Part shown: piece by piece, positions 1 through 64,000 of the stretch | Layout of the letters: every line of letters starts with the position of its first letter | Numbering within the stretch: position 1 is the stretch's first letter | From: Naegleria gruberi | Lineage: Eukaryota | Assembly (NCBI GenBank): GCA_000004985.1 | Contig: GG738923.1 | Length of the DNA stretch: 64,000 nt | Reading direction: 5' to 3' (one strand) | Made by a program: the position numbers and the translations under genes | Notes under the pieces: generated by a model | Told to the model about the DNA's origin: nothing | The model's input: the letters and a program-made list of their open reading frames with translations, nothing else | The model's database searches: none

Positions 1-340
1 CTGCTTTATCGTCAATAAAATTGGAAGAAATGTACAATTTTGTTAATTGTGACATTTTCCCAAGAACTACCAAGAATTTATATTGATTTAAAACCCCATA
101 ACCAACTTTAATCTCATAAATACGATCTAAGTATTTACTTTCCATCAATGACTTTAGTTTGGTAATTCGATCATTAAATTCAATTAAAAGTTTCGAATAC
201 ATTCCAATAATTCTTAACCATTGTTTAGAAATTAAACAACAATTCAGCAAGATGAATTTACCATCATCAATAAAAGATATTATCTCACAACACACATCAT
301 CAGAAAAAAATTGAGCTGCAGCAACATTCCGAAAAGTAAT
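1..340 (-). CDS. Partial CDS whose start codon is at 340 and which continues past the left edge of the window; F-box-like N-terminus
   Basis: Reverse-strand translation from the ATG at 340 reads MKEITFRNVAAAQFFSDDVCCEIISFIDDGKFILLNCCLISKQWLRII... and stays open to position 1. The hydrophobic spacing resembles an F-box. No stop codon falls within the window. Confidence 0.35.
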   Translation of the reverse strand, partial: MTFRNVAAAQFFSDDVCCEIISFIDDGKFILLNCCLISKQWLRIIGMYSKLLIEFNDRITKLKSLMESKYLDRIYEIKVGYGVLNQYKFLVVLGKMSQLTKLYISSNFIDDKA

Positions 341-518
341 TTCCTTCATTTTTTTTAAAAAAAATATAAATCGAAACTAAATTCTTTTATCCATTTTAGA
401 TAGTAAAATATTGTAAAAATTACCTTGATAGCAATTTGCCTTAATATTAGTGCTGAGTGAACTTGCTTTCATTGTAACGCTGCATTAATAATGAAATTTA
501 AAAATTATTTTAAAAAAA

Positions 519-1862
519 ATGCAAATTCATTTTCAATGCTGCCAACAAACAGAGAGTCCACTTGTAGCCTACGACCAAAGCAAATCGGAGGGTAAAATTC
601 TACTAGATAAAATTAAAGGATGGAGAAATGAGCAACATGAGGTTGAATTTTCTCATTTTCTTGCGAGGAGAGATCGAACCTTTGCTATTACTCGTTCCGA
701 TCATCAAATTTATTGGATCACAAGATCAATGTGTCATAAATTAGAAAATAGAATGAAGGTTTATTTTGTTGCATCGTCATATGGACATGTTATGTTTCTG
801 ACTGATCCGATAGATCAAAATACAGGAAATTGTGTGGCATACAATCCTCATGGATATACTGTTCATCGATTACCTAATGGACATTCCTATACAGTTCCAA
901 AGAAATCATCAGTAATTGGATTTCGTTTACATGGAAGTGCTGAATTATTTGGGGGTGAAACTAAAACTTTCTCACTTGATTTATCTGATCCTGGCATGCT
1001 AGAATTTCTCCATATGCAAGATGTTGAGAAATGTTTAGATATCAATGAATATGTTGTTTACATGAGTTGTGCGGCATATACGAGTATTTTATTAACAAAT
1101 CATGGAAGATTGATGATATGTGGTTCTAATGGATTTGGTGAATTAGGATTTGATGTAAAAGACAATAAGACTGAAAAACTTGATGTTCATCCAATTCATA
1201 AACAAGACCCAAACTTGTTCTTTACTAAAACAGCATGTGGAGATCACAATATTGTTGTTATTACTAAGGAAGGGTTAGTATACGTAACTGGTTACAACTC
1301 TAGTAATGAATTGTAAGTATTTTTTTATTACTATATAATATTGAAGTTTCTTAGAGGACTAAGCTCAACATCTTCTGTTTTCCAATTACAACCATCAAAA
1401 TTGTTTAATGAATACGCTGCAAAAGATCCATTCATTGATGTTGCTTGTCACTATTATGGAGCTATTCTATTGGGCAAATCAGGATCTGTTTATATAAGTG
1501 GAGGAAGTCAAAAGCATGTAAGGAAATACTCAATTCCGCCATCTCATGACATGTTTTCTCAATATTTAAATGTTGGATCTAATTCTAATAGTTTATTCGC
1601 TATAGCTAACAACGAAACAAGCATTTTATTGACACAATTTTCCAGAGAAGGAGATAATATTTACCATACTGCTCATAATTATTGTTATGATTCTCACAGA
1701 TATTCCTCAACAATTACTGGCAGCGAAAATAATACTATGACTTGTATATTATTAAGGAATGAAACCATCAATACCAAGTTCCAATCTAATTTAGCACTTC
1801 ATTTATCATTATACAATGGTGAAAATGAAAAGACCTTTAGTGATTTAATAATAAAGGTCTAG
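519..1862 (+). CDS. RCC1-repeat (regulator of chromosome condensation-like) protein; 2 exons, 519..1312 and 1355..1862
   Basis: Repeated G-x-N-x-x-G-(E/Q)-L-G motifs (CGSNGFGELGFD; GKSGSVYISGG). A GTAAGT donor lies at 1313 and a TAG acceptor at 1352-1354; the 42-nt intron joins the two ORFs in frame as ...SSNELGLSS.... Confidence 0.5.
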
Positions 1863-2530
1863 AGGATTTAATTCCTAAACTAACCTATTTAAACTGGAAT
1901 TCATTCACTAAGTACCCACTCTAATAAGGGAGCTACAGAAATTATACTCTTAATACTCTTTGATAATCCAACCCAATATGATTTTCAATGGATTACAGTA
2001 GTAACATGTAGATTGTGCGTACTACAGGGCTATTAGAACTATTTTTCCAAATTAATCAAGATTACAATCAGCACAATTATATTTGATGGTTACAGAATGC
2101 AATACAGAATATCCATTCGTAAATTCTTGAATCTTATCAGGTAACGACTTCGAAAACAATTAATGTCACAACCTACTGTGTTTCGTTGATCTTTTGAAAG
2201 ATTCCATATTTAGAAGCATTAGCCACAATAACACTTACTATTGAAGAGTTTCAAGTCACTACTTGTCCAACTGAATCCAAATTCAAACAACAATATTTGA
2301 CTATTGTTACTCCTTAGGAAGGGATGACAAACTAGCATCGGTTCACTTACTATGTGAAATTTATTCGAGTGTTCCAAGTCTTACCAATGAATTTCCATGG
2401 TTTTTTTGTACGCATTTTTCAATTATTACATATTCAAGAGGTATTTCTAAAGCAAGAATTTCTAACAAATTATTACGAGGGCTAGTTTAGTTTTGGTCTA
2501 GGCAACCACAAAAAAACAATTTGAATCCGA

Positions 2531-5500
2531 ATGGCATGCATGAAAGATATGGTGCTCGCTTCGCACACGACACTCAGACAGGTTTCACATCATGTTGTGC
2601 TTGTGATATTGTTGTTTCTTACTCTCTTTCTCAAAGAAGGCCTCTATGCCTATCAGTTCTCCACTCAATTCACAAATAGTCAGCTCGTGTGGAATCATAT
2701 CGACTCTCAATTTGTCAACAAGACGGAAAAGATTGGTTTCATGACCTTTACCTTCTCTTCTACAAAGAATACTCTAGCATGGGAGGTGGTTAATCCTTCA
2801 GTGTATCCCATGCCACAATTCGACACTTTGAATGAGACATTGGTCTTTGCACATTTTCGATTAATTCATAAGAACTTATTGGGCAATAGTGGAAACAATT
2901 TATTCTTGCCTTCTTCAGAGTATTTTGATTACAAAGTGAAAAGGAATGAAGATGGTCTTGATTTGAGCTTTGAAAAACTCTGTTTAAACTTAAATATTAA
3001 GGAAATATCTAGTGCTACTGATGTTATCGACATTCCAGAATTATACAAAAACAAGTATTACATGCAATGGTTTACTTTACAATTGAACATCACTCAACTA
3101 CGAATGGAATTATCATCATTGGTGGCCATCAATGAAACTTTTACAGTTGAATACTACACTAACAAATTATTGAATGAAGTCAAACAGGGTGACTATTCCT
3201 ATTCATCACTCTTACTATTGAATTCTTCTATTACTCAGGCTTCACCAATCAAAACTTCTTCAGATCCAGTTACTAATATTTGTTCTTCAACCTCGCCTGT
3301 GATAGCATTTGCTTGGAACTCATGGAAACTGTGGTTTGTAGTTGTTTTTCTCCTTTTAATGCTAGCTCTATTGATCTTCTCAGTTTGGAGGCCTTATATT
3401 GTTATTATTGTGATTGTTGTCATCTTCAATTTGGCAGGTATTCTGACACTTGATCAAACACTTGCAGGGTTCGCTAATAGTGGTACACTTGTAATTGGTC
3501 TATTGTTTCCCATTGTAAAACCTCTCACTCAGAATTCTTTGGTGTTGAAATTTTCCAAATTTTTATTTGGTTCTCCCATCCAATTCAAAAATATGAAAAG
3601 CAGCAAGCTTCTTCAACACTTATCATTGTTGATACCTACATTGAGAATGTGTTTGGTTTTTTCATTGATTGGAGCTTTTGTGAATAATACACCGGTTGTG
3701 GTATTGGGTTTACCTATAGTTATGGAATGGGCCAGGCAACATAATGTTTCCCCTTCAAAGTTTCTCATGGCACTTTCCTTCATTACTTCTGGGAGTGGAT
3801 TTTTAACATCGATTGGAAATTCATCAAACATTGTGGCGAGCGGAATATTTTCAACATATGGCTATGATGCATTGACATTTTATGAGTTTTTCTATCTGGG
3901 AAGTATTTTGTGTGTTGTAACAATACTCTATCTCATTACATATGGCTTGTGGATTGTTCCAGATGAAATTAGAGGTGAATCAAAAAAAATGAAAAGAACC
4001 ACCATTAATTTTGCTAAAAAAGCTGGTAAAATACTTCACAATTCAAAAACCAGATTTGAAGAGTTTATAGCTGTTGTAAGAATGAATGAATTATCATCCC
4101 AAGATCCTCATACAAAGCCATTTATGCTGTACAGTAACTTGTTGGGAAAAAATGAAGCAAAAATTCTGAAAACGTTAGATTTGGATAGCATTGAGCTTGT
4201 CGAAGTTATTAGAAAATGTGAAAAGAAAGCAGAAGAAACTATTTCTCAAATCAAACCAGAAACTTCAACAGATAATATTCAAGTATCCAACTCTGAACAT
4301 ACTAATGAAACTCCAAATAATGGTGATGAATCTCCAACAAGCTCAGACAGTGGATCAATAGAAATTGACATGAAAAAAATCGAACATGTAAAGCATACGA
4401 TAATTAAGGATACAGATGAAACCAAAAGAATCAAACCAGTTCCTGAAGATTTCCTTATTGAAAAAGATGACATTTTAATATTCAAAGGAAACGCCAAATC
4501 TATTTTGAAACTTCAAGCCATGGTATTAGAAATTGAGGATTACGAAGAAGAAAGTTCGCCTAAACAAAATACTGACCGAGTAACAACCTTCAACTCAACA
4601 ACAGAAGAGGAAACAGTGATGAAAAATTCTCCATCTCAACTCTCCTTAATGAGCAGCTCCTCCCAAGATGAGTTAATCCCAAATGGTAGCAATAGAATTG
4701 ATTCTCCAGTTGTTGGAGGTCAAAATGATATTGTTGCCAGGTTGCATTCCAATCTTAAGAAAAATCATCCAACCAATGAAAACTCTCAAAATCCAACAAA
4801 AGAACAAGACCAGAAAGAAGATAAAAGTGCAGACCTGAGTCAGCTTGAGTTCTTTGAGGTGGTTATTGGTTCATCGAACCCGTGTGTAGGGGAGAATTAT
4901 GAATTCTTTGAGAAAAGATATCAGGTAACAGTATTGGCTATTAGAAATATGTTTTATGACGAGAAACCATCAGAAAGCTCGGATCAAGGTTTGAGAAATT
5001 TTCAAGTGTACACAGGTGATACCATTCTCTTATTAGGTAAAACGAGATTTTATATGAATTATCATAATTCCACAAGAGAATTCTACATGATATCAAGATT
5101 CTCTGAAGTTTCACCACAAGATAATCAATTCAATCAAAGACCATTCCAACTCAGAATTCCATTCACAAATAAGGTCTATCGTCTATGGTGGTGGGAACAT
5201 TGGATTTTCTTATTCTTTTCAGCAATGATTGCCTGTACGATTGCTGGATATTCAATGGTTCAATGTAGTTTAGTGACATTTTGTGTTGTCATTATGTTTG
5301 GCTTGATTTCTCCCACAGATGCCATTGAAAGCATTGATTGGGCTCTTGTAGCACTTGTTGGAGCATCTTTTGGAATTGGAAGTGCTATCACTCAGAGTGG
5401 AGTTGGTCAAGGAATTACTCAAGTATTGAAACTTGCAAATGTGCCACATATTTTATTACCTGCTTTCATAACTGCAATTACCTTAGTGGTAGCAAATGTA

Positions 5501-5782
5501 ATTACAAGTAGTGCTGTGGTGGCAATATGTATCCCAATAGCTGTAGCTATTGCTCAATCATATGGATTGAATGCTAGATGTTTTGTAATGTGCGTCATTT
5601 ATGCATCTCAATCAGTATTTACATTTCCTTTAGGATTTTCTGGAAATATGTTAGTGATGGGTGTTGGAAATTACAAATTTGTAGATTTTGTGAAGGCAGG
5701 GGTTCCCCTTACAATATTATATTGGTTGATTATCAGCGTGCTTGTACCTGCTATTTGGGGATTGGATATTCCAAACTTTTAA
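2531..5782 (+). CDS. DASS/CitMHS (SLC13/ArsB-superfamily) anion permease with a central pair of TrkA-C (RCK_C) domains; intronless
   Basis: Two permease half-repeats carry the family signatures (GAFVNNTPVVVLGLPIVMEWARQ...SGSGFLTSIGNSSNIVASGIF; ITAITLVVANVITSSAVVAICIPIAVAIAQSYG...). Between them are TrkA-C-like segments (FFEVVIGSSNPCVGENYEFFEKRYQVTVLAIRN), split by a long S/T/N/E-rich insert at about 4260-4860. Confidence 0.6.
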   Translation: MACMKDMVLASHTTLRQVSHHVVLVILLFLTLFLKEGLYAYQFSTQFTNSQLVWNHIDSQFVNKTEKIGFMTFTFSSTKNTLAWEVVNPSVYPMPQFDTLNETLVFAHFRLIHKNLLGNSGNNLFLPSSEYFDYKVKRNEDGLDLSFEKLCLNLNIKEISSATDVIDIPELYKNKYYMQWFTLQLNITQLRMELSSLVAINETFTVEYYTNKLLNEVKQGDYSYSSLLLLNSSITQASPIKTSSDPVTNICSSTSPVIAFAWNSWKLWFVVVFLLLMLALLIFSVWRPYIVIIVIVVIFNLAGILTLDQTLAGFANSGTLVIGLLFPIVKPLTQNSLVLKFSKFLFGSPIQFKNMKSSKLLQHLSLLIPTLRMCLVFSLIGAFVNNTPVVVLGLPIVMEWARQHNVSPSKFLMALSFITSGSGFLTSIGNSSNIVASGIFSTYGYDALTFYEFFYLGSILCVVTILYLITYGLWIVPDEIRGESKKMKRTTINFAKKAGKILHNSKTRFEEFIAVVRMNELSSQDPHTKPFMLYSNLLGKNEAKILKTLDLDSIELVEVIRKCEKKAEETISQIKPETSTDNIQVSNSEHTNETPNNGDESPTSSDSGSIEIDMKKIEHVKHTIIKDTDETKRIKPVPEDFLIEKDDILIFKGNAKSILKLQAMVLEIEDYEEESSPKQNTDRVTTFNSTTEEETVMKNSPSQLSLMSSSSQDELIPNGSNRIDSPVVGGQNDIVARLHSNLKKNHPTNENSQNPTKEQDQKEDKSADLSQLEFFEVVIGSSNPCVGENYEFFEKRYQVTVLAIRNMFYDEKPSESSDQGLRNFQVYTGDTILLLGKTRFYMNYHNSTREFYMISRFSEVSPQDNQFNQRPFQLRIPFTNKVYRLWWWEHWIFLFFSAMIACTIAGYSMVQCSLVTFCVVIMFGLISPTDAIESIDWALVALVGASFGIGSAITQSGVGQGITQVLKLANVPHILLPAFITAITLVVANVITSSAVVAICIPIAVAIAQSYGLNARCFVMCVIYASQSVFTFPLGFSGNMLVMGVGNYKFVDFVKAGVPLTILYWLIISVLVPAIWGLDIPNF

Positions 5783-5899
5783 CCAAAGTACAGTTAACCA
5801 ATACATTGGAGATTAAAAGTTAAGGATCATATTGATCATATATGCAATATTAGATCTTTACATAATATGATATTGGAATAAACATGTCAAAAGAATATA

Positions 5900-8254
5900 T
5901 TATTCTTTATTTTCCTGTTTTTTAGCCAGTCTCTTGTTCAATCCATTTCCAGAAATTGTTGTGAAGAAATTACTATCAATTACACTAATTTCCTGCGTTC
6001 CCCTACAAAGTGTTGTTCTGATTTTGAATTTCCCTTCCTTTTGAGAGGAGAAACCGAGCCAAACCTCTTCAATAATCCTTTGTTTGTATTCATTCTTGAC
6101 TTGAACCTTTTTCAAGTTCTTTAGATACTGCAATTTTTCTTGGCCTTTCTTTAATTTGATCAAATCAAATTTCAATGTGTAAACCTCTTGATCCTTACTA
6201 TTTGGGCTTAGTTTTGGCGATGATTCAAATTCAGGTATAATCAAATCTACCTTAATGGCCTCCACATACTTATCATAAACTATTCCATCCGCAACATTCT
6301 GAATAGTTAAATATTCAGAGCTATTTGGAGCTTCTTCAAGAAGAATTTGAGCTTTCTCCAGTTGTTTAACGTTGGTCATCTTATTCGAAGTATTGTAACT
6401 AATAATTTTGAAATCATCTTGTTTTTTAGATTGATTCTTTCCAAAATTAGTTTCTTGAGTAAACTCAATTTTTCTAATATTTGTTGGTGATCCACTACTA
6501 CTATTCGATTGGAAAGCATCTGATTGTTTTCGTTTTTTAGACGAAACACTTGTTGAAGAAACTAAAGGTGAACCAGAAGGAGTGGAAGGTGATGAAAAAC
6601 CCATATTAGTGTTATTAGTACTAAGTACTGGGAAGTGTATTGGAGTGGTTGGAGTACTTCCTGTACTATTGCTTTTCCTCGATGATGATGATTTACTTCT
6701 CTTCTCACTCTTGACTGTTACAATGTTTGATGGTTGAATTGATGGTTGTGATGAGGATGGTGTGGAAATAGGAGTAGTATTAGAAATTTGTGGTATTACT
6801 GTTGCAGTTTGTGGTATTGCTGGAGGAGGTGATTGTCGAGCATCCAGTGTACATGATACTTGTCCACGTTCTTGAAGAAATTGCAGAATAGTTGGTGAAT
6901 TAGTTTGACAAGTGTCATTATTCGAATTACTAGTATTAGTTGTGGAATAAGTAGTAGTATTAGTTGTGGTCATTGGTGTTGTAGTCGTTGGAGTGGAAAT
7001 AGGAGTAGAAATTGGAGTAATATTATTATTATTGGAAACTACATTAATTGGTGAAATAGTTATTCCTGCTGTGGTTGTTGAAGGTTTAGGAAGTTGTTGA
7101 TAATTTTCATCAATTACAAATCCATTAGTTTTAGCTTTATCAGATCCATCCGATGAAGTAGAAACATTATTAATATCATGATGATGATTGACCAAATTTG
7201 AATTATTTTGATGATATGAATTATTAATTGGATAGGGTGGAGATGATGGAATTGAGTGATAATAGGGTGGATAATGTTGTGGATGTGGTGGTGGATAGTT
7301 TGGATATCCATGATGATGATAATAAGGAGGATATTGATGAGTATTATAATTATTTGAATAATGATGATGAGGAGGATATGGAGGAAGAATATTATTATTG
7401 ACTGCACTACTCGACATTACTTGAGAACTTGCGTGCATAGTTGGAGAAGTTGGTTGACTAGAAGGTGAAACTATTGCCGAATTATTTGGTTGTGTTGATT
7501 GTGGAGGAGGTGGCTGAGGATAATATGATAATGGAGGTGGAGGAAAGTTTGTATATCCATAACCAGTAGGAATTGGTTGTGTTGCTATTGGACATGTTGA
7601 AGGATTTTGTGTTAAATAGGATTGTGGAAGTGGTGGCAATGGAGGATGTGGATGATGATTGTACATGTCAATATTTCTTTCAATAATTAAATTATTAATA
7701 TTTGAAGTGCTAGTTGATGCCTGATGAAGTATCTGGTTTACTGCATCATCACATGTAGAGTCATTACCCAAATCTGATAGTAAAACATTGTCATTCAAAT
7801 TGGTATTATTATTAATATTAGTATTGACTTCCAATAGTTGTCTCAATTCTTCAATAAAATTGGGATTATTTTCTGATATATCTGGCAGTAACATCCTATT
7901 GTTGCCTCTCACACTTTCTTCAAGGTTAGTTGAAGTGGATGTGTTGTTGTTGATTGAGGAGGAGATAAAGTATTGTTCTGCTTGTTCTGTTTGTTGATGG
8001 ATTAACGATTGTTGGAGTGTGAAAAGGGTTACTTGATCTGGTTGAGTAGTTGTCATATTATTTTGATTGGCAACAGTTGCGAGTATTTGTTGAAACAACT
8101 CATCAGGAACGCCTTGTTGGGAGTTATGATTGTTTTCGGATGGTATCGAATCAATATTGTTGAATGAAATATCTTCTTGGTTCGTGTTCTGGTCAAAGAA
8201 ATTGTTATTATTGTTTTGCATGTGCATGTAATAGTATTGAAAGAGTTCAATCAT
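5900..8254 (-). CDS. N/Q/P/S/T-rich low-complexity (prion-like) protein, function unknown
   Basis: 784-aa ORF with poly-N, a PPxY/PPPQ-rich stretch, and S/T-rich runs. Only the C-terminal ~150 aa looks globular. Composition resembles nuclear or transcription-associated low-complexity proteins. Confidence 0.45.
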   Translation of the reverse strand: MIELFQYYYMHMQNNNNNFFDQNTNQEDISFNNIDSIPSENNHNSQQGVPDELFQQILATVANQNNMTTTQPDQVTLFTLQQSLIHQQTEQAEQYFISSSINNNTSTSTNLEESVRGNNRMLLPDISENNPNFIEELRQLLEVNTNINNNTNLNDNVLLSDLGNDSTCDDAVNQILHQASTSTSNINNLIIERNIDMYNHHPHPPLPPLPQSYLTQNPSTCPIATQPIPTGYGYTNFPPPPLSYYPQPPPPQSTQPNNSAIVSPSSQPTSPTMHASSQVMSSSAVNNNILPPYPPHHHYSNNYNTHQYPPYYHHHGYPNYPPPHPQHYPPYYHSIPSSPPYPINNSYHQNNSNLVNHHHDINNVSTSSDGSDKAKTNGFVIDENYQQLPKPSTTTAGITISPINVVSNNNNITPISTPISTPTTTTPMTTTNTTTYSTTNTSNSNNDTCQTNSPTILQFLQERGQVSCTLDARQSPPPAIPQTATVIPQISNTTPISTPSSSQPSIQPSNIVTVKSEKRSKSSSSRKSNSTGSTPTTPIHFPVLSTNNTNMGFSSPSTPSGSPLVSSTSVSSKKRKQSDAFQSNSSSGSPTNIRKIEFTQETNFGKNQSKKQDDFKIISYNTSNKMTNVKQLEKAQILLEEAPNSSEYLTIQNVADGIVYDKYVEAIKVDLIIPEFESSPKLSPNSKDQEVYTLKFDLIKLKKGQEKLQYLKNLKKVQVKNEYKQRIIEEVWLGFSSQKEGKFKIRTTLCRGTQEISVIDSNFFTTISGNGLNKRLAKKQENKE

Positions 8255-9037
8255 ATGTTATTGAGTTTTGAATATTGTTTGTTGGTGTTTTTTTGTTGTG
8301 AAGAAAATCTAATACTTTTTCACACAACAATCAAACAAATTGTTTCCTGCAGCAAGTATTTTGTGTTTGCGTGTTTTTCATTTTTCTAAACTAGGTTTCG
8401 ATTGTCGCATTCGGTTCGCCCCTTACGAAAGTTTCTCCAAACTGAGAGTTGAAGGTTGTGAAAAATGATATGATGGATCGAATGAGGGAAATATACTTTA
8501 ACCCTTTGCTCATTCATTGATTTTTTACACAGTGCGTGTGCTGGCTTAATGATTGCATGTTCTATTAGATTCGAATTATTTGTGCGTAAATAGTTTCTTT
8601 CCTGTTTACATGCAACGTTGACCTTTTAGAGTATTGTTTTAATTGGCCCTTTTCCTCCAATGATGATTCACATTGTATGAGATAATAATCCAAGTGAACG
8701 ATGATGTCGATAAGGTCATGTGCTGGTGTTCATTCAACTAGCCTTTAAAGGTATTTAACTTCGGAACGCATTTACAAAAGAGCCTACCACTTTAGTGGGT
8801 AATAGGAAAGTTGTACTTTACCACAGACCATGTTGAAAAACACAGAGACTCTACATAAGAAGGAAGTGAAGTAACGCAATCCAATCAACAAAATAGTTAT
8901 TCGTAATAATAACAAGATGACTGTTGTTTTTTTTAGGCTCTCAATTAATTGCACGTTTCAATGTGGCGGGAACATTAAAAACATTAAAAAAACCTTAAAA
9001 TCATTATCGTTACCAGCATCATCACGTTTAATACAAA
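8255..9037. promoter_or_regulatory. Divergent intergenic region between the minus-strand gene ending at 8254 (its start) and the plus-strand NCS gene starting at 9038; likely bidirectional promoter
   Basis: About 780 bp of non-coding DNA between two head-to-head start codons. No specific motif was verified. Confidence 0.25.
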
Positions 9038-9803
9038 ATGGGCGGAAAGATTTCACGTGAAGAGATGAAGACTCTCCGTAAGGAGACTCGAGGAAAACTC
9101 GATCAAAAGGAGATTCAAAAGTATCATAAATTTTGGTTTGATCTTTACAAGGACGGAAATATGACCAAGGAAGGATTTGTAAAGTTTGCACAATTGGCAC
9201 TTCCGAATGTATGTAATTGATGATCAAATTTTAAAATATTTATTGTTTAATAATAATTTATTGATGATATTATTATTTAGTGGGATGGACAAACTGATGT
9301 TGATTATCTTTTCAGAGCTATGGATAACAATAATGATGGAACTGTCACGGTAGGTATTTTATCAAAATTTGTGAATGATAATTGTCGTTATATAGTTCAA
9401 GGAATTTTTATTATTCCAATCGATTACTGCTCCATCAGCTGAACCATTGAATCCTATGGAATTAATTGATCTTGCTTTTGATATGTATGATGAAGATCGT
9501 GATGGGTAAGTTGTCAACTAATCAATAATTATTTAATTTTCAATAGATTTGTCACTGTTGATGAAATGCGTGAGTCCTTGCACAACATGTTCAAGGCCAA
9601 AGGTATGAATGTAAATGATCCAAATGTAAAGAACCAAATTGAAAATAGAATTAATAATTTATTGAGTCTTGCCGATAAGAATAATGACGGAAAGTTAACT
9701 GTAAGTAATTTTATTAGAAATTGTATGAAACTAAAGTTTATAATAGAGAGAAGAAATTTTCACCGCCTGTGAAAAGGATCCACAAATTGTTGCCATGTTT
9801 TAA
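9038..9803 (+). CDS. N-myristoylated neuronal-calcium-sensor/recoverin-family EF-hand protein; 5 exons, 9038..9208, 9281..9349, 9396..9505, 9547..9700, 9747..9803
   Basis: MGGKISREE (an MGxxxS myristoylation consensus). The spliced product reads ...AMDNNNDGTVT|FKEFLLFQS...LIDLAFDMYDEDRDG|FVTVDEM...ADKNNDGKLT|REEIFTACEKDPQIVAMF*, matching the NCS-1/frequenin layout including the C-terminal '...GCxxDPxIVxxL'. All junctions have GT..AG signals and consistent phase. Confidence 0.75.
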
Positions 9804-10187
9804 TTTATTTGTAAATAATATAATTGTGTATAAAGATTACATTTACAATAATGTATTCACTACAACAAATATTTCAAATCTTTTGTTGTTATAATGGATT
9901 GGAATGTTTAAAGTAATTAATGATTGGATAATGTTTGAAAATAATTGAGATGGTTTGCCGAATCTCTTCGGTTGTAAAATGTATCTCTCAATTTTTACTG
10001 ACCTCTTACAAACAGCTCAGAATATATGAAGGACTAAGTCGTCTTATTATCTGAGGATCTTATCCTTAATCCTCTTATTAGCCTCCGATTTTTAACTCCT
10101 ACTTCCTCGGAGTCATCATTTCATGCCTTTCAACTTCTCTCACGTTTCTTTAACAAACAACTCAAAAAAAATATTTCAACAACAAGA

Positions 10188-11999
10188 ATGGTGCGCTCAT
10201 CATCTCTCATTGTGATGGCAATGATTCTCATCATTGCTACTGCCAATGTAATGTCTTTAACTCCAACTCCTGTGAGAAATGTTCCTGGCTTTGTTGGCGA
10301 TATTAAATTTGCTCAGTATGCTGGTTTTGTTCCAGTCAATGTTACTGCTCAAAGAAATTTATTCTACTGGTTTGTTGAATCACAAAATAATCCAAGCACT
10401 GATCCTGTTGTGTTGTGGTAAGTATTAGCATCAATATCATGCATTTTCAATAACTCACATTATATATTCATTGTCATCCAATGACTCTTTTGAATAATAA
10501 ACAGGATGAATGGTGGTCCTGGGTATGTTATATAGTAATTTGAAATGGAGTTTGGATAATTTAATTATTATTTTAATAGATGCTCATCATTGGGTAAGTA
10601 ATTTTGTTGAATTTTGTTGAATTTTAACATGATGATTAAATTCTAAAACTAACATTCTAAATTAAATAATAGATGGTTTTGTTACTGAACATGGTCCATT
10701 CCTTTTGAATGATGGACAAACACTTCGTGAAAATGAATATTCATGGAATAAGAGAGTTAACATGATTTATTTGGAATCACCATTTGAAGTTGGATACTCA
10801 TATTCTGTTCAAAAGGATTTAGTTTGGAATGATGTTAAATCTGCTGATGATGTTGTTAAATTCTTGCATACTTTCTTCTTTGAATTGTTCCCTCAATTTG
10901 CTAAGAATCCATTCTACATTGCTGCTGAATCATATGGTGGTCACTAGTAAGTTATCAATTATAATTGAACTATTTACCAATGAATCATTTTACTCAACCT
11001 TCAAATGAATGAATTGAATATGATAATTTTCACTTACATACAGTGGTCCAACAAGTGCTGTTGCTGTTTTACGTTCTGGATATCCATTCAATTTGAAGGG
11101 TTTCATTGTTGCCAATGGTATTATGGATGATCGTGAAGATACCAACTCTATTCCAATATTCATGTATCAACACTCTTTAATTTCCAAGTCTGCTTATGAT
11201 GAAGGTTTGGCCAAGTGTAGAGGTGATTTCTATGCCAATCAACAATTGCCAGAATGTGCTGATGTCATTTCTAATTATTATACCTCAATTGTTGGTATCA
11301 ATCCATATGATATCTATGATAAGTGTGTTGGAGATGTTGGTCCATTCGATGCTGCCACTTCTAACACTGATATTTTAAAGCAAAATGGATGGTTCAAGAC
11401 TTTGACTAAGAAGCAACCATATGACACAAAGATTCATCCACTTTTCACATTGAGTCAAAGAGTTGGTTCAGGTGGTAAGTTTTATTATACATTTTCATGA
11501 TAGCTCACAATTTTTCATCAATTTTTTTAACACTCACAGCTCCATGTTTGGCTTACAAACCACAAGAATATTGGTTCAATCTCCCACAAGTTAAGGCTGC
11601 TTTGAATGCTAACTCAATGCCAGCTGGTCACAAATGGCAAATGTGTAATGATGTTGTTAATGGAAATTACAATAGAACTTATTCTTCAATGATCCCATTC
11701 TATCAAGAATTACTTTCTAAGGGTATTAGAGGCCTCTTTGTCTCAGGAGATGTTGATTTGGCAGTTAATTCATTGGGTTCTCAAAACGGTATCTATGCCT
11801 TAATGAAAACAATGAATGGTTCCATTAAAACTCCATTCACTTCTTGGTCAACCAACAAGCAAGTCACTGGTTTCTATCAAATTTGGAGTGCAGGAAGTAC
11901 CACTTTAACATTCAAGACTGTTAAGGGAGCTGGTCACATGATCCCAATGAAGTATCCAGCATTATCTCAAAAAGCCTTTTATGATTTCGTTTTTGCTTA
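10188..11999 (+). CDS. Serine carboxypeptidase (family S10) with signal peptide; 6 exons, about 10188..10417, 10505..10522, 10580..10593, 10673..10946, 11044..11474, 11540..11999
   Basis: The spliced protein contains ...[24 protein letters not shown]...AAESYGGHYGPTSAVA...NLKGFIVANGIMDD...KGAGHMIPMKYP.... These cover the S10 hallmarks: GESYAG-type active-site Ser, the NGxxD motif, and the GAGHMVP catalytic His. An N-terminal hydrophobic signal peptide is present. Confidence 0.8.
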
Positions 12000-12144
12000 A
12001 TCAGCTTAATTTATTAGATAAAAAAAGTAATTTTAAATTTTCACTCAATATTATTGAATTTTATATTTTAATACATGTAAGACAAAATCAAAATAATAAA
12101 ACATTTCATTTGAAATTTTTCAAAAAACTTTAAAAATTAAAAAA

Positions 12145-13305
12145 ATGATAAACTCACAAAATTCTCATCATCAACAACACAACAAGAATCTTCCTTCATC
12201 CTCTTCTTTAAAATTTCCAATTCAACTACCGAGTAGTTATACAACAGCACCCGAATGGGCTGTAGGATTAGAGGAAAAACCAAAATATTCCTATCATTTA
12301 CAAGTGATCAAGGAAGGCGAATTACAACCCGAAACAATCGACATTTCAAAACAAGGCTTTTATGTGTTTGGTAAACAAGAAGATTTAAGTCATATTGTCT
12401 GTGAGAATATTACAATATCTAGACAGCATTGTATTATTCAACATGCAAAGAACGGAAGAGTTTATTTATATGATTTAGCGAGTGCTAATGGAACATTTTG
12501 GAATAACAAAAAACATCAATGTAAAGCTCGGAAATATATTCCTCTGTGGCTTGGAAATTCATTCATGATAGCAATGAGTACACGATCATATGTATTAAGT
12601 GTTGGAGAGGAAGATGAGGAAGCAGTAAGAAAATTGGAAGATGAATTGAAGAGAAAGAAAACATCATTGGAATTGGAGGAAATTAAAAAGAAAAAAGCAG
12701 AAAAGAGAAAGAAAAGCTATGATAGTGATGGTGAAGAAATTGTGGAAGATAAAATACCAGAAGATTATGATGCCAATGAAGACAATAGAAATAAGAGACT
12801 GAGAATTGAAGATCAATTGACAAGTGAAATGTATGAATTTGATGATAGAGAATTTTATAATTCATCTAAAAAGACAGAAGATAATACCATTTCAATAATT
12901 GATACTAAACCTACTGATATGCAGGGATTATTGGATAAACAAGAACAAATCAAGCTTCAATTGGTTGGTTTAAGAAAAGAATTAGATAAGGAAATTGAAA
13001 TGTTAGAACAACAGAAGAATTCTTCAGTTGAAGATGAAGAGGAAGATGAACTAGAAAAATACATGGCTACTATCAAGACCAGTCTCATTACACAAAATAC
13101 TGAGAAGAAGAATAAGATTGAAGAAGAAATTAAGAAACTGGAGGATGAATTGGTTCAGGTTCAAGATCTCATTTCTAAAACAAAACCTGTGGCAGACAAG
13201 AAGCAAAATAAGAAACAAGCACAAGATGCTGAAATAATGAGAGATCGTCTCACTAGGGATATGTTTATTCAACAACAAAAACCTGCCATGAATAGTTCAG
13301 AGTAA
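12145..13305 (+). CDS. FHA-domain protein with a long Lys/Glu-rich coiled-coil tail
   Basis: FHA core GRxxxCDIxLxxxxVSRxH-like pattern (FYVFGKQEDLSHIVCENITISRQHCIIQHAKNGRVYLYDLASANGTFWNNKK). This is followed by charged heptad-like repeats. Confidence 0.55.
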   Translation: MINSQNSHHQQHNKNLPSSSSLKFPIQLPSSYTTAPEWAVGLEEKPKYSYHLQVIKEGELQPETIDISKQGFYVFGKQEDLSHIVCENITISRQHCIIQHAKNGRVYLYDLASANGTFWNNKKHQCKARKYIPLWLGNSFMIAMSTRSYVLSVGEEDEEAVRKLEDELKRKKTSLELEEIKKKKAEKRKKSYDSDGEEIVEDKIPEDYDANEDNRNKRLRIEDQLTSEMYEFDDREFYNSSKKTEDNTISIIDTKPTDMQGLLDKQEQIKLQLVGLRKELDKEIEMLEQQKNSSVEDEEEDELEKYMATIKTSLITQNTEKKNKIEEEIKKLEDELVQVQDLISKTKPVADKKQNKKQAQDAEIMRDRLTRDMFIQQQKPAMNSSE

Positions 13306-13435
13306 TACATGATAATTCTTTTTTGACAATGTGGTTGAAGATTTTACATTAAATTCCTCATCATTCCATTTGATAGAAACCAAATAGCTTTTCAGATTTG
13401 AAGAATAGTCATGACCTTCTCTTATCACACAAAAA

Positions 13436-14500
13436 ATGCAACAACGCATATCAGGAGATCTCATCACAGTTATCATTCAATTTCTTCCGATAGATGATCG
13501 TTTTAGATTTTGTAGAATTAACACAACATGGTTTGGAGCTATTCAAAGTTTACAAAATATGTGGAAAGATGTTTTAATTAATTTCTTACATATTGATCGA
13601 ATTTATTGTGGAGGATTGAATGAATGCATGGAGGAATATAAAAAATCTTCAGTTGAGTGTTGTGAAGAAGATTGGATGAAACTGGCTCAGCACGAATTTT
13701 CTAGACTTCCTAGGAAGATTCAAAGTGGATCCAAAACTCTTGACTCATCCCACTATGGAAATGTTAATCTGGTCAGGAATTGGACGTCACCATTTTCTCT
13801 AGATACTGGAAACAAATTTGTAATTAATTTTCCTGAATCTATTTCATATTATGAATTTTCTTACGATTTGAGGAAGGAAACAGGAAAGTCCAATAAGAAA
13901 TTAACCAATATATATACAACTTGTTTAGTGTATGAATTGTTAACATTGGGTGATTATGTTCCAAATATTGCTCAAGATTTAGTCAAGGTCTTTCCGTGGA
14001 TGAGCAATGTTAGTTTGCATAATTTTGTTAGGCCTATTTCGTTTGCTTCTGTATTATTGTGCACTTTACAAAATGATAACAGAGATAAATTTCAAACATT
14101 AGTTGAAAAAGAGGTGATGGATACCATACTTCCCAATGATATTATTTATGAAAGAGGACGTAATACAATTATTCGCTCATCAGATATTACTCCTGGTTTG
14201 GTATTGGATAGCTTAAAAACTCAGGGATTATCAAGCATTGAATTTGGTCCAAATATTGATATACCAAGTTGTGAGTGGCTACCACTCTTCAAAACTTTTA
14301 CAAATGGATTGGAAATTGAAAAAAATCATAAAGCAAGATTGAACCTTGCTTCAACATTCCTATTTTCATTGTACTATCAAGATGAAAACTCAATTCTCTC
14401 AGGACGCCAAAGCTGTGATGAGCTTACAGTGTTTTTTAACATTGAACCAAATGGAAGAGTTGTAAAACTTGTGAGAAGTGAATCTAGGGAATATTATTAA
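13436..14500 (+). CDS. Hypothetical protein, possible F-box-like N-terminus
   Basis: 354-aa ORF. The N-terminal LITVIIQFLPIDDRFRFCRINTTWFGAIQ is F-box-like. The rest is not recognised. Confidence 0.35.
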   Translation: MQQRISGDLITVIIQFLPIDDRFRFCRINTTWFGAIQSLQNMWKDVLINFLHIDRIYCGGLNECMEEYKKSSVECCEEDWMKLAQHEFSRLPRKIQSGSKTLDSSHYGNVNLVRNWTSPFSLDTGNKFVINFPESISYYEFSYDLRKETGKSNKKLTNIYTTCLVYELLTLGDYVPNIAQDLVKVFPWMSNVSLHNFVRPISFASVLLCTLQNDNRDKFQTLVEKEVMDTILPNDIIYERGRNTIIRSSDITPGLVLDSLKTQGLSSIEFGPNIDIPSCEWLPLFKTFTNGLEIEKNHKARLNLASTFLFSLYYQDENSILSGRQSCDELTVFFNIEPNGRVVKLVRSESREYY

Positions 14501-14530
14501 ATATTTCTCTCAAATGAAATTGAAAGGTTT

Positions 14531-16039
14531 TTATTCGTAGACCCAAGTAACAAATTTAGTAGAGGCTTTGACATTGAAATTGAAACTCCATCCTGAAGGG
14601 ATGTAAATACAATCATTTGTTTTGATTTCAGTTTCTGTATCTTCTCCAGATGGTGAACTTAATTGAACCAATTGAGAATATTGTGATGTATCTGCTATCA
14701 TACAGACAGTAAACTTGTTAGAATTTTCTTTTCTTCCAACTCTTATCAATTGATCCTTCTTTGGATTAGCAAACCAAATTTCTGAGTTGACTGTCTTTAA
14801 AGTTGAAAATTGGTCCAAGCTTATTGGGAAATCATATTCGAATTCGTGTTCCTTCAGGTTTGGAGTAAAAGGAACTCTATAAACTGAGGAAGGTAATTTG
14901 TCCATGTTAACCAATGTAATTGATACTCCTTTCCTTTTGATATATTTTGAAAGTTGTTTCTTCATCTTGTTGAGTTTCCTAATGAATTCCTTATTGGAGG
15001 TAAATTCCTTCTTCCATGTTGAGGAGGAAATCCACTTGTTACTATACTTCTTCAAAACAATTGGTTTTGATTGACTCAGATAGTTTTCAAAGTTTTCCCT
15101 ATATTTCTCAGGAGAAAGTGTTAAAACCAACTCAGCTGGTGGTACAACTGTTTGTGAAGCAGTAGAATCACCACCTTGGGAACGAGAAAAGACGCTCGTA
15201 ATCCTTTCCCATAAAGAAGGACCTGAAGATGGTGCCTCCTGTTTTTGTACTTCTGGTGACGCTATCTTTCCTTCTTGTGGTGTTCCTTCGTTTCTAATAA
15301 TTGGGGGCACATTAACTGATGACGAATTGAACATTGGAACAACAAACATGACCAACAATGCAATCAGTGATAAAACCAACAAGATAATCAAAGAATACTT
15401 AATGATTGGTGAACTTGTCCATACTCGTATGTGATTAATAAATCTTCTAATTAGTCTTCCCAATTTTGAGTTAGCAAATTTGGTTTTTCCTTCCATAGCT
15501 GGTTTAGCTATTGGTGAATCATCAACATTGTCTTTTCTATTAATCACACCACTGGAACTAGCAGTTGAATTCGATTGACCAAACAAATCCAAATTTCTGT
15601 TTAAATCTATTTTAGGTAATGTTTTTTCCAAATCACGATGATTATCAACTACTTCAAACCCATTATTCTCATCAAAAACATTACTATTTGATGTTGTTGA
15701 ATTTGTATGACTTGTTGTATCATTATTTGATGCAATATTTGATGTAGCAAGTGATGAAGTTGTTGCCTTTGATTTAACTAATTGAAAGACACTTGATTTA
15801 CCACTAGTTGTCGATGTATTATTGTTCCTTCGAGTTCTAACAGTTGCATTGGCTGATGTTGGGCTGAGTAATGAAGCATCCAATGATGATGCATTCTTCT
15901 TTGTTGTAACAGATTCGGAAACATTTGATGCTTCATTATTTGATGATGAAGAAGAAGGAGAAGATGATGTGGTTACAGTACCATTTGTTGTTGTTTGTTT
16001 TGGCTCTTCCATGTCTAATTCGAAACTCTGGGCAGCCAT
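14531..16039 (-). CDS. Single-pass membrane protein with S/T-rich N-terminal region; unknown function
   Basis: 502-aa ORF with one strong transmembrane segment (IIKYSLIILLVLSLIALLVMFVVPMF). The N-terminus is S/T/N-rich. The C-terminal ~200 aa ends with an IYIPSGWSFNF motif resembling a cupin/JmjC strand but without the metal-binding His. Confidence 0.4.
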   Translation of the reverse strand: MAAQSFELDMEEPKQTTTNGTVTTSSSPSSSSSNNEASNVSESVTTKKNASSLDASLLSPTSANATVRTRRNNNTSTTSGKSSVFQLVKSKATTSSLATSNIASNNDTTSHTNSTTSNSNVFDENNGFEVVDNHRDLEKTLPKIDLNRNLDLFGQSNSTASSSGVINRKDNVDDSPIAKPAMEGKTKFANSKLGRLIRRFINHIRVWTSSPIIKYSLIILLVLSLIALLVMFVVPMFNSSSVNVPPIIRNEGTPQEGKIASPEVQKQEAPSSGPSLWERITSVFSRSQGGDSTASQTVVPPAELVLTLSPEKYRENFENYLSQSKPIVLKKYSNKWISSSTWKKEFTSNKEFIRKLNKMKKQLSKYIKRKGVSITLVNMDKLPSSVYRVPFTPNLKEHEFEYDFPISLDQFSTLKTVNSEIWFANPKKDQLIRVGRKENSNKFTVCMIADTSQYSQLVQLSSPSGEDTETEIKTNDCIYIPSGWSFNFNVKASTKFVTWVYE

Positions 16040-16749
16040 ATTATTAATTCAAAGATTTTAAAAATCCACAATGATGAAAGGCAACCAATTATTCGCTTCT
16101 GCAATATCTATTATTGTGTGTTCTTTTTTTTACGAAGGTAATGCAGCACGAATCAATCGAAAATATTCGAAACAACAAAATGCTGAGGTGGAATGTTACG
16201 TAGTTTCGTCCCTTTTCACAATCAAATGAGCGGTCTTTTCAAAAGGACAATTGAGTCACTGAATACTTGTCGTCCAATCCAAAAAACTTCTAATGGATAG
16301 TAAAATGATGTTAACTTTCAAAATTTCTGAATTATTGTTTAAAGAGTTCCAATGAATGGGTTGTTGTCGTGTTGCATACAAAGTTTCAATTTGAAAAAAG
16401 CCTCTTCAACAATGCAGCACTTCAAATCGATCTATTTTTTTTTGATTGTATGAAAGCGCGCCTTTCCCAATCATCAAAGCTTCCCGATTAGGTTTGTTGT
16501 AAGGAGAGAGCGAATTAGAGTTCATCTGTGTGTAATAGAGTACTTTTCGAAACAATATTATCATCATCATAATGATAATGATAATAATTGGTGTGGTGTT
16601 AGAGAGTACTTTTTAGTTACTTGAAATTTATTGTTCATCCTAATATCTGTAGATTGAGAATCTTTGCTCTTTCGATTGGTTGTGTGAGATTTCGAATAGT
16701 TTGGAGGGAAAATTGGGGTTACGATAGGAAGTTTAATGAGGGGAAATTC

Positions 16750-18388
16750 TCATCTCTTTAAGCATACTGTAATTTTCTGTTTGATAATATTAAAAAAGAG
16801 TGTGAAAAGTAAAATGGCAGATAATGCAATCATTATAAATCCAAATGATTTGAATTGGTAAATTGCATTCAGAGCTAAAACTTCTTTTCCAACTAGAAAT
16901 TGGACGAATACTTGGAATAAATTAGCCAATGCAGAGTTGAATGAAAAGATGGCTGCAAATCTGGTCAATTTGAGACCTTTTGCAATTTGTGAAAATGCCA
17001 AAACGTATAAAAATTCAAATAAGCAATGATAAATGACAAATAACAAGTAGGCAAGAAATATTGGGCATTTCCCATTCCAACTCATTACTAATAGACAAAA
17101 TCCACAAATAAAGCATAAACTAATTGCCATTAGTTTGCCTTTCCATGATTTGATCCATTTTCCTAATCTGGATGGAATCATTGTAATGAGACTTGCACAT
17201 GCATAGGCAACTGCTGTAAGAACACCATTGAAAGTCATGTCCTTGTTGAGTGTTTTGAAGAATGCTTGATAATAGGAGAGTGCTAACATGTGAACTGCTA
17301 TTCCAATAATACAGTAAATACTCCAAAATACAACTGAATAATCATCCGTATAGCATTTCTTAACTTCCATTACAAAATTGAAAGCTCTTTTGAAGAGATT
17401 AATGAAAAATTCTTTGATTTTCAATCCAATTGAATGACATTTTGAATGTTCATGTTCAGATTCTAACCCCAACTCATCCACAATTGAAATTAATTCATCC
17501 TCAGGTGTTCTACTTTCGTCAGAGTGGAATTTTGATTCTTTTGGTTGTTCTGACATGGATCTGACATAATTCTTTGGTGATGGAAAGTGAAATACTGAAG
17601 TGTACAAACATGGAATTGTACATGCAAACCCAATGTAATATAAAACATGAATTGGGACACCTAGATAGAACAGAGTTTGACCAACGATAGCTCCCAATAC
17701 TTGACCCAATAGGATACATGTTCTTGACATACTTGTCTATTTAATATTATATTATACTCAATATTGAAATAATTTCCAGAAAACTTACTAAGAATTGATA
17801 AGAAGATGGCTCACTTGAGTGATAAATCAATGCCAAATAAGTTTGATCAGTAGAGTATAATACAGCAAGTACAATCTCTGAAACCTGTAACATCCAAACT
17901 AAATCTATGCTACTGAAATATTCAATAAACATTGTTGAAATTAAACACAAAATTCCAAATGTTAAAATCCACTTGTGGCCCAACCATTTCTGTTCAGACA
18001 TGATACCAACAAGTAATTGCACAACTGGCATTGAATAAGTCCATATTGGAAAAATGTCAAAGAGTACTGCTTTTAAAGTAATCCCTTTGGAAAGTAAAAA
18101 TTCAACAAGGAATGGTTGTTGTGGATGTACGGTTCGGAAGAATGAATAGATGGCAAATGGTAAAATAATTCGAAGAGAGAGTGATGATGGTAATTTCTTT
18201 GTCTTTTTCTTGAGAGATGAAGATGTATAGAGTGGTGAATTCAAGAGGAGAAGATCTTCTTCGGAATTGTTATTAACTGAAGTCATGTCATGAGAGAATG
18301 AAGAAGAATAGGTGTGTAATTTGAATGATGATAATTTTTTCAGATTTTTCAAGTTGCTGACGTTAGTGTTAAACATTGATTCGACCAT
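16750..18388 (-). CDS. SLC19-family (reduced folate carrier/thiamine transporter-like) MFS transporter; 2 exons, 17789..18388 and 16750..17736
   Basis: Matches the conserved SLC19 N-terminal core: ...FFRTVHPQQPFLVEFLL...IFPIWTYSMPVVQLLVG.... Splicing gives ...SSYQFL|TSMSRTCILLGQVLGAIVGQ..., matching '...[24 protein letters not shown]'. There are 10 or more predicted transmembrane segments. The first true ATG (MVESMFNT) is at 18388; the ORF-track start is a GTG. Confidence 0.65.
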
Positions 18389-18455
18389 TCCAAAAAGAAA
18401 CTGTGAAAATATTTGACACACCTAATTACAATATAAATTACAATGGTTTTTTAAT

Positions 18456-19845
18456 TTAAGCATAATAATTCAAAGCAACCTTCTTCTTGGCTTGGACAGC
18501 AGCAACACCTTCCATAAAATCTTCATGCATAACTTGGGTGGCATCTCTCCTCAAAGCAATCATACCAGCTTCAACACAAACGGCCTTCATTTGAGCACCA
18601 TTAAAGTCTTCACAACAACGAGAAATTTCTTCCCAGTTAACATCTTCATGAACTGTCATTCTCTTTGAGTGAATCTTCAAAATTTGTACACGTCCCTTTT
18701 CGTCAGGAAGAGGGAATTCAATCTTACGATCGATACGACCTGATCTCAATAAAGCAGGATCCAAAATATCGATACGGTTAGTAGCAGCAATAACCTTAAC
18801 TCGAGTATCTTGTGAGAAACCATCCATTTGATTCAACAATTCAAGCATAGTTCTTTGTACTTCTCTGTCACCTGACTTGTCAGAACCGAATCTCTTTGTA
18901 CCAATAGCATCCAATTCGTCAATAAAGATAATAGCTGGAGCTTTTTCTCTAGCCAATGCAAAAGCATCACGAACCAATTTAGCACCATCTCCGATAAACA
19001 TTTGGACCAATTGAGGACCAGCCAATTTCAAGAATGTAGCTTTAGTTTGAGCAGCACAAGCACGAGCCAAGAGAGTTTTACCTGTACCTGGTGGACCATA
19101 GAGCAACACTACAAAGTTTTTAACAACAATGATTACTTAATCAAAATTACTTACCTCCTTTTGGTGGTGAAATACCAATTTTTGTGAATCTATCAGCTTG
19201 ATTCATAGGTAATACAATAGCTTCATACATTTCCTTGATTTGGGCAGCACATCCACCAATATCACTATAATCTTCCTTTGGCTTTTCATCAACTTCCATA
19301 GCCTTGACACGAGAGTCATATTCAGAAGGAAGTTTTTCCAATACTAAGAAACTATCCTTGTTGACACCAACTAATTCACCTGGTTTAAGATCTTCGGAAT
19401 CAACCAATCCTATAACTGGCAAATAAATAGTTTGTCTTGTACTAGTTTTTATGACTGCTGATTTACCCTTTCTTTCTTCATCAAGATCAACACTCGATCC
19501 GTCTTGTATAATTTCTTCATTTTCATCAGTTTCCAAAATCTAGAAAACAAATCAATAACAATATTAATTAATCCGGATTCTTGTTAATCCACTTACCTCT
19601 ACCACAGTAGCGACGAGATATGGTAATTGTTTGTTAAGTTTAATCTTTTCTACATTTTCCTTTATCTTTTCTTTCATTGTATTTTCCTCATATTGAATAC
19701 GCTTTTTCTCATTCCTAAAAACGTGGATTTCATTATCGATCAGTCTTGATCTGTGTTCAATTTCATCGGTGCTAGCACAAGCAATGTCTTCTCCAAAAGT
19801 TTCTAAAACTTCGTCCTTGGTCCACTTCTTTTGTGATGATTGCAT
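18456..19845 (-). CDS. RPT5: 26S proteasome regulatory ATPase subunit Rpt5 (PSMC3 / 6A); 3 exons, 19597..19845, 19155..19539, 18456..19108
   Basis: Near-identical to PSMC3 across the AAA domain ([49 protein letters not shown]...[12 protein letters not shown]...[14 protein letters not shown]...[15 protein letters not shown]...VQAKKK..NYYA*). The N-terminal exons carry ...[25 protein letters not shown].... Introns have GTAAGT donors and TAG acceptors. Confidence 0.9.
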
Positions 19846-20168
19846 TTTTTATCTTTTGTTTGATGTATTTCTTTGTATGCTGGTAAGAGTTTAAAAATAA
19901 CTACTTGTTCCTGTGCAGAAAAAATTCCATCCATCTAAAAATAAAAATCAAATATTAAGAAGAGATTAATGGAAGAACATCCAAAGTGTTATTAATGTAG
20001 TAAGGTGAAAGATTGGAGGATTTTGAAGAATAAAATCTAATACAATGAGGAATGATGAAAACAAGCAAAAGAATCATAAATATGTTGTAAGCACATTGAT
20101 CAAGTAACACGTTTTGAAAAGACTGAATCTATATTTATTAAACGTGATGAAGAATAATAATCAAAAAA

Positions 20169-21335
20169 ATGATTAATAACCAACAACAAATCAAACACGA
20201 AGAATTGCAACAAGCTATGAAGAATTTAGATTCAGTTATTCAGTCATGGAATTATGACATGACAAAACGAGAGAAGGAATTCCAAGAATTAAAAGAAGTG
20301 TCAACAAAATACCAGTTCGGAGAAGGTGAAATAATCAAATTAAATATTGGAGGAAAGAAATTTAATGTGATGAAGGAAACACTCAGCCAGAAAATAATCA
20401 GAATAGATTATGACAGTGAGGAGGATGGTGAGGATGAAGAAAAAAAGTATTATCCTCCACATTTATTTTCTGCACTTGTTTCTGGCATGCACAATCTCAC
20501 AAAAGACGAATCAGATTACATATTTATTGATAGGTAAGTTTACATTGGAATATAGTGTCTAATTTTAAATAGGGATGGAAGATTCTTTCCTTATGTATTG
20601 AATTATTTGAGATCTGGAGGGTTTTTGAATTGTTTTGTTTTACCATCTGACAAACACATTTTGGAATGCCTTTATGTGGAGGCTAGATACTACAACATGC
20701 AGGGATTAGTGGAGTTGATTGAGCGTACAGTTACTGGAATTGCTAAATTGTACCCAGAAAGTCCTCAATTATCCAGAAAGAAATTTGAAAGCAAAATACT
20801 GTCTGATACTCAATCTAAGAGATTATATACCGAGATTTTGGAAGGTATTGAAAAGGGAATTCCACGACTTTTATTCAGAGCATCTGAAAATGGATTTACA
20901 GGATCTGATTTCCATTCCAAATGTGATGCTAAAGGAAGAACTGTAACCATTATCAAATCAACAAATGGTGCAATATTTGGAGGTTATGCAGCAACAAGTT
21001 GGACCAGTAACTCTTCTTATTGTTTTGATAGTAATTGTTTTCTGTTTAGTATTATTTCTGGAAGTGGTGAGGAAAGATTTACAAAAATGAAAAACGATGG
21101 AATTCACCATTCAAACACTTATTCTATTTATTGTAACCCTAACCAAGGTCCTTCATTTGGAGGAGGACACGACATTTGTATCTCAAACAATCCAAAAGCA
21201 CAAGAAAATTACAGCAATCTTGGTCATTCCTTTTCTCTTACAGGCCAAACTTATGGAACAGCAACAATTAAGAGCTATCTTGCTGGTGCTTACAATTTCA
21301 GTGTTGAGGATTATGAAGTGTTTGCTCTTCAATAA
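20169..21335 (+). CDS. BTB/POZ (K-tetra, KCTD-type) plus TLDc-domain protein; 2 exons, 20169..20533 and 20573..21335
   Basis: IIKLNIGGKKFNV...YIFIDR|DGRFFPYVLNYLRSGG is the KCTD BTB signature, spanning a 39-nt intron. The C-terminus has TLDc-like ...GFTGSDFHSKCD...GAIFGGYAATSW...FGGGHDICIS.... Confidence 0.65.
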
Positions 21336-21632
21336 ATTGGAGGGAATTAATTATAAATATAAACAAGAAAATATTGTAAAAAGGGCGAAAATACTTTACA
21401 AAAAAATTATACAAAAATCATCTAATGCAGTACCTTATCTTTTGCTCATAAATAGAACTCTTTTACCTCAATATTTATTGATTGACATTAATAATTCAAT
21501 TTTTGTAGAAGGAGCGAATTCGCACAGTGTGCCATTCGAATCTCTATCGAACATTACAAAAATAGGTTCTGCGGGGTAATGGAAAACTGTTAAAAACAGC
21601 AAGTCCCCTTTATCAATTGCCAAATCAACAAG

Positions 21633-23231
21633 ATGAAAAAAACCACACAACAACAACAAATTATCAAGCAACTCATTACCAAGCTGATCCTCACAGAGAA
21701 GGCTTCAAGAAGAGGATTTTCCAAGAGTATCATTCCATTGCTGAACAATCAAACACAGAATAATTTTGAAGATAAGACAGAGTTTCAATATGCCTATAGA
21801 CAATGCGATAAGGAAAGAGAATTGGCACCTTTTTGCAATATGACAAGTAAGACTCTTAGCAAAATGACTTTCAACCATGGAAATTACTTTAAAGCCACCA
21901 TTCCGAATCAATTATACTCTCAAGTTGAAATAAATCCAATTCAACATCAACAACACGAATTGAGATTCTCTGTTCAATATAATGAAGCAATTATGGAGAG
22001 AAGAGTTAGGGAAGAGAGTATAGATGCAAATATTGACTTGTCTATTGTGTATAATTATTCGAAAATGACTCCAGCATCGTTATCTGTTTCTACTTTGGTG
22101 GAGTTTGTTGAAAACACATCAATTAATAGTTTAGTTTTGTCTTCAGGTTGGTTGATTGAAGAACTTCGTATTAGGTTGGCACAACAGGTGCAACTCCTTG
22201 ATGAAATGCCTCATGGTCTCAATCTTATGCCTTCCATACGGTAAGTATATTTTCCATTTATAGCAAGATACCAAGAAATAATAATATTTATAACACTGTA
22301 ATGTATCCATTTAATAATATTTCCCTAAATAGTATCGTCAGAGATTGGTACTTGACCAGTTTTAAACAATTGTATCAAATCAAAAGCAAGCCACGAAATA
22401 GAAGTGAAGAAATTGAATTTACCAATGTGATTAGAACCATCTACGATCGACACAATCCAACAATGGTTAGTGTTGCAGGTGGTGTTGCTGAATTGAAAGA
22501 AGAATTGAAAAAGACCATGTTAGAATATATTGATTATACCAATTATTCATCATTGAAGGATCATTTAGATTCATTCTATATCAATAGAATTGGTATTAGA
22601 ACTGTAAGTTATTTTCTATTTCTTTTTGAATAATTAACATTTCGAATAGTTATTGGAACATCATTTGTCTCTTCATGATCAAGTTGAAAATCCAAATTGT
22701 AATCTTTCAAAACTGATTTGTAAAAATACTAATCCAATTCTGGTGGCAAATAGAGCAATTAAAGATGCTCAAGATTGGTGTCTTGCTCATTATGGAAAGT
22801 TTCCACAAGTAATTGTCTCAACAAGTGGAAATCAAGATGATTTATTATTCCCATACGTGCCGAACCATTTACAATTCCAACTTATTGAATTGTTAATTAA
22901 TTCCATGAGAGCAGTTGTTGAAAATCACACAGATTCCCTTCCACCTGTTGGAATCTTAATGAGCAGTTCTCAAGATGAAGTCACCATTAGAATTAGTGAT
23001 GAAGGAAAGGGAATTCCAAGAAAGGATATGCCTCAATTGTTCTCCTACTTGTATTCTACTGCTAGTGTTAGAAAGGAGATAGTCAATCAAGATGGTAAAC
23101 AGGGATCTGTTGCAGGTTTTGGATTTGGCTTACCTCTCGTCAAACTCTACTCCAAATATTGGGGTGGTGAATTTAAACTCAATTCAGTTTCAGGTTATGG
23201 AACTGATGCTTACTTGTACTTTACAAAGTAA
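21633..23231 (+). CDS. Mitochondrial pyruvate dehydrogenase kinase / branched-chain ketoacid dehydrogenase kinase family protein kinase; 3 exons, 21633..22240, 22333..22603, 22650..23231
   Basis: BCDHK/PDK N-terminal four-helix domain (...ELRIRLAQQVQLLDEMP...), then ...YINRIGIRT|LLEHHLSLH.... The GHKL ATPase boxes follow: ELLINSMRAVVE... (N-box), ISDEGKGIP (G1), and GFGFGLPLVKLYSKYWGGEFKLNSVSGYGTDAYL (G2). Confidence 0.75.
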
Positions 23232-23447
23232 TATTATAATATTTGTAACATTAGAATGTAAATAAAATCCATCATGTAAATTATCTGGTAATTAGCTCTT
23301 TGAACTCTTTCTAAAAATTTTACACAAATTGACTCCATCACAATTTTTCACAGAGTTGAAAGAACAACAACAAATGGAGTTTTCAATCCTTCCTTTGTAA
23401 CACAAATTTCTCCAAATATAATCTTTTCAATAAATTCCAATAGTTTA

Positions 23448-24971
23448 TTGTTCATTACAAAAGAGAATCAAGAATCTCTTGAACGCATGAATGGGTTTCC
23501 ATCAAGTCCATTTTCCTTCAATCAATTCATTTTGGTGAGGAATTTTAAAAGCAACTTTAAAAAAATGCAAAAACAACAACAACAATTAATGAAACAAACA
23601 TTGAAGGCAGCAGTCTCCTTGAAGAAGATTAACAAATTTGGTACTGTTGTTGGTAATGTTGTTCATCTCTCGGAAAATAAGAGAAGATTTACTTCATCAC
23701 TTATTAATGGAACATCATCTTGTAGTAGTAGTAATAATAATAATAGCTTTGATAAGAGAGTGAGAGGAATTTATTTTGATTTTGGTGCTACAACACCAAC
23801 AGATCCTAGAGTACTTGATGCCATGCTTCCGTTCATGACAGAAGTTTATGGTAATCCACACTCTAGAACACACGAATTTGGTTGGGATTCTGAGAAGGCT
23901 GTCGAATTGGCTAGAAAACAAGTTGGTGATTTAATCGGAGCAAGTCCTAAGGAAATTGTATTTACAAGTGGAGCAACAGAATCGAATAATACTGCATTGA
24001 AAGGTGTTGCTCGTTTCGTAAAGGATAAGAAGAAACATATTATTACAACACAAACAGAACATAAATGTGTTTTGGATACTTGTAGACATTTAGAAGAAGA
24101 AGGATTTACAGTAACATATTTACCAGTACAAAAGAATGGATTAATTGATTTGGCAGAATTGGAAAAGGCCATTACACCAGAAACTGCTTTGGTCAGTGTC
24201 ATGTTCGTTAATAATGAAATTGGTGTGATACAACCAATCAAGGAAATTGGTGCTTTATGTAGAAAGAACAAGGTTTTATTACACACTGATGCTGCTCAAG
24301 CTTTTGGTAAAATTCCAATTAATGTTGATGATATGAATATTGATTTAATGTCAATCAGTGGTCACAAGATTTATGGTCCAAAAGGTATTGGTGCTCTCTA
24401 TGTTAGAAGAAAGCAGCCAAGAGTTAGAATTCATCCACTCATTAATGGTGGTGGTCAAGAAGGTGGTCGTAGATCAGGTACATTGGCTGCTCCATTGTGT
24501 GTTGGTTTGGGGGAAGCAGCAAGAATTGCTTCTGAAGAAATGGAAAGAGATTTAACTCATGTCACTCAATTATCTCAAAAACTTATTAGTAGCCTTAGAA
24601 CTAGATGTGAACACGTTATTTTGAATGGTGATGAAAATTTGAGATATCCTGGTAATGTTAACATTAGTTTTGAATTTGTTGAAGGCGAAAGTTTATTGAT
24701 GGCTTTGAATTCTGTCGCTTTATCATCAGGTAGTGCTTGTACTAGTGCTTCCCTTGAACCAAGCTATGTATTACGTGCTTTGGGAGTTTCTGAAGAAGTA
24801 GCTCACACATCACTTCGTTTTGGTATTGGTAGATTTACAACTGAGGAAGAAATTGATTTTGTAATTAACAAGACTGCTACTGAAGTATTAAGATTGAGAG
24901 AACTGAGTCCACTCTATGAAATGTTCAAAGAAGGTGTTGATATTTCCAAGATTCAATGGAATGAACACTAA
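23448..24971 (+). CDS. NFS1: Cysteine desulfurase NFS1/IscS (mitochondrial Fe-S cluster biogenesis); intronless, N-terminal presequence
   Basis: Colinear and highly similar to NFS1: [19 protein letters not shown]...[13 protein letters not shown]...[10 protein letters not shown]...[11 protein letters not shown]...[20 protein letters not shown]...[21 protein letters not shown]...[12 protein letters not shown]. The PLP-binding Lys and the active Cys loop are present. The true start may be the internal Met at about 23559 (MQKQQQ...). Confidence 0.9.
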
Positions 24972-24985
24972 GTTTCAAAAGTGTA

Positions 24986-24991
24986 AATAAA
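24986..24991 (+). promoter_or_regulatory. AATAAA polyadenylation signal 15 nt downstream of the NFS1 stop
   Basis: AATAAA hexamer immediately 3' of the TAA at 24969-24971. Confidence 0.3.
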
Positions 24992-25400
24992 TCAATATTG
25001 TTAAATCATTATGAAAGCTTCAAATCAACTATAATTCTCCGGTAAGCATTACAAATTAACATTACAATGAAAAATAGGTGTTCAAAAGTGAGCTTACTCT
25101 TGAACGTCTTCTTATTGAACGTTGAAACGAATAAGTAGAAAGTTGAGGACACAAATTTTAGAACGAACGGACAATGAGAAGACTGCTATCCAACGATCAC
25201 AACAATTATGCTGATCATTGCGTACTCATATTACCTGACAATATATTTGCACAACATGGTTGAATTACTTTATCAGTACCTTATTATCGTTATCATCACT
25301 CAATGTCCAACAAGTGTAAGATGATGCTATTATCTAATTTCCCTCCAATATTTTTGCCATCAGGATTGATCCGCCTAATATTAAAATTCTCAAGAAAAAA

Positions 25401-27014
25401 ATGTCCACACAAGAGGCAACATCAACATTATCGGCAATGGAATCATTGTCTCGATACGTCAACATCTTTAACAAACTTGCCGATATTCTTGTTGGAGAGT
25501 TTCAAAATCACCCATATCGTTCATTGATTGATGTTTCAATTATTGTTTTAATTGTTTGGTATTTGATGAGCAAGAGACGTTCAGCTGTGCCACCACAAAA
25601 ACTTTCCAAGAAACAAGAAGATGAAATTATTGAAGATTGGGAACCTGTACCACTTGTTCCAACCTCTGATGATAGCAATGTTGATGCTACAATTAATGCT
25701 ATGAAGGAACATGAATATGTCGTCACTTCAGTTGCCGATGTTGAATTCACTGTTGAAGGAAAGAAGGACAAGGTTATTAACTTTGGTACTAATAACTTTT
25801 TGGGTTTTATTGGTGATAAGGATATTCATGAAAAGTGTAAGGATACTGTTCGTGAATATGGTGTTGGTAGTTGTGGTCCTCGTGGTTTCTATGGTACTAT
25901 TGATGTTCATCTTGATTTTGAAAAGTTGTGTGCCAAGTTTATGGGAACCGAAGCTTGTATTTTGTACTCTTTCGGTTTTTGTACAGTCAGTTCTGTTATT
26001 CCAGCATTTTCCAAGCGTGAAGATGTTATTCTTTGTGATGAAGCTTGTAATTATGCCATCAAGACTGGTTGTCATTTAGCCCGTTCAACTGTTGGTTACT
26101 TTAAACATAATAATGTTAAAGCTCTTGAAGATATGATGAAGGAAATTGTTGCAAATGATAATGGTGCCACTCCAAAGAATCGTCGTTTCATTGTTGTTGA
26201 AGGTGTTTATGAAAATAATGGTGATATTGCTAATTTGAAGGAAATTATTGCTTTGAAGAAGAAATATGTCGGATTTAGAATTATTCTTGATGATAGTTAT
26301 GGTGTTGGTGTTTTGGGTAAAACTGGTAGAGGAACAATTGAACACTTTGGTTTGGATATTAATGATTTTGAAATTGTTTGTGTTAACATGGAAAATTCAT
26401 TCGGATCTGTTGGTGGTGTTTGTGTTGGATCTAACATTATTGTTGATCACCAAAGATTATCTGGTGCTGGTTACTGTTTCTCTGCTTCTTTGCCTCCATA
26501 TTTGTCAACTGCTGCTATTGAAGCTATGAATAAGCTTGATACTAATCCTGATAGCTATTTGGTTCCACTCCAAAAGAATGTTACCCTCCTCTCTGAAACT
26601 CTTAACAAGAAGATTTCATTCAAGAATTCCAAGTTGGTTCTTCTCCATGAAGATAAATGTCCAATCTTCCACATTCGTCTTGCTGATGATCACCCTGCTA
26701 AGGCTGCTTTACTTGAAGCTAAGAAGCAAGTTGACCAATTCAAGTCCAAGAAGAATAAGAAGCAAATGGCTCAAGCCAGTATTCTTTTCTATGAAGAAAG
26801 AAATAAGGTTCAACAAAAGTTCAAGGATATTGTTTCTAAGGCTATTGACCAAGGAGTTGCTGTCGTTTGTCCAAATTATACACACAGAGAAATTACCTTA
26901 CCTGAACCAGGTTTGAGATTATCAGTCTCTTCCAAACATACCAAACAACACCTTGAAAAGTGTGCTGATGTTTTGTCTTCTCTTTTTGCGGAAATTTTGC
27001 CATCAAAGATGTAA
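25401..27014 (+). CDS. Serine palmitoyltransferase long-chain-base subunit 1 (LCB1/SPTLC1-like; alpha-oxoamine synthase family); intronless
   Basis: N-terminal transmembrane segment, then the class-II aminotransferase fold: ...NFLGFIGDKDIHEKCKDTVREYGVGSCGPRGFYGTIDVHLDFEKLCAKFMGTEACILYSFGF.... The LCB1-type motifs are consistent with the non-catalytic subunit. Confidence 0.8.
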   Translation: MSTQEATSTLSAMESLSRYVNIFNKLADILVGEFQNHPYRSLIDVSIIVLIVWYLMSKRRSAVPPQKLSKKQEDEIIEDWEPVPLVPTSDDSNVDATINAMKEHEYVVTSVADVEFTVEGKKDKVINFGTNNFLGFIGDKDIHEKCKDTVREYGVGSCGPRGFYGTIDVHLDFEKLCAKFMGTEACILYSFGFCTVSSVIPAFSKREDVILCDEACNYAIKTGCHLARSTVGYFKHNNVKALEDMMKEIVANDNGATPKNRRFIVVEGVYENNGDIANLKEIIALKKKYVGFRIILDDSYGVGVLGKTGRGTIEHFGLDINDFEIVCVNMENSFGSVGGVCVGSNIIVDHQRLSGAGYCFSASLPPYLSTAAIEAMNKLDTNPDSYLVPLQKNVTLLSETLNKKISFKNSKLVLLHEDKCPIFHIRLADDHPAKAALLEAKKQVDQFKSKKNKKQMAQASILFYEERNKVQQKFKDIVSKAIDQGVAVVCPNYTHREITLPEPGLRLSVSSKHTKQHLEKCADVLSSLFAEILPSKM

Positions 27015-27387
27015 AATATTTATTTGTTAAATAATAATTAAAAAATTCAAATATACAATAATAATTCAAGATACAATGATGTGTTATTATTAATATAAGA
27101 AATATTAAGAATTTATAAGAGCTCCTTCTTTCACATTGTATCATTCACCTCAGTACACTGTAGTGAATAGATGAACAAACATATTATAATATTAATTAAG
27201 GTTTATGAGATGATTATAATATTAAAGTATGATCACTCAATTTTTGAAACATTTTTACTTAAATATTACTTGTATGCCCAAGCGGACCAAAAACTGGATA
27301 TTAAACCCCTTCAACTGTCAAACAACAAAATGGTTAATTATTATTAATTGCGAGATAAGATTCGAGGGATCATCTCAAAAAAAAACG

Positions 27388-28956
27388 ATGCATTCCAAAC
27401 GTACATTCTTATTGGCATGTTGCTTTGCCTTGATGTTGTGTTGTCAACTTTGGGCTGCATTCGTGCATGCTCAACAATTAGACGAAACTTCTACCTCCAA
27501 AACTTCACAAGCTTCCAGAAGTACAATTAGAGAATTCATTCTCGATCCAACTACTCGTCAAGTCATCGATCAAATGAAAATTGCAGTCAGCTCTGAACAA
27601 GAAGTTGAAATTGCTGAGAATTTCGTATTGATTGCTGCAAAATTGAGAGAAATTTATGAAACTATTCCAAAAGAAAGATTTGACGAAAGTGAAATTATTC
27701 AATTGAGAGAGGAATTATTGGAACTCATTCAATTCTTTACCAGAAAAGCCAATCGTCCAAGTGTTGACATGATGAAATATTCATTGATTCAAAGTGCTAC
27801 CGAAAGATATGTAAACGAAACTCAAAAGAAAAAAGATCTTTCTAAAAATAGTGAAGAATCTGATGCTGAATGGATCACTGCTGCCTTGAATATTGCCAGT
27901 AGTGTCATGAATATTGCAAATGACATTGGTACTTATCATGAAAAGATTTCCAAAGTTGGTAATTTCATTGCTAATCAAGTTTCTAATGGTTTGGATAAAG
28001 TTGGACTTAAGAAAGCTTCTGGATGGGCTAAAGATTTAGGAAATGGTATTTCAAAATTCTCAAATGAAAAGATTGCCCCAATTGAAAACAAAATTGCCAA
28101 GAAAATTGCACCAGTTGTCAAATCAGCTCCATTCCAAGCTGTCAGAAGAACTTTAAATGTTGTCACTGGAGTTATGAGTTTGAAATCTGGATTAAACCTG
28201 TTGGGTATGGCAAAGAATGTTAAATTACCAAAGAATTTCTCAGCCCTCAAGTCATCAATCAAAACAACCACAAAAGCTGCCAAATCACTTTTCAAGAATA
28301 AGCAAGCTCGTAGTCGTTTCTCAAGAATTGCCAAATTGACTGGAAAGAGAGCATACAGAACTTTCAAGAAGGCAGATTTAAAGACCAAGTACAAGACTGT
28401 TAAATCCTTATATGGAGGTGCTAAATCTATTAAGGGTGCTTTGACTTTTAAGAGAAATGAAAGAAAGCCAAGACAATCCAATAGAAGAAATAATCAAAAT
28501 AACAGATCTAGACAATATGGAAGAAATAGAAGAAACCAAAATGGAAGAAGAAATAACAGATCAAATGGAAGACAAAGAAACAATTCTCGTTCCACCAATA
28601 ATAATAGAAGAGGCGGTAGAAGAGGTGGCAACAGAGGTGGCAGATCAGTCAATCGTAACAATCAAAGAAGAAATAATAACAGATCACGTGGAGGACAAGG
28701 AAGAAGAAACAATGGTTCAAGAAGAGGTGGTAACAGAGGTAATACTTCAAGAAATTCTCCAAGAAGACACAACACTGGTGGCAGATCTCGTCAATCCAAT
28801 AACAATAGAAGAAGAAGCAACTCTAGACCATCTTATGGAAATAGAGGAGGTAGATCATCTTATAGAAATTCTTCACCAAGAAGATCTTCACCAAGTAGAG
28901 GATACTCTCGTGGTGGTGGATCTAGATCATCATCTCGTGGAGGTGGTAGATCATGA
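27388..28956 (+). CDS. Secreted protein with amphipathic-helical N-domain and a long Arg/Gly/Ser/Asn-rich (RGG/RS-like) repetitive tail; ends at an in-frame TGA
   Basis: Signal peptide MHSKRTFLLACCFALMLCCQLWAAFVHA. A K-rich helical region follows, then about 170 aa of (R/G/N/S)n repeats. The TGA at 28954-28956 is followed in frame by 17 more repeat codons before the TAA at 29008-29010. Confidence 0.45.
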   Translation: MHSKRTFLLACCFALMLCCQLWAAFVHAQQLDETSTSKTSQASRSTIREFILDPTTRQVIDQMKIAVSSEQEVEIAENFVLIAAKLREIYETIPKERFDESEIIQLREELLELIQFFTRKANRPSVDMMKYSLIQSATERYVNETQKKKDLSKNSEESDAEWITAALNIASSVMNIANDIGTYHEKISKVGNFIANQVSNGLDKVGLKKASGWAKDLGNGISKFSNEKIAPIENKIAKKIAPVVKSAPFQAVRRTLNVVTGVMSLKSGLNLLGMAKNVKLPKNFSALKSSIKTTTKAAKSLFKNKQARSRFSRIAKLTGKRAYRTFKKADLKTKYKTVKSLYGGAKSIKGALTFKRNERKPRQSNRRNNQNNRSRQYGRNRRNQNGRRNNRSNGRQRNNSRSTNNNRRGGRRGGNRGGRSVNRNNQRRNNNRSRGGQGRRNNGSRRGGNRGNTSRNSPRRHNTGGRSRQSNNNRRRSNSRPSYGNRGGRSSYRNSSPRRSSPSRGYSRGGGSRSSSRGGGRS

Positions 28957-29010
28957 TCTCGTGGAAGTGGTAGATCAGGATCTCGTGGTGGTCGTGGAGG
29001 AAGACGTTAA
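28480..29010 (+). repeat. Imperfect tandem coding microsatellite (AGA/GGT/AAT-rich) encoding the RGG/RS tail
   Basis: Visible periodic reuse of aga-aga-aat / ggt-ggt-aga units. This also creates a spurious acidic ORF in an alternate frame (28457..29014). Confidence 0.6.
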
Positions 29011-29085
29011 ATAAATTCTTAACACACTATTCTCTACTGATCAATGAAAAAACGAAATAGAAAGGAAAGTGATTATTTATTTAAG

Positions 29086-32000
29086 CTAAAGAGAAGAAAT
29101 AACTGCAAAGATACAATAGAACATAAACAAATAATTGACATAACCAATGCTGTTAACATCATTTGTCTTTGGTTGAGTTGAATTACCGAATGAAGCAGAT
29201 GGTTGAATTGGTTGTGTTGCATTTCCAACTGTTAATTGATTATATGGTTGAATGTCATATTTAGTGTCAAACATTGAGGATTCTGCCTTGAAGGTAATAG
29301 TTTCATTCTTCAAATTGGCAACAGGTGCATTCACTTTTGGAACAAATTCAAAAGCCAAAGTTTGTTGGTTTACCAAAACAAAGTTGACCGAAGAGAAGAA
29401 AGTTGTCAAGCTTGAAGAACTCATTCTAAACAAATTGAAATTAGCAGCAGAAGACTGAGTTGTGATATTGCTTATAAAGTTCTTATCCCAGGCGTGATTA
29501 TCATCCAATATCTTGACATGAATTAAAGTAGTTTCAGATGTTGAGAATGAAGATGTAAAAGTTGAAGGTTGACCATTTGTGATGAAACTTAAAGAAAGTT
29601 GAGTAGCCTTCAATTCCAATGTAGACATTGTAAATCTACATTTTCTATCAGAGTATAACATGATAATGGATCCATGTTGAGAAAGTAATGAAATAGACAT
29701 CTTCTCTCCCTTCAAAGATAATGAACTACTAGAAGCATAAATTGAATTCGAATCTGAGAAAGAAGGAGAAGCAACTTGACCCTTCTTATTGACATACAGA
29801 TCAATATTACAATCATCCTGGGTGGTAACTTGGAAGATAAGACCCTTAACGTTATTCAATTCATACTTGTAGTATTTTTCGTAAGCAATGTCAATGTACA
29901 TATTTCCAGACACTTCTGGATCAATTGTGAGTTGACCAATGGCTCTTGTATTAATTTTAGAGTAATCAAGACTTTGAGCAATTTCTAATTGTCTTGTAAT
30001 GGCTAAAGTGCTTTCAATGGTTAATTGAATATATCTATTAGAAGTGTCAACTTTACAAAGAGAATTAATTGTTGCAATTGGTGAAATCAAAATTGCACCA
30101 TCAGAAAGAATGACAGTTTCTAATGTGGCTAAAACCTCTGCATTATTGGACATGACATGTGCTTTAACCCAATCCAATTGGACAACTTTACCATTAGTTG
30201 AATCAATTACTCTTAAAAAGAGGTTATTCCAGTCAATTGAGCTAGAACATGGAATTGCAAAGGCACCAACTTCTGATGAGGCCAATTTCTTGACCAATGA
30301 AGGGATACCATTTAAGAGTTTGTGATTGTGAATCAAGTTAACATTTACAGATTCTGAGCTTGTTCTATTAGGTGACAAGTAAAAAGTGTCAAAAGTCGAT
30401 GGAATTGGAATTGAAATTGGTGAACTTCCAATTGAGTATAAACCACTATTCATATTCAATGATTCATCAATAGAATTTGAGAAAGAAACCTTAGCTGACT
30501 TGGTGGATGAAAGTTTAACATATGGGAAAATGGAATTCTTTGCAACTTGTTGTTCAATCAACACATTTGTAGATAAACTCGAACTAGTCAACTGAGAGGC
30601 CATATATGGATCAAATCTAATAGATTCAATTATTACTTGATTAATAGGAACCAATTGAGCTACAACAATTTGAATCTTTGGAATGCTATTTCCATAATTA
30701 TTTTCCAATGAGAATGTGAAATGATGAATTCTGGATGGTAAGATTTCAACATTTCCAGTTTGTGTTTCGATATACTGGTACTTCTTGCCCTTGGTTTGGT
30801 AAATATTGTAATTGGAAATCCAACCTTCGTATACGAGAATGTCAAAACTTCCTTTGGCTTGCAGAGTTACCACATATCTATTCGAAACTGTTTCAACAGC
30901 TTGCACAAATGTATTCAAACTCATTGTATCACGAATAATCTCAGACAATCTGACAGTTGTTTTTGGATACACCATTCTATAGGCAATTGCATTTACAAAG
31001 TTGATATTAGCTCCAGAATATCCATAAATAGTAAAGTTTCTTGGAGCATTTTGAGAATAGTAATAATAGTAACCATTTTCAATCAAGGGAATAAATTGGA
31101 ATGGAAGACCTGTGATAGAACGATCAGATCTAAATGCCACAAAGTTATTGTCAAGGAAGGTCTTTTGGTGGTCAAAGTCAAATGTCGTAGTTGTTCCTAT
31201 TTGATAAGAACCTGTTGGTACATCCCTAAATCTGACAACTCTATCAGTAATATGAATATATGCAGAGACAATTCCACTTTCAAATATTTTAGTTGTAACT
31301 GTTGGTGCACTACCATAAACATTTGACAAATTAAAAATCTTAACCAAAATGTCAATATTAGACCACCAATGATCTTCAATTATCTTCACACTAATATAAT
31401 AGTTTGGAGTGAATGTAAAGGTACATCCAAATTTACAATTAATTGAGTCAGTTGAGTATTTGTAACCACTTGGTGGAGATGTACCAGTTGAGTATTCGAT
31501 GAAGTAATAGTTATCACTTGGTGCAATTTTAATTTCAAAGTAAAAGCTAACCATATCACTAATACCTTTCAGTGAAGGGATAGCATTTCCAGGTGAGTAG
31601 ACAGAATTGCTATCTACTGCTTTGTATGAAGAACTTTGTAAAGAATAACTTCCACTCAATAATGGAATAGCTGTCTTTTGAATGAAAGTCAATTCTTTGT
31701 CAACTTTGAGAATTTCATTGTTGATGGTAACATCGACTTGATAGGAAGATTCTACCTTACCAAATAATTGATACTCTGATAGGGATGCGGCTAATGCTTG
31801 AGCAGAGAGTTCAGCAATCAACTTGGGTTTGATTGCAACAGTTGTTGTAACCAAACTCCAGATTGTAATGTCAAAAACAGGATAAAGAGAAAATGTAGTG
31901 GTAGAAGAAGCTTCTAATCTTAAACCAGGAGAGCTGGATGACCATTCGAAACCTGCTCCAGTTCTAACAGGTCCATAACCAGTACCAGAAGCATATTGAT

Positions 32001-33285
32001 AACCAAAGTATTGTTCATAGCTCGCCTTAAAGTTTCTACTATATTCCAATAGACCAGAAGCTTGAATATCAAAGCTGTAGGCCAATTTTGGAACAATATC
32101 GACCCAGACAGGGATACCATAAATATTAAACTTGAAATTGATGGTTGAAAGTGTTGCTAGAATATCACCTTTAGAATAACTTAAACTTTTGCTTAAAGAT
32201 GCTTTGAGTGTTGCATCACCTTCAATCTTACCACCAATCAATGCTTGTGCTTTAGTGATTGAGAGCCATGACCATTCAAATTCAACTCTAAACTCTGCAT
32301 TCATGTAGACATAACACTTTTCACAAACAACCTTGAAATCTCCATAACTGGTTGAAGTTGAATAAAGAGGAAGAGATTCTTGTTTGACAGAACCTGTATT
32401 GACATCATAGTTGAAACCAACAGCGTAGAGTCGTTGTGTCCATGAAGAACGAGAATTCTTCTTTGCATCAGTTGAGTAGAGGGAAGTGAAATTCTTGTCA
32501 GTTTCTCTGGCAACAGGAGTTGACTTGTATGAAAGTTGACCATTCAAGAAGAGTTCGTTAGTCTTTAACATTCTAACATTGAAACTGATCTTGACCATTT
32601 CTCCTTGTTCTAATAAGATTGATCTAGACAAGACAAGGAATGCGAGTTGATCTTCTTTGCCATATTGGTCAATTGTGGAGCTGCCAAAACAATTCCACTT
32701 CTTACCAATAACCATACGAGTACCTGGAATCCACTTACGAGCAGTAAAGTGTCCATTAGCAAAATCAACTTGAATAGAACCATCTTCTTTACCACATTTG
32801 ACATCCCATACACTTTCTTCTTGATCAAGAAAGGCGACACCTGTCAACATGTTTGCCTCAAAGGAATATGAATGAAGTGATCCATCTTGGATGAAGTTGG
32901 CATGTTCATTCAATGATACATAATCTACACCTTCTACGAATAGCTTTCTAACATTTCTTATGTTAGAATTGGTTTCGTGTTGTTGGATTAGTTTTCTTGA
33001 AACAACTTCAGAGTGTGAATAGTGCTCAGTGGAGAAGGAGTATGGATCCTCTTCTCTTACACGATGCAATTGCTGAATAGTTTCGTATGGATGCATGGTT
33101 GGTGGTGTGAAAGGAATATTCTTTGACTTTCCAATAAGAATATTGAAAGAATCATCAGAATTGGAGGTTGTGCTTTCATGACTAAACATGCGCTTTCTTG
33201 CAAACTGAAGTGTTGTATCAGAGTGTACAACTCTCATACAAGCAGCCAAGCAAACAATGAATAGAACAAACACTATAGTTTTCAT
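29086..33285 (-). CDS. Very large (1399 aa) intronless secreted protein, beta-rich S/T/Y/N composition, C-terminal hydrophobic tail; unknown function (adhesin-like)
   Basis: Continuous 4.2-kb ORF. N-terminal signal peptide MKTIVFVLFIVCLAACMRVVHS and C-terminal hydrophobic YLFMFYCIFAVISSL (possible GPI anchor or TM). No recognisable catalytic motifs. Confidence 0.5.
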   Translation of the reverse strand: MKTIVFVLFIVCLAACMRVVHSDTTLQFARKRMFSHESTTSNSDDSFNILIGKSKNIPFTPPTMHPYETIQQLHRVREEDPYSFSTEHYSHSEVVSRKLIQQHETNSNIRNVRKLFVEGVDYVSLNEHANFIQDGSLHSYSFEANMLTGVAFLDQEESVWDVKCGKEDGSIQVDFANGHFTARKWIPGTRMVIGKKWNCFGSSTIDQYGKEDQLAFLVLSRSILLEQGEMVKISFNVRMLKTNELFLNGQLSYKSTPVARETDKNFTSLYSTDAKKNSRSSWTQRLYAVGFNYDVNTGSVKQESLPLYSTSTSYGDFKVVCEKCYVYMNAEFRVEFEWSWLSITKAQALIGGKIEGDATLKASLSKSLSYSKGDILATLSTINFKFNIYGIPVWVDIVPKLAYSFDIQASGLLEYSRNFKASYEQYFGYQYASGTGYGPVRTGAGFEWSSSSPGLRLEASSTTTFSLYPVFDITIWSLVTTTVAIKPKLIAELSAQALAASLSEYQLFGKVESSYQVDVTINNEILKVDKELTFIQKTAIPLLSGSYSLQSSSYKAVDSNSVYSPGNAIPSLKGISDMVSFYFEIKIAPSDNYYFIEYSTGTSPPSGYKYSTDSINCKFGCTFTFTPNYYISVKIIEDHWWSNIDILVKIFNLSNVYGSAPTVTTKIFESGIVSAYIHITDRVVRFRDVPTGSYQIGTTTTFDFDHQKTFLDNNFVAFRSDRSITGLPFQFIPLIENGYYYYYSQNAPRNFTIYGYSGANINFVNAIAYRMVYPKTTVRLSEIIRDTMSLNTFVQAVETVSNRYVVTLQAKGSFDILVYEGWISNYNIYQTKGKKYQYIETQTGNVEILPSRIHHFTFSLENNYGNSIPKIQIVVAQLVPINQVIIESIRFDPYMASQLTSSSLSTNVLIEQQVAKNSIFPYVKLSSTKSAKVSFSNSIDESLNMNSGLYSIGSSPISIPIPSTFDTFYLSPNRTSSESVNVNLIHNHKLLNGIPSLVKKLASSEVGAFAIPCSSSIDWNNLFLRVIDSTNGKVVQLDWVKAHVMSNNAEVLATLETVILSDGAILISPIATINSLCKVDTSNRYIQLTIESTLAITRQLEIAQSLDYSKINTRAIGQLTIDPEVSGNMYIDIAYEKYYKYELNNVKGLIFQVTTQDDCNIDLYVNKKGQVASPSFSDSNSIYASSSSLSLKGEKMSISLLSQHGSIIMLYSDRKCRFTMSTLELKATQLSLSFITNGQPSTFTSSFSTSETTLIHVKILDDNHAWDKNFISNITTQSSAANFNLFRMSSSSLTTFFSSVNFVLVNQQTLAFEFVPKVNAPVANLKNETITFKAESSMFDTKYDIQPYNQLTVGNATQPIQPSASFGNSTQPKTNDVNSIGYVNYLFMFYCIFAVISSL

Positions 33286-33690
33286 TGTTTAGGATTTTTT
33301 TGAGATGATGATTAAAGCAAAGCAAACTTTGCAACAATGGATAAAGATTCTATGAGTTTTGAATTCCTTACGCAAATATTTTGAATGGTCTTTACATTTT
33401 GTATGGAATGGTACAACAACTGAAGAATTGACAAAATTGATTGGCTGAAAAATTGTAAAGTGTTAAAGGTGATGGACGAATCAAGGGATTAAAGTACTTT
33501 TTTATCCTTAATTGCTCTTGTTTAGAGGGCAACAAGAACTGAAAATTTCTTTTTGTTCAAACTTGTCATCAATAGGATTTTTAAAAGTAAATTCTGTATA
33601 ACTCTACAATGTTAATCATTTTGTAAGAACCTGTAAAATGGATGTACTAAAAGGGGTAGTAATCGAACAATTTGAATAAGCTATGCTGAA

Positions 33691-34749
33691 TTATTCATCA
33701 ATTTCATCATCACTATCTGTTAACTCAGAAGTAGTAATGTATTCCTTCCATGAAAAATTTGAGAATTTCATATTCCAATCCTTTTGGTCTGGTTCTGTAA
33801 TAATTTTCAAATTATCTCCTTCCTTCACACTACAATTATAAATACTTGACATTGCATGATCATAACAATTATCAATTAAATAAAAATCATATCTATAATA
33901 GGTGATTTTGTAGAATTCATAAATAAATGTTGCAATTGAATGGGTGTTGATAAAACAATCCTTATTGACATCTATGTATTGATGTAATAGAAGAAGTTCA
34001 AGAGGGTTATCATTCAACGACAATCTTTGAACATAATCAAATCTCATTCGTTTAAATCCAAGCTTTAAATAAATCAATTGTCTCACTTTTGGATCCATTA
34101 CTTCATTTGGGGAATCAGAATGTTCACACTCAACAATAAATGAGAGAGGCAACTTGTACAGAGTTTCTGAAATATAATCATCCACATTCAGGCCATTAAC
34201 ATTCAAATATTTCATTTGAAGATTCAAAATTTCTCTATCTTTCTCATTCACTCGTTTCAGTAAAATTTCCAAATTTCTATTCAGAGATTCTTCTTTCAAA
34301 ATTTGTTTTGAATACTCCATTAGCTTGTTTGTCAATCTCTGCCCTCTGTAATTTTCATCCACAACTAAATAGCCCAATAATCCACAATTTGACATTGGAT
34401 AATACTCAATTGTGGCAGCTGCTGCAATAGTTCCATAATTATTACTTGTTTCTTGTTTGCACCCTAAATCTTCAAGAAATAAAAAGTGATGAAATCCACA
34501 AAAACCATCATTAAATGTCTTTTCTGATAATAAATAAATAAATTCCTCAAATTCTTCCAATTCTTCTTTCAGTGGAAAATTAGGAACCAACAATTCATCA
34601 TAGAATTTTTGTAATAATTCACGAATTTCCGGTTTAATTTCTTCTACATCTTGATAACGAGTAGTAGAGTGTTTTATTGTTGATTCTTCCGATGTGGTGA
34701 CAAAATACTCTTTGTGTGCATGATTTGTAAGGTGATGAAGTTTAAACAT
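33691..34749 (-). CDS. GNAT-family N-acetyltransferase (putative)
   Basis: Motif A of the GNAT fold, LGYLVVDENYRGQRLTNKLMEY, matches the (V/I)xxxxRGxGxG/A pattern loosely. 352-aa single ORF. Confidence 0.45.
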   Translation of the reverse strand: MFKLHHLTNHAHKEYFVTTSEESTIKHSTTRYQDVEEIKPEIRELLQKFYDELLVPNFPLKEELEEFEEFIYLLSEKTFNDGFCGFHHFLFLEDLGCKQETSNNYGTIAAAATIEYYPMSNCGLLGYLVVDENYRGQRLTNKLMEYSKQILKEESLNRNLEILLKRVNEKDREILNLQMKYLNVNGLNVDDYISETLYKLPLSFIVECEHSDSPNEVMDPKVRQLIYLKLGFKRMRFDYVQRLSLNDNPLELLLLHQYIDVNKDCFINTHSIATFIYEFYKITYYRYDFYLIDNCYDHAMSSIYNCSVKEGDNLKIITEPDQKDWNMKFSNFSWKEYITTSELTDSDDEIDE

Positions 34750-34805
34750 TTTTTAATAATTAAAAAATTAAAAAGTATAGAATTGAAAAATTAATAAGAA
34801 ATTAT

Positions 34806-36086
34806 TTATTTACGTAAGTGTCTAGCACAGAATTGTTCCAATCTATCATAAGCTTCAACGAGGTCATTCTTAGATGGACAAGTAACAACTCTGAAAAAGT
34901 TCTTCATTCTGAAACATTGACCTGGTAACACGATGAGACTTTCTTCTTTCAATAAAAGTGAGGAGAATTCAACATCGTCATTGATTTGATCATCAAACAT
35001 GTCAATATCAATGCCAATCATACAATACATGGCACCTTGTGGTCTAATGGCTGAGAGTCCCTTAATATTTGAAATTCTTTCAGCTGTATAGTCTGAACTT
35101 TCTTTCAATGATCTATTGAGATTCTTATAGAAGGATGGTTCAACCTTTTCGAAAATATAAGGTAAAGCACCTTGTACGAGAGTATTGGCACCCAAAATTA
35201 ATGTAGTCAATCTTTGAATACCATCTCTGAGTTGATTCATGTAACCCATCTTGTCATAAATGATAATCCAACCAACTCTATAACCTGGAACAAGGAATTG
35301 CTTAGCAATACCACCAACACTCAAAATTGGAACAGTATCTGTCAATTCAGCCATGTGAATGAACTTTTCAGTTTCATCGAAAATCATGTCAGCATAAATT
35401 TCATCAGCAATAATTGGAAGTTTGAATTCTTCAGCAAAATTAATGATATCCTTCAAGTGAGCAGCATCATAGACAGAACCACATGGATTGGATGGATTAT
35501 TTACAAGAATAGCTCTAGTCTTTGATGTAACAAGTGATCTAGCATGTTCCAAGTCAACTTTCCAAGCATCATTTGACTTGAGATTATAATATTTGGCTTC
35601 AATACCTTTGCTACCGGCTAAAGTAGTATAGAGTGAAAAACCTGGTTGTGGAAGTAAAATTTCATCTCCTTCATTACACAATGCTTGAATGCAAATATCG
35701 AGAGCACCACTGGCACCACTACAAATAACGACATCCTATTGTTTGTTCATCAAATGATGCAAGTTCAACATCAACATCATGATATCATTATTAAAAGAGA
35801 AAGAACACTAATAAATACTTACAGACATCTTGACTGAATGATTCTTTAAACTATATCTTGTAGCAACTGCCTTTCTGGCATCATCTCTGCCCATTGATGG
35901 AGCATAACCATTACATTTGCCTTCTTGAACAGCTTTAATGATAGCTTCTTCGACCATCTTGTCTGTCTTTAAATTACCAAATACTGTTGGGTCACCAATA
36001 GAAAGTGAAAGTTTGCTCTTATTTGGATTCATATCTTCATCACGCAGTTTATCAACAATTTGTCGGATTGGATTCACAGTTCTCAT
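34806..36086 (-). CDS. TAT: Tyrosine aminotransferase (class-I PLP aminotransferase); 2 exons, 35823..36086 and 34806..35735
   Basis: Exon 1 ...GDPTVFGNL...GYAPSMGRDDARKAVA...HSVKMS. An 87-nt intron (GTAAGT...AATAG) separates it from exon 2 |DVVICSGASGALDICIQALCNEGDEILLPQPGFSLY...ILVNNPSNPCGSVY...VPGYRVGWII.... These are all TAT/aminotransferase-I hallmarks, and the PLP-Lys region is present. Confidence 0.85.
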
Positions 36087-36798
36087 CGAGGATTCTGATG
36101 GTTTAATAGACCATGATGATGATGTGGTGTAATTGCAGCATCTGTAGGCATTTGTTTACTTGTTTCTTCGTTAGTTGTAGTAATTGTTGTGGTTGTGATT
36201 GGGGTTGCGGAATTAATATTGGACAATGATGTATTATTCATGATGATTAGAGTGTTGTTGTTAGGGGGAAGTAAAATAAATTAATGGGGAGGTGAGAGTG
36301 CGCGCCGTATTGAATGAGCAAAATTGGGAAGGAAAACTTCGAGGTGGGTATTTGGGATTTTTTTTTGTAAACTCAGTCTCAGATTCATGCTTTGAATTGT
36401 TTGTTGAAGATTTTCCCGCTTTTTAACTGAGGACCTTGGTTTATATTTAGGTCAAATTGACTGGTAGTGATGGATATTCAAAATACAAGATGCATTGAAT
36501 TAAACGGTAAATTAAGAGTTTGAGGAAATTCGATTTGAAAATTCATATGTTCAATGTTCCGTAATAAGCGAATTTTTGAGGAAAGGTTTCTGAAATTAAT
36601 AGTGAACGACAGGAAACAGAATTAAGAGTCTGTAAAAAGATGAAATTTTTTTACTATTTCACAGAGCTTGAAGAAAGTTTAAATTGATGTTTTTCTCAAT
36701 ACAATTCGTTTTCTGTTAGATTCCATTTCTTTAAAATCTCTTCCAATTCCACTTTCTATGCAAATTGCTTTCCATTTACCATCAAATTTCACAAAAAA

Positions 36799-39700
36799 AT
36801 GGCGCAAGTTCTCATCCACACCAGCTGGCCATCAAATAGGCTATTTTTCTTCTGTGTGCTGATGATAACAATTATTTACTTGGCACAAAAAGCATCTCCT
36901 CTCGAATCAAGATTGGAAACTAATTGTCTTGATTGTACTGATAGTGCAATCGGAGGTGGAATTTGGTGTGCTATGGAGAATCGATGTGTTTCATCTGCCA
37001 GTGAATGTTATTCCTCTTTCTATTCAAAATTGAATTCTAATGATGATGGTAATAGATTGTCATTATCCGTGATGATGAATCGGATGAAATCTTTTGTGAA
37101 TATTCATCCTCAAGATGAGAATGAACAAATTTCCGTATTGAATACTAATGAAAATAGAGAAACAGAAGGAATACAAGATTGGAGTAACATGTTTTGGTTT
37201 CTGAAGAATTATACCATGATGAAGGTTGTGAGTAATGATACAGAAGAAGTGGATGAAGAATTTGATGAAGAAAAACATGAACCAATGGAATGGATATCGA
37301 GAATTCCACAACATTGCATGGATGGAGTGATTGACCATCCAAGAAAGTGTCCAAGATTTAATGGTAAGTTATTTAGAGTGAAGAAATGTTAAATATTTGA
37401 ATAGTTTCAATTGCTAGAGAATATTCTCGTTCAACGAGAAATTTAGTGGAACCTATTCCAATTCAACCACAATTGATTTTGGATTCTGTAGATTTATCAA
37501 TTAAGAATTCTATATATGGAAATACTAGTTATCAGGCATTTGTTGGTGCTTTCTTTCCAGATCAACAATTATTTAAAAAGCAAGGATATTTCTTTTCTTA
37601 TGAATTTCATGTTCAAAGAAAAGGAATATTTAAGGTAAAGAAGGGAAAAATTACATTTACTGATCTTTCAATTGCTGCCTCGACTAAGGAGAATCATAGA
37701 TTGGGATTTGGTGTGATGGTGGTGAGTGGATTGAATGGAAGTCTGACAACTGTAAATACCTCAATTCAGTGTGGATTTGTAACATCTTCAAAACCAATCT
37801 ATGTAGAATCTGTTACCATGTACTTTTTATTGAATCCTCATGTATTCGTAGCCCTTCCAATATTCCTTATTGCTATTTCATTAGTTTATATTCAAGTGAC
37901 TTGCTGCTCAAAGAAATATCACCTCAATGATGACATTATAGAGGCAGATACGATAGCTTTGGATGATGACTTACAAGAAGTACCAAAGAAGGAGAGTAGG
38001 ACCTTTTTCACATTGAATTCGAATAGAGATATGGAAGATAAACCATTACTGGGTAAAGCTGTCCAATTTTTCAAAAATTTAGCAATTCACATTGTTGAAT
38101 CAACAATTTCCTTGTTTAGCACCTCTGACAGCGAAATTGTAAGGAAATGTGGAACAGATGTCTATTACTTTTTATGGTTCCAAAAGTATCTCATTCTATT
38201 TGTTACAGTTTGTGGAGCCATCTCAATGATAATACTTTTGCCAATTTATATATTGAGCAAACAGTACGATTATTCATTTAGAGATTTTTCAATGACCACC
38301 ATTGCCTCTATTAACGTAAAGACCAGTATATTGACAATTTTATTTTTCATTATGAATGGTGTTATTCCAGTAATTGGATTTGGTTTATTGTGGAAGATTA
38401 GAAGACTTGCCAGACACATGATTAAGGCAAACAACAATTTTGGAAGCCTATACACTGTGATGATTTCAAATGTGGACAAGACTTTGAAAGATAAGGATAT
38501 TCTCTTACGTGAGTTGAGAGCCATGTTTGGAGATAACTCAATTGTTGATTGTCACATTTGTTTTGATTATTCAAAGATTAATGCACTGGAAAAGGATATT
38601 GAAATCTTGAAAACAAAATTGAGTCTTTTAGACGAGAATAGAAATGTTACTATTAATTACATCAAATCCCTCCATTCAAAACTTGTTAGAAACATGTCTT
38701 TACAGGAGTATTACACGAGTGAAATTGAAAAATCGGAAACCAAACTCTCTGAACTCAAGAAGGAAAATGAAATTTGTGGAACTGGTTTTGCCTTTGCAAC
38801 ATTTTCATCCCTTAAAATGGCTCAACAAGTTTGTGATGAATATGTTACTGACTTTATGGGTTTTATGGTCTCTAAAAAGTATATCCTAAACAAATTTGCA
38901 AGAATCAAGAGTTATCTAACAAATAGTCCAAGTGCTGTACCATCTATTAGAAATAGCTACAACTTTAAACCAGCATGTGAAGCTGTTGATGTAATGTATG
39001 ATAATTTGCAATGTACTACCTCAGAGAGAACTCTTACCAATATTGTTTCCAATGCTCTACTCACATTCATTTTGATTATTGCGTATGCTATTTTAATTTT
39101 CAATAGTTCAATTCCTTGGTACTTTAATCAAAATAAGTCGGAAGTTTATGATTTTGCAGACGGTTCAAAATACTCAACCAATACTATATTCAATTCACTT
39201 CTTGTGTTTTTTGAATTGACTCCTGAAATTATTTCACTCATCAACGAATCTATCAAACCAATTGTTGAAAAACTTGTTGCTTGGGAAAAACCTAAAACTA
39301 GAATGCATGAAAGGAAATCCATTCTCAGAAGAACTACCTACTTTTTCATTATGAGTACTATCATTTTCCCATATGCTTGGACTTATTACAAATCTGTTTG
39401 GAGAATATTTAAATCATTGCCTCCATTCAATAATGAGATTTACTTTTTCAATTTTATTGGAATTGAATTGATTATTACCACTTTGGTATTGGCATGTACT
39501 TCAAAAGGTTTGGATATGATTTTCACCTCAATTTCAATGCTGTATGATTATTGGAGGACTGGAGAATTACACAGACCTAAATTTGATTATGAAGCTGAGT
39601 ATAGCATCAAGATTACATTACTAATAATGTGCCTATTTTATGGAACTTGCATGCCACTAGTTTATATTGCAGTAGTTTTATACTTTATATTCACATATAT

Positions 39701-40292
39701 TGTTGAAAAGTATTTAATCATGTATTGGTATGAAAGATCAATTGAAAGTGATGGAAAGATTCTCAATACTGTTGCAGAAAATATTGGATTTTGCTTTATT
39801 CTTTCACCATTCTACATTATTGTCCTAATGCCAGTTCTACTGAGTAGAAAAATGACCTATTTGTTGGGTATTCCAATAGTAATTCTAATTATTATTGAGC
39901 TTTACTTTTTGATTAGAAAAACAGCTAATAAGGAAAGAGATGCTATCATTATCTCACTCAAGGAACGCTCAGAACAATCACACAAGAAAGAGGACATTGT
40001 TGAAGAATTGGACACCACTCCAACCAATAACACACCAACCAATATTCAAGACGCTTCAGAATATACACGTAAAAATATTGAGGAGGATCATGATTTTATC
40101 AAATTGGAACAAAATGATTGGTTTGAGCATTCACTCCAAGATAAAAGATATCCACCAACCTTTGATAAATTACACGAAATTCTCAACACTGAGGAAACGA
40201 GAATTTTTGAAGAAGATTTGAATTTGGATGTGAACAAATTGTCGAGACAGTATCGCCATCCTTATTTGAGAAAGTTACTGAGGTTTCAGTAG
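36799..40292 (+). CDS. OSCA/TMEM63/CSC1-family mechanosensitive cation channel (RSN1_7TM + cytosolic RRM-like domain). Main exon 37405..40292; probable extra 5' exon 36799..37363 encoding a signal peptide plus Cys-rich domain
   Basis: Family signatures: ...KCGTDVYYFLWFQKYLILF..., the cytosolic domain YTVMISNVDK...CHICFDYSKINALEKDIEIL...ICGTGFAFATFSS, and multiple C-terminal transmembrane segments. The upstream ORF ends at a GTAAGT donor (37364) and joins in phase 1 via a 41-nt intron to an AATAG acceptor (37404) in the same frame (...CPRFN|VSIAREY...). Confidence 0.65.
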
Positions 40293-40395
40293 TCAATATT
40301 TAGTCATGATAAGTTGGTTTCTTGATATTTTTCTTTCTCTTTCTCATTCCATTCAATTATTCCAATTTCTTCTAATTTCCAAATAGTACAATTTA

Positions 40396-40570
40396 GGTTC
40401 TAATAAACATTATTCTAAAGTTTGTGATCTTTCCCTCAGTAACTTTCTCAAATACTGTAACTGTGCCACTCAATCCTTAGCCACATGTTATGGTACTTTA
40501 CCTTCCAGTAGTTCAGTTTGTATTGGTAAAAGAACATGCACAGCTCAATATATTTGCTCATGTTTCCTCC
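40396..40570 (+). repeat. Copy A of a ~175-bp repeat; inverted partner at 45636..45808
   Basis: The reverse complement of 45636-45808 aligns base-for-base with 40396-40570 (about 97% identity; mismatches aaacatt/aaatatt, tattggtaaaagaaca/tatcggtaaaggaaca, cacagctc/cacaactc). Confidence 0.8.
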
Positions 40571-41000
40571 TCAATTGCTATCAGATTTATTTGCGCAAAT
40601 ATTAATAAGTAACAATGACGATGGTAGTTGTTCCTCTACTTCATTATTAACAACAACTTGATGCTATTGTGTTTTTAACTTGGGTTATTAGTCCTTCTTC
40701 TTCTCCGTCACTCTCACAATCTTTTTCCTCCATACTATTTATGAATTTAGTAATATCATTAATACGTTGCATAATTGCAAGATGGTTACATTTTGATGTT
40801 GTAGTAGGTGAGGAATCAAAAGAAGGGGTATAATGAGGGAATGATGGTGATGGTGTGCATGACATTTTTTATGTTTCATTACCAACTTTCACGATTAAGG
40901 CCTTTCCATCAAGTACTGGAAGAACGCCTGCCTCCTTCCATGGTACACATTCTAAATGATTAAATTTTGATTCGTGCGAGCAAACATCTTGAGCTGTTAA

Positions 41001-41088
41001 CATGTTCCTTTACCACTACAAACTGACCTACTGGAAGGTGAAACACCAAAACATGTGCGAATAAGGATTGAGTGACGGTTACAGTACT
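41001..41088 (-). repeat. Truncated, more diverged third copy (B) of the same repeat, in the orientation of copy C
   Basis: catgttcctttaccactacaaactgacctactggaaggtgaaacaccaaaacatgtg...gattgagtgacggttacagtact is about 85% identical to 45664-45750. Confidence 0.6.
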
Positions 41089-41094
41089 ATCATA

Positions 41095-41150
41095 AGTTAA
41101 TGAATTTGGATGTGAACAAGTTGTCGAGAGCGTATCGTCATCCTTTGTGA
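41095..41150 (+). repeat. Duplicated fragment of the OSCA/TMEM63 gene 3' end (copy of about 40210-40262)
   Basis: gaatttggatgtgaacaagttgtcgagagcgtatcgtcatcc versus the genic tgaatttggatgtgaacaaattgtcgagacagtatcgccatcc. Confidence 0.6.
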
Positions 41151-41296
41151 ACAGTCAAATCATGATAACCAATAGGAAAATGTTTACCTGATGGAATCAA
41201 CCATGCTGAACAATTGTTCCAGATTGAAAGTTTTTCCAAATCTGTGATGATGATTTTAGTGAAAATATTGAATTTCACTAAAATATTACTAATATA

Positions 41297-41427
41297 ATAA
41301 ATAACAATGATGATGGTTGGTAGTTGTTCCGATGATCATATATCTTCCTCAACCATTCGAGCCATTCGAGCAACAGCCAATCTTCCTCTTCTTCATTATT
41401 AACAACAACTTGATACTATTGTGAGAT
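41297..41427 (+). repeat. Second copy (with ~50-bp internal insertion) of a ~65-bp element also present at 40611..40680
   Basis: aacaatga(c/t)gatgg..tagttgttcc....cttcattattaacaacaacttgat(g/a)ctattgtg is shared by both loci. Confidence 0.55.
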
Positions 41428-41771
41428 CTTGTGCATTTAGCACCTTATCAAATCCAAAAATCATTTTTTAATTAAATTATAAAAAATATCAAAATAACGA
41501 ATCCTTCATCATACTTTGATCATCATAATTATGAAAATAATTAGTACCAACAAGTGTATAGAATGTGAATGTTCAATCTCATCCTGCAACAAAATACATT
41601 GTAAACAACTCGATGGAAGGACACACTTGTTTGTGCTCCAAACAAAAATTTTCGTCCAGTATTAATAGATTGATGGTTGCTGCTGTATAAAAGGGACCAT
41701 AAACTCTCCATCAAAACAATAATCAAAGAAAAGCAATAACAATAATCAGTGTAAAGTTGTAGTACATTCAG

Positions 41772-44700
41772 TTGAAAATGGGCAAGAGAAAAGCAAGTAG
41801 TAGTATTGGCAATAATGCAAAGACGGTCAAACTTTCTCAAGTAGTACCATCATCATTGCCTGTTCAAAATAGTTCCAATGACAAGGAGATTGTCTACCCT
41901 GCTAGTTTTAATTCTACTTCAGAATTAATGAAAAAGGTCAAGGTACTCTTTACTTCCAATCGTGACGAATGTGAGAAGGAATTATCAATTCTCAAAGAAA
42001 TTAAGGGAATGTTGGATAATGTCAAGGTGTCCTACTTTAAAAATATTACTAAAGGACATCCAATGAAATTAGCTGAAGAAAATCTTAATTCATGCATTGA
42101 CAAGATTAATCAAGTAATTGGTGTTGATGTTACTTTTGTTGGTAGTTCTGGTTTAGGTAAGAGTAGTCTTATCAATATGATTATTGGAGAACCAATTCTT
42201 CCTTGTGGTGATGACATTGGTCACATTACAAGATCAATCTTGGAATTATCTTATGCTAAGAACTATGAAGTAATAGTACAATATTGTAATGAGGAGGAAT
42301 TCAATAAGAGAAGAGCCCTAGCTCCAAAAGAGTTTGCTTCCATTACCTATGAAGAAAAGAAAGATTCTCATGAGACAGTAAATAGTGTCGGGGATATTAG
42401 AGAATTTCTTGATAAACAATTTAGGGAGATGAAAGACCTGGATTTGATCAAAGTTGACAAAATTCTAGGTAAATTACCTGTACAATTGTTACAAGACTTT
42501 AATTTAACTATTCGTGATACTCCAGGATATAAATCTGGTACATTTAGTAGAATTTATCAACATTTCATTGAAAAATCAATTACAAAGACTAATATGATTT
42601 TATTTTTCAGTGAAGGATGTAGGGGAGATGTTTCTACAAGTATATTTAGTGATTTTATTAATCCTATTTTAATGAAAGCTCACAAGAATCCACCATCAGT
42701 TAAAATGCTTATTGGAGGAAGAAATATCAGTGATGAAAAGGTTATGCAATTTAAAAAACTCAAAGAAAAAGTTTCACCAAACAAGATTGATTTTGCTAAA
42801 TTATTATCCATGTATACTGATATGGATCTTGAAGATGTAATTCAAAAGTTGGAACCATTTACTGTAGATTTACCAGTAAATGCTCAATTACCTACACTCC
42901 CTGTTGGTGAAGAGTTTAATATTAAGAACTTGAGAGAAGTTTGCATTTCAATTATTAATAGATTTAATACTCTTATTGTTCCTCATTTGGAATCAAATGA
43001 ATTTGAATCTCAAAAACAAGATTTTCTTGAAAATTTCATGCATGGGCTTGTTGAAGAACAAGGTAGAATCTTACATTCAGAGAGAAAGAATATTATTGAA
43101 ATTACTTGTGCACTTGTACCATTATTAATGTCAATTTGTGTTAATAACTTTTCAGAAAAGCAAACTCAATATTATTTAAGAAAGATTGAAAATGATTTAT
43201 GTGCCTATATGTATGATATTACTCAAAAATTCTCTGATATTGCTATTGAAGAATATAATAATGATTGTGCTATTGAATCTTATGATTTATATATGGATAA
43301 ATTAAGAAAGTCAATTTCCAAAAGACTTAAAGATACTATATCATTTCAAGGATTTAAGAAAATTGCTTTAAATGCCATTTCTGAAGTATCAGAAAATTAT
43401 CCATCAATCACTCTATCCCATAATAGAAAAACCCTTTTACTTTCTAATATTGAACAAGTTTTAACTAGTTGCAAACGAAATATTACAACAGTTTGCAAGC
43501 AATTGTATGAAAATTTGACTAGTAATCCAATTTTTAGAAAAGAGTTCCAAAAGAACACACATTTGAAACAACACACAAATATTAAGAATGAAATCAAGAC
43601 TAATATGATAGTACTGACTAATTTTTTCAATTCTTTATTTGATAAAAATAATAATGCTAAAGTTAATTTAATAGTTGAAACAAAATTCAAACTTACCGAA
43701 TTATTTGAACATTACAAACATGAAAGTCAAGATGATGAATATATCTATTCTATTAATTCAAACTTACCAATTCCATCAAAAGAATCTATTAATCATACAT
43801 TCAAACTCACTCTTCCAACTGAACCACTTAAATATTGGACAAATCATGATGAAAAAGAACCATGGAATCATCTCTCAAACTGTTTAGCTACTAATGACTC
43901 ATTATTGAAAGAGAAAATATTGAGAAATCCAAGTAAGATGAACAGAGAATTAATAGTTGATTTCAATGGTACTAGAATTGACTTTTCAAATCAAAACAAG
44001 ATTCAATTATATAATCTACCAGTGATTCATAATTTGAGTAAATTCCAAACATTATTTACTGGTAATGACGAATTTATTGCACCAATAATGATATTTGCCA
44101 AAGATGAAATCAAACAAAACTTGATTTGCAACACCCTTTCAAAGAATATCAATTCAGATAATTTTTTGGTATTTATATTTTGCCAAGAATCAAATTGGAG
44201 TTCTATTTCTAAACTCGTTAAAGATAATTCATCCTGTTATGTTATTAAGGTTAAGAGTAAGAAATTTAATAAGGGAATATTTGAAACATCAGCTTTAGAA
44301 ATTTCAAAGCATTACAATTTCCCTATTTATCATACAATGACACAATATACAGGAAGAGTTCAAGAATATGTCAGTGATCTCAAATCGTTCAAAACAGCTT
44401 CATTTACATTCATAAGATATTTACGTTTTTCTCAAATAACCATGAAGAAAGAACTATTAGAAATTGATGTAACAAACTTGAAGAAAAATATTGGACAATT
44501 CTTGGCTAGAGTGAGAATATTTATAACTAAACTCACAAGTAATGATTATCAGTGTTTTTTCGATGATACTTTTGAAACTTCTAACTTGATGAACAATAAT
44601 TCAGATTCAGAATCTTTCATGTTGAAATTGAGAGAATTAGATGAAGCAACTGGTACTTCCTTTGCTGAAGACTTTCTCAAAATTAGATTAGCCACAAATA

Positions 44701-45005
44701 AGGCACGTTTAGTGCTTTGGAATGGATCCTCCAATATGGTTAAAGAGTTTAAAGTATTCAATGTCAAGAAAAATAATTATTTCATTAGTTATAGACATGA
44801 TTTAAATTCTATCAATACTTGTTATACTCCATCAATGGTTAATGCTTTGGATGATCAAAAACTTTTTGATTGTGCTTGTTTAGAAGAATATTGTGAACAA
44901 AGTTTGAAGAGTGGATTATTATTTTCAGGAGCTGGTCAATTCATTTGTTATGGATTTAAATTTGAAAAGTTTAATGATGACGATTATGAAAGTGAAAATG
45001 AATAA
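41772..45005 (+). CDS. Large (1077 aa) intronless orphan P-loop GTPase: N-terminal coiled-coil, G-domain (G1 GSSGLGKSSLIN, G3 DTPGY), long helical C-terminal region
   Basis: Walker A / G1 at VTFVGSSGLGKSSLINMIIG. A switch-II-like TIRDTPGYKSG follows about 110 aa later. No canonical NKxD was identified, so this is a divergent IRG/GIMAP/dynamin-like or novel family. The gene sits between inverted repeats A and C. Confidence 0.55.
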   Translation: MKMGKRKASSSIGNNAKTVKLSQVVPSSLPVQNSSNDKEIVYPASFNSTSELMKKVKVLFTSNRDECEKELSILKEIKGMLDNVKVSYFKNITKGHPMKLAEENLNSCIDKINQVIGVDVTFVGSSGLGKSSLINMIIGEPILPCGDDIGHITRSILELSYAKNYEVIVQYCNEEEFNKRRALAPKEFASITYEEKKDSHETVNSVGDIREFLDKQFREMKDLDLIKVDKILGKLPVQLLQDFNLTIRDTPGYKSGTFSRIYQHFIEKSITKTNMILFFSEGCRGDVSTSIFSDFINPILMKAHKNPPSVKMLIGGRNISDEKVMQFKKLKEKVSPNKIDFAKLLSMYTDMDLEDVIQKLEPFTVDLPVNAQLPTLPVGEEFNIKNLREVCISIINRFNTLIVPHLESNEFESQKQDFLENFMHGLVEEQGRILHSERKNIIEITCALVPLLMSICVNNFSEKQTQYYLRKIENDLCAYMYDITQKFSDIAIEEYNNDCAIESYDLYMDKLRKSISKRLKDTISFQGFKKIALNAISEVSENYPSITLSHNRKTLLLSNIEQVLTSCKRNITTVCKQLYENLTSNPIFRKEFQKNTHLKQHTNIKNEIKTNMIVLTNFFNSLFDKNNNAKVNLIVETKFKLTELFEHYKHESQDDEYIYSINSNLPIPSKESINHTFKLTLPTEPLKYWTNHDEKEPWNHLSNCLATNDSLLKEKILRNPSKMNRELIVDFNGTRIDFSNQNKIQLYNLPVIHNLSKFQTLFTGNDEFIAPIMIFAKDEIKQNLICNTLSKNINSDNFLVFIFCQESNWSSISKLVKDNSSCYVIKVKSKKFNKGIFETSALEISKHYNFPIYHTMTQYTGRVQEYVSDLKSFKTASFTFIRYLRFSQITMKKELLEIDVTNLKKNIGQFLARVRIFITKLTSNDYQCFFDDTFETSNLMNNNSDSESFMLKLRELDEATGTSFAEDFLKIRLATNKARLVLWNGSSNMVKEFKVFNVKKNNYFISYRHDLNSINTCYTPSMVNALDDQKLFDCACLEEYCEQSLKSGLLFSGAGQFICYGFKFEKFNDDDYESENE

Positions 45006-45835
45006 ATCTCAAGATTAATCACTTGTTAACACATCAAGCTACTGTTCAATCAGGAGGTTCTCTTTTTGCTAATCAAAATATGACTATTGATTTGGATTTC
45101 ATTCAGGTTGGACAGCATTGTATTGGGATTTGCCACAAGTCCGATCACCAGCAAGATTGCAATTACAATCCTCCACTTGGATTCTATTGTACACTAGCAG
45201 ACCTTTAGGGATGGATAAACTTAAAACTAGCCTACCCTTGATAAATTTGTAATATAATAATTGGATAGTTTCTTAATAATATCAGATATTCAAATTACAG
45301 CTGATTGATTCACATCCAAAAAGTGATTTAACGTTTTCACGTTTATGGAAAGAAATTCATCCTCAAAACCAGTCATGGAATTTGGAAAATGAAACTCTTA
45401 CCATGAATAATAGTTTTAAGCTTGTTTAAATTTGGTATTGACAATTTGCTTTTAATGCATTTCCTTTGACAATTGAACTGAGAATGAAGCAACACCTTCT
45501 CCTTATCGCCCACCATTGAAACAGTTGCAGTAAATTTAGAGTAACTATTCACAGTGGAGGGAATAATGAGATTTTAATGCTTGAAACTTGAATGGTTGAG
45601 GTGGATGTTTCACATTTACTACCACTGTATCCTATGAAACATGAGCAAATATATTGAGTTGTGCATGTTCCTTTACCGATACAAACTGAACTACTGGAAG
45701 GTAAAGTACCATAACATGTGGCTAAGGATTGAGTGGCACAGTTACAGTATTTGAGAAAGTTACTGAGGGAAAGATCACAAACTTTAGAATAATATTTATT
45801 AGAACCGAAATTCTTCTATTGGAAATTAGAAGAAA

Positions 45836-46495
45836 TTAGAATAATTGAATGGAATGAGAAAAGAGAAAGAAAAATATCAAAAAACCAACTAGAGCAAATA
45901 CCAAAAATAGTAAAGGAAGTAAGGTTGATAATGCTGAACCTGCTAAACATCCAGAACTTATCATGACTAAATATTGTACAAATCTGAGAAAGTAATATTT
46001 GAGAAAATACCACAATCCACCATAATTCTTATAATAAATACTAAACTCATCGTCTAGATCATCTTGCAATTTAGTTTTCTTCTTTGTTTTGGCTTGCTGC
46101 ATGAATTTTCGTCCTAGCTTTAGCAAACTCTTCATTGGTTGATTGTGTTTTTGAACCCTTTCATTTTGCATAATAATTGGTTGTTGTTGTTGGTTTGGTA
46201 CCAAGATTGAATTATTCGAAACTAATTGTTCGTTACTTGATTTTTCAATAGGGAACTCTTGAATGATTTCATTGTTTGTTATTGTATGTAAATTCTCTCG
46301 TTTCGGTTGTTGAACAAAATACTTTCTGTAATATTGAATTGATTTCTTCTTTTTCAAAGGAGAAGAAAGGTTTCCGATAGTAGTTGAATAGTTTCCACTC
46401 GAAGCTATTGTATTAGAAGAAAAAGATTGAGAGGAGGGATTCATTTCCGTTTGTTTTTCTTGATGTTTCAAATTTGTGAAACTGCCAACAGTCAA
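45836..46495 (-). CDS. Hypothetical small membrane protein (C-terminal TM hairpin), S/N/Q-rich N-terminus
   Basis: 219-aa ORF. The C-terminal hydrophobic segments are ISSGCLAGSALSTLLPLLFLVFALVGFLIFFFLF. No homology recognised. Confidence 0.3.
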   Translation of the reverse strand: MTVGSFTNLKHQEKQTEMNPSSQSFSSNTIASSGNYSTTIGNLSSPLKKKKSIQYYRKYFVQQPKRENLHTITNNEIIQEFPIEKSSNEQLVSNNSILVPNQQQQPIIMQNERVQKHNQPMKSLLKLGRKFMQQAKTKKKTKLQDDLDDEFSIYYKNYGGLWYFLKYYFLRFVQYLVMISSGCLAGSALSTLLPLLFLVFALVGFLIFFFLFSHSIQLF

Positions 46496-47440
46496 ATCAA
46501 TTTAGAAAAGGTAACAGATGAGGAAGTTGTTAGGAAAGAAGTATTAGCGATAATGGTAGAGTCTGAATTTGAGAGTTGGGCATAAAGAGAGATGTTGATT
46601 TTGGACCTTTTTCTTTGAATTTATTAAACTTTCTAATTTTATTAATAATATGAGAATCGTGTTTCGTATAATTAAAACGGAATATTTAAACAATTACAAT
46701 AACGTTATTAATTGAGATTCATTGACAGAATGATAAGTTTCTCTTTAATACTTATTCCTTAATAGCTAATTTCTTTTTTACTAAACCAAAAACTTTACAA
46801 AAAAGATAAAATTGAAAAGGATAACAAATTAAAACTAAAATGGAACGAATAAAATCTAGCCCAATGCCACATATCCAAAATGACTAGACCACAGTCTTAA
46901 ACTGCCAGATATCAAAATAATCGAATCCAAATCTAAAAATGGCAATAATCTATTCTTATCATAATATTGTGTTATCTCTCCCTCAGTCAACCTCTTACAA
47001 TGATATTGATAGAAAATTATCTTCTGTAATATTTATTATTATTTTGTGTTGTTAAGCATTGGCCATGGTTTCAAAGTTGCACACTTTTGAAAGAGATCCT
47101 CAAGCTTGATAAAACACCAACACGCTCAGCACCATAACGCAGGTATTCAATAAAATTCGCGATGTTGTTTGAGAGCGGGAGACATTTTTGTAATAAATAT
47201 TACCCTGGTTTACTTATTATTTTTTTTCTTCTCTCTAAAAAAAGTCTCCATTTTGGCTTGATATATTTGAGTGACCAACCAAGCGTGAGAGGCAATTAGC
47301 GTGCACATCAAAGCAAGTTCAAGTGGAGTAGCTTTTTTTAGTTTAGAGCACACAACAACGAACGTATTCAATACGAACAACATAATCTCTTGATTTCATC
47401 AATCTTTATAGTTGTGATCATAACTAGTAAATAGACAAAC

Positions 47441-48693
47441 TTGTACATATTTAAGAACCTTTCCATGATGCAATTTACTACAACTGTTCCTTTCAACAAG
47501 ATGGAACTCATCAGAGAATTTCACCACCAACAAATTCACTTCCGTAAACAAGTCTCCACTCTTAAAGTTTTACTTGCTGGATCCGAGAATGATAGCAAGA
47601 CTCCAACCACTACAACCTCCACAATTATTGTTGAACCAACTACTAACACAAGTACCTCCAATAATACAACAATTCCCTCCACCAATAATACTAATTTCTC
47701 CTCTACTAACAATGACATGATGCCAGTTTCACCAACAACTGGAAGAACCAAAAGACCAACAAATAATCATGGTTCTAGATGTCGATCCCCATACAAGAAA
47801 GATTCTCCTTCCAAAATGAAAACTACTTTGGCAAAGGCTGCAGTCCTCAAAACCAAGACAGTGAGACAAGCTTTGGTTCTTCTTTATATGGTGCTGAGAG
47901 TTTCGAACAATACACTGAGCTTAAAAGAGTTAGTTTAGATTCTATTAACAAGTTGGGTACATTGAAAAACGCAATGGAAAATGGAATCAAGGAGTTGTCA
48001 AACTTGTGGGAAATTTTAACCGAGATGGATGAAGAGCAACCTGGTTCTCTCTTCCTTATGGATTTTGAAGAAGATGGTGAGGAAACAACTCCTGCCTTCT
48101 CCATGTCCAATAGCCAAACGAGTTCAAATAAGGTGAATTTGAGAGCACAAAGAATTCAAATCTGTGACCAAATTACCAAACTCATTAATATTGAGAGTAC
48201 ACTTTTGAATATTATAGAATCACACCAAAATATGCTCGAGAATAACTTTGGTTACTCATTGCCAAACAATAAGGAAGATGATCCAACTTATACAAAGAGT
48301 AGTTCTTCCTCCAATCTTTTACCATCCACTAAAAAGTTGGCAAGTACAAACTTTAAGGACATTATGGATTATATAGATTTTGCAAACCACATTCAAAGGA
48401 CAGTATCTTGCTCTACACTTTTTGAAAAGGCCAGGAAGTTAATAATCCCTGATGAACAAGAAGCCAACGAGTTTTGTGCTGTGCATGGAGATGTAACTGG
48501 AATGACTGGTGCAAGCCCTGTTATCAGGTCTCTTCCTTCAGCTACATTCCCAAATAATACAGGAACTAATCCAAATGTAAAGTGGAGAGAATTTATCAAG
48601 TTGGAAAAACTCAATAAGAAATTCCAAAGAAAGCTGAATGAATTTGAAGGTGTTATCGTGCAATTTGTACAAATGAAACAACAATATAAATAA
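47441..48693 (+). CDS. Hypothetical protein. Two overlapping ORFs are reconcilable by a 38-nt intron (47861..47898) or a frameshift; proposed exons 47441..47860 and 47899..48693
   Basis: ORF1 and ORF2 overlap in different frames. A GTGAGA donor at 47861 and a CTGAG acceptor at 47898 give an intron of length congruent to 2 mod 3, joining ...LKTKT|SFEQYTELKRVSLDS... in frame. The N-terminus is S/T/N-rich. No homology recognised. Confidence 0.3.
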
Positions 48694-49023
48694 ATAACAA
48701 GTATTAACAAGTTGTTCGAATGAAAATTGGTGATATTCTTTGTTTACATTTTCCCCTTTCTCTCAGCCTCAAATGTCTTAAAGTGCGCACGCTTCAACCA
48801 AAAGGACCTTATGTTGTGCTCTACTTCAATCAAACAAGAAAACTGCGCTCAATTATCCTCAATGAATTGCTACGGTACCTCGGAAAGAGTCTATTGGAAA
48901 ATAGAATTAATAATAGACATACATTAGCACTTCTAAAACGTTCGGTTTGAAGAGGTATAAAAAGGAGTCCTCAACACTATTCTCTTCACAATATTCCAAT
49001 AACAAAAAAACTGCCACAACAAC

Positions 49024-50391
49024 ATGTTCAGCGCAAAACAAGTAACTGCTAGTAAACATTTCAAAGTTTTCCTTTATGAAAACTCCTCAATTCAACCACT
49101 CTCTGAAACAACCTTGAAGGAGGAAAAACCAAAGAGTGTCCACAGACTCATTTTGGATCAAAGTGGCATTACCTTTGAGGAATTCGTTCAAAAATTGAAA
49201 ACCAAATCCATTGTCACAGATACCAATTTCAAACTCTTCTATCTCGACGATCAAAATGATTGGGTATCCTTGTCAGATGAAGAAGATTGGAAGATTTTGA
49301 ACTCAATTCTCGCTTCTGAAACTGTTATCAAGATTGTCTGCCAAAATATTGTTCCAAAGAGTGAAACTGATAACAATGATAGTCCAAAGGATCCATTTAG
49401 TGAAATTTTCAAGAATTTCAATTTGCATGGTGGTAGAAGAGGTCAAGGACATTGTCCATTTGGTGATGCTCGTCCTCAATCTGGTTGTCCATGGTCACGT
49501 GGTGGTTGTAGAAGAAGAGGTGGTATGGGAGCTGGTTTTGAACAATTTGCTCCACTCATTGAAAATGTTGTTGGATCCTTGTTCAATAATCCTAATAATG
49601 GTCAACAACAACAAGGAGCCAATCCATTCGATTTGTCATCATTGTTGAATAATCTCTTCCCAGGAGCAGCCCAACAACAACAAACTCAAGAAAATGCTCC
49701 ACAACAAGAAGAATCAAAGGAATCATCCAATATTGCCAATTCTCAAATTCCACCTCAATTCAACGGTTGGAATGATTTGATTAAGAACTTTTGTGGAAAT
49801 TTGAATGATAAGGCCAATAATGGATCTTTTAATATTCCACACTTTGGCATTGTTTGTGATGGATGTGGAAAGAGAAACTTTACTGGATCAAGATGGAATT
49901 GTGCTGATTGTGGTGATTTTGATTTTTGTCAAGAATGTTTTGAAACTAAGGCAAATGATCACTTTGATGGATTCCACAGTTTCAGCCAAGTTGAACCAAA
50001 GGCCAAGAGTTTCCTCTCAAATTTTGTAAAGAAGATGGAAGGTAATCAATCCGAATCAGCTCAACAAGAAACACCAACTCAACAAGATTCAGTTCCAGAA
50101 ACTCAATCCCATGAAAGAACTGAACAAGTTCTCCCAGAAGAAAAGCTCGATGAAGAATTATACCCATCAGTTGACAATGTCACCACTTCACAACTTCTCT
50201 CCAGTCAATTGGATTTACCAACTGCTCCTGTTGAACAACCACAAACTCCAGTTGAACCAACACCAGTCGTTGAATATGCAGTCGAGCAACAATTATTAAG
50301 AGACATGGGATTCGTTGATGATCAAGCCAATACTAGATTGTTAAAGAAGCACAATGGTAACATTCAAAAAGTCATTACTGATCTCCTCTAA
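49024..50391 (+). CDS. p62/SQSTM1-like selective-autophagy receptor (PB1 – ZZ zinc finger – UBA); intronless
   Basis: PB1 with OPCA motif (FKLFYLDDQNDWVSLSDEEDW). ZZ finger (CDGCGKRNFTGSRWNCADCGDFDFCQECF...HFDGFHSF). C-terminal UBA (QQLLRDMGFVDDQANTRLLKKHNGNIQKVITDLL). An acidic EELYPSV is a candidate LIR. Confidence 0.75.
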   Translation: MFSAKQVTASKHFKVFLYENSSIQPLSETTLKEEKPKSVHRLILDQSGITFEEFVQKLKTKSIVTDTNFKLFYLDDQNDWVSLSDEEDWKILNSILASETVIKIVCQNIVPKSETDNNDSPKDPFSEIFKNFNLHGGRRGQGHCPFGDARPQSGCPWSRGGCRRRGGMGAGFEQFAPLIENVVGSLFNNPNNGQQQQGANPFDLSSLLNNLFPGAAQQQQTQENAPQQEESKESSNIANSQIPPQFNGWNDLIKNFCGNLNDKANNGSFNIPHFGIVCDGCGKRNFTGSRWNCADCGDFDFCQECFETKANDHFDGFHSFSQVEPKAKSFLSNFVKKMEGNQSESAQQETPTQQDSVPETQSHERTEQVLPEEKLDEELYPSVDNVTTSQLLSSQLDLPTAPVEQPQTPVEPTPVVEYAVEQQLLRDMGFVDDQANTRLLKKHNGNIQKVITDLL

Positions 50392-50757
50392 ATTGTCTCT
50401 ACAATCTCTGTAAATATATCAACTAACTATCTATATCTTGTAAATAATAAAAACTCATTTCCCAAAAACATTAATCTTACTTGATTAAATAGTTTTACAA
50501 TAAAAAAATGAGTCAAATCATAAAGAGAGGTTATCAAGCTAAAGGAAAGTAAGTTTTCCTTCATTGTGACGAAGAACACTTTCCGAATCAATAATAGATG
50601 CCAAGGTGTAATGTTCCGACAAACCATTATTCGAGTATGTGATCATCACTTGTTAATAATTATTTAAATTATCATTAAAAGGCAATGAGCAAGGTAGATT
50701 TTACATTAAATTAATTTGGAAATATTAAATTAATATTAATAATTTAAATAGTTTGGA

Positions 50758-51009
50758 GTGAAAGGAGGAGCTAGCAATGATAAAAAGGATAAGGATTGTG
50801 TTTGGATTACCATGGAAGGAGAAGAAACCATTATCACTGAATTAGCCTCAAAATTAATCAACACCAAACCACTCAATTCTTGGGGAGCACAATTAACTCA
50901 ATTGAGTGAATTATCCTCAGACAAAGTAATGGAAATTGAAAAACATCAAGTAACAACAAATAATGTCGATGAATTCAAATGGAATAAGAATGTGCAATTC
51001 TATCTATAA
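50758..51009 (+). CDS. Small hypothetical ORF (83 aa); gene model unresolved
   Basis: Open frame with plausible coding composition. A possible upstream mini-exon (ATG at 50508 with a GTAAGT donor at 50549) could not be joined in phase. Confidence 0.2.
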   Translation: MKGGASNDKKDKDCVWITMEGEETIITELASKLINTKPLNSWGAQLTQLSELSSDKVMEIEKHQVTTNNVDEFKWNKNVQFYL

Positions 51010-51184
51010 ATAATCCGATTGATTCCATTGAATTAAATATTCTACTCGTTGTATGAAACTTGAGCTTTTTAGTTTTTTCTTGTTAGCCTTGGTTTTGTCT
51101 TTTTGGCGCCAAATCAAATACAAAAAAAATAGCGCAAAGGCTTGTTATATTTATTGAAGGAGGTTTTTGTTGAGAGAATACACA

Positions 51185-52587
51185 ATGGTGCAATTTGAAA
51201 ATTTAATGATGAGGTAAGATTTAAATTAATTTGGTTGAGTATTAAATAAATATTAATGTATTCTTATATTGATGTAGTGATTCGGAAATGAATCCTTTGG
51301 AAGCACAAAGACAAATCAACAACTTGAAAAATTTTGAGATTAAGGATATTGGATCGGAAAAGTAAGTGTTTAATTGAATGATGAATGTGACAATATTATA
51401 GATGGATGAAACAGAGAGAAGTAATTGAAATGCTCAATATTCAAGCCCATCAAGATGCTGCTCTGAATCAAGATGAATATGTTGCACAAGCTTTTATTTC
51501 CAATCAAATGGTTGAAATTCTAATTAAAGAATTAGTTAGTGTTGAAATTTGGAAGAATAAGGTGGCTTCACTCATCAAGGATGATTTAGCTGATGCAACA
51601 AAACAATCAATCAAACCATATTTGATTTTCTATCATGAAGCTACATTGTGTAATTTATTGGAATGTGTATTATATCATAAGGATGCAGTAGTTTATTGTG
51701 ATGAATCGCTAATGATTGAATTAGTGGACTATTGTCAAAGAAAAATGAATTTCCTCGTGCATAAGTAAGTTCAAAACACTTTTTTTCATAAATAACTTTG
51801 GGAATAGTAAGGATTTAATGAATAGACAGGATCAAAAAGATTTATTGAAATTAACAGATATTGATATTTGGGAGGATCAAAAGAAAGAAATTGAATTCAA
51901 TTGCTGCATGTATTCACTGACAATTTTCAGATTCATTACCGATCAGTTGAAGGAATTGTCTCCAGGAATAATTAATAGAATTCTGGAGAAGCATGATACT
52001 CCAATCTCTCTAGTCTACATTATTGAAGATTCCCCATTCAAGAAGAAGGAGAAATCTGGTTTCAAAAAATATAATGGAAACAAGTGGGAAACTGTGCAAT
52101 ATGATGAATACTTGAAAGTGTCGCAATATGAAGCTCAAGTATGGTTAGCCATCAATAATTTACTCGTTGAACCAGAGACAAGAAACCAATACGAATATAA
52201 CAACTTTAGAAAAGAAACTGTTTTAAGGGTATGTTCCATCAATTTAATTTCACTAACCTGTTTCTTTAGTTGAAGAAATTTTTTACAGATATCCTTATTG
52301 ACCAAATTCCAGTATTGGTTGATTTAGTAAGAACTGTGGAAAGTTTGCAAATTATGAACCCTCCTGTTGCATCAAAGAATATTTTCATTGTTGAAATGGT
52401 AGCAGAGTTTAGAGAAAATTTGTTAAGCTCTCTCGATTTTGAACAAATAGCCCAGGATCAACTTGCCTCAATCTGTTGTGAGGACGATGAAGCAAGACAA
52501 GAGCAAGTCATGTCCATGGCTAAACGCTTCGGAGACTTGTTAGAATTGATGGAACAAGGAAAGGAATTTGATAATATTAAACTTTAA
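51185..52587 (+). CDS. ZMYND10: ZMYND10 (dynein axonemal assembly factor) ortholog; 5 exons, 51185..51213, 51278..51361, 51402..51764, 51808..52228, 52270..52587. The C-terminal MYND zinc finger is absent
   Basis: Block-wise colinear similarity to ZMYND10 (sequence recalled from memory):
- GSEKWMKQ...LNIQAHQDAALNQDE matches GSEGWNQQ...LNMQAILDATVSQGE
- LIKELVSVEIWKNKV matches LVEELIAVEMWKQKV
- YHEATLCNLLECVLYHKDAV matches [20 protein letters not shown]
- LVDYCQRKMNFLV matches LVDYCHRKLTLLV
- LTIFRFITDQL matches LSVLRYITDCV
- QVWLAINNLLVEPETRNQY matches QVWIALYNLLLSPEAQARY
- FFTDILIDQIP matches FLTDTLLDQLP
The ORF terminates (EFDNIKL*) before any Cys-rich MYND module. Confidence 0.8.
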
Positions 52588-52704
52588 CCTTTAATAATTT
52601 CTGCTACTGCAAACAAGTACGATGTCGTACCATGACAGAAAAGAAATAAAGTGATGAATAATTTAATAAATGTTTTTTTTATGTTGGTAAAGTGATTAGT
52701 GGAT

Positions 52705-52983
52705 TTACTTTTGTTCCTTCTTTCCGCTTTCCTTCTTCTTTTGGGCAATTTGTTCGACTCTTTCCTTCTTCTTGAGTTTGATTTCTTGTTGTTGAGCAAT
52801 GGTGTTCAACTTCATTCTGAGTGGATTAGTACCCTTCTTCAATGATTGGTATCTCTTGTTGCACAAGAATCTCTTCTTTGCTCTACCAGTCTTTCTCTTA
52901 CCCTTGAATGGTTGCTTGTCAACCTTTGGAGTTTGATTTTTAACCTTACCGGCTCTGGCCAATGATCCGTGAACCTTACCCAT
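52705..52983 (-). CDS. RPS30: 40S ribosomal protein eS30 (RPS30), with about 30-aa Lys/Gln-rich C-terminal extension and no ubiquitin-like N-terminal fusion
   Basis: [23 protein letters not shown]....KTGRAKKR is essentially identical to the eS30 core ([35 protein letters not shown]). The ORF continues for about 92 aa in total. Confidence 0.8.
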
Positions 52984-53638
52984 TTCTATTCGTTGTTGAA
53001 AAATTGTTGATGATGTTCATCGATTTGAAAAGGAAGCACGTTTATGTTTTGATAAATAAATGCTGGCTGAGATGGTACTTACTGTTTTTCGATTTTTTTT
53101 TAACAAAGAAATAAAAAACTTTTGGGGTTGACTCTGTATTTGCTGATTTTACAACGGAAAAAATGCCCTGCCATTTTATCAAGAAAAGAGAAGGCAGCAC
53201 AGAATTGAATCAAAATCAATACAATATCCACTATTCTGATAAGAGTAAATATACTTTATTGTACTTATAAATATATGAAGGTGGTTTTCTATATTTTTCC
53301 AAACCAACAGATATTATCTATTGGCTCAGTATTAATATCAAAGACGTATTATTTGGTCAATAAGGATATCTGTCTTTTTTGTTTCAATGGAAATTAAATA
53401 TCAGAAAGTGCATGTCATAAGTCCACAAAACAATTCATTCTAGAATATCAATCTCAGAATATATTCTTACAATACAAAAACACTCAAAATTGTCAAGGAA
53501 TATTTTCTTCATTAATATTAAAGGCCAGGAAGTAAAATTTGTAACGCGGCAGCTTCAATAGGCGCCATTTTTAAAAAAATTCCAACCAAGTTGTTGACTA
53601 AAACCCTCTCGTCAAATTTAAAACCGCTTTTGAGGAAT

Positions 53639-54806
53639 ATGAGTCGTGCTAAAGTGTACGCTGATGTAAACTTGAGAAAACCAAAGGAATATTGGGATTA
53701 TGAAAGTTTGCAAATTAACTGGGGGTAAGTTGTTGATTAATAGAAGAATATTAAAATCGAGAAAATTAAATAATTGATGGTGATGATGATGAAATTGAAT
53801 AACAATAACAACTATGGATAACAATAATAATAATAACTATATTTAAATTGGATAATAATACAGTTCTCAAGATAAATATGAGATTGTTCGTAAAGTAGGT
53901 CGCGGAAAGTATAGTGAAGTCTTTGAGGGAATAAATGCTGAGACTAACGAAAGATGTATCATTAAAGTTCTCAAACCTGTAAAGAAGAAGAAAATCAAGA
54001 GAGAAATCAAAATTCTTCAAAATCTTTGTGGAGGAACAAACATTGTCAAACTTTTAGATGTTGTTAGAGATCCAGAATCAAAAACACCATCACTTGTGAT
54101 GGAAAATGTCGATAATACTGACTTCCGTTATTTATATCCAACATTCACAGATTTTGATATTAGATTCTACATGTATGAATTATTGAAGGCTCTCGATTTC
54201 TGCCACTCTATGGGTATTATGCACAGAGATATCAAGCCTCACAATGTCATGATTGATCACAAGCAAAAGAAACTGCGTGTTATCGACTGGGGTCTTGCTG
54301 AATTTTATCACCCTGGACAAGAATACAATGTTAGAGTTGCCTCAAGATACTTTAAGGGACCAGAACTTTTGGTAGACTTTAGAGAATATGATTACTCTCT
54401 TGATATGTGGAGTTTAGGATGTATGTTTGCTGGAATGATTTTCAGAAAGGAACCATTCTTCCATGGTAGAGACAATTATGACCAATTAGTTAAAATTGCA
54501 AAGGTTTTAGGAACTGAAGAATTGTATGATTATTTGGATAGATATTCAATTACTCTCTCCGCTCACTATGAAGGAATTCTCTCTAGAAATAGATATCCAA
54601 GAAAACCTTGGTCAACATTTGTTAACAAGGAAAATGCTCAATTGGCAAATGAAGAAGCTATTGACTTTTTGGATAAATTACTTCGATATGATCACAAACA
54701 AAGAATGACAGCAAAGGAAGCTATGCAACATCCTTATATTAGTAGTATATTTTGCAAATTAGAAAATAACCAATCGTCCACTGGAAATATGGACACCCAT
54801 GAGTAA
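53639..54806 (+). CDS. CK2A: Casein kinase II catalytic subunit alpha; 2 exons, 53639..53724 and 53864..54806
   Basis: ...[12 protein letters not shown]|[22 protein letters not shown]...[19 protein letters not shown]...[16 protein letters not shown]...[30 protein letters not shown]...[14 protein letters not shown].... This is over 80% identical to animal and fungal CK2α across the whole kinase domain. The 139-nt intron has a GTAAGT donor and a CAG acceptor. Confidence 0.92.
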
Positions 54807-55153
54807 ATTCATTCTTCAAATAACAACAAAAAATAATCTTTTTAAACCCTTAAAAAAAGAAATTATATTTTAAATTTAATATTAAAAAATTAAATTCCTT
54901 AATGAATTTTAAATTGTTTAGAATTAACAAACACTTTACGTTTTAATGAATCTATTTAAGTCTAAGGCTCCATTCTTTTTGCTTGGTATACTTCTCGCTG
55001 TAAAATGCTATCTCTCAGCATTTGATTGCCTGGCAATCATTTAGGTACATTCTAATTTTCTGTTGATCTATAATTGCACTTCAATGTGTGTGATCATCAT
55101 GATTCACTGTGGTTTTGTATTATTATTAACACTCAAATCCTATTGTCTCAATA

Positions 55154-58085
55154 GTGTTGAATAGGAAAACAATTAAAAAAATGCCTCCAAAATATAGTAA
55201 CAACTCCTATCGAAATTCGAATAATAGGAACAGTCATCATCATACACCATCAACAACAACACCAATCACTCCAACACCTTCATCTGGAGTACCTATTTCT
55301 AATAAAACACCAACACAAACAACAACTGATCCATCTCGTATCATTCCACAACCGCGTAGACGAAGATCAAGTGTTAATCGTGAGCAACAATCTTCTCCTT
55401 CAGGAGAATTAGAACATACAACAACAACAACAAGTCCAAATACAACCAATGGTTCTAACAATCATTCAACAACAGTACATAATAATAATACAACAAGTAC
55501 TCAAAATAATTTAGATGATGATTGCGAAAATCAAGCAGGACTTGCTACTAATGCTATTGAAAAAATCTTTAGTACCACTCTTCAATTTAATGCAGAATCT
55601 ATTCTTTCTGCTGTTGATTTGCTTCAACAAAGAAGAGAAGAACAATATCCAAATGAAAAGAGAAAGAGATTTACCATTAGAGAAATTCTCGAAGTTGGTA
55701 CAAAAAATCCAATTTGTAATGATAGACACAATGATTTACCAGATCTTGACTATAGAAAATTAGATTGGGGAATTACTCCTGTTCCACCAAAAGCAGCAGA
55801 ACTAGCAAAAAGGTATGTTTTTATTATTGTTGTATTAATAATAACAATTGGATAACTTTTTACACTACTTTAGACCATCAAGACAATCCTCTGGTATCAA
55901 TCAAAATGAATCTCTATTCGGAAGCAAACCATTCTCAGGAAGAGGAAGATCACTCAGCAGAGAAAATAATGCTATTCCTTCCAATAATACATCTAATACA
56001 TCGTCTTCAACAATAACAAATTCTTCATCAGGTAGCAGTAGATTTGCCTCATCTGCTATTACTAATAGTAGTAGCACTGTTATGAGAACAAGTGGAAAAG
56101 GAGCACTTTGGTTTGACCCTGGTATTGATACAAAGGAAAATAATCCTCTTGAATTAACCAATGAGGAAATTGAAAGAAAGAAAGCCTTTGAAGAGTTTAG
56201 AAAGATTAACCATGCTACAGTAGGAGCAGGTTCCTTCTTTGACTTTGGAGGAGAGGAAGGAGAGTCTCTTGAATCTGGACTTCATAGCTTTGATGATGAA
56301 TTACTTGATGAATCCCTTGAACCAACTTCTATGGATGAAATGGGCGGAAGTAATGCTAGTGACTTGGAGAATTACTTTAATACACTCAGCACTGGAGGTC
56401 ATCAAACACAGTTTGGTGGAATTGGAGCATCCCACTTTACTGAAGCTTCCCTCTATCCAAAAGAACAACAATTGAATGAAATTGAAGATGAATTTATTAG
56501 TCTTCCAACACCAAAATCAATGATTCCATCCCAAAAGAGAGACAAGCCACTATTTGCTCTTGATGATTCCTTGAATAAGGAACCAGTCAAACCTGTACAC
56601 AAAGGAGATCCTGTCATTTCCTCAGTACTTCAAAATAAGTCTGGAAAGTCTAGATTTGGTTTTGGAGACGGATTTGAATCTGATATTCAACCACAACAAC
56701 ATTCACAACCTCTTCCATTCACAACAAACAATGGTGGAGCAAGCAAATTCTTAAATATCAATAATCAACAAACTGGCTTGAATGTTGAAGATCAAGCTAT
56801 TTTACCAATCCATCATCAAACTCATACAGGAGGTGGAGCAACTATTAATGTAACAGCACTATTTGGAGGCTCATCAGCAATGCCAAGTCGTAAACAATCA
56901 AATCCTCCTATTCATCATCATGAAGCTTTCAATAATTTTGCACCTACAACAATTGAAAAGCATCCAGAAGAGGAAATTAATCATAACATTCACTTGGAAC
57001 AATTCCCAGTTATTGATGCATCAAATCAAATTTCAATGATGAGTGCCGAAGATTTAGAACTTCAATTCCTTAAATCATTAAATGATACAAACCAACCATC
57101 AATGCAAGAGTCTCAAGTACCTGAAGCAAACAAGATTAATCAACTTTTTAAACCAATTTCAAATGAACAAAATGTTGCACATCAAGAAGCTACCACTCAA
57201 CAACCAACTTCACAATTTGTTTCTCCATTCCAAAAATATCAAGAACAAAAACAAAATGAAAAGTCAGAAACTAAATTACCTGAAGATTTATCCCTCACTC
57301 CTTCAAAACAATCATCAGTTTCCAAGACCAGTGCAACTTCACCAGCATCGGCTGCCCAAAGAAAACTTTCAAAGACATCAGCTAATTCTCCATTTGTTCC
57401 ATCACATTTGATGAAAAAGATGGGTACCAATACTGAAAAGAAGATTAAGCTTAAGGTTAACACTCCAGTTACAAATACAGCAGCTGCAACCAAAACAGCA
57501 ACATCTCAACCAAGTAATGTTACAACATCAACAAATAATGGTTCATCTAATGTTACCACATCAACAGCTAATGTTGCATCTGTACCTGTACAACCAACTG
57601 TAGAAACTCAACAATCACCAATGATTAATCAACAACAAATGCCAATCATTCCTCAAAATGAATTTTTATCACAAAATAATATGGTACATTTGAATCCAAA
57701 CTTACTTCCACCAAATGGAAATCAACCTCCAGTTTCTCCAACCATTCCAATGAATATGGGAATGCCTATTAGCCCTCTCATGAATCAAAATCAACCTCCA
57801 ATTAGAATTTTGCAAAAGCCACCAACAGGTTTTGTGCCATCCCAACCATATCCAAACAGTCCAACTGCTTTCATTCCATTTAGTCCCCAAGGCCATCCAG
57901 TTCATCCTGGAATTCCTGCTGGTTTTATTCCACCAAATGGTAATATGTTCCCAAATGGATTCATTCCAAACAATGGCATGTTCCCACCACATCCAAACAT
58001 GTTCATGGGTAATCAACAACAAGATTTCTCTTCTCAAGCTCTTTCTCTCGAAGATTTGGAAAAAGAACTCATGAATCAAAAGTAA
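55154..58085 (+). CDS. Large S/T/N/Q/P-rich low-complexity protein, unknown function; 2 exons, 55154..55812 and 55874..58085
   Basis: A GTATGT donor at 55813 and a TTTAG acceptor at 55871-55873 join ...AAELAKR|PSRQSSGINQNE... in phase. Long poly-T/S/N/Q/P tracts, a short acidic region, and a C-terminal LSLEDLEKEL. No confident family assignment. Confidence 0.45.
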
Positions 58086-58218
58086 ACACCATTGTATCCA
58101 TAAAATAAATCTTATTGTAATCATATTTCTGACAGTTAATGAACCTAGCAGATCAATAAATTTCAACAATCTTTGTTGACATTTAATGAGTGGATTCTTT
58201 TTTTCACAACACAAAAAA

Positions 58219-59264
58219 ATGATGAAATCATCATCCCTCCTACTCATTGTCTTGTACTTCTTGGTTTTAACGTCATCAACTATGGTTGATGCCCATGCCA
58301 GATGGAAATATCCAACGTAAGTCATAAATCAACTTTAATATGTTGAATCAACATTGTTCTCTTATCAAATGAAAATAGTCCAAGAACATCTGATTCTGGT
58401 TTAAAGTGTTAGTACTTTATTTTTATGTGTGACATTAATTATCCAATAAATAGCTTATCCTTGTGGAGGTATTGAATTCTTCGGAAATGGTCAATCAATA
58501 ACAACTCTTCAACCAGGAAAACAAACTCTTCAATTTGAAGAAACTATTTCACATACAGGAGCTCCCTTCAGAATTGCTTTGAGTATTGATTCCGATTCTA
58601 ATTATGATTCATTGTAAGTTAGATTGCTCCTTTTTAACATGATTCGAATAGATTTTTGTTATTATAGTATTCTCATAGATCACATTCCACACAATGATGC
58701 AACTGAATCCTCTTCACTCAAGATTTATCAATACGAAGTAACAATTCCAGACATTGATTGTCCAAAGTGTTCACTTGCTTTGACTAATCCAATGACTGAT
58801 AAGATCGCTGCTGGAACTTGTTGTGCTTATCCTAAAGCATCTTCTTCAAGTCCTCAATGTGGAAGTGTTTATCACAGTTGTGCCAATATTGTTATTAAGG
58901 GTAAAATTCCAGTTGACCAATTCAAAGCTAACTATACTTATACTGGTCCATGTGGCGATTATCAAAGAGAATCTGCTGTAAGTTTTTCATTCTATTCGAA
59001 ACCATTCCTTAAACTAAACTAAATGTTTAGACCTGGGTAAGACAATCTGATTCTTCATGGAAATTGAGTGCAACTTTCACCAATTTTTATGTTCCACCAA
59101 CTTCACAACAATGTCCAATTTTCAATTCAACATGTGCCACTGGATCAAAGAGAACTTCCACCTCAACTGCCAACACTAATAATTCATCATCTTTGAGAGG
59201 ATTGCATAATGTAATGCTTATTGGATTTGTGGTTGCATTGATTTCAGTAATTGGATTATTTTAA
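58219..59264 (+). CDS. Secreted LPMO-like (AA10/AA15-type histidine-brace) protein with C-terminal hydrophobic (GPI/TM) tail; 5 exons, 58219..58316, 58379..58407, 58454..58613, 58668..58977, 59032..59264
   Basis: - Signal peptide MMKSSSLLLIVLYFLVLTSSTMVDA, then a mature N-terminus H-A-R-W-K-Y-P-T-P-R, cf. AA10 'HGYVESPASR' (His1...P7..R10).
- Candidate second brace His in IDHIPHND, about 73 residues in.
- ...GSVYHSCANIVIKG matches the LPMO C-terminal 'F/Y-x-x-C-(A/S)-D/N-(I/V)' strand, cf. CBP21 FYSCSDV.
- A Ser/Thr linker precedes the C-terminal hydrophobic tail LHNVMLIGFVVALISVIGLF.
- All four introns (42-63 nt) keep the frame. Confidence 0.55.
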
Positions 59265-59934
59265 ATATTTAAACTCTGCAGAATAAACTCAAAACTATCA
59301 ACTATATAAAACTATAGTTTCAACAATTCGGAATTAGTTTTTGGAAATATTCAAAGAGAAAACTTAAAGGTTTCTCGGTTCATCTTCATTCTTTTAATGT
59401 TCATAGTTAATTTCTCTGAATGGCTTGTTATAAAAGAAGCAATTTAACTTTTCTGATAAAAATCATTAGATTCCATTGTATATGAAGAGTTGACGAGTGG
59501 ATAATTTTCTATAGACTATCTAATCTGAAATAAGTGTACACATACGCATTGTAAAATGCGTTATTGATGATTTATAAGGTAAATTGCCAAAATTAAACAA
59601 CGATTCGAATAAGTTGTGATCTCGATTTACAAATCTATTCGAAAGGATCTTGCAAATTATTGAAAAAACATAGAAAAATTCTTCAATTTAATTCAACATT
59701 TAACAATACCCACTTTTCTATTAAAGTAAAACGCTAAATTAACTTCATCCTTTTTGAAAACATGTGACGAGTCAACTGCAATTAAATTATCAATTGGATT
59801 GAAGTAAACAACCAACAAATCAACGCTAATTACTCAAATGGAATGAAGGGAACAAAGCATTATGCTGACTTACCTATGTTTTTATTCATTCAGAAAAAAA
59901 CAAATACTTTCATCTGAGTACTCGGCTAAAGATC

Positions 59935-61656
59935 ATGGAAACTAAACAAACTAATGTTGCAAATTCGGAAACAAATTGTTTGACCTCATCAAATAGTAAA
60001 TCGAACAATTCATTGACTAGATGCGTTAGCAATATTTTACATAAGGGTTTTAGTAAGAAGAGAAGTGAGTCAGAGCAAGGATCAAATTCTTGTATACGAA
60101 AGGATGGACGAAACTCCAAGTCCTTAATGCAATCAGAATACAAATGCACAACAACAGCTCCTGCATTCTCATCAAAAGGAGCGCCAGCGTCCACTCTCAC
60201 CATTGCAACTCCTCAAAAGATTCCTTCACCTTCACTAGACGAAACCAATGATAACAATTTCTTCCACTCCCAACACAATTGTACCAAGAGGAGAAGAAAC
60301 ACAGTCTTCTTTCCCTCAACTCCAAGTATTGATGGTGTGAAAACTCCAACTTCTCCAAGTGGCTTGTTTCACTACTCGAGGCGATTGAGTGTTGATCATG
60401 CAACAATGGGAAACATTTTAGGAAGAATTATGTTTGTTGAGGAGAGACAAGTCATGTTTCTTAATTTCGAGAATTTAAAGATTGAATCGATCAAACATTT
60501 GGAGAATATTGCTGCATGTATTCGAATGTTGGTAAAAACTTCGATGGAGTCAAAGAGGAAAGATGGTCAATTTGATGGAAAGATTAAATGTTTTTTGAAT
60601 GATGACGATTTAGATTGTGATTCACATTTGTTTGATACCTATACACAAACAGTTCATATGAACCCTCTATTCGAAACTGTCACTCGATACACCAATAAGA
60701 GTTTATTTTCAGATCATCAGAGAAAAATCCAAAAATCCCTCAGAGATTGTGAAGTCTATGTAAAGACATGTCCATGCATTCTGGATCGTTATGTTTTCAT
60801 GGTCGATGATCAGATTGGTAAGGGAACTTATGGAACAGTTTCACTTGCAATGGATTTGAGTTTGGGAAGAAAGGTAGCTGTCAAGAGATTATGTAAGAAA
60901 ACTGTCAAACTCATTGGTATTGAAGAGTATGTGCAAAATGAAATGGAAATTATGAAACTCTTGAGGGATAATCCACATGAAAATATTGTCCAGGTATTAG
61001 ATATTCATGAAAGCGAGGCAGAATATCTATTTGTAATGGAGTACTTGTCAGGTGGTTGTCTGGATAATCCCTTCGATGAATTTGAAATCATTCCAGAAAG
61101 TCAAGCACAATTATACTTTTGTCAACTGGTGGATGCTGTTGATCATTTGCATTCAAAGTTAAAAGTTTTGCATCGAGATATACAGCCATCTAATTGTTGC
61201 TTTCTAGATACTGAAAAGAAATGGTTAAAATTGGTTGACTTTGGTTTGAGTTGTCAACCAACAGATTTCACTAAGAAGGAACATACATTATTTTGTGGAA
61301 ATAGTAATTATGCATGTCCTGAACTGTTACTAAAGAAGGCATATGGATCTGAAGTTGATGTCTATGCACTAGGAGTCCTTCTCTATAAGATACTGTTTGG
61401 TTGTTTCCCATTTCGTGGAGCTCAACAGAAATTGCTCATGCACTTTACAGTTCCACTGAAGGATGATGTAAATGGAGATGATGCAATGGGAAGTGATGAT
61501 TGTGGTCAGAATATTTCGAAATGTTGTAAAGATTTGTTGCATAATATTTTGGAAGTCAATTGTGAAAAGAGATTTTCCATACAAGATATCAAGAATCATC
61601 AATGGTACAAGATTGGAAAAACTCAGAAGGTGGATTTACTAGAAAGTCACGAATAA
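59935..61656 (+). CDS. Ser/Thr protein kinase (CAMK-like) with about 280-aa S/N-rich N-terminal extension; intronless; atypical catalytic-loop residues
   Basis: Kinase subdomains:
- IGKGTYGTVSLAMD (Gly loop)
- VAVKRL (VAIK)
- HRDIQPSNCCF (catalytic loop; canonical HRDLKPEN)
- VDFGLS (DFG)
- YACPELL (APE)
- DVYALGVLLY
The catalytic Asp, Asn and the DFG Asp are retained. Confidence 0.75.
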   Translation: METKQTNVANSETNCLTSSNSKSNNSLTRCVSNILHKGFSKKRSESEQGSNSCIRKDGRNSKSLMQSEYKCTTTAPAFSSKGAPASTLTIATPQKIPSPSLDETNDNNFFHSQHNCTKRRRNTVFFPSTPSIDGVKTPTSPSGLFHYSRRLSVDHATMGNILGRIMFVEERQVMFLNFENLKIESIKHLENIAACIRMLVKTSMESKRKDGQFDGKIKCFLNDDDLDCDSHLFDTYTQTVHMNPLFETVTRYTNKSLFSDHQRKIQKSLRDCEVYVKTCPCILDRYVFMVDDQIGKGTYGTVSLAMDLSLGRKVAVKRLCKKTVKLIGIEEYVQNEMEIMKLLRDNPHENIVQVLDIHESEAEYLFVMEYLSGGCLDNPFDEFEIIPESQAQLYFCQLVDAVDHLHSKLKVLHRDIQPSNCCFLDTEKKWLKLVDFGLSCQPTDFTKKEHTLFCGNSNYACPELLLKKAYGSEVDVYALGVLLYKILFGCFPFRGAQQKLLMHFTVPLKDDVNGDDAMGSDDCGQNISKCCKDLLHNILEVNCEKRFSIQDIKNHQWYKIGKTQKVDLLESHE

Positions 61657-61856
61657 ATATATAGCCAATGTTCAAGATTTCCAATCAATCTGTTAAATTC
61701 TTTCTTTCATTATATTTTACACACTTTATATTGTGAATCATTTCCACACATATATATGAGAATTGGAGAGATAACAGTTTGGATTGAAGAAGAGCTAATG
61801 ATGCACATTTATTTTGATTCGAATTTTCAAAAAAGTTGCCTCAAATCATCACTATA

Positions 61857-62516
61857 ATGGTTGTAGAAATTGTTTATTTCAAAGCTCACGAAGAGGTAAT
61901 TATATTCCGCACATACTGATGGTTTACAATATTTATCACAAAATTGAAAAAGGAATTATTGAAATTAATTGCACAAGTTGGTAAAATTGAATACCAATTA
62001 ACTGGACTCGAAGGAGAATCGTGGAAAAATCATAAACCATTTACAAGATATGGTCAACTTCCCTACTTGAAAGTTTCCGATGATTTTCATGTTTATCAAA
62101 CATTGGCAATTGCCAGATATCTTGCTCAGGAAGGTAATTTATATCCTCTCAATGAAAGAAGGGATGCAATTCTCACTGAAGAAGTAGTTGCTTCCTTAAA
62201 TGAAGTTTTGCTTGAATTCTTTAGAGTTTTCTATGAAATTAGTAATGAAAAAGAGAGAGAAGAAGAATTGAAGAAATTTAAGGAAGGAACTTTGCAAAGA
62301 GTATTTAGTGGATTGAATAATTTATTGAATGGAACTAAGTGTGGATATTTCATTGAAGGAATGTTGACGTGGGCTGATCTTTTTCTTTTGGAAATTGTAT
62401 TAAATTTGGAAAGTGTTGGAATTGATTATTCATTTGCTAATGGAATTCAAAGATTGAAACAAATTTTAATGGAAAATGAGCAAGTTAAGATTCATTTGGA
62501 AACGAGAAGAAAATAA
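61857..62516 (+). CDS. Sigma-class-like glutathione S-transferase; 2 exons, 61857..61895 and 61953..62516
   Basis: Exon 1 MVVEIVYFKAHEE ends at a GTAATT donor. Its AAAAAG acceptor joins in frame to ELLKLIAQVGKIEYQ...WKNHKPFTRYGQLPYLKVSDDFHVYQTLAIARYLAQ, which matches the GST-sigma '...PFGQLPVLEVDG..L.QS.AI.RYLA' region. A C-terminal α-helical domain follows. Confidence 0.55.
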
Positions 62517-62653
62517 ACAATTTCATTAATCAAAATCTTTGTCGACATGTTGATATCATTCGAATGTTAAATAAGAATTGTAATCTCCAAGATATTCTCA
62601 TAAAAAAAACATAATTATATTACAAAATCTACAAATTCAATCCAATAAACAAA

Positions 62654-63255
62654 TTAATCCAATTTTTGTTTGATTGGCCACAAGGCAGCAAACAATGGAG
62701 TTCCAATTGCATTTCCAATCATTGGTCCAACGATCATTGGTTTCTTCTTTAAGGTGAAAAAGATTGCAGAACCCAAAACTGAGGCAACCCAAATTTGATC
62801 CCAAAACATATTCATCTTATTGTGTGCAATTCTGAAAGCTCTATCATCAAAATTATTCTGTGTAAAGGTTCTAGTTCTTCCATAATACATGGCTGCAGTC
62901 AAGACAAATCCAATCGATGTACCTATCGAAATGAATCGAGGAAGTTTAATCTTGATTGATTCACCAAGTGAATGAGCAAGTGGCTTTTTAAGAATATACT
63001 GTTTGGTAGCAAAGTGAATTGGAGTATAGAGGGCACCTTAATCAATAATGATGATCATAACACAAATCGGAATGATCAAAACCTACCTAAAAATCCTCCC
63101 AATTGTATTCCTTTTAGCACTACATGATTAAAGACTGCCATTTTGGGATTTGGAATTTTCTGATCCTCTGGAATGTATACTTCGTCATTGTTTGTGGTTG
63201 TTTTTTGAGTGACCACAGAAGTGGAAGAGGCAGCAGAGCTGTTTGTTGTCGACAT
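62654..63255 (-). CDS. Small (about 185 aa) multi-pass membrane protein with Gly-zipper helices (possible Tim17/Tim22/OEP16 PRAT-like); 2 exons, 63087..63255 and 62654..63036
   Basis: MSTTNSSAASSTSVVTQ... The GTAGGT donor at 63081-86 and the TTAAG acceptor join ...GIQLGGFLG|GALYTPIHF.... GxxxG-rich helices (IGTSIGFVLTAAMYYG; VASVLGSAIFFTL; GPMIGNAIGTPLF) are present. The family assignment is tentative. Confidence 0.35.
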
Positions 63256-63492
63256 TTTTTTTCTCCTGTTGGAAAAGTGTTTGTAAGAGAAACTTGGTTG
63301 AGCAGAGGTAATTTTTGATTGGTTGGAAATTGTCCTCTAAGAAAAGGTGGACTTTATGAAATTGTACGCAAATATTGAAATAGAAACATGCCACTCTCGT
63401 CTTTTTCTCATTAATTTTCTCATTATTTTGGAATTAAATATGATAATATTTTGTAAAAATTAAAAAGTTTTTGTTTTATTTGACTTTAAAAA

Positions 63493-64000
63493 ATGAGTGA
63501 ATTTGAATACTATCATGATGGAGACATTCATTATGTAAATCATCACCAACAAGCTTCCAATTCTCATCAACAACAACAACAATATCAATCATCATATAGG
63601 AGTAATGATTATTCATCATCACCATCATCATCGGAATCATATCTTGATGATGGATATGTTCTTTTTCAATCTATACAAATATCAATTCCTATTTTACCCT
63701 TCTTGATCATGATGGGATTTGTATTATTCGTGATGGGATTAAGAGCCATTAAATATTTCCAATTATCTGTAAATTGGCATGTAATTACGAAGAGTTTCAA
63801 ACATCAAATTATATTGTTGAGTTTGTTTTTCCAAATTCCCTTGCTGTGCTTTTACTTGTATTCATTAATTAAATTCGGAAAGAGTGATGCATCACTAGTT
63901 TTAATTATAATTTTGAATTCAACTATTGGAGGAATGGCAAGTTTTATCAATGAGAAGAGTTTGGGTTATTTTGTCGTCATGTTGGCGTGTTTTATTTCAA
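63493..64000 (+). CDS. 5' part of a gene running past the window end; Q/S/N-rich N-terminus then multiple transmembrane helices
   Basis: ATG at 63493 in A-rich context. The ORF stays open to the end of the window and has hydrophobic segments (IPILPFLIMMGFVLFVMGL; IILLSLFFQIPLLCFYLYSLI). Confidence 0.35.
   Translation, partial: MSEFEYYHDGDIHYVNHHQQASNSHQQQQQYQSSYRSNDYSSSPSSSESYLDDGYVLFQSIQISIPILPFLIMMGFVLFVMGLRAIKYFQLSVNWHVITKSFKHQIILLSLFFQIPLLCFYLYSLIKFGKSDASLVLIIILNSTIGGMASFINEKSLGYFVVMLACFIS

What the first reader, a model, noticed from the sequence alone, without database searches (positions are those of the whole stretch)
27388..29010. Secreted RGG/RS-repeat protein interrupted by an in-frame TGA inside the repeat array
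A signal-peptide protein has a K-rich helical body and about 170 aa of Arg/Gly/Asn/Ser repeats. RGG/RS tails are normally nuclear RNA-binding features, so secretion is unusual. The ORF stops at TGA 28954-28956, but the same repeat continues in frame for 17 more codons to the TAA at 29010. The neighbouring repeat unit reads 'aga tca tca tct cgt' where this one reads 'aga tca tga tct cgt', so the stop looks like a single C→G change (TCA→TGA). Options are a recent nonsense mutation, a sequencing error, or programmed read-through.
Basis: seen in the sequence. Interest (0 to 1): 0.5.

Follow-up and report, generated by a model that had tools for sequence, protein, structure and literature searches.

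The report
Premature TGA in Naegleria secreted protein
In the amoeba Naegleria gruberi, a single-base change has put a stop codon 17 codons before the original end of a gene for a secreted, highly basic protein; this is most likely an ordinary recent mutation and not a recoding signal.

Summary
The window is Naegleria gruberi nuclear DNA. The ORF 27388-28956 is the annotated hypothetical protein NAEGRDRAFT_82053 (522 aa). After its TGA (28954-56), 17 more in-frame codons, all Ser/Arg/Gly, run to TAA 29008-10.

The new evidence comes from relatives. The N. fowleri and N. lovaniensis orthologues have no internal stop and both end ...RGGRR-TAA. The N. gruberi extension also ends ...GRGGRR-TAA. 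The TAA is therefore the ancestral stop and the TGA is derived.

The source codon is ambiguous. The unit before reads TCA and the unit after reads GGA, and each is one base from TGA.

Rejected alternatives:
- Reassigned code: another conserved gene in the window ends on TGA.
- Selenocysteine: no SECIS element was found.
- An intron removing the stop: the candidate splice sites are poor.
- Family-wide read-through: other members stop on TAA directly after GRR.

No independent copy of the N. gruberi allele could be found. A real recent nonsense change (my preference), a reference error and leaky read-through therefore cannot be separated here.

The signal peptide plus basic low-complexity tail is a conserved design. 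It defines an unnamed protein family found so far only in Heterolobosea, the amoeboflagellate group that includes Naegleria and Acrasis. Interest is low to moderate.

The parts
27388..28956 (+). Annotated single-exon CDS of NAEGRDRAFT_82053 (522 aa), ending on TGA
   Evidence: ORF. 100% identity over the full length to the N. gruberi protein EFC36941.1 / XP_002669685.1 / D2W1X3.
27388..27471 (+). Predicted cleavable signal peptide (aa 1-28: MHSKR, hydrophobic core, VHA|QQ)
   Evidence: Highest hydrophobicity window of the protein. The same n/h/c layout, with small residues at -3 and -1, is seen in the orthologues and in 10 or more family members. This was judged by eye from the sequences; no SignalP run was possible.
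27547..28446 (+). All-helical core and Lys-rich helices (aa 54-353). Includes the family motifs IGTYHEKISKVGNF and KIAPVVKSxxFQAVRRTLNVV.
28456..28953 (+). Disordered polycationic Arg/Asn/Gly/Ser tail (aa 357-522)
   Evidence: Composition and pI 12. pLDDT below 45 and no secondary structure.
28906..29010 (+). Four tandem units of about 24 nt (TCT CGT GGx GGT GGT AGA TCA NNN), covering the TGA and the extension
   Evidence: Tandem Repeats Finder: period 24, 3.5 copies, 85% matches. Unit-by-unit listing.
28954..28956 (+). Derived in-frame TGA. The same position reads TCA in the unit before and GGA in the unit after.
   Evidence: The orthologues have no stop before their terminal RGGRR-TAA.
28948..28959 (.). 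Perfect 12-nt palindrome AGATCATGATCT, which exists only because of the TGA
   Evidence: The equivalent 12-mers at 28924-28935 and 28972-28983 are quasi-palindromes with one mismatched pair, each one base away from this sequence.
28957..29007 (+). In-frame 17-codon continuation SRGSGRSGSRGGRGGRR, the former C-terminus
   Evidence: It is 100% R/S/G, against at most 50% after the stops of other ORFs. Its end, GGRR, matches both orthologues.
29008..29010 (+). TAA, the inferred ancestral stop codon of the gene
   Evidence: N. fowleri, N. lovaniensis, P0024 and P0005 all stop on TAA directly after ...GRR.

Best explanation
This is a genuine, evolutionarily recent single-base nonsense substitution in N. 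gruberi NEG-M. It may be fixed in the strain or be one allele of a heterozygous diploid.

The change is either TCA>TGA or GGA>TGA, in the second-to-last 24-nt repeat unit of the tail of NAEGRDRAFT_82053. I infer that release factor terminates translation at UGA. That gives a 522-aa precursor, about 494 aa after signal-peptide removal, which lacks the last 17 residues. The lost residues include the RGGRR C-terminus that both orthologues and one distant family member keep.

The downstream 51 nt still looks like coding sequence because too little time has passed for it to decay. A small amount of ordinary near-cognate read-through of UGA would make some full-length 540-aa protein, but nothing shows that this is programmed.

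The protein belongs to an unnamed family found so far only in Heterolobosea. It has a signal peptide, a helical-bundle core with Lys-rich helices and a polycationic disordered tail. I infer that it enters the secretory or endolysosomal pathway and binds polyanionic targets such as bacterial surfaces, acidic glycans, nucleic acids or membranes. That function is not shown.
For: Shown:
- The orthologues P0002 (N. fowleri) and P0003 (N. lovaniensis) run without a stop to ...RGGRR-TAA, and the N. gruberi extension ends ...GRGGRR-TAA.
- The 24-nt repeat runs through the stop.
- The neighbouring units carry TCA and GGA at that codon.
- The extension is 100% R/S/G, unlike the sequence after any other stop in the window.
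- TGA works as a terminator here. The folate-carrier gene matches its Pfam model to position 410 of 412 and then ends on TGA at 16750-16752. No other ORF of 180 aa or more gains a coding-like 3' extension when TGA is read as sense.
- Family tails differ widely in length and composition, for example 518, 536 and 540 aa among the orthologues. Losing 17 of about 183 tail residues is therefore plausibly tolerated.
- Naegleria is described as a mainly heterozygous diploid (PMC9928731), so real allelic single-base differences are expected.

Inferred:
- The change turns a quasi-palindrome into a perfect palindrome. From my own knowledge, that is a recognised signature of template-switch mutation.
Against: - No independent copy of the N. 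gruberi locus was found, so a consensus error in the reference assembly is not excluded.
- The C-terminal GRR/GGRR recurs in P0024, whose tail is otherwise K/A/S-rich. From composition alone the chance of that ending is about 5e-5. This suggests the motif matters, so its loss might be selected against. That slightly favours an error, a heterozygous allele or read-through over a fixed truncation.
- Perfect preservation of the 51 nt is equally expected if the stop is not real or is read through.
Confidence: 0.55

Rival explanations
1. The TGA is a sequencing or consensus error in the reference assembly. The real gene reads TCA or GGA and encodes a 540-aa protein ending in RGGRR, like its orthologues.
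For: The extension is perfectly intact and ends exactly as the orthologues do. The site lies in a tandem repeat and inside a 12-nt palindrome. From my own knowledge, such contexts can disturb base calling and consensus building. No second, independent sequence confirms the G/T.
Against: A single-base miscall that happens to create one of three stop codons in a gene of about 1.6 kb is a rare event in a finished consensus. From my own knowledge, real single-base differences are much commoner than consensus errors in a heterozygous diploid (PMC9928731). The rest of the window shows no sign of poor quality: 28 other long ORFs are intact.
Confidence: 0.27
2. The UGA is read through at a functionally meaningful rate. 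The gene then makes two isoforms: a 522-aa form, and a 540-aa form that carries the conserved RGGRR C-terminus.
For: The downstream frame, codon style and C-terminal motif are preserved. From my own knowledge, UGA is the leakiest stop codon in eukaryotes. UGA is rare as a stop in this window: one bona fide case among about 28 genes. RNA around the stop folds somewhat better than shuffled controls (z = -2.0).
Against: The context UGA-UCU matches neither of the known leaky contexts UGA-CUAG or CARYYA (sequence; the contexts are from my own knowledge). Neither orthologue has a stop at this place. Family members P0024 and P0005 end on TAA, followed at once by non-repeat sequence, so there is no phylogenetic conservation of a read-through stop. 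The z-score is weak, and the fold is simply pairing between repeat units. A recent mutation explains the preserved extension equally well.
Confidence: 0.08
3. The UGA encodes selenocysteine.
For: N. gruberi has the selenocysteine machinery (PMC4561486, citing da Silva et al. 2013).
Against: Rfam gives no SECIS match at E <= 10 anywhere in 28700-29700. None of the downstream AUGA sites lies in a SECIS-like hairpin. Only 75 nt separate the TAA from the stop of the convergent gene. The orthologues have no Cys or Sec at the aligned place, which is a low-complexity Ser/Gly position and not a redox site.
Confidence: 0.01
4. A short spliceosomal intron removes the TGA from the mRNA.
For: N. gruberi has very short introns: a 52-nt intron sits in the folate-carrier gene of this window. 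In-frame GT..AG pairs spanning the stop do exist. For example, 28946-28999 (54 nt) would yield ...SRGGGRR.
Against: The best 5' site is GTAGAT and the candidates are only 48-55% A+T. The five real introns examined start GTAAGT, GTATGT or GTGAGT and are 67-83% A+T. GT and AG are unavoidable in a GGT/AGA-rich repeat. The unspliced extension already reproduces the orthologous C-terminus.
Confidence: 0.02
5. The organism uses a genetic code in which TGA is a sense codon.
For: TAA dominates as the stop codon in the window, and TGA is rare.
Against: The conserved folate-carrier gene ends on TGA with its Pfam domain complete. ORFs of 1399, 1083 and 1077 aa are open under the standard code, and no other ORF of 180 aa or more gains a coding-like 3' extension when TGA is read as sense. 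Trp is encoded by TGG in these genes.
Confidence: 0.01

Closest known systems
Recent C-terminal nonsense polymorphism (a premature stop near the 3' end of a gene that leaves an intact 'ghost' coding tail)
   Same: A single-base change creates a stop. The downstream frame is still open and coding-like. The orthologues continue to the downstream stop. Only about 3% of the protein is lost, from a variable low-complexity region.
   Different: Population or read data are lacking, so it is unknown whether the change is fixed, heterozygous or an artefact. The lost segment carries a C-terminal motif (GGRR) that recurs in the family.
Programmed stop-codon read-through (for example UGA-CUAG genes of animals, or viral leaky stops)
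   Same: An in-frame UGA is followed by a conserved-looking extension that ends at a second stop.
   Different: There is no known stimulatory context, the stop is not conserved in orthologues or paralogues, and there is no convincing downstream structure.
RGG/RG-motif (GAR) and RS-domain RNA-binding proteins such as nucleolin, fibrillarin, FUS and SR proteins
   Same: The tail is a disordered region rich in Arg, Gly and Ser, with 10 RGG and about 25 RS/SR dipeptides.
   Different: There is no RRM, KH or any other Pfam domain. An N-terminal signal peptide is conserved across the family. The tail is also 22% Asn. In relatives the tail composition drifts to K/A/S-rich, P-rich or S-rich, so what is kept is basic charge and not the RGG motif.
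Unnamed Heterolobosea family: NAEGRDRAFT_53406, _70206, _63440, _48300 and _52385, FDP41_008900, C9374_003269, C9374_008815, and Acrasis kona AKO1_006519 and AKO1_006399
   Same: The protein shares the signal peptide, the conserved helical core motifs and the basic low-complexity tail. A profile search gave 24 hits at E <= 1e-3 among 1.84 billion representative proteins.
   Different: It is the only member examined whose tail is cut by an internal stop with the ancestral ending still readable downstream.

Membership tests
Unnamed Heterolobosea secreted helical/basic-tail family | Conserved core with the motifs IGTY(H/S)xKxSK and KIAPVVKSKxFQxVRxxLNVV | tested here: met
   Profile search: 24 hits at E <= 1e-3, and the target scores 3.7e-144. 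Invariant columns.
Unnamed Heterolobosea secreted helical/basic-tail family | N-terminal signal peptide | tested here: met
   Hydrophobic N-terminus with small residues at -3 and -1, in the target and in P0002-P0004, P0007, P0011, P0012, P0015-P0019, P0021 and P0024. This was read from the sequences; no dedicated predictor was available.
Unnamed Heterolobosea secreted helical/basic-tail family | Basic low-complexity C-terminal tail, ending in GRR/GGRR in the orthologue group | tested here: met
   The tail has pI 12. The GGRR ending is present only in the post-TGA extension.
RGG/GAR-motif RNA-binding proteins | Clustered RGG/RG repeats | tested here: met
   10 RGG and 13 RG in the 183-residue tail plus extension.
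RGG/GAR-motif RNA-binding proteins | An accompanying RNA-binding or nucleolar domain (RRM, KH, fibrillarin and the like) and a nucleo-cytoplasmic location | tested here: not met
   No Pfam domain in the target or in 20 family members. A conserved signal peptide points to the secretory pathway. Localisation itself was not tested.
SR proteins | One or two N-terminal RRMs plus an RS domain | tested here: not met
   No RRM. RS/SR dipeptides are present but are mixed with Asn and Gly.
Eukaryotic selenoproteins | SECIS element in the 3' UTR | tested here: not met
   No SECIS family in Rfam at E <= 10 in 28700-29700. No AUGA...GA hairpin.
Eukaryotic selenoproteins | Cys or Sec at the aligned position in homologues | tested here: not met
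   The orthologues have a Ser/Gly/Arg repeat there, with no Cys.
Programmed stop-codon read-through genes | A stop codon conserved in orthologues together with a conserved extension | tested here: not met
   The orthologues have no internal stop. Family members P0024 and P0005 end on TAA, followed by non-repeat sequence.
Programmed stop-codon read-through genes | A stimulatory 3' context or structure | tested here: inconclusive
   The context UGA-UCU-CGU matches no known motif (motifs from my own knowledge). The local fold has z = -2.0 and comes from repeat self-pairing.
Programmed stop-codon read-through genes | Measured translation beyond the stop | not testable with these tools
   This needs ribosome profiling, tagging or proteomics.
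Variant nuclear genetic code with UGA as a sense codon | In-frame UGA at conserved positions of ordinary genes, and UGA not used as a terminator | tested here: not met
   The folate-carrier gene ends on TGA with its domain complete. The other long ORFs need no TGA read-through.

The most novel reading that the evidence does not exclude
N. gruberi uses leaky decoding of a rare UGA to make two forms of a secreted polycationic protein. The shorter, major form lacks the family's recurrent C-terminal RGGRR motif, and a minor extended form carries it. The motif might act as a sorting, processing or binding signal. If so, read-through would tune the protein's fate, and this would be the first stop-codon read-through gene described in Heterolobosea.
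Probability: 0.07. Interest if true: 0.55.

Novelty: new member of a known kind. Interest (0 to 1): 0.25.

Why it matters
If the TGA is real, it is a small, clean example of how low-complexity tails of lineage-specific secreted proteins change length, caught before the abandoned coding sequence has decayed. It also flags a reference gene model (NAEGRDRAFT_82053) whose C-terminus may be 18 residues (17 plus the recoded position) too short. If the TGA is an error, the annotation should be corrected to 540 aa.

The wider by-product is modest. It defines an uncharacterised family in Naegleria and Acrasis, which includes the pathogen N. fowleri. Members have a signal peptide, a helical core and a polycationic tail, and several end in GRR or GGRR. 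The family may be worth testing for roles in prey killing, adhesion or cyst biology.

None of this changes current understanding unless read-through is shown.

Tried and rejected
- **Independent copies of the allele.** Exact-protein look-ups of the 522-aa and 575-aa forms and of P0001 found nothing. Look-ups of neighbouring genes also found nothing. Exact look-ups of S/G/R/W read-through variants among about 15 billion proteins found none.
- **Metagenome scans.** A 29-mer allowing any base at 28955 had 0 matches. A scan for relatives of the core confirmed none.
- **Protein search with the tail alone.** It returned nothing, not even the protein itself, so it is uninformative because of the low complexity.
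- **Selenocysteine.** Rfam and a manual AUGA/hairpin scan were both negative.
- **Intron removing the stop.** All GT..AG pairs were enumerated and only weak sites were found.
- **Variant code.** Rejected because of the TGA-terminated folate-carrier gene.
- **Literature.** No paper mentions any accession of this protein or its orthologues. The N. gruberi genome papers were not held.

Full report
**What the window is.** The window is about 33% G+C with densely packed long ORFs. The target ORF is 100% identical over 522 aa to the Naegleria gruberi hypothetical protein NAEGRDRAFT_82053 (EFC36941.1, XP_002669685.1, UniProt D2W1X3). Its neighbours are ordinary eukaryotic genes. They include a class I/II aminotransferase-family (PF00155) gene at 25401-27014, which I read as a serine palmitoyltransferase-like enzyme. 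There is also a class V aminotransferase (PF00266) gene at 23448-24971, which I read as a cysteine desulfurase-like enzyme, and a dynamin-family GTPase.

**The observation.** The ORF starts at ATG 27388 and ends at TGA 28954-28956. The same frame then continues for 17 codons (SRGSGRSGSRGGRGGRR) to TAA 29008-29010.

- The N-terminus has a short basic stretch, a hydrophobic core of about 21 residues and a VHA|QQ site. The orthologues start at the equivalent Met, so this is the true N-terminus.
- The body (aa 29-356) is 13% Lys with pI 10.
- The tail (aa 357-522) is R 30%, N 22%, G 17% and S 17% with pI 12. It holds 10 RGG and about 25 RS/SR dipeptides.
- Tandem Repeats Finder reports a 24-nt array at 28906-28992 that runs through the stop.
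- The extension consists only of R, S and G. After the stops of 28 other ORFs in the window, the in-frame sequence is never more than 50% R/S/G and usually hits another stop within a few codons.

**Key new evidence: relatives.** Four proteins matched in the first search: the target itself, N. fowleri FDP41_008900 (536 aa), N. lovaniensis C9374_003269 (518 aa) and the N. gruberi paralogue NAEGRDRAFT_53406 (482 aa).

I fetched the two orthologous loci and mapped their exons. Both genes have three exons and no internal stop, and both end ...RGGRR followed by TAA and then non-repeat sequence. The N. gruberi extension ends ...GRGGRR followed by TAA.

The TAA at 29008-29010 is therefore the ancestral stop, and the TGA is a derived interruption 18 codons upstream of it.

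**Which base changed.** The four terminal repeat units are:

| Coordinates | Sequence |
|---|---|
| 28906-28932 | TCT CGT GGT GGT GGA TCT AGA TCA TCA |
| 28933-28956 | TCT CGT GGA GGT GGT AGA TCA TGA |
| 28957-28980 | TCT CGT GGA AGT GGT AGA TCA GGA |
| 28981-29010 | TCT CGT GGT GGT CGT GGA GGA AGA CGT TAA |

The codon in the TGA position is TCA in the unit before and GGA in the unit after. TCA>TGA (C>G at 28955) and GGA>TGA (G>T at 28954) are therefore equally parsimonious.

Either change turns a 12-nt quasi-palindrome into the perfect palindrome AGATCATGATCT at 28948-28959. From general knowledge, correction of quasi-palindromes is a known template-switch mutation signature. Palindromes can also trouble base calling. 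This detail is suggestive but cuts both ways.

**Alternatives tested and rejected.**

1. *Variant genetic code.* The two-exon folate-carrier gene (18421-17789 and 17736-16750, minus strand) matches its Pfam model to position 410 of 412 and then ends on TGA. Long ORFs of 1399, 1083 and 1077 aa need no TGA decoding. TGA is a working, if rare, terminator here.
2. *Selenocysteine.* N. gruberi has the machinery (PMC4561486). However, Rfam finds no SECIS element at E <= 10 in 28700-29700, and no downstream AUGA sits in a suitable hairpin. Only 75 nt separate the TAA from the stop of the convergent gene at 29086. The aligned position in the orthologues is a Ser/Gly/Arg repeat.
3. *Intron.* N. gruberi does have tiny introns, such as the 52-nt GTAAGT...AATAG intron at 17788-17737. 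In-frame GT..AG pairs spanning the stop exist. Their best 5' site is GTAGAT and they are 48-55% A+T. The five real introns start GTAAGT, GTATGT or GTGAGT and are 67-83% A+T.
4. *Family-wide read-through.* Two more distant members whose DNA I could fetch end GRR-TAA, followed immediately by non-repeat sequence. These are P0024 from a Logan assembly and P0005 from an ENA assembly.
5. *Read-through stimulators.* The context UGA-UCU matches no known leaky motif. The local RNA fold is only marginally better than shuffles (z = -2.0) and reflects pairing between repeat units.

**What cannot be resolved here.** I found no second, independent sequence of this N. gruberi locus.

- Exact look-ups of the annotated and alternative-start proteins failed.
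- Look-ups of conceptual read-through variants with S, G, R or W found nothing among about 15 billion proteins.
- A metagenome DNA scan and a metagenome relative scan found nothing.
- A tail-only protein search is blind because of the low complexity.

A real mutation, a reference error and read-through therefore all remain possible. I weight them about 0.55, 0.27 and 0.08.

Real single-base differences are expected in a heterozygous diploid (PMC9928731), and from general knowledge they are commoner than consensus errors. The rest of the window shows no damaged ORFs. Nothing positive supports programmed recoding.

**What the protein is.** A profile of the core searched against 1.84 billion representative proteins found only 24 hits at E <= 1e-3. 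The named hits are all from Naegleria gruberi (at least six paralogues), N. lovaniensis, N. fowleri and Acrasis kona. The rest come from unnamed ENA, Logan and JGI contigs.

- Full-length members share an N-terminal signal peptide and a helical core with near-invariant motifs (IGTYxxKxSK, KIAPVVKSKxFQxVRxxLNVV).
- They also share Lys-rich helices and a basic low-complexity tail whose composition varies. It can be RGG/RS/N-rich, S-rich, K/A-rich or P-rich.
- There is no Pfam family and no relative in the PDB by sequence.

The combination of a signal peptide and an RGG/RS tail is therefore a conserved design of a lineage-specific family, not an annotation accident. The protein is not a member of the RGG or SR RNA-binding families, because it has no RNA-binding domain.

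I infer, without direct evidence, that it is a secreted or lumenal polycation that binds anionic surfaces such as bacterial prey, glycans, nucleic acids or membranes.

**The C-terminal motif.** The three orthologues end in GGRR, counting the N. gruberi extension. P0005 ends in GRR. P0024 ends in NRGGRR although its tail is otherwise K/A/S-rich, and from composition alone that ending has a chance of about 5e-5. This hints that the extreme C-terminus is under selection. The hint is the main reason to keep read-through and heterozygosity on the table.

**Verdict.** The best reading is an ordinary recent nonsense substitution, or one allele of it, near the 3' end of a fast-evolving tail. Novelty is low: this is a new instance of a known kind of event, in an uncharacterised family. 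Interest is 0.25. The most novel reading still open, functional UGA read-through, has a probability of about 0.07.

Noticed in passing
window 28948-28959: The stop codon completes a perfect 12-nt palindrome, AGATCATGATCT. The equivalent 12-mers in the neighbouring repeat units (28924-28935 and 28972-28983) are quasi-palindromes one base away from it. This could reflect template-switch mutation, or it could be a base-calling trouble spot.
   Followed up: partly
window 16750-18421 (- strand): A reduced-folate-carrier gene in two exons is split by a 52-nt intron (17788-17737, GTAAGT...AATAG, 83% A+T). It is the only other ORF of 180 aa or more in the window that ends on TGA (16750-16752). About 25 end on TAA and 3 on TAG.
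   Followed up: yes
window 29086-33285 (- strand): A convergent neighbour encodes a 1399-aa protein with an N-terminal signal peptide and a hydrophobic C-terminus. It has no Pfam match. Its stop lies only 75 nt from the TAA of the target gene, so the two 3' UTRs must be very short or must overlap.
   Followed up: partly
window 28457-29014 (+ strand, another frame): A 185-aa acidic ORF (E/D/V/I-rich) overlaps the tail in a shifted frame. It is a by-product of the AGA/GGT/GAA-rich repeat codons and not a gene.
   Followed up: no
L001 6001-7979 and L002 6001-7831, compared with window 27388-29010: The N. fowleri and N. lovaniensis orthologues each have two introns (177 and 194 nt; 190 and 87 nt), while the N. 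gruberi gene is a single exon. Their flanking genes (LMBR1 and a protein of about 1000 aa upstream) differ from the N. gruberi neighbours, so local synteny is not kept.
   Followed up: partly
family members P0004, P0005, P0010, P0012, P0024 (L003 4069-4158, L004 2790-2879): Many family members end in Gly followed by basic residues (GRR, GGRR, RRGK, RRGGK). From general knowledge this resembles dibasic-processing and amidation signals of secretory peptides, and the tails are full of RR pairs. I did not test whether the tails are proteolytically processed.
   Followed up: no
cluster of P0008: The N. gruberi model NAEGRDRAFT_52385 is 1822 aa, but it clusters with 302-aa ENA and Logan proteins of this family. 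The reference model may be a fusion of neighbouring genes.
   Followed up: no

Follow-up and report, generated by a model that had tools for sequence, protein, structure and literature searches.

The window, by which we mean the whole 64-kb stretch of DNA analysed here, derives from Naegleria gruberi NEG-M and contains a mosaic of short repeats lying between a gene for an OSCA/TMEM63-type channel (NAEGRDRAFT_82055) and a gene for a dynamin-family GTPase (NAEGRDRAFT_75306). A third gene, NAEGRDRAFT_75307 (hereafter 75307), is convergent with the OSCA gene, and its 3' end forms part of repeat C. The features referred to below are the following, with positions given in the window:

37404..40292, plus strand: OSCA/TMEM63-type channel gene NAEGRDRAFT_82055, last long exon (P0008, 1150 aa; TAG stop at 40290-40292)
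40219..40263, plus strand: X, ancestral OSCA coding stretch (..NLDVNKLSRQYRHP), source of X'
40263..40283, plus strand: Y, part of the ancestral OSCA coding sequence (YLRKLLR), copied into the 21-nt patches of A and C
40294..40574, plus strand: A, inverted copy of the 75307 3' end and of the downstream EGF-like pseudo-exon, beginning 1 base past the OSCA stop
40598..40683, plus strand: R1, short repeat copy 1, whose minus strand covers the last codons of ORF72 (..SSCC and stop) and its 3' flank
40647..40865, minus strand: ORF72, unannotated frame of 72 codons, its product ending ...SSCC
40978..41103, plus strand: B, older and incomplete duplicate of the EGF-like section of A/C, also holding a diverged Y patch; its orientation is opposite to that of A and the same as that of C
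41101..41145, plus strand: X', 45-nt OSCA coding copy overlapping the end of B by TGA, 41/45 identical to X (91%, E=1e-11)
41146..41290, plus strand: s2, spacer after X', found directly after the OSCA stop in contig L001 of a related strain
41291..41435, plus strand: R2, short repeat copy 2, with a 56-nt extra segment flanked by TTCC
41778..45005, plus strand: GTPase gene NAEGRDRAFT_75306, between X'/R2 and C (identity 100% to P0001; Dynamin_N E=1.8e-13)
45636..45976, minus strand: C, consisting of the 75307 3' end (TM segment, stop at 45836-45838), a spacer of ~70 nt, a Y patch at 45748-45768 and the EGF-like pseudo-exon

The annotated OSCA model (P0008, 37404-40289, identity 100%) terminates in RFQ and stop without splicing into the EGF-like exon, and its product carries the RSN1_TM, PHM7_cyt and RSN1_7TM domains in that order, all above the Pfam cut-offs; the same domains are present in the OSCA orthologues of N. 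lovaniensis and N. fowleri. The 3' end of this gene is duplicated on another NEG-M scaffold (613 kb; P0007), where the last 221 codons are 100% identical. The GTPase gene is an orphan for which a homologue search found no relative, and a viral source was rejected, relatives being absent in IMG/VR and PDB. The gene is AT-rich. Exact-protein look-ups with the GTPase, the 75307 product, ORF72 and the second OSCA fragment found no record. N. lovaniensis was rejected as an outgroup for the intergenic DNA, as the 10 kb to each side of OSCA have 0 genes in common, and a scan for bacterial-type promoters and terminators was uninformative since the host is a eukaryote.

The level of chance similarity was gauged from 30 shuffles of the same sequence, in which the best random match usually scored 23-34 bits, with one at 40, against 40-398 bits for the mosaic repeats. 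The initial annotation had listed three repeat features in this interval, and all of them were recovered by pairwise alignment with slightly shifted limits (E=8e-5 to 1.7e-25). Additional copies of any piece of the mosaic were sought in the rest of the 64-kb window and none was found. Metagenome scans gave 0 matches with the A/B/C consensus and 17 with a 19-mer from X, 0 of them related to Naegleria.

Both OSCA stretches, X and Y, are ancestral in the two outgroup orthologues; consequently, X' and the Y patches are copies. The X region aligns to the 3' end of the N. lovaniensis OSCA gene at 78.8% over 66 nt, running into Y, and the outgroups have the Gln (CA) seen at 40248-49 of X. N. lovaniensis and N. 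fowleri both keep the YLRKIL motif in their OSCA orthologues, which end ..RQYRHPYLRKIL.., and 12 nt of the N. lovaniensis DNA are identical to Y. Within the window, Y finds perfect 21-nt matches in inverted orientation at 40434-40454, inside A, and in direct orientation at 45748-45768, inside C. The copy of the OSCA 3' coding end that had been described as abutting B is thus genuine (41/45, E=1e-11), the proposed length of ~55 nt being reduced to 45 nt and the abutment to a 3-nt overlap with B.

Repeat B was rightly described as an inverted, truncated relative of A, with limits now placed at 40978-41103. It matches A (40453-40559) at 83.8% over 111 columns, with E=1.7e-25 against the whole window, and C (45643-45749) at 82.9% with E=6.5e-24, or over 128 columns at 78.9% under looser scoring. 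The short element that was thought to occur twice over ~65 bp does so in two blocks, the first pairing 40598-40634 with 41291-41330 (83%, E=8e-5) and the second pairing 40631-40671 with 41383-41423 (95%, E=3e-12); in place of the single 50-bp insertion ascribed to the second copy, we found 56+3 nt. The core of this extra segment in R2, TCCTCAACCATTC, resembles the inner flank of A/C, and the score of its alignment with the inner flank of C was reached by 2/2000 and 23/2000 shuffles under two scoring schemes. The similarity between spacers s1 and s2 is marginal (51/500 shuffles).

As the initial annotation stated, the first copy of the short element overlaps the 3' end of the minus-strand frame ORF72, of which it covers the final 8 codons together with the stop and 3' flank. 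ORF72 is probably not a gene: it has no Pfam match, and neither the protein collection nor the contig index contains its exact sequence. Nothing similar to its body (40684-40977, 294 nt) occurs elsewhere in the window, and comparisons of that interval with 41436-41777 and with the remaining window gave no score above those of shuffles. Both ORF72 and its partial copy terminate in -SSCC and stop.

Repeats A and C form an inverted pair whose core (40312-40566 against 45890-45636) is 95.7% identical over 256 columns and whose outer block (40294-40315 against 45976-45955) is identical at 22/22 positions, so that the total homology, 40294-40566 against 45976-45636, is longer than had been implied. 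When aligned to the C of the related strain (contig L020), A reaches 40574. Relative to the C of the window, A bears a 68-nt deletion with AGTT microhomology and a 32-nt deletion; some 10 private differences set it apart from both C alleles, and unique sequence flanks it on both sides. The flanks outside A (ancestral OSCA coding sequence) and outside C (75307 coding sequence) share no similarity, and a relationship of the OSCA tail to 75307 upstream of the 22-nt block was rejected, BLASTP and nucleotide shuffle tests being negative. Because the A-C homology spans the last codons (the 22/22 block), the stop and the EGF-like open reading frame, we place the origin of A, B and C in the 3' region of 75307; C is more complete than the other two copies and is likely the source of both.

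The description of the interval as non-coding accordingly needs a correction as to the source of the DNA, since A, B and C reproduce the 3' end of 75307 together with its downstream EGF-like pseudo-exon. In C the EGF-like frame keeps the full six-cysteine pattern ending CxCxxGYxGxxC and scores 21.8 bits with EGF_2 against a cut-off of 22.1, while it is truncated or frameshifted in A, in B and in the C of the other strain. The differences between A, C and the L020 version are mostly non-synonymous, and no match to the peptide (87-aa translation) was found in 5.8 billion proteins. The candidate that this exon is a piece of an annotated gene was rejected, as there is no protein match and the OSCA model is not spliced to it.

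The comparator for these features is one 99.3%-identical strain, represented by two metagenome contigs, L001 and L020, from the sample ERZ929261/ERR1078381, which cover both ends of the region only. Nothing of use was found in the literature on the metagenome project or on heterozygosity in N. gruberi. Contig L001 is genomic DNA, as the small OSCA intron is kept. It is 99.3% identical to 36969-40263 of the window and then jumps to 41101-41240 (L001 3248-3384, 96.4%), and so lacks precisely the 882 bp that separate X from X' in the window and holds a single copy of the 45-nt sequence. This copy (L001 3248-3292) equals X' at 45/45 positions, is contiguous with OSCA upstream and s2 downstream, and is of X' type at all four positions that distinguish X from X'. 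Y, A, ORF72 and B are all missing in this strain, and its OSCA protein, truncated by the missing 882 bp, ends RAYRHPL, as opposed to the genus-conserved RQYRHPYLRK... A candidate similarity between the OSCA 3' UTR and the beginning of s2 was dropped, being marginal (37/1000 shuffles) and absent in L001. Substitutions between the window and L001 rise toward the 3' end of OSCA, from 8/2500 nt to 8/750 nt (p=0.017).

At the other end of the region, the C of contig L020 is 98.3% identical to that of the window and lacks 45606-45637, a 32-nt deletion that is not a multiple of 3 and breaks the EGF-like frame. L020 reads CATGTTTCCTCCTCAA exactly like A, while a T at 45679 is common to A and the C of the window. 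Such A-type variants in that strain's C point to sequence exchange between the inverted copies. The suggestion that this is a site of recurrent structural change is therefore well founded, both in the loss of exactly 882 bp between the 45-nt copies in a 99.3%-identical strain and in the 32-nt indel separating the two versions of C.

The alignments show short microhomologies. B and X' join through TGA, the 68-nt deletion in A has AGTT, the 56-nt indel of R has TTCC, the Y patch has TAT at its 12-nt gap, and the 32-nt indel of C has TC with an 8-nt inverted repeat. Microhomology of 3-4 nt is thus present at a single junction between repeats (B|X') and at three internal indels. All patch sources lie inside 40219-45976, A and its Y patch being inverted and B, X', R and the Y patch of C being direct. 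The template-switch repair proposed earlier for this site fits these 3-4 nt microhomologies and the patches in both orientations, all taken from within 5.8 kb. Moreover, X, R1 and B (starting at 40219, 40598 and 40978) are colinear and in the same orientation with X', R2 and C (41101, 41291 and 45643), defining a unit 1 (40219-41103) and a unit 2 (41101-45768) that meet in a novel end-to-start junction at the TGA of 41101-41103. In a test for tandem duplication, the DNA between the conserved blocks was found not to be homologous between the two units.

The copies are unequally diverged, with 11 differences in 256 positions between A and C and 18 in 111 between B and A (Fisher p=0.0002), while the B/A divergence is indistinguishable from that of X plus R (p=0.18). 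The significantly lower divergence of A/C speaks against a single-event origin and implies at least two events, or later homogenisation. Taken together, these observations make it probable that 40.2-41.45 kb is a non-functional scar field, produced by rounds of local microhomology-mediated duplication or template switching, conversion and repeat-mediated deletion.

Under this reading, three sites would have exchanged sequence, namely the 3' end of OSCA, the mid-intergenic region and the 3' end of the convergent 75307, in an order that we infer from the divergence of very short sequences. The X/X', R1/R2 and B/C pairs (9-17% divergence) would have arisen in an older step, either through a tandem duplication, now degenerate, of a unit that began at X and ended at the Y patch of C, or through one serial template-switch repair. 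Later, the 3' region of 75307 would have been duplicated in inverted orientation just behind the OSCA stop, giving A (4% divergence). Short deletions at 2-4 nt repeats (68, 56, 32 and 12 nt) and gene conversion between A and C may then have followed. Finally, in the lineage of the other strain, the 45-nt repeats X and X' would have recombined or undergone single-strand annealing, deleting the 882 bp and swapping the conserved OSCA tail ..RQYRHPYLRKLLRFQ for ..RAYRHPL.

Three findings sit uneasily with the scar-field explanation. The 294 nt of 40684-40977 are not explained by a simple tandem duplication followed by deletion; the Y patch is identical to OSCA at 21/21 positions in A and C although the version in B has diverged, which calls for an extra conversion step; and the second OSCA 3' copy (P0007) is a possible donor that would reverse the direction of the 882-bp event. 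The last of these leads to an alternative that we regard as unlikely yet the best placed of those considered, in which the 882 bp were inserted in NEG-M into an L001-like ancestor (OSCA-X'-s2) by break-induced or ectopic recombination from an OSCA paralogue or allele. NEG-M would then have gained X-Y-A-R1-ORF72-B, for example from the NAEGRDRAFT_64869 locus (EFC47409.1) on another scaffold, with OSCA homology on the left and TGA on the right, and X/X', R1/R2 and B/C would be donor/recipient paralogous pairs. The 100% identical duplicate of the last 221 OSCA codons on the 613-kb scaffold agrees with such an insertion, the colinearity of the units and the non-homologous B|X' junction fit it equally well, and the rise of window/L001 substitutions toward the 3' end (p=0.017) is as a conversion tract would give. 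It would require, however, that the conserved X-Y tail survived in a partial copy alone, and the A-type variants in the other strain's C suggest that A was once present in that lineage. With X followed by Y in the outgroup tails and A-type variants in the other strain's C, we favour deletion over insertion, a direction read from these comparisons.

The initial annotation also spoke of repeated insertion and excision. Were A, B and C the ends of mobile elements, whether foldback or MITE-like or as an inverted-repeat cassette with the GTPase gene, the mosaic would be a set of insertion/excision footprints. The A/C inverted repeats (256+ nt, 95.7%) do bracket a 5-kb segment with one orphan AT-rich gene, A and B form an inverted repeat of ~110 bp around 411 nt, and a presence/absence polymorphism exists. 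Yet part of the inverted A/C homology is coding sequence, from the 3' end of the resident gene 75307; neither A-C nor A-B is surrounded by a target-site duplication; and the limits of the 882-bp segment are formed by 45-nt direct repeats, of which one is ancestral coding sequence, instead of inverted termini. With 0 transposases and 0 extra copies within 64 kb, and nothing related in the metagenome scans, we consider a mobile origin very improbable. In the mobile-element sense, the insertion/excision proposal was not sustained: the polymorphic segment is devoid of terminal inverted repeats, of a short target-site duplication and of other copies in the window.

A function for the repeats seems equally remote. 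Read-through from OSCA could form hairpins (A-B, Y/rcY) feeding small RNAs or 3'-end control, A/C could invert the GTPase segment, or ORF72 and the EGF-like frame could be real exons. Very high stability is predicted for the stems (z=-4.6 and -11), the EGF-like frame lies just below the Pfam cut-off, and -SSCC terminates both ORF72 and its partial copy. Stems of this kind are, however, an automatic consequence of the repeats; A, B, Y and ORF72 are all gone in the other strain, where the EGF-like frame is also broken by the 32-nt deletion; changes in that frame are mostly non-synonymous; and the EGF-like peptide occurs in 0 of 5.8 billion proteins, ORF72 being absent from the collection. We attach scarcely any probability to the still bolder proposal that A/C mark a recently captured invertible or mobile GTPase cassette, that the A-B and Y/rcY hairpins give small RNAs or co-expression of OSCA, GTPase and 75307, and that strains toggle between full-length and tail-less OSCA by repeat-mediated deletion.

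That the structure of the window is an assembly artefact, a chimera or haplotype collapse at short repeats, is hardly credible: the OSCA 3' end does have a duplicate on another scaffold and the NEG-M assembly is alone in showing the junctions j1|A, A|s1, b|B and B|X', but OSCA-X, X'-s2 and 75307-C-Y are reproduced in independent contigs, A has ~10 private differences from both C alleles with unique sequence on either side, and the repeats (21-256 nt) are shorter than the Sanger reads from which the NEG-M assembly was made. At the junctions confirmed by L001 and L020, an artefact is unlikely.

Fork stalling and template switching (FoSTeS), microhomology-mediated break-induced replication (MMBIR) and polymerase-theta end joining with templated insertions are candidate mechanisms for local rearrangements of this type. 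The mosaic resembles their products in having segments of 21-280 nt copied from a few kb away, in both orientations, into one site, with 3-4 nt microhomology joins and a substitution density that rises near breakpoints. It differs from the outcome of one catastrophic template-switch event in its heterogeneous divergence (4% versus 9-17%), which indicates several events and later conversion; a particular polymerase or pathway is not indicated. The related strain, which keeps one 45-nt copy and lacks exactly the 882 bp between the repeats, recalls deletion between short direct repeats by single-strand annealing or unequal homologous recombination, with the distinction that the direction is inferred here from the outgroup protein tail and that two haplotypes only are compared. 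Like the gene-converted inverted duplications of palindrome arms, A and C (256+ nt, 95.7%, 5 kb apart) are inverted copies with variants forming a mosaic among A, the window C and the other strain's C; unlike palindrome arms, they are short and differ in internal deletions, and the inversion isomer was not observed. The A/B inverted pair, enclosing a short non-coding core and polymorphic in presence, is reminiscent of foldback elements or MITEs, from which it is set apart by a polymorphic segment with direct ends (X/X', Y/Y'), by the lack of a target-site duplication at A...B or A...C, by arms that copy the 3' end of a neighbouring gene and by the absence of additional copies in the 64-kb window.

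The mosaic, a hotspot of structural variation, is best read as the work of an ordinary mechanism, well documented at this locus, and is not a new kind of genetic or functional system. It provides a natural example, in a free-living heterolobosean amoeba, of local duplications that accumulate behind a gene, exchange sequence and then mediate a deletion. This deletion rewrites a conserved protein end, the OSCA tail RQYRHPYLRK.. common to three Naegleria species having been lost in one strain, so that at least one natural strain can do without the OSCA C-terminal motif. Gene models and primers based on NEG-M at this site will not transfer to other isolates, and the locus is usable as a strain-typing marker.

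The interval separating the OSCA/TMEM63-type channel gene from a dynamin-family GTPase gene contains no annotated gene and holds several repeated pieces. All three repeat features that the initial annotation had listed there are real (E-values of 8e-5 to 1e-25 against the whole window, while shuffles of the same region usually reached at most 23-34 bits), and our analysis revealed two more. Genes, frames and repeats are as follows.

37404-40292: last exon of the upstream gene NAEGRDRAFT_82055, the OSCA/TMEM63-type channel (Pfam RSN1_TM, PHM7_cyt, RSN1_7TM)
40294-40566 versus 45976-45636: homology between A and C, copies of the NAEGRDRAFT_75307 3' end, 95.7%, with a 68-nt deletion in A and a left edge one base past the OSCA stop codon (not listed initially)
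40263-40283 and 40434-40454: Y, an OSCA coding stretch, as a perfect 21-nt inverted repeat (not listed initially); present again in C, direct, at 45748-45768
40598-40634 versus 41291-41330 (83%) and 40631-40671 versus 41383-41423 (95%): two aligned blocks of short repeat R, copy 2 (R2) being longer than copy 1 (R1) by 56+3 nt
40647-40865, minus strand: ORF72, 72 codons, absent from the protein collection and without a Pfam match
40978-41103: B, 83.8% identical to A over 111 columns in inverted orientation, and 82.9% identical to C in direct orientation
41101-41145: X', copy of OSCA coding stretch X (40219-40263), 41/45 identical
41778-45005: ORF of 1075 aa, 100% identical to N. gruberi NEG-M predicted protein NAEGRDRAFT_75306, the GTPase
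45560-45790, minus strand: EGF-like ORF with a full six-cysteine pattern, lying ~70 nt past the stop codon of NAEGRDRAFT_75307
46444-45839, minus strand: NAEGRDRAFT_75307, downstream convergent gene, 202 aa, with a C-terminal transmembrane segment
C, in minus-strand order: last 47 codons and stop of NAEGRDRAFT_75307, ~70 nt spacer, Y patch, EGF-like open frame

No further copy of any repeat piece was found elsewhere within the 64-kb window. The GTPase, whose sole Pfam match is Dynamin_N, appears to be an orphan: it found no homologue but itself among 5.8 billion proteins, and none in PDB or IMG/VR. Its gene has 28-30% G+C and is more AT-rich than its neighbours (window ~33%). By the annotated OSCA model, a very short intron of ~26 nt (37378-37403) would separate an N-terminal Cys-rich (PSI-like) exon from the channel exon.

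The polarity of the OSCA-derived pieces can be read from orthologues. The NAEGRDRAFT_82055 C-terminus reads ...NLDVNKLSRQYRHPYLRKLLRFQ*, those of the N. lovaniensis and N. fowleri orthologues ..LDV.RLARQYRHPYLRKIL(R/G)DR.SQQ, and window 40209-40274, which takes in X together with 12 nt at the start of Y, matches N. lovaniensis DNA at 78.8%. The ancestral OSCA end was thus, as judged from these alignments, X then Y, and X' and the Y patches of A and C are the copies. The patch in C (ACAGTAT followed by TTGAGAAAGTTACTGAGG) equals OSCA 40246-40283 less 12 nt, the gap being edged by a TAT repeat. Around the N. lovaniensis orthologue (PYSW02000002.1, 63701-87555), the neighbours are wholly different for 10 kb on each side, so the two species do not share local gene order.

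A reproduces the NAEGRDRAFT_75307 3' region in inverted orientation; B is older and combines a copy of the EGF-like part with a diverged Y. The EGF-like frame of C (..CIGKGTCTTQYICSCFIGYSGSKCE) has the complete EGF-like cysteine pattern and reaches 21.8 bits for EGF_2, just short of the 22.1 cut-off. It is probably a pseudo-exon or exon relic, since its peptide occurs in no protein of the 5.8-billion-protein database, the frame is truncated in A and decayed in B, and a 32-nt deletion frameshifts it in a related strain.

That strain was found through an OSCA search, which returned an ENA metagenome protein of 939 aa with 99% identity and a C-terminus (..RIFEDLNLDVNKLSRAYRHPL) corresponding to the X' reading. 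Its contig, L001 (3392 nt, sample ERZ929261), retains the small OSCA intron and is thus genomic DNA. It matches the window at 99.3% over 36969-40263, then resumes at 41101-41240 (96.4%), with only one 45-nt copy, equal to X' at 45/45. As the longest identical run between X and X' is 19 nt, this k=127 assembly cannot have been misjoined by the 45-nt repeat. The L001 strain therefore lacks an 882-bp segment that includes Y, A, R1, ORF72 and B, and has lost the conserved OSCA tail. Substitutions between window and L001 become denser toward the OSCA 3' end: the initial 2.5 kb have 8, and the final 0.75 kb ahead of X another 8 events (p=0.017), one of them being loss of the GAA codon at 40209-40211. 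Either a relaxation of constraint on the tail or mutagenic repair close to the breakpoints could account for this rise.

Sample ERZ929261 also yielded contig L020 (963 nt), on which the NAEGRDRAFT_75307 allele and its C are found; it has 98.3% identity to window 46527-45636. It lacks 45606-45637, reading there CATGTTTCCTCCTCAA, identical to the window's A at 40559-40574, while at 45679 A sides with the window's C against L020 and B. Such mosaic sharing of variants indicates that the inverted copies exchanged sequence by gene conversion, and suggests that the L001/L020 lineage formerly carried A. Together with the ancestral X-Y order, the A-type variants of L020 favour an X-to-X' deletion in that lineage over an insertion in NEG-M. 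Insertion of the 882 bp in NEG-M from a second OSCA 3' copy is an unlikely alternative, for which a candidate source exists: NAEGRDRAFT_64869, on a different 613-kb NEG-M scaffold, matches the final 221 OSCA codons (39627-40292) at 100% identity. This second 3' end might have arisen by recent segmental duplication, or represent a haplotig or redundancy in the assembly.

X, R1 and B (40219, 40598, 40978) are colinear, in the same orientation, with X', R2 and C (41101, 41291, 45643), and at the junction of the two units (41101-41103) C-type ..AAGTTA(C/A)TGA and OSCA TGAATTTGG.. share TGA. Short repeats also mark the 68-nt deletion of A (AGTT), the 56-nt indel of R (TTCC) and the Y-patch gap (TAT), and at the 32-nt indel of C there are TC and an inverted repeat of 8 nt. 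Within its extra 56 nt, R2 carries TCCTCAACCATTC, resembling sequence just inside the A/C boundary, a score matched by 2/2000 and 23/2000 shuffles under two scoring schemes. A and C are less diverged than B and A (11 differences/256 versus 18/111, p=0.0002), so at least two copying rounds, or later homogenisation of A and C, are needed; B/A divergence is not separable from that of X plus R (p=0.18). In the best-supported account, microhomology-mediated duplication or template switching, recurring locally, would have produced an older X'/R/B set, in one event or several, and a younger inverted copy A, followed by small deletions through slippage, A-C conversion and a repeat-mediated 882-bp deletion polymorphism.

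An assembly artefact is unlikely for those window junctions that L001 and L020 reproduce. The initial annotation had read the region as a footprint of insertion/excision or template-switch repair at a hotspot for structural change; the 882-bp polymorphism bears out the hotspot and the microhomologies agree with template switching, but insertion/excision of a mobile element is not supported. A transposon is disfavoured by the absence of target-site duplications, by segment ends that are direct repeats, by repeat arms that are the 3' end of a resident gene, and by the lack of other copies within 64 kb. Functional hairpins or ORFs might be proposed from the stable predicted folds, but these follow automatically from the repeats, the whole segment is lost in the other strain and its EGF-like frame is broken. 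The last seven OSCA sense codons (40263-40283) can pair perfectly over 21 bp with a stretch 150 nt downstream, with the stop codon in the loop (fold z=-4.6 versus shuffles); this hairpin is probably a by-product of copying.

The locus is a new, well-resolved case of an already known type of event. Its one notable biological consequence is a natural OSCA channel allele without the conserved C-terminal motif.

Follow-up and report, generated by a model that had tools for sequence, protein, structure and literature searches.

Gene structure and locus

The window, by which we mean the whole 64,000-nucleotide stretch of DNA that was analysed, carries at 58219-59264 on the + strand a genuine gene of five exons, in which all introns are GT-AG and the reading frame is kept. 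The coding sequence of 831 nt encodes a protein of 276 amino acids with 10 cysteines (Table 1). The earlier note had proposed small 5' exons of 98, 29 and 160 nt and four small introns, and both proposals were confirmed: the introns (62, 46, 54 and 53 nt) all run from GT to AG, the second exon is flanked by AG and GT with the frame kept, and the 23 residues that lie over both micro-exon junctions (HARWKYPTPRTSDSGLKSYPCGG) recur without change in P0002 of Naegleria gruberi. The spliced protein matches its N. lovaniensis counterpart with an E value of 1e-111 and the N. gruberi homologue with one of 1e-99, and both the gene model and the homology are far above chance.

The syntenic orthologue of N. 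lovaniensis supports the exon joins. Synteny extends to an upstream low-complexity protein (39% identity) and a downstream kinase (51% identity), and the first and last introns of the orthologue share position and phase with those of the window gene. Its counterpart of exon 2 is a 38-nt micro-exon, the 3' boundary of which has moved by 9 nt. A second copy (paralogue) within the window was ruled out, as tblastn matches this locus alone. Where a gene starts with micro-exons, gene callers miss the N-terminal His that is diagnostic, as was seen in the relatives P0003, P0004 and P0007.

Table 1. Positions of the gene parts and sequence features in the window
Feature	Position	Strand	Remarks
Exon 1	58219-58316	+	98 nt; start codon, signal peptide, His26 codon, HARWKYP strand
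Signal peptide codons 1-25	58219-58293	+	MMKSSSLLLIVLYFLVLTSSTMVDA, then HARWKYPTPR
His26 codon (CAT)	58294-58296	+	exon 1
Exon 1 GT donor	58317	+	
Intron 1	58317-58378	+	62 nt, GT..AG; same position and phase in N. lovaniensis
Exon 2 (micro-exon)	58379-58407	+	29 nt; encodes (T)PRTSDSGLK; carries Arg35 of H-x5-P-x2-R
Intron 2	58408-58453	+	46 nt, GT..AG
Exon 3	58454-58613	+	160 nt; SYPCGG ... ETISHTGAPFRIALS; carries Glu72 and His76
His76 codon	58552-58554	+	exon 3; probable second brace histidine
Intron 3	58614-58667	+	54 nt, GT..AG; missing from the N. lovaniensis orthologue
Exon 4	58668-58977	+	310 nt; DHIPHND, Cys127/Cys130 pair, NPMTDK, VYHSCANIVI
IDHIPHND / DHIPHND cluster	58678-58698	+	exon 4
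Met138-Asp140 of NPMTDK	58792-58800	+	exon 4
Tyr164 codon	58870-58872	+	exon 4, in VYHSCANIVI / VYHSCANIVIKG; probable axial residue
Intron 4	58978-59030	+	53 nt, GT..AG, phase 0; same position in N. lovaniensis
Exon 5	59031-59264	+	234 nt; end of folded domain, linker, candidate omega site, tail
Ser/Thr/Asn-rich linker	about 59136-59192	+	residues about 235-253
Hydrophobic tail	59211-59261	+	17 residues, VMLIGFVVALISVIGLF; protein C-terminus
TAA stop	59262-59264	+	

The mature protein is predicted to begin with histidine

The signal peptide ends in V-D-A|H26, with His26 as the predicted residue 1 of the mature protein. The earlier note had likewise read the mature protein as starting with His (HARWKYPTPR), and the -3/-1 signal-peptidase rule, on which the prediction of His26 as the first mature residue rests, is obeyed not only here but in each of the 77 homologues in which the His is present, with A, G, S or C at -1 and V, A, T, S, I or C at -3. 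Among full-length relatives from several eukaryotic supergroups, 96-100% retain the +1 His. The N-terminal spacing H-x5-P-x2-R is also kept, with Pro32 conserved in 100% and Arg35 in 94%, and this strand is shared with AA10 (CBP21, PDB 2BEM; PF03067), where CBP21 reads HGYVESPASR. In contrast to AA10, residue 2 of the mature family proteins is Ala, Ser or Ile, and the Gly of the AA10/AA15 motif H-G-x-x-x-x-P-x-S-R was never seen.

Family breadth

The family comprises 1,739 clusters at 50% identity, with members in Heterolobosea, Cercozoa, Amoebozoa, diatoms and a sponge. Each Naegleria species has one homologue, that of N. gruberi bearing the accession NAEGRDRAFT_74224 and that of N. lovaniensis being the syntenic copy. 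Three UniRef orthologues are labelled 'Chitin-binding type-4 domain-containing protein', and the named diatom matches all belong to the chitin-producing Thalassiosirales, although the latter restriction is probably a sampling effect. The diatom LPMO10 domains of a T. rotula preprint are canonical PF03067 domains fused to chitinase and lie outside the family. In the library searched, neither the family nor LPMOs of Naegleria nor the accessions of the orthologues are the subject of a paper, and a search for these accessions in supplements of the Naegleria copper-deprivation paper found none.

Fold and relation to known Pfam families

The structure model (AF2) is that of the N. gruberi homologue, which is 66% identical to the window protein, and it has an immunoglobulin/fibronectin-like β-sandwich that matches solved LPMOs. 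The AlphaFold check suggested by the earlier note concerned such a sandwich with the brace residues gathered on one face; the sandwich is found in the modelled homologue, and the convergence of His26, His76 and Tyr164 into one site is predicted from sequence alignments.

Pfam searches with the window protein, both at full length and as the mature domain, gave no matches at E<=10, and sequence searches of the PDB with the window protein and with the family profile were equally negative at E<=10. The HMMER comparison with LPMO_10 (PF03067) that the earlier note had advised therefore left the window protein unmatched in either form at that limit. Among the relatives, BIM1-like_dom (PF20238) and LPMO_10 are the only Pfam families that match the core domain repeatedly, with gathering cutoffs of 27 and 23 bits, respectively. 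BIM1-like_dom was matched by 7 of 81 relatives at E<=1 (best E 7e-5) and by 6 of 104 at E<=1e-3; the scores in the relatives looked at range from 10.7 to 21.7 bits, all under the cutoff, and the alignments run from His1 to about position 122-136 of the 140 in the profile. LPMO_10 was matched by 7 of 81 at E<=1 and by 2 of 104 at E<=1e-3. A distant relative, P0157, reaches the LPMO_10 cutoff (23.0-25.2 bits versus 23), the clade consensus scores a sub-threshold 16.7 bits, and the other Naegleria homologues do not match this profile. Judged by HMM threshold, the window protein is outside AA10/AA15 and X325 and belongs to a separate family.

Candidate residues of the copper site

His76, in ETISHTGAPFRIALS, is invariant in 81 of 81 sequences and present in 98% of 173, and is most likely the second histidine of the brace. 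The earlier note had placed this residue in the IDHIPHND cluster. That cluster is present and conserved, but it was dropped as the source of the second brace His because the His76 equivalent of P0157 sits on the profile column of CBP21 His114. CBP21 His114 and Phe187 occupy positions 102 and 177 of the LPMO_10 profile, and P0157 His70 (equivalent to window His76) falls on positions 101-102 and its Tyr166 (equivalent to window Tyr164) on 177. Comparison of the family profile with CBP21 by hhalign gave the same local pairing of His76, which is sensible but non-significant (probability 0.4% and 2.9%). Where the window protein has DHIPHND, P0157 carries DHIPSE, with no equivalent of His104.

The axial residue is probably Tyr164, which is 98% conserved. 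It lies in the (F/Y)xxC(A/S)(D/N)(I/V)x(I/V) strand that the earlier note had pointed out, which is present as VYHSCANIVIKG, and P0157 relates it to LPMO_10 position 177. That the window protein falls under every HMM threshold would fit a metal-free surface glycoprotein, such as an adhesin or structural β-sandwich, of LPMO-like descent. We consider such a protein very improbable because the three brace positions are kept (+1 His in 96-100%, His76 in 98-100%, Tyr164 in 98%), which would be unexpected in the absence of a metal site. We consider it highly likely that the window protein is a histidine-brace copper protein of the LPMO superfamily.

Several further residues are conserved and family-specific, namely Glu72 (97%), His101 (97%), His104 (90%), Met138 (94%) and Asp140 (97%). 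Asp140 and Asp100 are candidates for the Asp that, as fourth and equatorial copper ligand, defines the X325 site. The additional residues also speak for a surface redox or signalling copper protein of other chemistry, in which an extended sphere of His26 and His76 plus His101 or His104 would be nearer to pMMO CuB than to an LPMO; it could be a terminal electron acceptor or donor in trans-plasma-membrane transport, an oxidase that produces or senses H2O2, or the partner of a cupric/ferric reductase. Electron transfer is named as an open, possible role of histidine-brace proteins in a review (PMC10952591). However, the spatial closeness of the extra residues is assumed, and the lack of a His104 equivalent in P0157 argues against an extended sphere.

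Comparison with characterized histidine-brace families

The comparison with AA10 extends beyond the N-terminal strand to a hairpin-His-strand motif at the second His and a terminal (F/Y)-x-x-(C/A)-x-(D/N)-(V/I) strand, and in P0157, which is over the Pfam cutoff, the His and Tyr align with the columns of the AA10 ligands. Unlike AA10, the window protein lacks the large helical L2 region, and it has Ile where AA10 has a conserved Ala, two positions ahead of the second His. With AA15 (TdAA15A of Thermobia domestica, PDB 5MSZ) it shares a eukaryotic origin, a His directly after the signal peptide and a disulfide-rich β-sandwich. The segment between His1 and His2 is about 90 residues long in TdAA15A, whereas it is about 50 here; the window protein is unmatched by LPMO_10, and the family differs from AA15 in its own motifs (ETISHTGAPFRIALS, DHIPH and NPMTDK) and in having C-terminal anchors as the rule. 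In mature numbering the window residues are His1/His51/Tyr139, close in spacing to AA11 (PDB 7P3U, 4MAI), and the corresponding residues of AoAA11 are His1/His60/Tyr140. There is, however, no match to AA11 at the sequence level, and AA11 proteins are fungal, secreted and chitin-active.

X325/Bim1 (LaX325, PDB 6IBH; PF20238) provides the commonest Pfam similarity, with alignments that start at His1, and shares the small domain, the short His1-His2 spacing, the GPI-type C-terminal signal, the Ser/Thr stalk and the absence of a CBM. Nevertheless, the relatives' scores are all below the gathering cutoff, and X325 has been described from fungi only (PMC10952591), as opposed to the heteroloboseans, cercozoans, amoebozoans, diatoms and sponge of the present family.

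C-terminal anchors and domain partners

The window protein ends in 17 hydrophobic residues (Kyte-Doolittle 2.91) with no residues after the tail, which is preceded by the candidate omega-site residues N250-S253 and the spacer LRGLHN. The same C-terminal layout is found in the three Naegleria homologues. Called heuristically, by inspection and a hydropathy script, this arrangement is a GPI signal, and the window protein is probably GPI-anchored. The Ser/Thr-rich linker and hydrophobic tail described in the earlier note are thus both in place (residues ~235-253 and positions 59211-59261), and anchoring recurs in the relatives: 27 of 81 have a GPI-like tail and 19 of 81 a TM helix followed by a cytoplasmic tail, whereas in four clusters a Hedgehog-type Hint module is found that starts with CF(A/S)G..TV. 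With each of the three kinds, the anchor is at the C-terminus and the N-terminus stays free. We regard a membrane tether of one kind or another as very probable for this protein.

In Hedgehog processing, a Hint module placed in this way releases the N-terminal domain and attaches it to a lipid anchor. The comparison with Hedgehog-like Hog proteins rests on several diatom-type relatives in which Hint (CF.G..TV) comes right after the domain and linker; the window gene differs in having no Hint but a GPI-type signal, and its N-terminal domain is not related to the signalling domain of Hedgehog.

In one relative, P0116, a signal peptide, the family domain, two DOMON domains (DOMON/CDH-cyt-like) and cytochrome b561 follow one another in a single uninterrupted ORF. 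A search for further DOMON-b561 fusions with P0116 as the query returned only itself and one partial match, and the fusion is represented by a single contig. Domains of the DOMON, CDH-cyt-like and b561 types supply electrons to fungal LPMOs. The fusion is equally compatible with an LPMO enzyme and with copper reduction for uptake, and it would also suit the surface redox or signalling protein considered above, as would the cytoplasmic WW or GYF domains that lie behind the TM helices of some relatives. Since there is one example of the fusion, and given the objections already made to the extended ligand sphere, we hold a redox or signalling role to be distinctly improbable.

Possible surface copper handling or polysaccharide oxidation

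The earlier note had proposed a candidate histidine-brace protein of LPMO-like type that is secreted and anchored at its C-terminus, and this proposal is supported by the conserved +1 His, the fold of the homologue, the weak but recurrent HMM similarity and the anchors of the family. We favour, with a probability of roughly 0.45, a cell-surface mono-copper protein of the LPMO superfamily that would serve in surface copper capture or redox handling. In the mechanism that we infer, from copper binding and the identity of the ligands to GPI attachment and the physiological role, the signal peptide would be cut after Ala25 to expose His26 as residue 1, the amino group and imidazole of which, together with the imidazole of His76, would form a copper histidine brace with Tyr164 in the axial position. 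The copper site would lie on one face of the disulfide-rich β-sandwich, a face that would also present the family-specific residues Glu72, His101, His104, Met138, Thr139 and Asp140, and the copper could then be passed to a CTR-type importer, as with fungal Bim1/X325. Functional copper importers of the CTR type are present in Naegleria (PMC9035749), and Bim1/X325 proteins are GPI-anchored and act in copper uptake together with Ctr1 (PMC7924993, PMC10952591). Taken by itself, a main role in the acquisition or handling of copper is a possibility that we would place somewhat below even odds.

We do not think that the protein is a freely secreted polysaccharide-degrading enzyme. Searched at E<=1e-3, 104 representatives yielded neither a carbohydrate-binding module nor a fusion to a glycoside hydrolase, the only carbohydrate-binding trace being one sub-threshold Chitin_bind_1 match, and this result, together with the one homologue per Naegleria species, speaks for a role like that of Bim1 and against an LPMO of the classical secreted kind. 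A different case is that of an active LPMO tethered at the cell surface, where it would cleave chitin, cellulose or another glycan oxidatively, for example in the remodelling of the Naegleria cyst wall, on the chitin fibres of thalassiosiroid diatoms or in attack on the surface of prey. The axial Tyr164 and the H-x5-P-x2-R strand are common to AA10, P0157 is above the LPMO_10 cutoff, P0116 has partners of the electron-supplying type, and both the chitin-binding label of the three UniRef orthologues and the chitin-producing order of the named diatom members point in the same direction. However, the tether would hold the site near the cell's own membrane, Naegleria trophozoites are wall-less, and their genomes have a single copy as opposed to the expanded families of biomass degraders; the absence of carbohydrate-binding or glycoside-hydrolase fusions from the 104 representatives counts against a tethered LPMO as well. 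Moreover, the predicted copper face, as derived from strand topology, would be rich in His, Asp and Met rather than form the aromatic/polar platform of LPMOs. On this evidence a surface LPMO seems to us unlikely, if by no means implausible.

Wider significance of the family

Histidine-brace proteins are a small and intensively studied class that includes the LPMOs, Bim1/X325, CopC and the CuB site of pMMO. Within it, Bim1 barely reacts with ascorbate, whereas the LPMOs oxidize it fast. A large anchored family outside the classified ones would extend known brace biology past biomass degradation. It is tempting, though doubtful as matters stand, to see in the present proteins a pan-eukaryotic family of histidine-brace copper proteins tethered to the membrane, one that has yet to be classified and that stands apart from both AA9-AA17 and fungal X325, with an extended copper face (His101, His104, Met138 and Asp140), with GPI, TM or Hedgehog-type wiring and with one lineage that carries a b561-DOMON fusion. 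If true, they would constitute a new surface route of copper capture and reduction, with hand-off from Cu(II) to Cu(I) to CTR, common to Naegleria, whether free-living or pathogenic, and to marine diatoms, cercozoans, amoebozoans and sponges, and a candidate means by which wall-less protists and marine phytoplankton could take hold of scarce copper at their cell surface.

In the lethal pathogen N. fowleri, the orthologue FDP41_007507 is predicted to be exposed on the surface. Its closest functional analogue may be Bim1, which is a critical copper-acquisition factor in fungal meningitis (PMC7924993). The fusions to Hint and to DOMON-b561 provide leads to the anchoring and the reduction, respectively, of such domains.

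Gene model and orthologous locus

The window is AT-rich eukaryotic DNA (G+C ~33%) with short introns, and the gene under study is assembled from five exons, including micro-exons of the same sizes as those proposed in the earlier note. No second locus for such a protein was found within the 64-kb window. The spliced product matches proteins of N. lovaniensis (E = 1e-111), N. gruberi (E = 1e-99) and also N. fowleri (FDP41_007507); identity to the Naegleria homologues is 62–66%, with every exon junction gap-free, and the 23-residue peptide over the first two junctions is the same in the window protein and the N. gruberi homologue.

Gene order (low-complexity protein, gene under study, protein kinase) is common to the window and N. 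lovaniensis. The upstream frame encodes a protein with 39% identity over ~800 aa to its syntenic counterpart (1049 aa, no Pfam domain found), although its true start is uncertain because the listed one is a bacterial-code TTG. The kinase match lies at the same relative position in both genomes, and the locus is therefore orthologous to that of N. lovaniensis (L002). Annotated exons of the N. lovaniensis orthologue measure 104, 38, 464 and 255 nt. The first and last introns agree in position and phase; the second lies 9 nt (three codons) more 5' in the window gene, the 3' edge of the micro-exon being offset by 9 nt from the annotated one, and the third is lineage-specific, with no counterpart in the orthologue. 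These differences suggest that introns slid or were gained within Heterolobosea, or that the annotations differ. From the comparisons as a whole, the source is a heterolobosean allied to the three sequenced Naegleria species but separate from them.

Coordinates of the gene, its neighbours and compared features
Feature	Location	Strand	Description
Upstream long open frame	window 55848-58085	+	Ser/Thr/Asn/Gln/Pro-rich low-complexity protein, at least 745 aa
Gene under study	window 58219-59264	+	5 exons joined in frame; CDS 831 nt, 276 codons
Exons, in order		+	98, 29, 160, 310, 234 nt; spliced in frame
Introns, in order		+	62, 46, 54, 53 nt; all four GT..AG
Second intron	window 58408-58453	+	compared with L002 4275-4416
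Third intron	window 58614-58667	+	
Downstream ORF	window 59935-61656	+	protein kinase, 573 aa; 51% identity to N. lovaniensis Pkinase-domain gene
N. lovaniensis Pkinase-domain gene	L002 6155-8608		
P0116 ORF	L001 88-2436, Logan contig DRR659772_10007		signal peptide, His1, domain, two DOMON, cytochrome b561

Predicted mature N terminus and membrane anchoring

The window protein starts with a classical signal peptide, MMKSSSLLLIVLYFLVLTSSTMVDA, followed by His26-Ala-Arg-Trp-Lys-Tyr-Pro-Thr-Pro-Arg, in agreement with the His-first mature protein proposed previously. Histidine occupies this column in 77 of 81 aligned relatives; in the four exceptions the N terminus is truncated or mis-called. Each of the 77 carries A, G, S or C at position -1 and V, A, T, S, I or C at -3, and the preceding segment is mostly of signal-peptide length. 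Judged by this column, the cleavage-site pattern and the segment length, the predicted first mature residue is an invariant histidine throughout the family. A histidine in this position is the defining prerequisite for a histidine brace. Gene calls P0003, P0004 and P0007 (metagenome/EukProt) begin within the gene or in sequence derived from an intron, and include neither the signal peptide nor His1. Because of the 5' micro-exons, the diagnostic N terminus is dropped by automated callers, and the signature is therefore under-represented in databases.

After the N-terminal strand the domain contains ten cysteines, and the chain ends as anticipated in a Ser/Thr/Asn-rich stretch (residues ~235–253), a spacer (LRGLHN) and a 17-residue hydrophobic tail with nothing after it. 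Such GPI-like tails occur in 27 of the 81 relatives, a count that takes in the window protein and all Naegleria homologues, and a transmembrane helix with a cytoplasmic tail in 19; the remaining C termini are weak, amphipathic or truncated. In four diatom-type clusters (P0100, P0104, P0105 and P0107) the domain and a Pro/Thr-rich linker are followed by a Hint module of the Hedgehog type, with E as low as 7e-26 and the start CF(A/S)G..TV; this layout implies that an LPMO-like "Hedge" domain is released by autoproteolysis and perhaps anchored by lipid. Anchors of every kind sit at the C terminus, an arrangement required of a protein whose N-terminal amine must stay free.

Fold and relationship to LPMO families

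Neither a Pfam model nor a PDB sequence matched the window protein. Across the core domains of 185 relatives, repeated Pfam matches were to two families only. Those to BIM1-like_dom (X325) start at His1 every time (best E = 7e-5) and never reach the 27-bit cutoff; those to LPMO_10 (AA10/AA15) are mostly sub-threshold. The LPMO_10 search suggested earlier thus fails for the window protein itself but succeeds for one relative, P0157, whose domain on its own reaches 25.2 bits (cutoff 23). A match of this type may underlie the UniRef name "Chitin-binding type-4 domain-containing protein" carried by the N. fowleri, N. lovaniensis and one diatom orthologue. As automated annotation has already put an AA10-type domain name on some orthologues, the idea in its general form is not wholly new.

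We modelled the N. gruberi homologue P0002, rather than the window protein, from an 80-sequence alignment (pLDDT 82.9, pTM 0.78, core mostly >90). As the earlier note had expected, the model matches solved LPMOs: a Foldseek search of the PDB placed AA15 (5MSZ) on top, with many AA10s next and X325 further down. Structural comparison scores were alike across families (AA15 5MSZ, 10.9, with 2.3 Å over 130 residues and 21% identity; AA11 7P3U, 10.6; X325 6IBH, 10.0; AA10 5WSZ, 9.6; AA13 4OPB, 8.9; AA9 8B7P, 8.4; AA16 7ZE9, 8.1), by which the modelled protein is a member of the LPMO superfamily with no one classified family especially near.

When 1.84 billion representatives were searched with the family profile, the clusters found numbered 1,739 at E ≤ 1e-3, falling to 993 at 1e-10 and to 214 at 1e-30. 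Named members come from Naegleria (Heterolobosea), Mataza (Cercozoa), Gocevia (Amoebozoa), the diatoms Skeletonema, Thalassiosira, Stephanodiscus and Conticribra, and the sponge Oscarella.

Candidate copper site

The LPMO_10 profile was calibrated with fragments of the AA10 enzyme CBP21, whose sequence was checked against PDB 2BEM. CBP21 His114 falls at profile position 102 and the terminal Val of its AIDV motif at 183, which places Phe187 at 177. P0157 residues 51–172 align to positions 83–183 (and 53 onward to 84 onward), with its His70 (window His76) at 101–102 and its Tyr166 (window Tyr164) at 177. An hhalign comparison of the family with CBP21 gave the same pairing, ITTLQPGKQTLQFEETISHTGAPFRIALS on a 30-residue CBP21 segment, at a non-significant score. 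His76 is conserved in 100% of 81 and 98% of 173 sequences, Tyr164 in 98%. The N-terminal strand also has the H-x5-P-x2-R spacing of AA10. From the profile columns, the conservation and this spacing, the probable brace is His26 with His76, and Tyr164 axial (His1/His51/Tyr139 in mature numbering); a metal-free adhesin is a very improbable reading of the family. The IDHIPHND cluster, previously proposed to supply the second histidine, is probably not the brace partner: through P0157 it is His76 that maps to the CBP21 His114 column, and P0157 has DHIPSE in place of the cluster.

Other strongly conserved positions are His101 (97%), His104 (90%), Glu72 (97%), Met138 (94%), Thr139 (90%) and Asp140 (97%), which strand topology would place at strand ends on the putative copper face. 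A different function, in redox chemistry or signalling and with an enlarged coordination sphere, is conceivable but unlikely.

Predicted function and fused architectures

The nearest layout is that of fungal X325/Bim1, a small His-brace domain on a Ser/Thr stalk with a GPI signal and no carbohydrate-binding module; none of the latter was detected at E ≤ 1e-3 among 104 representatives. Also Bim1-like is the finding of one homologue per Naegleria species. GPI-anchored Bim1 cooperates with Ctr1 to take up copper (PMC7924993, PMC7529816, PMC10952591), and Naegleria has functional CTR importers (PMC9035749). Given these parallels, we favour surface copper capture with redox hand-off, at a probability of roughly 40–45%. 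P0116, a relative whose one ORF of 782 codons runs without interruption on a contig of 2.6 kb, is predicted from its domain order to join the putative copper domain to a trans-membrane chain that delivers electrons; no second DOMON-b561 fusion was found, and P0116 is a singleton so far. A true surface-bound LPMO is a serious if less probable rival: the top structural matches are enzymes, the axial Tyr is in place, and fusion to a reductase suits LPMO priming as well as Cu(II) reduction.

Literature searches for the family, for Naegleria LPMOs and for the orthologue accessions found nothing. A 2023 review of histidine-brace proteins covers AA9–AA17, X325 (fungi only), CopC-type proteins and pMMO, and includes no family of this distribution (PMC10952591). 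A distinct, membrane-tethered, pan-eukaryotic family with Hint and b561-DOMON fusions appears uncharacterised as such.

Several long relatives (P0224, P0166, P0193, P0157 and P0147) join the domain to further modules, among them PA with peptidase M28 and a transferrin-receptor-like dimerisation domain, PAN with trypsin, and type I phosphodiesterase. Some of these architectures may be gene-call merges; some carry cytoplasmic WW or GYF domains beyond the transmembrane helix.
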